A DNA stretch of 22,772 bases from Trichormus sp. ATA11-4-KO1. GTDB taxonomy: Bacteria > Cyanobacteriota > Cyanobacteriia > Cyanobacteriales > Nostocaceae. How positions within the stretch are numbered: the first letter of the stretch is position 1; every line of letters begins with the position of its first letter. Positions 1-22,772 of this stretch are shown piece after piece. The stretch is from assembly GCA_019358915.1 (NCBI GenBank), contig JAHHIM010000052.1, positions 1 through 22,772 of the forward strand, read 5' to 3'. Under the pieces are notes generated by a model. That model was not told where the DNA came from. It did no database searches and saw nothing but the letters and a program-made list of their open reading frames with translations. The position numbers and the translations under genes are program-made.

Positions 1-127
1 CCCTTGTAAATAATAATGAGTCTGTTTGCAATTAATGTGAGCCGAAGTCTTTTTCTGTTTGCAATTAATGTGAGCCAACAATTTTCTTGTTTGCAAGCCG
101 GAGCGTTTATGTTTGCGAGCCGCAACA
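1..127 (-). mobile_element. End of a DDE transposon (Tn7/Tn5053/Mu-like or IS21-like) inserted in cas1; element extends left beyond the window
   Basis: Minus strand from 127 reads TGTTGCGGCTCGCAAACA...; perfect 23-bp direct repeats TCTGTTTGCAATTAATGTGAGCC at 21-43 and 54-76, partial TGTTTGC copies at 88 and 110; Cas1 similarity stops exactly at the TGT. Confidence 0.7.
21..76. repeat. Two perfect 23-bp direct repeats, putative transposase-binding sites
   Basis: TCTGTTTGCAATTAATGTGAGCC at 21-43 and 54-76, 33-bp period. Confidence 0.9.
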
Positions 128-1491
128 GCTAGAGGTGCAGCTTGCGATCGCGGCTGATGGTAAAAACCCAAGGCAGATTCTAACCCAACAGTTAAGATGG
201 CGTTCATGACATCTTTGAGTAGTAAGGCATAACCAAAACTCAATAAGGCATTGAATCTGTCTTTGGGCGGACGACGATTTCTACCATTAAAGTGCAATTC
301 ACTGGCGACTTCTTGGGAAATCAAACACGGCAGCGCACCAAAATACAAGGCAGCAAGATTCCCTTCTAATCCCAACAAGGATTCCAACGATTTGGCTTGA
401 GGAACTTGTTTGAGTACAGCTTTCATTTGGGCGATCGTTTTACGCAAAGCCTCTGCTCCCCCAGCTTTTCCCCTAGTGCCTCGCATCAAGAACTTGCGTT
501 GTCCCTGACCACGGCAAACTACCAATTTACGGGCTAATTCTAGGCAGGTATCAGGATTACTTAAAGCCGCATACTGACGAATACGGCGTTGAATGCTACC
601 TTGTCGGGTGTCAAAACTACCAAGATAGCGTCCGCCTCCTGAAATAAAATGCACACCAATGCCCTGGTCAGCGCAAAAGTGCAATGCTTGAGTGGAGATT
701 TGCGAGAAGCTGTGCAATACTAGCTGCCCAACCTGACGAGCCGGAACTATTTCAATAGGTTGATTACGACGAGTAATTTTGATTTGTTCTCCTGTTCTAC
801 CAACACAGGTTCCAGGTTCCAAAACATGAATTACCTGCCGTTCATCATCTTCAGGAAACAGGCGAATTGGTTGCCATTCTTTATCATGAGCAAGTCGCGC
901 TTCTTCTGGTAAACAGACCGGAGCTAAAGAACAACGAGCGCATAATCGTTCGTTATTAGTTACTGGTGGTCTATGGGTTGATTGTCTGAGTGCGCGTGCT
1001 TGCTGAATTGCTTGCCTAACTGCTGCTCGTCCTGCATCATCTAATGGTACGTGAATCAGTACATTATCAGAATGGTAGCGAATGCGACCTTCTTTCACTG
1101 TAATTCCCAAGGCAGATTCTAAGAGGAAAGCATAAGCCAAAATTTGTAGGCGATCGCTCTCCCAGGCTTGGGGTTGCTTGTTCTCATCTCGATGACAACG
1201 ACCGCGTTTGTGTTCATAGGGAATTGTTTGCCCGTCACGGGTGCGAAGGGCATCAAGCCTACCACGTAAACCTAGTTCTTCGCTTTCAAGAAAAAGTTCT
1301 TCCCACTCCTCATCTTCTTGCTTTTCAATTTCAGCGTGCAGTCTGCGTCCAGCAAACACGGCTGCGTCTTGGGTGTAAAGTTCCTCGACTTCTTCAAGGT
1401 AGAAAAGGCGCGGGCAGTAGGCGAGAGCGTGGAGGGCAGAAACGCGCAGGGTGGTTTGACCGGATGAGATGGAAACCTCTAGTGTTTGCAT
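128..1491 (-). pseudogene. cas1: Cas4-Cas1 fusion (type I-B MYXAN), interrupted after ~455 aa
   Basis: Missing from the ORF track because the frame stays open to the window edge. Manual translation from ATG 1491: MQTLEVSISSGQTTLRVSALHALAYCPRLFYLEEVE...LRGRLDAL...YEHKRG...LCARCSLAPVC (Cas4 Fe-S cysteines, RecB motif), then LLGLEGNLAALYF...FNGRNRRPPKDRFNALLSFGYALL...GFYHQPRSQAAPLA (Cas1), then non-Cas1 sequence. Confidence 0.9.
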
Positions 1492-1521
1492 AGTAAAAAA
1501 ATTGCATTTCACTTTAAACAC

Positions 1522-1558
1522 AGGGTATGTCACTCACCCGGCAAAATAATTTCCGCCT
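1522..1558 (-). promoter_or_regulatory. Putative WYL-regulated promoter of cas4-cas1
   Basis: Minus strand AGGCGGAAATTATTT-TGCCGG-N10-TACCCT; box 1536-1558 is 20/23 identical to 9130-9152. Confidence 0.75.
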
Positions 1559-1733
1559 TTTTAGTTGAGAGAAAAACAGTGATTCTGCCTTATCAATAAA
1601 GAGAATAAATATTTAATTTTCAAGGTTCAGATTTTTGTAAATTAACTCGAAAAGTCGATAGTTAATGCTAACTAATATTTTACTGAAATCAAGGCGTACA
1701 GTGACTTGTAAATGTACAAAGCTTTAAGAGAAG

Positions 1734-2450
1734 CTACAGCACATCTAAATTAGTAGGTCGTTTGGGTGTCCATGTCCAAGCATCTGGCGGCGGCTCTGAT
1801 GTTGGTTCCTCTAGAGGAGCATATAGTAAGCTAACTGTTTTACTATTATCGGTACGATTAATGTCCACAGTTAAACGATAAGAACCTCGCATGGGTAGAT
1901 TATCTGCTTGCATTTGTATATACCAAAATGTTGGTGGTGGTTCATCAAGAATATCAATTCGGTCAAATAGGAAGTTGTTATCTCCAGCGAAAGGTAAACC
2001 ATAACGGGGTGTGTTTAATTCACCGCACAGCCCTTTTTTAACCTGATTTATTAGCTCTTCTTGTGCTTGCACACCCAGCACCATATCCAGCCCAACTAGT
2101 AACTCTCGGCGAGCCGGAGTAATCCAGTATTTTGCACCTTTTGTACGGGGCTTAAGCTCCTCTTTGCCGGAATTTCCTACCGGATAAGTATGAAGTTGTT
2201 GATAAAGTGTGCAGATTTCGCTTTCACTGCCTGCAACAGTGCCAAACGCCAGCCTTAAACAAGGAATATCCGAGCGAATTGATGTGATTGGCTCAGAGGT
2301 GTGATCACGCATTTCAATGCCAGCCAAATTTAACACTAATCCCAGTGCAGCAGAAGGTGGCATGACTGGAGCCGTTGCCCGATATACTCCTGCTTGAAAT
2401 CCTCGAAAGGCAGCGAATGGAGCACGAATACGTAGCCAAAGGCAATCCAT
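1734..2450 (-). CDS. cas5: CRISPR-associated Cas5 (DevS/Cmx5 type)
   Basis: N-terminal LWLRIRAPFAAFR...PPSAALGLVLNLAG Cas5 motif, PRYGLPFAGDNNF; follows cas7. Confidence 0.92.
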   Translation of the reverse strand: MDCLWLRIRAPFAAFRGFQAGVYRATAPVMPPSAALGLVLNLAGIEMRDHTSEPITSIRSDIPCLRLAFGTVAGSESEICTLYQQLHTYPVGNSGKEELKPRTKGAKYWITPARRELLVGLDMVLGVQAQEELINQVKKGLCGELNTPRYGLPFAGDNNFLFDRIDILDEPPPTFWYIQMQADNLPMRGSYRLTVDINRTDNSKTVSLLYAPLEEPTSEPPPDAWTWTPKRPTNLDVL

Positions 2451-2464
2451 TAGTGTCTGTCTCC

Positions 2465-3343
2465 CTAACTTAAGAACGCATCAGCGATATCAGCCAGTAA
2501 CTTTTGAGGGTTTTCGTAAAGATGCACACCTTCATTTTCAAAATATTCACGCTTTTCGAGTTGCATAGCACGAACGATCTCACCACCAATCCAGAATTCT
2601 TCACCAGGTAAATCGCTAGCTTTGATGCGTCCTAGTTCTGGAAACTGCCCCTTGTCGTCAAAACCATAGGTGTCATAGCCTGCAACTAAGTTTGGTGTGA
2701 GTCTGGCAATAATACTTCTCGGAGCCATTTCATAGTAGCTGCGAGCGTGACCCCCTGCAACATCAGACAGTTGTGCAATTGCTTGAATCAGTGCTTTTGT
2801 CCAATCAGGTTTAACTTGGCAGTCAGAATAAGCCAACGCAAAGGGGTATTGATAAGCAGTGTGAGCTACTTCACGGTGTAGCAGGGCAGATGTTGAAGCA
2901 TTTTTCCAAGGGCTATTACCTGCATTTAAAGGAGATTGATGAAAAGTTGCATCAAAGCGGTAAGCGGTTAGTGCAACTGCCATATTCATTCGTAAAACAC
3001 TGTCTCGCTTAGGCGGTAAACCCTTGTTTTGCTTAATTGCATCTTTGTCTGCTACTAGATACCCAAACAAAAAATCATCAGCATATTTTTCGGCATTAGG
3101 GAACTCTTTGAATTCAACTGCTAGCTGGTCTTGGTCATGCAAGCGAGTGCGATTACAGGGTAGTCCAGCTTTGATTAACATCTCTCGCAGCGCATTTCGC
3201 ATGGATTCTGGGCTAATAACAGTGTATTCTTTATTGCCTTTAGCAATCTTTTGCAGCACAGTGCGGTTTTCTTCGCTCTCACCACGATAGTTTGAACTGG
3301 GTGCAGGATAGGTGAGAATGGTGGCAAATAGGTTCTTGTTCAT
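2465..3343 (-). CDS. cas7: CRISPR-associated Cas7 (Cst2/DevR type)
   Basis: SNYRGE, ISPESMRNALRE and DDFLFGY motifs; lies between cas8 and cas5. Confidence 0.92.
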   Translation of the reverse strand: MNKNLFATILTYPAPSSNYRGESEENRTVLQKIAKGNKEYTVISPESMRNALREMLIKAGLPCNRTRLHDQDQLAVEFKEFPNAEKYADDFLFGYLVADKDAIKQNKGLPPKRDSVLRMNMAVALTAYRFDATFHQSPLNAGNSPWKNASTSALLHREVAHTAYQYPFALAYSDCQVKPDWTKALIQAIAQLSDVAGGHARSYYEMAPRSIIARLTPNLVAGYDTYGFDDKGQFPELGRIKASDLPGEEFWIGGEIVRAMQLEKREYFENEGVHLYENPQKLLADIADAFLS

Positions 3344-3368
3344 AATATTAATACTGAGTTAATTTTGA

Positions 3369-3770
3369 TTAGCTGTTGGCAGAAAGGGCAAGTAACGTGA
3401 GGGTGCGGATGCGATCGCTATCCTCATACAAGGCTTTGGTTAAACTCACGTAGTCCTCTGATCTCATGTGTTGCGGTACTGAGCAAAGTGAAGAAACAAA
3501 GTAATTAATAAAATCTCTTTGCTCAGTACGACTACGAACATCAAGAAATGCAGTTTTAGCAATTTTGGCTTTCTTCTCGGTATACTCCTTGTAGTCAGGA
3601 CGTTTACTTAATTCATTTCGCCCTTCTTTGGCTGACAATAGTGGCTTCCACTCTGCTTTAAATTCCAATTGATATTTAGAATTTAGTTTCCGTCGAACAT
3701 AGTTTTCGACTAATCGAAATACTAATTGTTCAATATTAGTTTCCGTAACTGTTGTGGTTTCTTCATCCAT
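3369..3770 (-). CDS. cas11: Putative Cas11 small subunit translated from an internal start in cas8 (133 aa)
   Basis: In-frame ATG (M431, MDEETTTVTETNIEQLV...) after a linker, with weak SD-like ACGAGAT upstream; internal Cas11 translation is established for I-B/I-C/I-D. Confidence 0.6.
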   Translation of the reverse strand: MDEETTTVTETNIEQLVFRLVENYVRRKLNSKYQLEFKAEWKPLLSAKEGRNELSKRPDYKEYTEKKAKIAKTAFLDVRSRTEQRDFINYFVSSLCSVPQHMRSEDYVSLTKALYEDSDRIRTLTLLALSANS

Positions 3771-5060
3771 AGGTGCTATCTCGTTATTAAATGCTTCTCG
3801 AACGTCACGACAAAAGTAATCATTCTCGATACTTTGCTCATAGGGAAGACTGCACAGCAGAGCATCAAAGCCTGTGTACCAGGAGTGGTGGTTAACCAAG
3901 TTCAGCAGGCGTTGTCGGCGAAACAGAGGACTCCAGTAATTATCACGGATTTGAGCATATTCATCCACCATAGGCTCATCAGGGTCAACTCGAGATATAC
4001 TAAGTAACCTGACGTTATTCCCTCGTTTTTCTGTGTGAATGACATCCACACCCAAGAGGGTATAACCTGTTACTTGCTGTCCTGTTTTAACTGTGAGGCG
4101 AGACCGCAATCGTCGCATCACATCCAAGGCACTTTCAATAGCAAGATCAACTACTGCATCACGGGGGCGATAACCAGAGATTTCCGTACCGCGCTCACTC
4201 AACACCGCAGGTAATTCATCACAAAAAGCGTGAAGGTCAGCAATATCAGGAATTGCTAGAGCATAGCCTACAAAATCTCGGCTACCCTCGGTATTAATCA
4301 CTGCCGGAACATAGATTTGTGCTGTAAACAGCCAGAAGTGCAACAAAAATTGAAAGCGTCCCCGATCCTTGAATGGAACTGTTTCTGCATTAAATGCTTG
4401 TGCGCCCAGGAAATAGGTACTGGGTAGATCAACTGTGAACTCTAGGGGCTGTACTAACTCTTTCCAGATTTTACCTGCATCTTCAGTGTATGTTCCTTCT
4501 GCTCTAGCTTCAAACGGCTTACGAGTTGCTGGAACACCTCGCAAAATATTCCAAACCATGTCTCGCCACAGTTTGATCCAATAGCCATTCTTATTATCTG
4601 AACTTTTGTCATACTGAGAATCAGCTAAAAATGAGCCTTTAGGGACAACGACCGGATAGATATAGACTTTCTTCTTTTTGACTTTCTGCGGATTCTTAGG
4701 GTCAATCTCGTCCCGCTCCTCTTCCCGCAGGGGTGGAATTACTTCTTTTGTTCGTTGATTCTTGAGTGGTTGAGGTCGGGGCTGTTCCTCTGTACTCGCA
4801 GCGTAAACTTCATCAAACAACGCTTCTAAACCTGCTTGATTAATTTCAAGAGTTGCACCCTGGGTATCAAGTCGAGTTATTCGACAAATCGCCCCGTTGT
4901 TTATCTTCTCTTGGAAATCAGGCTGCCGCTCTAGCCACTTGATAATCAGTATCAAACCTGCCAAGCCTGCTCGATGCTGTGAGGAAGGCAGTTCAGCTAG
5001 TTGATAGTCAAGCGATAAAATATCTACTTCTGTGTTTGGTTTTGTTTTCGTCTTAGCCAA
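3369..5060 (-). CDS. cas8: Type I-B large subunit Cas8 (Cmx8)
   Basis: LAELPSSQHRAGLAGL, WIKLWRDMVWNILRG, F.DRGRFQFLLHFW and C-terminal RTLTLLALSANS typical of Cmx8; TTG start overlaps cas3 stop, GAGG RBS. Confidence 0.9.
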   Translation of the reverse strand: MAKTKTKPNTEVDILSLDYQLAELPSSQHRAGLAGLILIIKWLERQPDFQEKINNGAICRITRLDTQGATLEINQAGLEALFDEVYAASTEEQPRPQPLKNQRTKEVIPPLREEERDEIDPKNPQKVKKKKVYIYPVVVPKGSFLADSQYDKSSDNKNGYWIKLWRDMVWNILRGVPATRKPFEARAEGTYTEDAGKIWKELVQPLEFTVDLPSTYFLGAQAFNAETVPFKDRGRFQFLLHFWLFTAQIYVPAVINTEGSRDFVGYALAIPDIADLHAFCDELPAVLSERGTEISGYRPRDAVVDLAIESALDVMRRLRSRLTVKTGQQVTGYTLLGVDVIHTEKRGNNVRLLSISRVDPDEPMVDEYAQIRDNYWSPLFRRQRLLNLVNHHSWYTGFDALLCSLPYEQSIENDYFCRDVREAFNNEIAPMDEETTTVTETNIEQLVFRLVENYVRRKLNSKYQLEFKAEWKPLLSAKEGRNELSKRPDYKEYTEKKAKIAKTAFLDVRSRTEQRDFINYFVSSLCSVPQHMRSEDYVSLTKALYEDSDRIRTLTLLALSANS

Positions 5061-7437
5061 GTTCCACCTCGTCTAAGGGTTTAGTAATAAAGCCGTGATT
5101 CTCGTTATAGTTTCCTTCCCATTGGGCAACCCCTAAATATTTTGGCAGCCAGCAATGCTCTTCAGTTCGTTGATTGGCCCATTTTTTCGGTACGTTAATA
5201 ATGAATTTTTCCTTTTCATATTTTTTGGTAGAATCAATGACTTGTTTGACTACATCTAAATCTCGATCAAGAATGCAAGGCACAGCAAATTCATCTGTAT
5301 CCCGGAAGGAACCAGGGGTTGCATAGTAGCCACTATCTAAGAAGGGAGAACTGCCATCAGCCTTACGTTCCTGGCGCGTGTAATCATCGAAAGCAACCGC
5401 TAGTTGATATTGACTGATTTTGTCTGCACTCGATGATAAGAAAGATAGAAAGGCTTTCGCTTTTTCCAAGTCTTCTTTGTGATAAGGTCTGTCACTAGGA
5501 GGTTTGTAAGTGTACAGTATTGCAAATTCTCTTGTGAGATGTCGGTTAGCACGTCCAAACCTTTGCACCAAAGCTGATACCGGAGCAATTTCCGTAATCA
5601 GTACGTCTGCATCTAGGTCTAAACTCATTTCGCAGACTTGGGTAGTAACTGCGATCGCTCGTTCTGGTACTTTGTCTTTGGAGTAGGCAAAAGCAGCAAC
5701 AGTCTTACTGTGTATTCGTTGGCGATCGCACAGCCTAAACCGACTGTGATAGGTCAATACGCTGGTATTAAGTCGAGTTTCAAGTTTTTGGGCAATCGCC
5801 AAGCACCTATCCACCGTGTTGACGACCCACAACACCCGCAACCTCTGCTCATCATAAGCTGCAACTGCTTTATCAAAAGCAGCACTAAAGTTATCAACAG
5901 GTTCTAAACGATAACGCTCTGCTTCCTCTTTTTCTTTTAAATCCTTGAGCTTTTCCCTATCTACATCTGTGGGAAACACCTTTAACTCTGTCGCAACCAG
6001 TTCATCTCGCCGCGATTTCGGTAATGTTGCTGTCATGCAAAGCACTGGAATATGAAATGTTTGCAAAAAGCTGATTAACGAATCAAACATTGAGCGGTCA
6101 AAGCTATGTACCTCGTCAATAATAACTGCACTATCTGCTAGCACTGGCAGTAAGCATAAACTTTGATAGCTGTGTTCCATAAAGCTGAGGAATTGATCTA
6201 CCGTGGCACTGAAAAAGCGTTTAGACCAAAAGCCCAGAGCATACAGACGCTCATCAGCTTCAGAGCGGAAAGTTTTACCTGCGATCGCCTCATTTGGATT
6301 TTCTGCCATCGCTTCCAGTTCATACCGGGCGGTTCCTGTTATTAACGCGGCATCTGTCTCTGGTGCCCAGCCCACATAATCCCGGAATCCTTCAGTTGCA
6401 GTCCCACGAGTGGGATACAAAAAAATCACTTTTCCAATGTTGTAGATCCCAGATTGCGCTTCTGCCCATTTCCAAGCAGCCAAAGTTTTTCCAGCACCGC
6501 AGGCAGCTAGCAATAATGCTTTTGAGCCTTGCTCGGCAACCTGGTTCTGAAACTCCTGAAAAACAAACGATTTTTTGGTCTTTTCTTCAATTTGCTGAAT
6601 GCGCTTCTGAATAATTTTCTCTGCGATGTCTTTGGGTGTAATCGTCTCACAATGTACAACATCTTCAATCCATCTGGTAATTTCATGTCCTTCTCGTACT
6701 AATCCAGAAGCTGCTGCATCTGACACAATCAACCCAGCTTTGACTGCCACTAAAAACCGTTGGCGCTCTTTGTTTTCTCGAATAGCTCTACCAAATTGAT
6801 CGGCAAAGGTTCTTCCTTTCTTATAAGTTTGTTCCCACACTGAGCCAGCTTTCCAAGGGGTAATCGGTAGGCTAGGAGGTGGATCTAACTTTGCCAATTC
6901 TGCAATTGTGTTGAGTATGCGAGTAACTTCATTATGAATTAGGTACAGTTCTAACGATTTTTTAGATGACTGTGGTTGACACCATCGATAACTTTTACCA
7001 TCCTCCGTTGTTTTCTGATCCCTTCCAGCCTTCAAGTGATGGGACAATACTGCGGCTGTGATGACATCCACATCCAAATTAGAATCTTTAGAAGATAACC
7101 ACTTCCTAACTTCTGGCAGGCAGAGAATTAATGCGCTGAGGTGTTCATGGCGAAGTACCTGTGGCAGAAATTTAGCAGTTGTCACCGCCGCGTAGAAGTC
7201 TTCATTCGCTTTACCAATATCATGAAAAAGTGCAGCTACTTTTAAATTGAGGAGAAACTTTTGTCGTATTGCTTCTCCTTCTAGTTGAAAAAATCGGCAC
7301 CAGTTTTGTCCCCACCGACCGTTTAACCTAAAAATTTGTGTAGCAGCACTCTCGGTATCTCGTAAGTGAGATTCTAAAGTAATATCCTTACCTTGTCGCT
7401 TACTTTTTGCCAATAATTTCTCAGGAAGATTAGGCAT
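5053..7437 (-). CDS. cas3: CRISPR-associated Cas3 HD nuclease-helicase
   Basis: HD motif ALFHDIGK, Walker A AACGAGKT, DEVH, TAT, QRFGRANRH; start set at ATG 7437 (GGAGG RBS, overlaps cas6 stop) rather than 7536. Confidence 0.95.
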   Translation of the reverse strand: MPNLPEKLLAKSKRQGKDITLESHLRDTESAATQIFRLNGRWGQNWCRFFQLEGEAIRQKFLLNLKVAALFHDIGKANEDFYAAVTTAKFLPQVLRHEHLSALILCLPEVRKWLSSKDSNLDVDVITAAVLSHHLKAGRDQKTTEDGKSYRWCQPQSSKKSLELYLIHNEVTRILNTIAELAKLDPPPSLPITPWKAGSVWEQTYKKGRTFADQFGRAIRENKERQRFLVAVKAGLIVSDAAASGLVREGHEITRWIEDVVHCETITPKDIAEKIIQKRIQQIEEKTKKSFVFQEFQNQVAEQGSKALLLAACGAGKTLAAWKWAEAQSGIYNIGKVIFLYPTRGTATEGFRDYVGWAPETDAALITGTARYELEAMAENPNEAIAGKTFRSEADERLYALGFWSKRFFSATVDQFLSFMEHSYQSLCLLPVLADSAVIIDEVHSFDRSMFDSLISFLQTFHIPVLCMTATLPKSRRDELVATELKVFPTDVDREKLKDLKEKEEAERYRLEPVDNFSAAFDKAVAAYDEQRLRVLWVVNTVDRCLAIAQKLETRLNTSVLTYHSRFRLCDRQRIHSKTVAAFAYSKDKVPERAIAVTTQVCEMSLDLDADVLITEIAPVSALVQRFGRANRHLTREFAILYTYKPPSDRPYHKEDLEKAKAFLSFLSSSADKISQYQLAVAFDDYTRQERKADGSSPFLDSGYYATPGSFRDTDEFAVPCILDRDLDVVKQVIDSTKKYEKEKFIINVPKKWANQRTEEHCWLPKYLGVAQWEGNYNENHGFITKPLDEVELG

Positions 7438-8104
7438 CGTAAAACCTCCAGGCACGCGGAAATGGGGTGAAAATGCCACAACCCATGCGATGTTTACCCC
7501 CAAGTCCGAAGGTTTGTAACTTGATGGAGTCCTCATCGTTAAGCCCTGTCACATTGACACTGAACCCGACAACTGAGTAAGTTTTGATTTTAATGGCTTT
7601 ACGGCTCAATTCCCCCTCTTCATTCAAAGGAATTGAAATATTACCTTGAATACCCAGTACATCCAATTGACGTTTAGCTGCTTCTAAAAATGGCTCAGGT
7701 TCTTGAAATTTTTTAATCGTGACAATACGCGATCGCAATTTATCAGTAGAGCGCAAGGGAAAAATTTGAGGAATGCCTAGTTGAATCTCATGGATGCCAA
7801 TAATTAGCCTTTTTCCAGCTAAAGGAAGCACGAGCGAAATTTTGTCTGGTTCGTAGGGCAGGCGAATTTTTAATCGAGATTGCTTGCTGAGGACAATTTT
7901 ACCTTGTCGATCTGGCTTCCCAGAGATAGTTTGGATACTTAACCATTCCTGCTCATGAAGAGCAGGACAAATGTTTGCGATCGCTGAATACAACCCATAG
8001 CCATGATCTGCTGGGAGGGTCTGACCTGAAATTCCAAAGCTCATCTCAACGTCAGGTAAATTGAATTCTTTTATCTGCTGTTCCTCACTCTGACTCGTCA
8101 ACAT
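7430..8104 (-). CDS. cas6: CRISPR-associated endoribonuclease Cas6 (Cmx6)
   Basis: LPADHGYGLYSAI and Gly-rich loop GLGGKHRMGCGIF. Confidence 0.93.
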   Translation of the reverse strand: MLTSQSEEQQIKEFNLPDVEMSFGISGQTLPADHGYGLYSAIANICPALHEQEWLSIQTISGKPDRQGKIVLSKQSRLKIRLPYEPDKISLVLPLAGKRLIIGIHEIQLGIPQIFPLRSTDKLRSRIVTIKKFQEPEPFLEAAKRQLDVLGIQGNISIPLNEEGELSRKAIKIKTYSVVGFSVNVTGLNDEDSIKLQTFGLGGKHRMGCGIFTPFPRAWRFYDA

Positions 8105-8106
8105 AT

Positions 8107-9090
8107 TTAAACTGCTCCTGAAAGAGTGTAATAACTACTCATCGCTTCCACCTCATCTTGAACCATTTGCACCAACTCAGGCGGCCCTTTAACAATCGCT
8201 CCCTTGCCATACCCCAACACCCATCTTTTCAACTCATTTAAACCTGTTACCTGCATTTGCAAAGTAATAGAACCATCAGAATGCTCTTCAATTTCTTGAG
8301 TAGGATGCCAACGTCGTTCCCGCACATAGGGAGCAGTTGAGGTATCAAACCAAATTGCCACAGGTACAGGATTTCCACTGCCTACTTCCGATTGAAAAAT
8401 TTTTTCTAAATGTTCTTTAGCATTGAAAGTTGGATCACGAATAAACTTACTACTGAGTAGTTGTAATTCCTTAATTCTGTCCACACGAAACCAGCGTATA
8501 GCCTGTCGTAGATTACAGAAGCCAATAACATAAGGATTAGTGCCTCTATAAATGTGTAATAAATAAGGGTCTATTACCCTATCGGAACTAGTATTGCGAC
8601 TGGCAGTGTAATAGTGAATTTTGACTTGTTGAGAGTTGCGACACGCTTCAACTAACTGACTCCAAATTTGGGGGTTGAGATAAGTTTCAGCTCCCGCCGT
8701 AAAAATAATTCTTTCATCAGCTATTTGTTGCAAGTCTACCCAACTCTGCTCAGGTAATCGTTCACTTAACCGCAAAATTGCGGAACGTAAATCATTGACG
8801 TAAGCAGACCCAGCATAAGCTTGCAGCATCCTCGCTCCTAAAGTCAAAGCAAATAATTCTCCTTGCGAAAGAGAAATACTAGGCAATCGCCATTCTAGGT
8901 CAGTGTAGTGATGGCCCTTTTTCCGAGTAAACTCTAAAGGTGCATTAAAGCGATCGCGCAAAAAAGCCAAGTCACTGCGAACTGTACGCTCACTAACTTC
9001 TAAAACTTCGGCAAGGCTTTTAGTTGTTGGTCGCGTAGTTGTTCTGAGTAACGAATCAACCTGCAATAATCGCTCTAAATGCCTGGACAT
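8107..9090 (-). CDS. HTH-WYL-WCX transcriptional regulator (PafB/PafC/YafY-like)
   Basis: N-terminal wHTH (LAEVLEVSERTVRSDLAFLR), WYL core (R.IDPY...YVIGFC..RQAIRWFRVDRI), WCX tail (WVLGYG..AIVKGPPEL). Confidence 0.92.
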   Translation of the reverse strand: MSRHLERLLQVDSLLRTTTRPTTKSLAEVLEVSERTVRSDLAFLRDRFNAPLEFTRKKGHHYTDLEWRLPSISLSQGELFALTLGARMLQAYAGSAYVNDLRSAILRLSERLPEQSWVDLQQIADERIIFTAGAETYLNPQIWSQLVEACRNSQQVKIHYYTASRNTSSDRVIDPYLLHIYRGTNPYVIGFCNLRQAIRWFRVDRIKELQLLSSKFIRDPTFNAKEHLEKIFQSEVGSGNPVPVAIWFDTSTAPYVRERRWHPTQEIEEHSDGSITLQMQVTGLNELKRWVLGYGKGAIVKGPPELVQMVQDEVEAMSSYYTLSGAV

Positions 9091-9115
9091 AAATACTTAA
9101 CTAACAATTTACCTG

Positions 9116-9152
9116 ATTCTAAATGAGTTACCCGGCAAAAACACTTCCGCCT
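9116..9152 (-). promoter_or_regulatory. Putative WYL-regulated promoter of the wyl-cas operon
   Basis: Minus strand AGGCGGAAGTGTTTT-TGCCGG-N10-TAGAAT; same box and spacing as upstream of cas4-cas1. Confidence 0.75.
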
Positions 9153-9174
9153 ACAAAAATCTAAAAAAACTCAA

Positions 9175-9223
9175 AATCAATCATGAAAATTGATTGACAA
9201 TTTAAAAGATTTGTCAATATAAG
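9175..9223 (+). promoter_or_regulatory. Inverted repeats and possible sigma70 promoter in the divergent intergenic region
   Basis: ATTGACAA-N10-TTGTCAAT (9193-9218), AATCAAT-N7-ATTGATT (9175-9195); TTGACA-N18-TATAAG on +. Confidence 0.45.
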
Positions 9224-9350
9224 CAGAACATTTTTAAACCAATAAAGATATTTATGCTTTGCAAATACCACAATTTTAGAGATGGCAACAGACACACCAA
9301 CAAGCTGTAAGCTAACTAAAGAAGGGTATTGCTGGAGTGCAAATGTTTAA

Positions 9351-10001
9351 ATGGCTGTAGAACGGGAATCAGTAAATTTTAAACTCCCCAAGTCTTTAGT
9401 TGAAGCACTTAGAGCCGAAGCCAAAAAACGCAACACCTCAGCCACAGAGTTAGTAGTCCAAGGTCTGCATCATATATTAGGAGAGACGGAAGTTGTTGAA
9501 AATGGTATAGAGGATGTTCTACACCGCATCATCAATCGACTCTCGGCACTGGAAGCAAATCAGGTAGATAATACTTCGAGTCTAGAGAATCGCCTACAAC
9601 AAATTGAAACACTGTTGGAGCATCTCACCCAGAGTATAGAACAAAGTATAGAATCAACATCACCTCAGCAACAATCACAACAGCCAAATCACTTAGAAGA
9701 AAAGTTAGAAACTGTGGCTAAAAGCCTTGCCCAACTTAACCATACACTTGGGCAGCTGCGACCAGGAAATACAAGTAGAAGAAAATTTTCATCCTCTCAT
9801 CAATTCCAGGGAAGACCAATAGAACTTCATTCCTGCACTGGGGAAAGTTTAGCTCGTAGATTGGGTGTTGATGAAATAAGCCTGGCTAGGGAGCGAGAAA
9901 ATAAAACTCCATCTGAGTTTGAGTCATGGAGCCGTCATCGAGATCCCGGTTCCCGTGGCTGGCGTTTTGGTGACGATGGATTATATTACCCAGTTAAATA
10001 A
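9351..10001 (+). CDS. Ribbon-helix-helix (CopG-like) protein with coiled-coil and C-terminal HTH-like domain
   Basis: ESVNFKLPKSLVEALRAEAKKRNTSATELVVQGL RHH pattern; heptad-rich middle; C-terminal LARRLGVD...FESWSRHRDP...WRF. Confidence 0.75.
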   Translation: MAVERESVNFKLPKSLVEALRAEAKKRNTSATELVVQGLHHILGETEVVENGIEDVLHRIINRLSALEANQVDNTSSLENRLQQIETLLEHLTQSIEQSIESTSPQQQSQQPNHLEEKLETVAKSLAQLNHTLGQLRPGNTSRRKFSSSHQFQGRPIELHSCTGESLARRLGVDEISLARERENKTPSEFESWSRHRDPGSRGWRFGDDGLYYPVK

Positions 10002-10133
10002 TCTCAACTGTGAATGATGGCGTTCTCCCCTACAGTAAAGGATTACGCAGAGGGCAATGCCGGAGACAATCGCCAAAAGTTACACCAGCTAAGTGTATAT
10101 ATATGTCAGAGAAATTTTTGATTCACCTTGGTT

Positions 10134-10487
10134 ATGACCTTTCAAGTTTACGGTATCCCCAACTGCGGCACTTGTAAAAAAGCTATTACGTGGCTCAAAG
10201 ACAGCAACATTGACTATGAATTCATTAACACAAAAGAAACTCCACCGACCCGTGACCAGATCCAAAGCTGGGTTAAGTCTTTGGGTTATGCTCCCATGCG
10301 GAACACTTCTGGCCAATCCTACCGTGCTTTAGGTGATGAAAAGAAGACATGGACTGACGAACAGTGGATTGACGCATTCGCTAACGATGCAATGCTGCTC
10401 AAACGTCCACTTTTCGTGAAAAATGGCACAGCCATGTTAGTCGGCTTCAAGGATGAAGCCGTATTGAGAAGAAAATTAGGGCTTTAG
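10134..10487 (+). CDS. ArsC/Spx/MgsR family thioredoxin-fold protein
   Basis: VYGIPNCGTCKKA CxxC, NTSGQSYRAL, LLKRPLFV; ATG 10134 preferred over TTG 10128. Confidence 0.88.
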   Translation: MTFQVYGIPNCGTCKKAITWLKDSNIDYEFINTKETPPTRDQIQSWVKSLGYAPMRNTSGQSYRALGDEKKTWTDEQWIDAFANDAMLLKRPLFVKNGTAMLVGFKDEAVLRRKLGL

Positions 10488-10537
10488 CTTCCCAACTCCC
10501 ACTCTCAAAGGGATTACCCCTAGAGAATCATATTCAA

Positions 10538-11485
10538 TTAAGCATTTGTATCTATATTTTCTTGGTTGAATTTTTGCTGAAACTCAGAAATTGAATCTGT
10601 AGTTACAGCATTTTCTAATAACTGATTCAACAACTCAATATCATAGAATTTATTGAGTTGTTCCACTAATTCAGGAGGAACATCTTTAAATCGAAGCGTG
10701 AGGATTTTAGTAATAGACTGCTGGAGAGTCTGTGCTATGCCTATGCGTTCTATGCTTGTTATGTATGTCATCTCTTGTTCAGCCTCAAAACGCTCCAATT
10801 CGGCTTTGAAATTCAAGTCTAAATCCGGTGGTAAAGTCATTAATCTATCTAGCAACCGGAATAGCTGAGATATTTTATCCTTACTATAGCCTAACTCATA
10901 CATCCGTTTAATCAGGCTCAACTTCCAGCGCAATCGACCTGCCAAATCTTGAGTTGTCGCTTGTGTTCGCAGGTGCGCCATCACCAATACGGCAAAGGAA
11001 TTATCACTTTGTTCTAATTCTAACCATCGAGCTTCATAGTCCAATAGTTTCACAATGGGAAACTGAAGACTCAACCGACATCCCCAACGTCCATAACTAT
11101 ATTCTTGCGGTCGCCAATTTGCTTGATTATCCCCTAGAATCGCCAAGCTTACAACTTCCTGGTTATAACGGTCAAAAATTCTGTAGTGGTACGAAAACAT
11201 CCGTTTGGCAAAGCTGGTATCTACTTGACTTTGAATTTCCAGATGTACCAACAACCAAGTTTCTTTTCCATCCTTCAGCCAAACTTTTATTAGCTTATCA
11301 ACGAACTGCTTACCAACTTCAGACTCTCTCATTAACTGCTGAAGTTCCTGATCGAGGAAATCATAACCTCGCCCCCAGTCAATTTCTGCTTGAATCTCTG
11401 GAAAAAAGAATTTTAGAAATGCCTCAAAGTATTCTTCTACACCTTCCTTCCATGCACCATCGTAATCCGCTCGTACTTCACTCAC
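10538..11485 (-). CDS. Rpn-like PD-(D/E)XK nuclease / putative transposase family protein
   Basis: DYDGAWKE...FFFP, VDKL...VHLEIQSQ, FAKRMFSYHYRIFDRY; short helical C-terminal domain. Confidence 0.8.
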   Translation of the reverse strand: MSEVRADYDGAWKEGVEEYFEAFLKFFFPEIQAEIDWGRGYDFLDQELQQLMRESEVGKQFVDKLIKVWLKDGKETWLLVHLEIQSQVDTSFAKRMFSYHYRIFDRYNQEVVSLAILGDNQANWRPQEYSYGRWGCRLSLQFPIVKLLDYEARWLELEQSDNSFAVLVMAHLRTQATTQDLAGRLRWKLSLIKRMYELGYSKDKISQLFRLLDRLMTLPPDLDLNFKAELERFEAEQEMTYITSIERIGIAQTLQQSITKILTLRFKDVPPELVEQLNKFYDIELLNQLLENAVTTDSISEFQQKFNQENIDTNA

Positions 11486-11730
11486 AAGTTATTTTTGGTC
11501 ACAATCAAACACATCATAACGCCTTTTTGAATCAGCAAAAGTACCCCTAGAGATGAAAAAATTATTCGAGCCAAATTATGGCTTTAGCCTCAAAACCCCC
11601 ATCCCTGAAGCATTCCCTTTAGATCGTCATAACCGGATATTTCGATGTTTTGCCGACTTGCTTCATTATCCACTTAGTCAATTCTAGATTTCCCAATATT
11701 TTTCTAAAATATCTAAGTTTTTCATTAAAG

Positions 11731-11788
11731 CAAGATATCTAGATATTGAGGTATCTTTATGTCTAGATACCTCAATATCTAGACATAA
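11731..11788. repeat. Array of in-phase 8-bp units (CTAGATAT-like) containing two perfect inverted repeats; putative centromere/operator
   Basis: caagatat ctagatat tgaggtat ctttatgt ctagatac ctcaatat ctagacat; 19-bp IR 11738-11756/11765-11783; 13-bp IR 11757-11769/11776-11788. Confidence 0.8.
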
Positions 11789-11837
11789 CAAAGAACTTAG
11801 TGTAAGCTTTTCTTTATTGAGTTGGACAATATATAAA

Positions 11838-12602
11838 TTGCTGTCTTGTGCCTGCGTTTCGCTTTCCGGCGGACAAGGGAAAACCACCGTAGCTTTTTTT
11901 CTCTCTCTGCTGCTTGCCAGTCAGGGTAAACGAGTCTTGGCCATAGACTGTGACCCACAAGCCAACCTAACCTTTTACCTGAATCATGAAGTAGCTGCCA
12001 ATCAACCCAGTTTACTGGAAGTTCTCACTGGTGCTGTAACCATAGAAGATGGTATCTATCCCACTCAACACAGTAACCTGTTCCTCATCCCTGCGGATAG
12101 AAGCTTATTCAAAGTTTCAGATTACCTAGTCAACAGTGGTGCAGGTGCGTTTATCCTCAAACTGAGATTACGCAACGTGCAATCTTTATTTGATTACGTA
12201 ATTATTGATGTCCAACCCTCGCGATCACAAATCTGTTTAACCGCAGTCGGAGCATCTGAAAAAATTCTGATTCCCGTGGAAGCTACGACCAAAGGAGTCA
12301 ATTCCCTAATTGATACCCAGGACTTTTTACAAGACCAAACATCAATCATGGCATTTACAGGAAAGGTTTTGGGAATAATCCCCTTTCGAGATCGGTGGAT
12401 TGGCAACACTCAAACTCTTGAGGGTAAAGAGAACATTGCTGCTATGAGAGAATTCGCTGGCGACATTCCCGTGCTACCCTCTATTCGAGAATCAGAACAG
12501 TTTAAACGTGCTATCCGTAAAGGGAAACTGTTATCAGAACTTGGACAAAAAGACCTGGAATATCCCTTTGAGCAAATTATTAAAATACTGAATCATGAGT
12601 GA
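11838..12602 (+). CDS. parA: ParA-family ATPase, McdA type-1-like
   Basis: Walker A SLSGGQGKTT lacking the signature Lys, IDCDPQANL, IPVEATTKG, PFRDRW, ESEQFKRAI; closely resembles S. elongatus McdA as recalled; start TTG 11838 (or 11817). Confidence 0.9.
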   Translation: MLSCACVSLSGGQGKTTVAFFLSLLLASQGKRVLAIDCDPQANLTFYLNHEVAANQPSLLEVLTGAVTIEDGIYPTQHSNLFLIPADRSLFKVSDYLVNSGAGAFILKLRLRNVQSLFDYVIIDVQPSRSQICLTAVGASEKILIPVEATTKGVNSLIDTQDFLQDQTSIMAFTGKVLGIIPFRDRWIGNTQTLEGKENIAAMREFAGDIPVLPSIRESEQFKRAIRKGKLLSELGQKDLEYPFEQIIKILNHE

Positions 12603-13041
12603 TGATGCCCTAGAACGCCTGAAAAAACGGCAACGTCCCAATGTTCCTACTCGTGATACTTCTTTGATATCTAACAGTCAAGATATCTCGATACCTGGAT
12701 ATCAAGATGCTAAGGTATCTAGCACACAAAACATCCCTAACTCTAACAGTCAAGATATCTCGACACCTGGATATCAAGATGCTAAGGTATCTATACATCC
12801 AGTAGTTAAAATTAAGCAGAGTACCATTCGCTTGGAAGCAGAACTGAGTGAACGCTTGAGTGAAATGTGTAAAATCAATGGCATTAGCAGGGAAGTATTA
12901 ATAGAAGCATTATTTGAACACTACGAGGCTGACCCCCAAGCATTACAGGCTATCTTGGCACTAGCAAAAGTCAAGGGTGAACAAAGAATGCAAATTGCCA
13001 ATATGAAACGAGCGCAATCAATGATGCAGCGTTTTGGTTAA
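12595..13041 (+). CDS. ParA partner: McdB-like basic N-terminus, repeat linker, RHH-like C-terminus
   Basis: Overlaps parA stop; MSDDALERLKKRQRP resembles the McdB N-terminus; KQSTIRLEAELSERLSEMCKINGISREVLIEALF fits beta-alpha-alpha RHH. Confidence 0.8.
   Translation: MSDDALERLKKRQRPNVPTRDTSLISNSQDISIPGYQDAKVSSTQNIPNSNSQDISTPGYQDAKVSIHPVVKIKQSTIRLEAELSERLSEMCKINGISREVLIEALFEHYEADPQALQAILALAKVKGEQRMQIANMKRAQSMMQRFG
12670..12793. repeat. 52-bp direct repeat (72-bp period) built from 8-bp units inside the ParA-partner gene
   Basis: 12670-12721 vs 12742-12793, one mismatch; units caagatat ctcgatac ctggatat caagatgc taaggtat. Confidence 0.9.
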
Positions 13042-13082
13042 TTACTGAGTGTAATAACCATCCCCTAACCCCAAAAAGCACC

Positions 13083-13325
13083 ATGACTCAAAAAACTCAA
13101 AAAACTTATCAACTTCCTCTGACCTTTGAGCAAATTCTTAGTCTTGTCCTACAACTTCCAATACAAGAACAAGAACAACTCATTCAAGAAATTAAGAAAA
13201 AATCTCCCAAAAATAAAGATGAAGATGAAGATTTACTGAGTGTTTTTGACAGAATCGGCAGAAATGCTCAAGCCAAAGGACTAACTGAAGACATCCTAGA
13301 AGAATTACTCGCCGATGAATCATAA
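13083..13325 (+). CDS. Putative antitoxin of a PIN-family TA pair
   Basis: 80 aa, acidic C-terminus AKGLTEDILEELLADES, overlaps the start of a PIN gene. Confidence 0.65.
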   Translation: MTQKTQKTYQLPLTFEQILSLVLQLPIQEQEQLIQEIKKKSPKNKDEDEDLLSVFDRIGRNAQAKGLTEDILEELLADES

Positions 13326-13479
13326 ACTAATTGTCATTGACACAAATGTTTTACTTAGTGCTGCCCTGAGTCCAGAAGGAACATCTCGTAAAGCCTTAAA
13401 TAAAGCTTATAAAGAATTCAAAATTGCTCAAAGTGATGAAACTTATCAAGAATTAAAGACACGAATTTACAAGGGATGA
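13315..13479 (+). pseudogene. Truncated PIN-domain toxin (54 aa)
   Basis: MNHKLIVIDTNVLLSAALSPEGTSRKAL...YQELKTRIYKG*; the IDTNVL motif marks a PIN N-terminus, full PIN domains are ~130-140 aa. Confidence 0.8.
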
Positions 13480-13483
13480 AAAT

Positions 13484-13600
13484 TTATGGCACATCTATTT
13501 TACCTGTAACAACATTGGTGATCAGGGCGGTGCGATATTCTTTTAATAGTTCTATTATTTGTTGAATCTCAGCTTTTTTTGTTGATTAATCTTGGCTATG
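13484..13600 (-). pseudogene. hsdS: 3' remnant of a type I restriction-modification specificity subunit
   Basis: Minus strand IAKINQQK / frameshift in A7 run / AEIQQIIELLKEYRTALITNVVTGKIDVP*, matching the conserved HsdS C-terminal helix (LLKEYR.ALIT.AVTGKIDV). Confidence 0.7.
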
Positions 13601-13643
13601 GAGTTAATTTTTCAGACTAACAGAACACGCAAATATTGCCAGA

Positions 13644-14246
13644 TCACAAATTACCCCAATCAAAATTCAAGAAGCGTCGAGCATTCAGCTTGGTATATTT
13701 TTCCGTGTGTTTAATATCACGGTGTCCCAAAAAGTCTTGAATCTCTCTGGTGCTGTAACCTTGATTCACCAGATAATAGCCGCAAGCATGGCGCATCATG
13801 TGACAGTGAACTTTGATATCGAGTCCCGCCTGGGCGGACAATCGCCCCATCAGCTTCCGCACCGCATCAGTGGACATCACTTGACCACGCTCGGACATGA
13901 AAAGATATTTACTATCAGGAAATTGCTCTCGCAGTTTTTTGAGTAATTCCAGTTCATCGTCTCTGAGGGGATGCACCCCAGAATCACTGCCCTTTTCCCT
14001 AGTGATGAAAATCTGACGTTCACCCCACATAATCGCATCCCAGCGTAAGCCGCATTTCGCACCCACAGCTTCCCCTACCCGCAGCCCGTGGCGGAACATC
14101 ATCAACATCAGTGTGTAATCACGGTGGGCATAACGAGCTTTGCGTTCGAGTGCCGCATTGAACAGAGATCGTACCTCAGATGGTGTAAGGTATTCTCTAG
14201 ACCTGTAATGCTTATTCGGTAGACGAACTGGGGGCGGTGGCCTCAT
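13644..14246 (-). CDS. Tyrosine recombinase, catalytic-domain-only FimB/FimE-like resolvase
   Basis: RHGLRVGE (R), REKG (K), HCHMMRH (HxxR), LGHRDIKHTEKY (H, Y); 200 aa. Confidence 0.92.
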   Translation of the reverse strand: MRPPPPVRLPNKHYRSREYLTPSEVRSLFNAALERKARYAHRDYTLMLMMFRHGLRVGEAVGAKCGLRWDAIMWGERQIFITREKGSDSGVHPLRDDELELLKKLREQFPDSKYLFMSERGQVMSTDAVRKLMGRLSAQAGLDIKVHCHMMRHACGYYLVNQGYSTREIQDFLGHRDIKHTEKYTKLNARRFLNFDWGNL

Positions 14247-14580
14247 TTACTTCCACTGGTACTGTCCGGTGTACGCGGTATTTTCTGGACAGTTACCATT
14301 ATCCCAAACCCTACTACTTTCGTGAATATTTACGCCGCAAGTGACCGCAGTTAAGTGAAACTTATCTTTCACCAGCAGAAAAATTGTCTGAGAAGACTGA
14401 ATGATAAAGATAGCTTATAAGAGGTTCTGAGCAGTTCTTCCCTGGTGTCTATACGACTTCTATACCCAGTAGAGCCATTATTGATATCAATGATTGATTT
14501 TAACTGTGGCGACAGTTCTAGATTTCGAGATTCTCGCTTTTCCAACGAACTGAGAGCCTAGAGTGATTAATTTTTGTGAC

Positions 14581-15276
14581 TTAGAAACGAAAACTGAGTT
14601 TCGCTTGGTGATTATTCTGTGGTGTAACTTCAGCAATCATCATTCCCCACACAACACTAAAACGAAATTTAGTTGCGCGCTCTATATCAAAATGTGCAGA
14701 CCTTAGTAAACTATGAAACTGTTTTTGGGTGTAACACTGTTTGTAAGCAGGGTCAACAAACTTCAATATAAAATCACATATCTGACACGATAAATAATCT
14801 TTACACCAATCTAAAATAAATACTTTACCTTCTGGTTTTAAAACACGTCTTATTTCCATTAATGCAGCATGAGGAGCATCAAAATAATGAAATGCACTTG
14901 CAGATACAATTACATCAAAACTGTTATCTACAAATGGTAAATTTGACACACTTGCATTCTGAAATGAAACATGAGAATAAGTACGACATTTTTGTTGAGC
15001 TACGAGGAGCATTTCTGCGGAAATATCTACTCCAGTAATCACTTGCTGTGGATTTTCAGTGAGTAATAATTGCTCAAATTCTCCTGTTCCACAGCCAATA
15101 TCAAGCACTGTCGCTTCTGGTGGAATCTCTGCCCAATTTTTTAGAGCAGATAGTGATTTGGCAATATATGTATTCCAACGCTGGTCATATGACTTTGCCA
15201 TCTGGTCGTATTGTTGGCGAATTACTTTTTCACTCATAGCTATTTTTTGTCCGGTATTTAGTTCAAGTTGATTCAT
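14581..15276 (-). CDS. Class I SAM-dependent methyltransferase (UbiE/Methyltransf_11-like)
   Basis: VLDIGCGTG, GVDIS, LPFVDNSFDVIVS, RVLKPEGK; start ATG 15276 (overlapping LysR stop) or 15237. Confidence 0.88.
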   Translation of the reverse strand: MNQLELNTGQKIAMSEKVIRQQYDQMAKSYDQRWNTYIAKSLSALKNWAEIPPEATVLDIGCGTGEFEQLLLTENPQQVITGVDISAEMLLVAQQKCRTYSHVSFQNASVSNLPFVDNSFDVIVSASAFHYFDAPHAALMEIRRVLKPEGKVFILDWCKDYLSCQICDFILKFVDPAYKQCYTQKQFHSLLRSAHFDIERATKFRFSVVWGMMIAEVTPQNNHQAKLSFRF

Positions 15277-16138
15277 GCAATAATATTTGAGTGAATTGGT
15301 GGACTGGACTCTGGCAAGATATGCTACTGCGCCAGATAACAAATAATTCTTTGCGTAAGGTTTTGTTATCTACATCTATAGGAATGGCGTATAGTAACCC
15401 TGCTTGTACCTCTTGAGTAACTGATTTTGACAGCACAATTGAAACTCCTAACCCTGCTTGTACGGCTCGTTTGACAGCTTCTGTACTACCCAATTGCATG
15501 GAAATTCGCATTTTGTGAACTTGCTCACCAAAAAATTGCTGTAGTAAGCGTCCAGTACCAGTACCTCTTTCTCCGCCTAACATTTCGATATTTTCTAGAT
15601 AGGCTTTGGGGACTTTCGGCAAATCTCGCCAAGGATGATTTGGTGGCACTATGAAGACAAGTTCTTCGCTTTGCCAAAGTTGAGATGTAAACCCAGGACG
15701 ATTATCCCACCACTCCATTAAGGCTATATCTACTAATCCAGTTTCTAACTTGTCAGCGATCGCCGGATTAGCATCAATTACTAAATCCACTTCATAGGAG
15801 TTATCATACTGTTCCAAATGATATTTCAAATACGGGGGTAAGAGATAAATACCAATATTAGAACTCGCCCCAATTCGCAATTTTGTAGATTTGAGGGCTG
15901 AAACTGCTCTTTGTGTTACCAAAATTAGACTTTCGGCATAAGGAAGTAATTTCTGTGCCGCAGGAGTCAATTGATTACCCTTGCGATCGCGGATAATCAG
16001 TTGAGTGTTCAAAGATGCTTCTAACTTTTTAATGTGTTGTGAGACAGCAGGTTGAGAAATTCCCAGTTGTTTGGCAGCTTGGCGAAAACTCCCTGTATGG
16101 ACAACGGCTAAAAAACTTTCTACGTACTCAAAATTCAT
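15263..16138 (-). CDS. ptxE: LysR-family regulator (PtxE-like)
   Basis: GSFRQAAKQLGISQPAVSQHIKKLE HTH, STEAVKRAVQAGLGVS; downstream of ptxD as in ptxABCDE. Confidence 0.8.
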   Translation of the reverse strand: MNFEYVESFLAVVHTGSFRQAAKQLGISQPAVSQHIKKLEASLNTQLIIRDRKGNQLTPAAQKLLPYAESLILVTQRAVSALKSTKLRIGASSNIGIYLLPPYLKYHLEQYDNSYEVDLVIDANPAIADKLETGLVDIALMEWWDNRPGFTSQLWQSEELVFIVPPNHPWRDLPKVPKAYLENIEMLGGERGTGTGRLLQQFFGEQVHKMRISMQLGSTEAVKRAVQAGLGVSIVLSKSVTQEVQAGLLYAIPIDVDNKTLRKELFVIWRSSISCQSPVHQFTQILLHEST

Positions 16139-16150
16139 AGGTGGGGCAAA

Positions 16151-16307
16151 TCAAGTCAAAAGGAGCCAGTGCATTGGGCGGCTATGCCGATTTGTAGCAA
16201 CTGGCGTTCAAAAGTCAAAAAGAGCCAGTGCGCCCTTGCGGGTTTCCCAACTTGTAGCAACTGGCGCGGCTTCTCGCAGAGTAGCAACTAGCGTTCAAAA
16301 GTCAAAA
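16151..16307. repeat. TCAAAAG heptamer tract with nested ~45-bp palindromic small dispersed repeats
   Basis: GAGCCAGTGC...GCAACTGGCGT at 16163-16207, a variant from 16222, and a further copy at 22132-22176. Confidence 0.8.
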
Positions 16308-16536
16308 TTAAATAACTTTTTTAAAGGAGACAAGGAAGTAAAAAGGTAAAAGAAAATGGCTTTTGCGTCCCTTTTATGGTGAATGAAGATTGATTATTAC
16401 AACAAAACCCTTACCCCGCAAGGGTTATAAAAAATTCAGCGCTGTTTTAAATGAAATCCTTACAGGGTAAGACTTGCAATGATTTCTAATCAGTTTTTTC
16501 ATAAGAGTAACCGAAAAAACCAGAAAAATTGACTGT

Positions 16537-17526
16537 TTATGGACAATTAACTGCTCCCTGTGGTTTTTGATTTTGCAGGGCTTGCAGAATATTTTGGGCG
16601 GCTTCTAAGGCAATGTTGCGCCGCAAATCATCAACAGCAGATCCAATATGGGGAGTGAGAAAGGTTTGATTAGTGTTTTCTATTAATGACTGGGGTATGC
16701 TGTGGGGGCGATCACTACGATACCAATCTTCCATTTCAAACACATCGGCAGCGTAACCTGCTAAGTGTCCAGATTCTAAAGCTTGACATACAGCTTGTTC
16801 ATCAACTACAGAACCACGACAGGGGTTAATTAAAAAGCTGCCTGGTTTCATTTTGGCTAAGGTGTTGGCGTTGATTAAATGAAAGGTTGCTGGTTGCAGA
16901 GGTACTACCAACACAATAAAATCACTTACTTCTATTAAAGTATCAAAAGGCACTTGTGATAAATTCCATGCTGCCTCTTGTTCTGGAGTTAAAGCCACCG
17001 GATCACTGTAAAGTAACCGCATCTCAAAACCCACCAGCCGTTGAACGAGCGCTTTGCCCAATGCACCCATACCAACAATTCCCAAGGTGCGATTTGCTAA
17101 ACCTAGGCTGTAAAATTGGGGTCGCCATCCGGCAAATTTACCTGTGCGAATGAAGCGATCGCCTGCTAACATCTGTCGTGCTAACCCAATTAATAACCCA
17201 ATGGTAATTTCGGCAGTGGGTGCAGACAACAAAGAAGGCACAATTGTAAACCATACACCGCAACGGGTACAGGCATCAACATCAAAGTTGTCGTAGCCTT
17301 TGAGGGCGGCTCCAATCACTTTTAGCTGGGAACACTGCCGCAGAAAAGCTTCATCAATGGTGTCTGGCATAAATACCATTAATGCCTCAGCATTTTTAGC
17401 CCGTTGCAGAATTTCTTCACGAGATAAAGACTCTTTACTGGGGTTAGCAATTACCTCACAATGAGGTTCGAGGAGTTCAATGACTTCTGGATGTACCCAG
17501 TTAGTAATCACAACATTTGGTTTCAT
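16537..17526 (-). CDS. ptxD: NAD-dependent phosphite dehydrogenase
   Basis: D-2-hydroxyacid dehydrogenase fold with PtxD residues ALKGYDNFD (K), [10 protein letters not shown] (R), DVFEMED (E), TPHIGSA (H); GMGALG Rossmann motif; follows ABC genes. Confidence 0.95.
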
Positions 17527-17535
17527 GATATTTCC

Positions 17536-18345
17536 TCAAGCTAACCGTCTGCGTAAATAGTTACTGAAACTATCTACCAATATCACCATCATCAAAATGA
17601 CGAGTAGTATTGCTGCTACTTCTTTATACCTAAGAATACGTAAAGAACCAATTAGTTCAAACCCTATACCGCCTGCCCCGACTGCACCCATGACAGTAGA
17701 AGCGCGAAAGTTATATTCCCAACGATATAAGGTAACATCTAACATTTGCGGCAAAACTTGCGGTAAAACACTGTGATAAATTACCTGAATTTTGTTGGCA
17801 CCAGCCGCCTGTGCTGCTTCGATTGGTGCAGAGTGTACGTGTTCGATGTACTCAGCAAAAAACTTACCCACCATCCCAATTGAATGTAACCCCACTGCCA
17901 ACGCTCCTGGCAATGCACCAAACCCTACCGCAGCCACTAAAATAATTCCCATAATCAGTTCTGGCACAGCCCGTAAAGCATTGAGAATCAGACGTGCTAC
18001 CTGAAACACAATCGGGTGGGGTGTAGTATTCCCAGCTGCTAGTAGTGATAACGGTAGAGAAAAAGTAACTGCAATGGCGGTTCCTGCAACACTCATCGCC
18101 AAGGTGTCAAACAGTGGCTTAATCCAGTTGATAACCGAACTAAAATCAGGCGGTAGCATTTGGCCAATTAAATTAATCCCACTAGGCACACCCTCAGCTA
18201 ATCTTTCCCAATCAAAAAGACCAACTAATAAGAAAGATATCATCACAATTACTACAACAATAGTTACTTGCAGTAAATGCTTATATCTCTGTTGTCTTTG
18301 TTGTTTTAACAGTGGTTCAAATTTTTGATAACGATTGGTTGTCAT
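17536..18345 (-). CDS. ptxC: Phosphite ABC transporter permease (PhnE-like)
   Basis: Hydrophobic TM segments, EAA motif (PIEAAQAAGA), YRWEYNFRASTVMGAVGAGGIG. Confidence 0.92.
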   Translation of the reverse strand: MTTNRYQKFEPLLKQQRQQRYKHLLQVTIVVVIVMISFLLVGLFDWERLAEGVPSGINLIGQMLPPDFSSVINWIKPLFDTLAMSVAGTAIAVTFSLPLSLLAAGNTTPHPIVFQVARLILNALRAVPELIMGIILVAAVGFGALPGALAVGLHSIGMVGKFFAEYIEHVHSAPIEAAQAAGANKIQVIYHSVLPQVLPQMLDVTLYRWEYNFRASTVMGAVGAGGIGFELIGSLRILRYKEVAAILLVILMMVILVDSFSNYLRRRLA

Positions 18346-18606
18346 AAAACTCGATTGAATAGGTAGGAAGGAAAAGGAAGAAGGTAATATGTGGTCTGAA
18401 AATCATATCTTTGAAACCAGAATTCTTCAATTTGTTGGTTAAATTAGTCCCTATTAATTGGCTCTTACGTTGGTTTTTTGGTACGGCATTAAAATAGCCG
18501 TTTTATAGAAAGGCTAAAAAATCTAAAATCCAGTGAGAGCAAAGAACATAGGCTCTGATTAGATTTTATTTCTTATTCGACTCCATAAAAGGCACTGAAA
18601 AGCCTA

Positions 18607-19608
<1,002 letters not shown>

Positions 19609-19620
19609 TTATCTTCTGCC

Positions 19621-20421
19621 TTATCTATGAGAGGCTTTGCCAACTGCCTTCTCAATCAATTCTTCTGCATCATCTAGGTGAATATTTTCGGTATTGCCAT
19701 AGATGCGATTAAGTTCACCTTCCTGAATACCTGCGGCATTACCATCAAAAACTACATGACCTTGAGATACACCAATTATCCTGTCTGCATAGGTTTTAGC
19801 TAAGTCTACTTGGTGTAGACTCATAATTGCCGCAATGCCGTCTTCTTGACAAATTTGACGTAGAAAAGAAATCACCTTGTGGGAACTAGCAGGGTCAAGG
19901 CTGGCAACCGGCTCATCTGCCAGAATTAACCGGGGTTTCTGCGCCAACGCACGCGCAATACCTACCCGTTGCTGTTGTCCACCACTAAGATTATCTACTC
20001 GTGTTAAAGCTTTATTTAATAGTCCTACTCTTTCTAAACATTCCAAGGCTATATATTTGTCAGCATTGGGTAATGGAAAAAAGCTTCTCAGAGTTGAGTG
20101 ATAGGCTAAACGACCAGTCAGCACATTTTGTAGTGCAGTTTGTCTACCAATTAACTGGTGCTGCTGAAAAATCATCCCTGTGCGCTGGCGATGTTGATGT
20201 AGTACCTTGGGTTCATTGAGTTGGCGCCAACCTTCTACTGTAATAGACCCTGCCGTTGGTTGGATGAGTCCATTTAAACACCGGAGCAAAGTTGATTTAC
20301 CTGAACCAGAAGCTCCCAAGATGACTGTAAACTCTCCTGGGTTAAAGTTTAAAGAAACTGACTGGAGGGCTTGAACTCCGCCAGGATAAGTTACACTCAA
20401 GCGATCCAGCTGAATTATCAT
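19621..20421 (-). CDS. ptxA: Phosphite ABC transporter ATP-binding protein (PhnC-like)
   Basis: GASGSGKST, LSGGQQQRV, ADEPVASLDP. Confidence 0.93.
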   Translation of the reverse strand: MIIQLDRLSVTYPGGVQALQSVSLNFNPGEFTVILGASGSGKSTLLRCLNGLIQPTAGSITVEGWRQLNEPKVLHQHRQRTGMIFQQHQLIGRQTALQNVLTGRLAYHSTLRSFFPLPNADKYIALECLERVGLLNKALTRVDNLSGGQQQRVGIARALAQKPRLILADEPVASLDPASSHKVISFLRQICQEDGIAAIMSLHQVDLAKTYADRIIGVSQGHVVFDGNAAGIQEGELNRIYGNTENIHLDDAEELIEKAVGKASHR

Positions 20422-20496
20422 CCTAGAAAAATTCCCCTAACTTATACAATCTACAAGCAGTTGATTTGAAAATGTAATCAAAACGTTAGTTGCATA

Positions 20497-20556
20497 AGAA
20501 TAAGTTTTCACCCTTGTTTAAAGGTGAGGTTAACAATTGAGTTGTTTTAGGTTAAA
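20497..20556 (-). promoter_or_regulatory. Putative Pho box (SphR/PhoB) and -10 of the ptx operon
   Basis: Minus strand 11-bp periodic TTTAACCT / ACAACTCA / GTTAACCT / CTTTAAAC (cyanobacterial consensus CTTAACCT), then TATTCT at 20502-20497. Confidence 0.65.
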
Positions 20557-20696
20557 AACAAAAATATTGGCTAAAGCAGTTTGGGTGAATTTGAGGAAGC
20601 GAGCGCCAGAATGCTCTAGTCTGGGTGTCTCGATAGATCCCACAACAGTGGGCAAATAGAGAAATAAGCGGTAAAAACTTGCTGTGAAAAATGCAA

Positions 20697-21425
20697 TCAA
20701 AGTCCCGATCGCATAATGCGTTCTGCGAGTGTTGGCATGAGACGCTGAAGCACGAACAGTAATTTGGTTTTGCCAATCCGCATTTCATATCGGTCTTGGC
20801 TAAAGTCACGCCAAAACTCTTCGACTAATGCCTCTGGTTTAATCTTGTCGCGTCCCCGTCCTCGTGTCATCGCCGTATCTACCATCGGTGGAATGATCTC
20901 AAAAACTCGAACGGAGGTTGCTTCAAGCTGCCATCGCAAGGTTTTGGTGAAACTATGCAGCGCAGCTTTACTGGCACAATAAATAGGAGCGCTTTGCTTT
21001 GGCACAATGCCTAATCCTGAGGAAACGTTAATAATTGCAGCAGTGGGGTGTCTCAAAAGTTGCGGGAGAAAAAGTTTTGTTAGATACAGAGGACTGAGCA
21101 AGTTAATGTCTAGTTCAGTTTCAATCTGCTCAACTGCGATCGCAGGATCGGCAAAGTCATAGTTATATTGAACACCTGCATTGTTAATGAGAATGTTTAC
21201 GTCAGGATAGCTGTAGACTAACTTGTCGAGTGCTAAACGATCGCGCATATCGGCAAGCGCAATGGTAATGTTTGGCAATTGATTTTTCACAACTTCAGCT
21301 TTTTCAGCATTGGTGCCTGTCACAATCACAGTATTCCCCTCCCGAAGAAACCGTTGGGCAAGAGCGAAACCAATGCCTGATGTGCCGCCTGTAATCAAAA
21401 TAGTATTATGATCTGTGTTCATCAA
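20697..21425 (-). CDS. Short-chain dehydrogenase/reductase (DltE-like)
   Basis: TGGTSGIG, NNAG, YCASK. Confidence 0.92.
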   Translation of the reverse strand: MMNTDHNTILITGGTSGIGFALAQRFLREGNTVIVTGTNAEKAEVVKNQLPNITIALADMRDRLALDKLVYSYPDVNILINNAGVQYNYDFADPAIAVEQIETELDINLLSPLYLTKLFLPQLLRHPTAAIINVSSGLGIVPKQSAPIYCASKAALHSFTKTLRWQLEATSVRVFEIIPPMVDTAMTRGRGRDKIKPEALVEEFWRDFSQDRYEMRIGKTKLLFVLQRLMPTLAERIMRSGL

Positions 21426-21491
21426 TTACTCCGGTCGTTAGGGTATTGCAGCTATCCTAAATTGGAGTTAGAAGTAATTCATTAACATAAG

Positions 21492-22082
21492 TTAATGCGA
21501 TTTCAATTGGGTACGAATTCGGCTTAAGGTTACAGGAGTGATGCCGAGGTAGGAAGCAATATGATGTTGTTTGAGGCGAGTTTCCAAGCTAGGGTACTTT
21601 GATTGAAAACTCAAATAGCGAGTTTTGGCATCATCCAACAGCAAAGCACTTTCCCGCTTCTCCTTCTTGATGAATAAGATTTCAGCAATTTTACAATTTA
21701 GCGATTGCCAGCAAGGGTGGTTTTTAGAAAGCGAGCAATAAGCTGAATAATCAGCAATGAGTAACTTTGTATCTTCTAATGCGTGAATAAAAAGTTGTGA
21801 AGACTGTTCTAGTAACAACGCGCTGTAGGCTGCAACAAAACTATTCTCAGCACAGAATGACTTCGTGTATTCGGTGCCGTCACCATCCACATAATACAAG
21901 CGCAGAATGCCCGATATCACGAACCCAATTGTTCTGGGTACATCACCCGCACGGGAAAAAAACTCACCTCGTTTCAAGTTGGAAATTTGAAATAGGTTCG
22001 TCGCTTTGATGACTTCGTCTTCCGGTAGATCAGTCAGTGATCGCAGAATCACGATAAGTTGGTTCAACTCCTGGGTCAGCAT
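21492..22082 (-). CDS. Crp/Fnr-family transcriptional regulator
   Basis: cNMP-binding-like N-terminus (GILRLYY...FCAEN) and C-terminal HTH HIASYLGITPVTLSRIR. Confidence 0.9.
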   Translation of the reverse strand: MLTQELNQLIVILRSLTDLPEDEVIKATNLFQISNLKRGEFFSRAGDVPRTIGFVISGILRLYYVDGDGTEYTKSFCAENSFVAAYSALLLEQSSQLFIHALEDTKLLIADYSAYCSLSKNHPCWQSLNCKIAEILFIKKEKRESALLLDDAKTRYLSFQSKYPSLETRLKQHHIASYLGITPVTLSRIRTQLKSH

Positions 22083-22103
22083 ACATACAAAAATGTTAAT
22101 TTC

Positions 22104-22648
22104 AGGTTAAGACAGGTACTAAAAAAAAGGGGAGCCAGTGCGTTGGGCGGCTCTGCCGACTTGAAGCAACTGGCGTGGTCATTTGGAAACGAACCAGAAA
22201 AAGCCATCAAGGAAAACAAGACCCAGTACTACAACAAATCAAACAAGCCGACTTAGAAATGTTGGAATTGTCTGCGGCGACCGGAGAAATCGATTTAAAG
22301 TATATGGATGAATCCGGATTTTGTGCCTGGAGTGAGGCCAGCTACAGCTATTACTTCCGAGGTCAGCAAAAACGCTTAGAACAAAGCCAGCGTCGAGGTC
22401 GAAGGTTAAGTATTATTGGCTTTTTTCAACCCTTAATTAGTTTTGTGTACGGTTTGGTCATTGGCGGCGTTTCACGTCAATCTTATATTCAGATGATGGA
22501 GCTTGAAGCAGCCGCAGCTCAAAAAACAGGACGTATCCGAGTCATTGTCCAGGACAACGACCCAGTACATCGGTGTAAAGAAGTGCAGCAGTTATGGTCA
22601 AAGTGGGAAGACATGGGTTTGTACATCTTCTTTTTACCCAAATATTAG
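22104..22648 (+). mobile_element. IS630-family transposase remnant, truncated at both ends and interrupted by a 45-bp repeat
   Basis: RLRQVLKKK/GVIWKRTR with A8 slippery run, YMDESGF (D), VQDN (D); ends FLPKY* before the expected E-bearing motif. Confidence 0.88.
22132..22176 (+). repeat. 45-bp palindromic small dispersed repeat inserted in IS630
   Basis: 41/45 identical to 16163-16207; terminal stem GCCAGT/ACTGGC. Confidence 0.85.
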
Positions 22649-22772
22649 AACTCTTGCATAAATATTTTTTGGTATAATGAAGGGTTATTTTTCTTGACGT
22701 TAAAGAAGTTAAAATAGCCACAATTTACAAAGTTTCTCATATTAACTGTTGCTGGAGAGTTCTTACTTAAAA

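Follow-up and report, generated by a model that had tools for sequence, protein, structure and literature searches.

What broke the cas1 gene at the left edge of this DNA, and was it drawn there? The window, i.e. the whole stretch of 22,772 nt that was analysed, is contig C52 of this assembly (G000) and starts at base 1 of the contig. Its minus-strand Cas4-Cas1 frame ends ...FYHQPRSQAAPLA and changes at position 127 to TGTTGCGG. The earlier note, made from the sequence alone, described a normal Cas1 reading up to this switch and took what follows for a transposon end lying inside the Cas1 catalytic domain. We read the same frame, and the insertion into cas1 is confirmed: the element ends, the duplication and the resumed cas1 were all found (Table 1).

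Since the window starts at base 1 of C52, the interior of the element lies outside it. The features that the note had proposed to look for beyond the left edge, namely another element end, the remainder of cas1, cas2 and an array, are all present on contig C68, where cas1 resumes as LALDLLEIFRVPLVDM up to its stop codon and is followed by cas2 and then by the array. The window part matches positions 1-247 of the TIGR03983 profile and the C68 part positions 247-347, i.e. the gene was divided without loss of sequence. With the element removed in silico a 568-aa Cas4-Cas1 frame is obtained, whose best homologue among the 38 loci compared is 93.5% identical over 557 aa without gaps. The insertion site is spanned by 34 of the 38 cas4-cas1 loci, the other 4 stopping short of it. 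Close homologues that align through positions 1-127 had been named as the sign against an insertion; unlike the window, the homologues that span the site are uninterrupted in 34 out of 34 cases. The break separates residues that we take, from our knowledge of the Cas1 family, to be catalytic: E390 and H459 are in the window part, and C68 has D471 and E474, which belong to the LDLLEIFR helix. The note had expected a helix with a further metal ligand after E and H to be cut off, and this helix was found on C68; the truncated Cas1 is presumably unable to complete its metal site.

The duplication had been proposed to be the 5-bp CTAGC (132-128). The pairing is in fact 6 bp long, TCTAGC (window 133-128), and a 5-bp duplication was rejected because the ends pair at 6 bp. 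The join of C52, the element and C68 rests on this duplication and on the reading frame, and is spanned by no read or contig. An assembly artefact, i.e. a collapsed repeat joined to a broken cas1, is most improbable: the assembly lacks the element interior and the window stops inside the repeat, but the two halves of cas1 end on opposite element ends, have the 6-bp duplication in common and rejoin in frame.

The terminal motif occurs 14 times in G000, 13 times at contig ends and once as a truncated internal copy. There are 7 window-type (A) and 6 second-type (B) ends, and 6 of the 7 A ends are paired with a B end by a 6-bp repeat, the window end with that of C68 by TCTAGC. Contigs C39, C45 and C51 are each self-paired and therefore circular, with a single copy on each. 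The partner of the C56 end was not found among the contigs of the assembly (all at least 10 kb); the assembly contains no contigs under 10 kb, so another cas1 or chromosomal copies of the element could be missing from it. A second cas1-like region on C56 (tblastn) was rejected, its flank being unrelated. The two perfect 23-bp repeats and the two partial ones that had been reported in the window end are there; when the 127 bases were shuffled 1000 times, no exact repeat longer than 10 bp arose, as compared to the observed 23 bp.

The earlier reading that the interference genes are intact also holds: cas5, cas7, cmx8, cas3 and cas6 are stop-free, and all pass their NCBIfam cut-offs except cas7, which falls just under it. 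The gene order cas6-cas3-cmx8-cas7-cas5-cas4/1-cas2-array is that of type I-B (MYXAN), and the same order is found on plasmid pCENA543a. We note that within the array spacers 6-8 recur as spacers 9-11 (C68:1374-1801, L001).

Table 1. Features of the window, of partner contig C68 and of contig C28 (positions without a contig name are those of the window).
Feature	Position	Strand	Evidence or remark
Terminal inverted repeat, outer 127 bp of ~177 bp, TGT end at 127	1..127	-	14 copies in G000; 96% identical to both L017 ends
Exact 23-bp subterminal repeat, presumed transposase-binding site	21..43	-	repeat search
Exact 23-bp subterminal repeat, presumed transposase-binding site	54..76	-	repeat search
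Partial repeat GGCTTGCAAACA	88..99	-	read from sequence
Partial, most terminal repeat GGCTCGCAAACA	110..121	-	read from sequence
Target-site duplication TCTAGC, 6 bp	128..133	-	second copy G000:C68:127-132; only 6-bp pairing among 7 non-A ends
5' part of cas4-cas1 fusion: whole Cas4, Cas1 profile 1-247 with E390, H459	128..1533	-	TIGR03983, frame
cas5 (Cmx5/DevS)	1734..2450	-	TIGR02586
cas7 (Cst2/DevR)	2465..3343	-	TIGR02585, 69.6 bits vs 72.75; 66% to pCENA543a homologue
cas8 (Cmx8)	3369..5060	-	TIGR04413
cas3, HD and helicase motifs present	5053..7536	-	profile and motif match
cas6 (Cmx6)	7430..8104	-	TIGR02807
WYL-domain regulator ahead of cas operon	8107..9090	-	Pfam HTH_11, WYL, WCX
ParA and ribbon-helix-helix partner, plasmid partition pair	11817..13041	+	evidence for a plasmid as host replicon
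3' part of cas4-cas1	G000:C68:128-433		profile match, read-through frame
cas2	G000:C68:443-736
Array, 33 repeats, 32 spacers	G000:C68:1018-3343
Tn7-like operon: TnsA-like/transposase fusion, ATPase-like gene, TniQ	G000:C28:45364-50820 (L238)

A whole element is represented by a 4222-bp contig (L017) of a genome of the same genus. Its 177-bp inverted repeats are 96% identical to each other, and its three genes code for a tyrosine recombinase (310 aa), a transposase (553 aa) and an AAA+ ATPase (323 aa); TniQ, TnsA and a Cas effector were not found among them. The window carries probably the right, ATPase-side end: a contig over positions 91-252 of L017 differs from it only at 179-190, so the left end is of the C68 type and not of the window type. 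In sequencing run X1 the element interior was covered in 30 out of 30 bins, with 94 of 157 contigs at >=99% identity and 58 at 95-99%; this run may be the source of G000 and is therefore not independent of the genome. Runs X2 and X6 gave little cover of the element. Identical ends and intact duplications make the element look recently active.

The transposase residues D165, D245 and E288 (DDE) do not vary among 36 relatives. In a weak model (pLDDT 66, pTM 0.33, TM-scores about 0.2) its predicted fold comes closest to ShCAST TnsB, IstA, Tn7 TnsB and MuA, and sequence searches of the PDB gave weak retroviral integrase and ABC matches only. The recombinase has the motifs R154, K, H252-x-x-R255, H278 and Y293. 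A 14-6-14 inverted core between the recombinase and transposase genes, a candidate res site, is also present in L043, L064 and L131, the relatives with a divergent tyrosine recombinase. Upstream of the transposase in 80 related loci the recombinase is of the serine type in 51 and of the tyrosine type in 3, while neither was detected in 24 and 2 are without a transposase frame. In a quick version of the transposase tree the three tyrosine-type elements are scattered among serine-type ones, which suggests that modules may be exchanged.

To which known group does such an element belong? The earlier note compared the end to those of Tn7/Tn5053/Mu and IS21-type elements, and proposed to look for tnsB, tnsC, tniQ or istAB. 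A DDE transposase and an AAA+ ATPase are there, TniQ is not, and the IS21 model scores far below its cut-off (15.1 bits vs 160). By sequence the element is a tyrosine-recombinase variant of the ISAzs36-like (IS481-labelled) lineage, with a transposase, an ATPase, a recombinase and a 6-bp duplication; in its presumed working it is of the TnsBC/Tn552 type. The element of Azospirillum sp. B510 plasmid pAB510f, whose transposase is labelled IS481-like element ISAzs36 family transposase in RefSeq, has a transposase 62% and an ATPase 65% identical to ours, both homologous over their full length, and also has the recombinase-transposase-ATPase order and TGT repeats of ~170 bp with TA-centred flanks. 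It differs in a co-oriented resolvase-type gene, whereas a divergent tyrosine recombinase and a 14-6-14 core are found here (3 of the 80 related loci). Matches of the rlgA type, known from the rlgA region of Salmonella plasmids, are 57% identical. In the literature covered, from which most subscription papers and ISfinder were outside the scope, no ISAzs36-like study of mechanism, ends, target rule or recombinase exchange was found; supplementary element lists, e.g. those of PMC8649781 or bioRxiv 10.1101/2024.11.13.623437, may already include the lineage.

IS481 elements consist of a single transposase gene between short repeats, unlike the three genes and 177-bp repeats seen here, and the NCBIfam cut-off for IS481 is missed (70.5 vs 224 bits), although it is the best transposase model. 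Tn552 has a transposase, an ATPase, a resolvase and a preference for res sites, and is compared by description only. The TGT...ACA termini of the IS481 family (PMC11406308) are found here too, and so is the 6-bp duplication that most of its members make (PMC10045372; 6 of 6 pairs in G000). The element resembles Tn5053 and Tn552 in its long ends with arrays of ~20-bp repeats (for Tn552 see PMC8649781), in the combination of transposase, ATPase and resolvase, and in plasmid residence. Tn5053 finds res sites by means of TniQ (PMC11406308), whereas here TniQ is absent and the flanks have no common sequence. Other features of Tn7-like and Tn5053 elements, i.e. TnsA or TniQ/TnsD, a 5-bp duplication and a fixed attachment or res-site target, are likewise not seen, and the same is true of the CAST hallmarks, a Cas effector and guide in the element and insertion near a protospacer. 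The likeness to IS21 (IstA/IstB) lies in the DDE transposase and AAA+ ATPase, with IstA among the top predicted fold matches; a recombinase is present here, in contrast to IS21.

TnsBC elements, as described (bioRxiv 10.1101/2024.11.13.623437), have a DDE transposase and an AAA+ ATPase without TnsA or TniQ, TGT/ACA ends and a resolvase; they move replicatively, and basal members are often on plasmids. Compared by description, the architecture is alike, including the TGT/ACA ends, the resolvase and the plasmid residence, but the Streptomyces elements have a 5-bp duplication and a serine recombinase, as opposed to 6 bp, a strict central TA and a tyrosine recombinase here. The Tn5541 branch is likewise cyanobacterial, without TniQ and reported only on plasmids, with a new targeting preference suggested (PMC9881144); its TnsA and TnsB are fused and its TnsC is extended, whereas the element here lacks TnsA and has a recombinase.

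The target rule is simple. TA is at the centre of the flanking hexamer in 36 out of 36 close junctions (background 0.069), the number of independent sites being below 36 since paired ends share one site. Besides TA, the close junctions have no common base over 25 nt. Targeting of a res site or other fixed site was rejected, as the flanks share no sequence; the integrase gene that the plasmid itself carries is located 13.5 kb away from the insertion. Both ends were found in 44 of the 80 related loci, with TA on 40 left and 42 right flanks. Only 13 of these 44 (two of which look like false pairs) have the exact 6-bp duplication, and a duplication of 5 bp only is absent among them. Few exact duplications with TA retained would be the expected outcome if copies had recombined with one another or deletions had arisen next to them, both known causes of lost duplications (PMC11708052).

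We regard it as quite likely that a 4.2-kb three-gene transposon inserted by chance at a TA-centred hexamer in the plasmid-borne I-B (MYXAN) cas4-cas1, and we infer that it moved replicatively. The transposase would bind the end repeats and, together with the ATPase, would join the element to a TA site with a 6-bp staggered cut. In the absence of TnsA a cointegrate would form, and the recombinase may resolve it at the 14-6-14 core site. The transposon is probably replicative; the recombinase, the core site and the unmatched TA flanks may point indirectly to a cointegrate. The plasmid bias of the element would have brought it to this plasmid, where cas1 would have been struck by chance, and the insertion would be tolerated because cas1 is dispensable. 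The truncated Cas1, without the D/E helix, would leave the array closed to new spacers, and the 32 spacers already in it could still serve in interference.

Was cas1 nevertheless a chosen target? The earlier note had considered a TniQ/TnsD- or CAST-directed landing. The idea that the element targets CRISPR-Cas loci as an anti-defence strategy, directed by TniQ, a guide or a repeat, can draw on the present cas1 insertion and on one insertion into an I-MYXAN array, where a 63% identical serine-resolvase relative is located on pCENA543a (L157:13993-17916). The right flank of that relative starts within a repeat and the left one ends in a spacer; both have TA and they are unmatched, implying a small deletion. 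The idea is very unlikely on several counts. The element has no TniQ or Cas gene, the one TniQ of the genome is in a separate operon on C28, Cas12k was not found in the genome, and no array spacer matched the element flanks; the sites share TA only. The other insertions in G000 lie in unrelated sequence. The flanks of 113 element loci (806 kb) contain no cas gene, which speaks against cas1 as the recurrent target that the note had asked about, and array-like repeats were seen in 2. The I-MYXAN cas1 cut-off was passed in 49 of 389 genomes of the family, and in 46 of those other genomes 48 full-length matches are uninterrupted; truncated cas1 matches in six other genomes have none of these element ends. 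Moreover, the CRISPR-cas locus makes up 36% of C52+C68, and of the 2176 TA sites on the two contigs cas1 has 86, the insertion site being one of these. In other words, CRISPR-Cas loci are large targets on small plasmids, and the insertion in cas1 is very probably a chance event caused by a plasmid-biased element of known kind. Searches with the spacers against the own genome, the element loci, plasmids and phages gave only 16-mers or repeat matches, which were rejected. As a separate observation, the I-MYXAN cas4-cas1 at L217:6060-6677 (G511) has an internal deletion from about residue 137 to 458, and GCGATCGC sites lie close to its junction.

It is conspicuous that the element is found on plasmids. 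Contig C68 carries a TrwC relaxase and ArdA, and relaxases, replication primases or ParA are found on the element-bearing units (149 of 151 called proteins scanned). All 7 insertions in G000 are on plasmid-like replicons, mostly one each, where C52, C59 and C67 are classed through their partners and have no replication or relaxase matches of their own. The element ends are on plasmid-like contigs in 13 out of 13 cases, compared with 4 (strict) or 12 (generous) of 65 ends for 11 other repeat families, the marker proteins used for this classing being derived from these same element contigs. Plasmid-like DNA is 6.5-10.2% of the assembly, and the bias counted by events has a p of about 1e-4. HIP1 density was tried and not used as a plasmid marker: it is lower on most element contigs, but C59 and C68 are chromosome-like.

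The same tendency is seen in other genomes. In the near-complete relative G570, whose small replicons make up 15% of its DNA, all 13 exact ends, belonging to 6 full copies and a stub, are on five small replicons (p = 1.2e-5 by length alone, ignoring copy number), and its 7.34-Mb chromosome has no exact end; a set of five full plasmid copies was not counted as independent of these. In G001, 4 of 8 flanking loci match plasmid markers and all 8 best match a plasmid-like contig of G000, one of them weakly. Four of the 5 copies of a relative in G745 are spread singly over four small replicons, and in E. coli 11 out of 11 element fragments are on plasmids. These observations would fit an active choice of plasmids by the transposase and ATPase, through replication, topology or transfer, with target immunity leading to about one copy per replicon. 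Against this, a 73% relative in HT-58-2 has 5 chromosomal copies and 1 plasmid copy, G753 has two chromosomal copies and no match on its two small replicons, and, among genomes with no more than about 10 contigs, chromosomes hold 3 of the 12 near-full-length matches and 6 of the 8 partial ones (<=3 candidates scored per genome). G570:C3 carries two copies 139 kb apart, and the element has no target-selector gene. We regard active targeting as possible, at somewhat below an even chance. The wider proposal, that the lineage selects plasmids actively without TniQ/TnsE, at strict NNTANN and about once per replicon, often disabling plasmid-borne defence loci, is a tentative one. If true, the element would spread over the whole plasmid set of a cell, here at the cost of the last cas1 and with three interference modules kept.

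A passive bias has close to an even chance. The pattern could come about if plasmids have the higher copy number, if the element arrives on plasmids, if new insertions are lost from a polyploid chromosome and if its own recombinase removes second copies; chromosomal copies in relatives agree with this, the recombinase would be expected to delete one of two direct copies, and the six G570 copies on four small and one large plasmid fit a count by molecule rather than by length. However, most ends of other repeat families in this cell are on the chromosome, which means that mobile DNA is not kept off it by copy number and polyploidy alone. Whichever the cause, this element shows a strong plasmid bias and its family a partial one. 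Plasmid preference without a known selector is flagged as an open question in PMC8649781 and PMC9881144, and a compact three-gene element with such a bias would make it testable.

A cas1 knockout is in itself ordinary. Here the split gene is the only cas1 found in the assembly (contigs of at least 10 kb), which is so because the chromosomal type I-D cas4-cas1 is deleted: the I-D operon (G000:C1:130009-136646, L237) keeps cas10d, cas7, cas5, cas6, cas2 and a short array, and compared to G001 it lacks 2.2 kb with cas4 and most of cas1, of which the last 45 codons remain. A type III-like operon is on C10, and cas1 was not found there. The strain is thus without an intact Cas1 within the assembly, and Cas1 was apparently lost twice independently, by deletion in I-D and by insertion in I-B. 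Since the element sits in the sole cas1 found, the strain is, from its gene content, probably unable to acquire new CRISPR spacers and so to record new CRISPR memories. The I-D, I-B and type III genes and several arrays, retained without Cas1, make it a natural case of frozen CRISPR memory.

Some further features of the window deserve mention. A 22-bp inverted repeat precedes parA (11735-11786) and a 52-bp direct repeat is located within the partner gene (12670-12793); both are candidate partition or operator sites. Positions 15263-20421 encode a LysR regulator, a 2-hydroxyacid dehydrogenase and phosphonate-type ABC genes, a set that resembles what we take to be a phosphite-use (ptx) cluster; G001 has a 98% identical stretch, and the contig that holds it likewise has this element at its end. 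The right contig end (22175-22772) is an IS630-family transposase fragment, a repeat common to C2 and C18.

The element ends also vary. At G000:C67:12290 and in L008, L151 and L152, i.e. in several genomes, about 62 bp of the end are left and a different sequence, common to these loci, takes over. It is probably another IS inserted at the AT-rich repeat; we take its start to be ISL3-like. Non-autonomous derivatives of ~400-500 bp that consist of two ends only occur at L023:7001-7418 (with a 6-bp duplication) and in L018 and L020. In some plasmid copies (L119, L120, L121) the right end has one or two additional 33-bp repeat units, and the L121 flanks are unmatched. At L229:4175 (G570:C7) a 19-bp stub of the end adjoins a sequence that terminates in CTACA, as the end of a related element does. 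At L022:6352-11223 a copy sits where the ATPase gene of a different DDE-ATPase transposon ends, and a TniQ gene follows on the other side of the copy. In G001 a 6-bp duplication is common to two right-type ends (L125 and L128), which suggests exchange between long repeats or mis-assembly. Finally, two same-strand ends on the G753 chromosome (G753:C1:1220937 and 4626095; L170, L161) have 6-bp flanks that match and are separated by 3.4 Mb, which suggests an inversion mediated by the element.

Follow-up and report, generated by a model that had tools for sequence, protein, structure and literature searches.

A 23-bp pseudo-palindrome in the cas4-cas1 promoter of a cyanobacterial type I-B CRISPR locus is very probably, as judged from sequence comparisons, the binding site of the WYL sensor protein encoded beside it. 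On balance, we favor the view that this protein is a DriD-class homodimer, gated by ssDNA, that activates both promoters of one CRISPR locus. The switching-on of spacer acquisition upon infection is a largely open matter, and WYL proteins linked to defence usually figure as repressors, at least in the accounts we drew on (PMC10853764 among them). We give here the exact operator, the promoter geometry and the predicted starts for a probable locus-encoded activator. A search of full-text literature, the coverage of which leaves out most subscription papers, returned no description of this motif or circuit; a WYL gene has been noted in a Microcystis I-B1 locus, in a report that leaves its function untested (PMC11855584).

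The locus and its two boxes

The stretch of DNA analysed (22,772 nt; the window) is the entire contig C52 of a 5.97-Mb genome that is 99.9% complete. All features of the locus lie on the minus strand. The wyl gene (8107..9090) codes for a 327-aa regulator with the domain order wHTH-3-helix-bundle-WYL-WCX, whose closest relatives are found in the Nostocaceae; it was the only WYL-domain gene found in this genome. Immediately behind it, tightly packed (1734..8104), come cas6 (7430-8104), cas3 (5053-7437), cas8/cmx8 (3369-5060), cas7 (2465-3343) and cas5 (1734-2450), and a gap of 242 nt separates cas5 from the cas4-cas1 fusion (128..1491; TIGR03983; ATG at 1491). The presence of cmx8, cmx6, cmx5/DevS, a Cas7/DevR-like protein, cas3 and the fusion assigns the locus to type I-B (I-MYXAN), with the Cas7 match falling just below its cut-offs. 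The fusion is broken after about codon 454 by the end of a multicopy insertion element (1..127, minus strand), with TG...CA inverted ends, internal 23-nt direct repeats (21-43 and 54-76) and an apparent 6-bp target duplication at 128-133. The rest of cas1, cas2 and an array of 33 repeats are on contig C68. The element (window 1-133 and C68 1-430) has 13 more matches, at the ends of nine other contigs, and presumably resembles the IS21 family. Since cas1 is interrupted, spacer acquisition is probably dead in this strain and the cas4-cas1 promoter may be a relic here. Elsewhere in the window (11817-14246 and 15263-20421), a parA gene and its small RHH partner, together with an integrase-family gene, suggest a plasmid or island. 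Genes for a LysR-like protein, a dehydrogenase and an ABC transporter follow and look, from their translations, like what we take to be a phosphite-use (ptx) cluster.

The box of the cas4-cas1 promoter (1536..1558, minus strand) covers -43..-21 relative to the predicted start, with its dyad at -32 (1547). It consists of an upstream half-site (1558-1551; -43..-36), a 7-bp spacer over the -35 position (1550-1544) and a downstream half-site (1543-1536; -28..-21), and a matrix for which only wyl promoters served as training set gives it 34.3 bits. The second box (9130..9152, minus strand; 39.6 bits) has the same geometry and lies in the promoter of the wyl-cas6-cas3-cas8-cas7-cas5 operon. A preliminary description of this DNA had noticed that the first box recurs at the second position with 20 of 23 bases identical, that TGCCGG stands exactly 10 nt before a -10 hexamer at both promoters, and that the normal -35 positions (ATTATT and GTGTTT) are poor; all three observations were borne out, and a sigma70 scan found no promoter at either box. 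The description had overlooked the two half-sites that make the box a pseudo-palindrome. The -10 hexamers are TACCCT for cas4-cas1 (1522..1527, minus strand; 3/6 to consensus and among the weakest -10 elements of our collection) and TAGAAT for wyl (9116..9121, minus strand), so that TGCCGG-N10-TACCCT occupies 1543-1522 and TGCCGG-N10-TAGAAT occupies 9137-9116. Transcription of cas4-cas1 is predicted to start within 1514..1516 (minus strand), with T at -1 (1516) and A at +1 (1515), which would give a leader of 24 nt from 1515 to the ATG at 1491; for wyl, the predicted start is at about 9109-9110. The position near 1515 proposed earlier agrees with the start signature of the 16 distinct cas4 boxes of our wyl-anchored set (see below), which have a pyrimidine at -1 (16/16), an A at +1 (13/16) and a purine at +2 (16/16). 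Reading TTGCCG as an ordinary -35 element was rejected, as the spacer would be 11 nt, and so was a GTG at 1533 as the cas4 start codon, which lies upstream of the predicted transcription start.

TGCCGG-N10-TAnnnT has just two matches in the window, against a mean of 0.12 in shuffled sequences (two were reached by 1 of 100 shuffles). This short pattern is not enriched in the genome as a whole, with 19 matches at N10 and 10-29 at other spacings. The 19 box positions common to both copies, in contrast, were found in the 5.97-Mb genome only at 1536-1558 and 9130-9152, the next-best sites having four mismatches. Thus, with the short pattern at genome background, the signal resides in the whole box. 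A wider regulon was considered and rejected: the matrix had 101 matches of at least 9 bits in the genome, and only three of them (the two boxes and one 14-bit site) carried TAnnnT at N10. Just 5' of the wyl box is a conserved T-tract (9155-9159). A T-tract at about -52..-46 and an A at -44/-43 are kept only upstream of the wyl box, with T in 32-35 of 45 promoters at -50..-48, and the tract is weaker at cas4 promoters than at wyl promoters; presumably, it resembles an UP element.

Conservation of the box and its association with wyl

Two samples of loci were compared. The first, anchored on wyl, returned 80 loci, 47 of them close (cyanobacterial-type) relatives; together with the window, 45 of 48 had 5' context. 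Boxes at wyl were picked without using the -10 element. A box with at most four mismatches was present upstream of wyl in 41/45, and the remaining four had palindromic variants at the same place. TAnnnT followed at N10 in every case (41/41) and never at N9 or N11 (0/41), while the -10 element lay 23 to 51 nt from the start codon and the free spacer showed only 35% identity. The wyl promoters have a common descent, and all counts given here are inflated by kin. The cas4 start was reached in 23 loci of this sample, and the box was found within 100 nt in 14, 722-1425 nt upstream in three and not at all in six. All 17 cas4 boxes (16/16 distinct copies) had TAnnnT at N10. The three displaced boxes sit after cas5, with inserted genes of 185-207 aa and no NCBIfam match between box and cas4 (L030:17666-18922, L038:16248-16802 and L039:13786-14373); because of where they lie, these genes would be WYL-controlled passengers.

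For the second sample, a Cas4 search of 251 genomes of the order led to 48 other genomes, the upstream DNA of which was analysed; three of the loci repeat the first set. There were 35 loci with a full wyl gene, seven with none, one with a fragment and five that were too short, so that a full-length WYL relative accompanied cas4-cas1 in 35/43 loci with enough context. With a cut-off of at least 8 bits within 200 nt, which 2.2% of random windows reach, a box preceded cas4 in 27/35 loci with wyl, in 0/7 without it and in 0/1 with the fragment (Fisher p 2.4e-4, a value that is overstated since kin are not independent). Searching the seven wyl-less genomes with the WYL query found no homolog. The preliminary description had proposed a motif search upstream of cas4/cas1 in other cyanobacterial I-B loci as a check; the element proves strongly conserved. 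Among the eight misses in wyl-bearing loci were five sub-cut-off variant boxes (L158 and L160 by score; L132, L143 and L157 by eye) and three loci with none. The 27 boxes carried TAnnnT in 23 cases and nAnnnT in 26, with one N9 site (L149), and the wyl promoters of this sample had TAnnnT at N10 in 35/35. That 3/35 wyl-bearing loci have no cas4 box and that one site is at N9 count against the reading favored here.

Pooling gave 115 distinct cyanobacterial copies. TAnnnT stood at exactly 10 nt in 111/115 and nAnnnT in 114/115; the best -35 match was at most 2/6 in 115/115, and an extended -10 occurred in 2/115. The -10 elements mostly match 4-5 of 6 positions. Many cyanobacterial promoters function without a -35 element and the -35 bases inside the box are not free, which weakens the argument from the missing -35. 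In three loci (L143, L144 and L146), wyl and cas4 are arranged head-to-head, each with its own box and -10 element, and thus read-through cannot explain the cas4 promoter. The earlier proposal that the adaptation module is separately inducible by the local WYL protein holds in so far as the box tracks with the WYL gene, but "separately" is too strong, since the same box heads the interference operon and both promoters would answer one signal. The wyl and cas4 boxes of one locus resemble each other slightly more than boxes from different loci do (p 0.03, 17 loci). In Synechocystis PCC 6714, both boxes are on plasmid pSYLB. No such box was seen in 23 non-cyanobacterial relatives with a readable upstream region (best 0.2 bits), and none of at least 12 bits was found behind cas2 in the fetched loci.

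It is very improbable that another factor (a global regulator or an alternative sigma factor) or an RNA element uses the box and that the box merely travels with wyl. A weak 5-bp stem does overlap 1523-1539; as a hairpin it is at chance level and was rejected. The box should not be part of any transcript, given its place upstream of the predicted start, which argues against an RNA element. Moreover, the genome has only two sites, the box is absent where wyl is absent or a fragment, and variant sites accompany divergent WYL proteins (L132).

In L012, L019, L020 and L032, type I-E operons (cas3, cse1) are headed by this WYL family and box as well, and the module thus moves between CRISPR subtypes. 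An orphan homolog (53%) in Synechocystis PCC 6803 (sll5097 on pSYSM; L082:9909-10978) keeps the box and has no cas genes behind it. Of 22 distinct box-less loci, 16 have a single CRISPR-repeat-like unit (score at least 15) before cas4; of 45 loci with a box, only one does. The unit lies about 50-63 nt before the cas4 start in L119, L124, L125, L127, L129, L133, L116, L118, L026, L023, L030, L038, L039 and L162, and further upstream in L115 and L132. Possibly, the solitary repeat is a Cas6 site that controls the adaptation message, as an alternative to the WYL promoter. In L015 and L022, sequences right at the predicted start may be decayed repeats. No repeat-like unit was found in the cas intergenic regions of the window, and a weak match at 14172, inside the integrase-family gene (10.5 bits), is probably due to chance. 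Many loci have a 700-nt gap between wyl and cas6; the window has none. After the wyl stop codon of PCC 6714 (L081:15001-15128; pSYLB 41118-41245), the published tables list a very abundant non-coding transcript, TU6041, with up to 45,734 reads. Its region contains a spacer flanked by two degenerate repeats; the spacer is similar to a sequence that lies shortly downstream, before hicBA-cas6. We take TU6041 to be a candidate Cas-regulating RNA.

The half-sites, the WYL protein and the mode of action

The two halves of the box vary together. Among the 115 sites, G-38 pairs with C-26 in 113 and A-36 with T-28 in 109; complementary bases stand at -39/-25 in 105 (G-C in 91 and T-A in 14) against 82.6 expected, and -40/-24 in 93 against 75.7 expected. 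The T-A variant at -39/-25 requires five changes on a tree of 69 WYL proteins, and loci with a variant wyl box show the same variant at cas4 (L015, L081 and L010; L132, L157, L158 and L160). C-26 is the invariant base of the box, and G-27 and C-25, the bases that PafB reads, vary. Because the two half-sites are equally conserved and co-vary, we predict that both HTHs are on DNA.

The AlphaFold model of the WYL protein (mean pLDDT 77.8; linker 46-56) has a wHTH, three linker helices, and WYL and WCX domains. It gave TM scores of 0.60-0.62 with DriD, 0.42-0.47 with PafB/PafC and 0.30-0.34 with BrxR/CapW, the helix-beta-hairpin linker fold of which is replaced by three helices in the model, at low confidence. 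PafC is the best single-sequence match, and there was no alignment to the cyanobacterial repressor Sll7009 (best E 0.72). Helix 3 has the form RT[IV]R[SND]D, with R35-T36 (DriD R37-T38) kept in 31/31 cyanobacterial rows; an Arg at the PafB R50/DriD R41 position was found in 0/31, with Ser, Asn or Asp there instead, and at the wing tip there are basic or polar residues instead of Trp. R35-T36 without an R41 equivalent would fit half-sites that each have one invariant G-C pair, and A-T where DriD has C-G. The arginine pair of the WYL domain that corresponds to the ssDNA-binding R211/R214 described for PafB (PMC11804915) is kept (R202 in 30/31, R205 in 31/31), with ssDNA as the putative ligand. 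The residues by which DriD contacts polymerase (G18/A20 and R120-R122) are not evidently kept. Modelling the WYL dimer in complex with the host alpha-CTD gave a score of 0.01, which we weigh neither for nor against a contact.

The preliminary description had called the cas4-cas1 promoter PafBC-style. A promoter-like element of its own, the N10 spacing and the missing -35 stand; the style is not supported, as DriD shares the register. According to the structural report, PafBC reads tGTCgg(N10)tA(N3)T with one HTH and holds sigma4 with the other, for which it is a heterodimer (PMC8635444). DriD is described with both HTHs on a pseudo-palindrome over the -35 position, polymerase being recruited through beta and alpha-CTD, and its sites lie at a constant distance from the -10, overlap the -35 position and have no -35 (PMC13004042). 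By our own count from the probes printed there, with optimal -35, the downstream half-site is at -28..-23 and 10 nt from the -10, to within ±1 nt. Thus, N10 does not point to PafBC, and the spacing marks WYL activators in general, not sigma adaptation. For the present protein, sigma adaptation would mean one HTH of a homodimer on the -26 half-site and the other displacing sigma region 4, which we consider improbable. It is true that TGCCGG at -28..-23 occupies the PafBC position, with N10 (PMC8635444), that PafC is the nearest sequence, and that the homodimer SiwR depends on the -26 region, its authors finding a related mechanism plausible (PMC10693628). The equally conserved, co-varying upstream half-site, the single WYL gene, the absence of TGTC (0/115), the missing second DNA-reading Arg and the wing tip without Trp all tell against it, and the earlier claim of sigma adaptation as in PafBC is not supported.

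Published Synechocystis dRNA-seq tables (PCC 6714 and PCC 6803; PMC5386190, PMC4195498) call no start at 3/3 predicted positions. For PCC 6714 (pSYLB), these are about 40069 for wyl and about 48785 for cas4/1, where the covering transcription units start at 39804 and 48363, and for PCC 6803 (pSYSM) about 94888 for sll5097, where the covering unit starts at 95162. The ten conditions in these tables, which may omit weak starts, include neither DNA damage nor phage. Since the inducing condition is absent, the missing starts fit a silent promoter of either sign: they exclude a strong constitutive promoter and do not tell an activator from a repressor. The upstream units that cover wyl are a constitutive source of the sensor in both strains.

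A repressor operator like those of BrxR, CapW or Sll7009, with the dimer covering the -35 position of a -10-only promoter and ssDNA releasing it, would have the same output (induction on ssDNA) with the sign reversed. We regard this as unlikely, though the autoregulatory layout at the head of a defence operon, the palindromic site over the -35 position and the -10 elements with 4-5 of 6 matches would suit it, as would the absence of called starts in uninduced cells. According to the papers we drew on, moreover, WYL proteins linked to defence generally act as repressors, the gene for DriD is not activated by DriD itself, and Sll7009 represses type I-D CRISPR in Synechocystis (review PMC10212523). 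However, the predicted fold and linker belong to the activator class, not to that of BrxR/CapW, as the classes are distinguished in PMC10853764 and PMC11662680; the protein does not align to Sll7009; and a repressor needs no base-exact spacing, yet 114/115 sites keep it at two different promoters.

In the DriD-like activation that we favor, ssDNA from phage or plasmid replication, from DNA damage or from Cas3 degradation products would bind the WYL domains and free the two winged HTH domains. These would then settle on the two half-sites, spanning the -35 position, and bring RNA polymerase to the -10 at its fixed distance, the box acting as a WYL operator within two sigma70-type promoters that have neither a -35 nor an extended -10. 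The interference operon, including wyl itself (a positive loop), and cas4-cas1-cas2 would be switched on together, the second promoter giving spacer acquisition an inducible start of its own. More tentatively, and with the odds rather against it, cyanobacterial type I-B loci (and some I-E loci) may hold a self-contained, ssDNA-sensing positive-feedback activator circuit for interference and acquisition, with box-less loci using the solitary repeat instead. In such a circuit, ssDNA released by Cas3 could feed the loop and time priming, and control over acquisition would fall to either of two interchangeable devices, the protein-based box or the RNA-based repeat unit.

Comparison with known systems

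Several known regulators share features with the present one. Like Sll7009, BrxR and CapW, the WYL protein has its gene next to a defence system; the operators of BrxR and CapW are palindromic and CapW senses ssDNA. BrxR and CapW, however, have a different linker fold, and Sll7009 is not alignable and divergent to cas3 of a type I-D system. Csa3a of the Sulfolobus islandicus type I-A system is also described as a locus-encoded activator of adaptation genes (PMC4333418), but is an archaeal MarR-like/CARF-family protein acting at archaeal promoters, unrelated in protein and signal. DdaA of Moraxellaceae/Acinetobacter is reported to be a homodimeric activator of the WYL type that has a palindromic site and increases both the expression of CRISPR-Cas (I-F) and immunity (PMC12392091, PMC13010146). 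As a global DNA-damage regulator, DdaA acts in trans, and its motif is reported to lie about 50 bp upstream of the start, whereas here the regulator is within the cas operon, with two sites and a separate adaptation promoter. SiwR of Mycobacterium smegmatis is likewise presented as a local homodimeric WYL activator, with an imperfect palindrome that needs the -26 region (PMC10693628), but it controls divergent dinB-like genes.

With PafBC of M. smegmatis (PDB 7P5X, 9FND; PMC8635444, PMC11804915), as described there, the system has in common an element at -28..-23, N10, TAnnnT, the lack of a -35, the domain order and the ssDNA-binding arginine pair. PafBC, however, is a heterodimer on a single non-palindromic half-site, and here there are one gene, two half-sites and no equivalent of R50/W70. 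The GTC triplet that R46 and R50 read in PafBC is not conserved in our sites, and in place of a heterodimer or fusion there is a single 327-aa unit with a DNA-type helix 3.

The closest likeness in our comparison by fold is to DriD of Caulobacter crescentus (PDB 8TP8, 9PFV), which the published accounts describe as a 327-aa wHTH-3HB-WYL-WCX homodimer (PMC10853764, PMC13004042). Common to both are a pseudo-palindrome with a 7-bp T/A-rich center over the -35 position, the fixed -10 distance and the lack of a -35, and the first Arg-Thr of the recognition helix and the WYL arginines are conserved. The two differ in that identity is about 19%, the half-site is GG(A/C)A...T(G/T)CC here and CGAC...GTCG in DriD, the dyad is about 1 bp further upstream (own count) and the basic patch of the 3HB is not evidently kept. 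The targets here are the protein's own operon and cas genes (two sites), and those reported for DriD are DNA-repair genes and not its own gene. In sum, the marks of a DriD orthologue (CGXC-N7-GXCG, R41, G18/A20, R120-R122 and a repair regulon) differ. The WYL protein most likely works like DriD but is neither a DriD orthologue nor, by the marks compared here, a PafBC-type protein, and its contact with polymerase may represent a third mode, distinct from those of DriD and PafBC.
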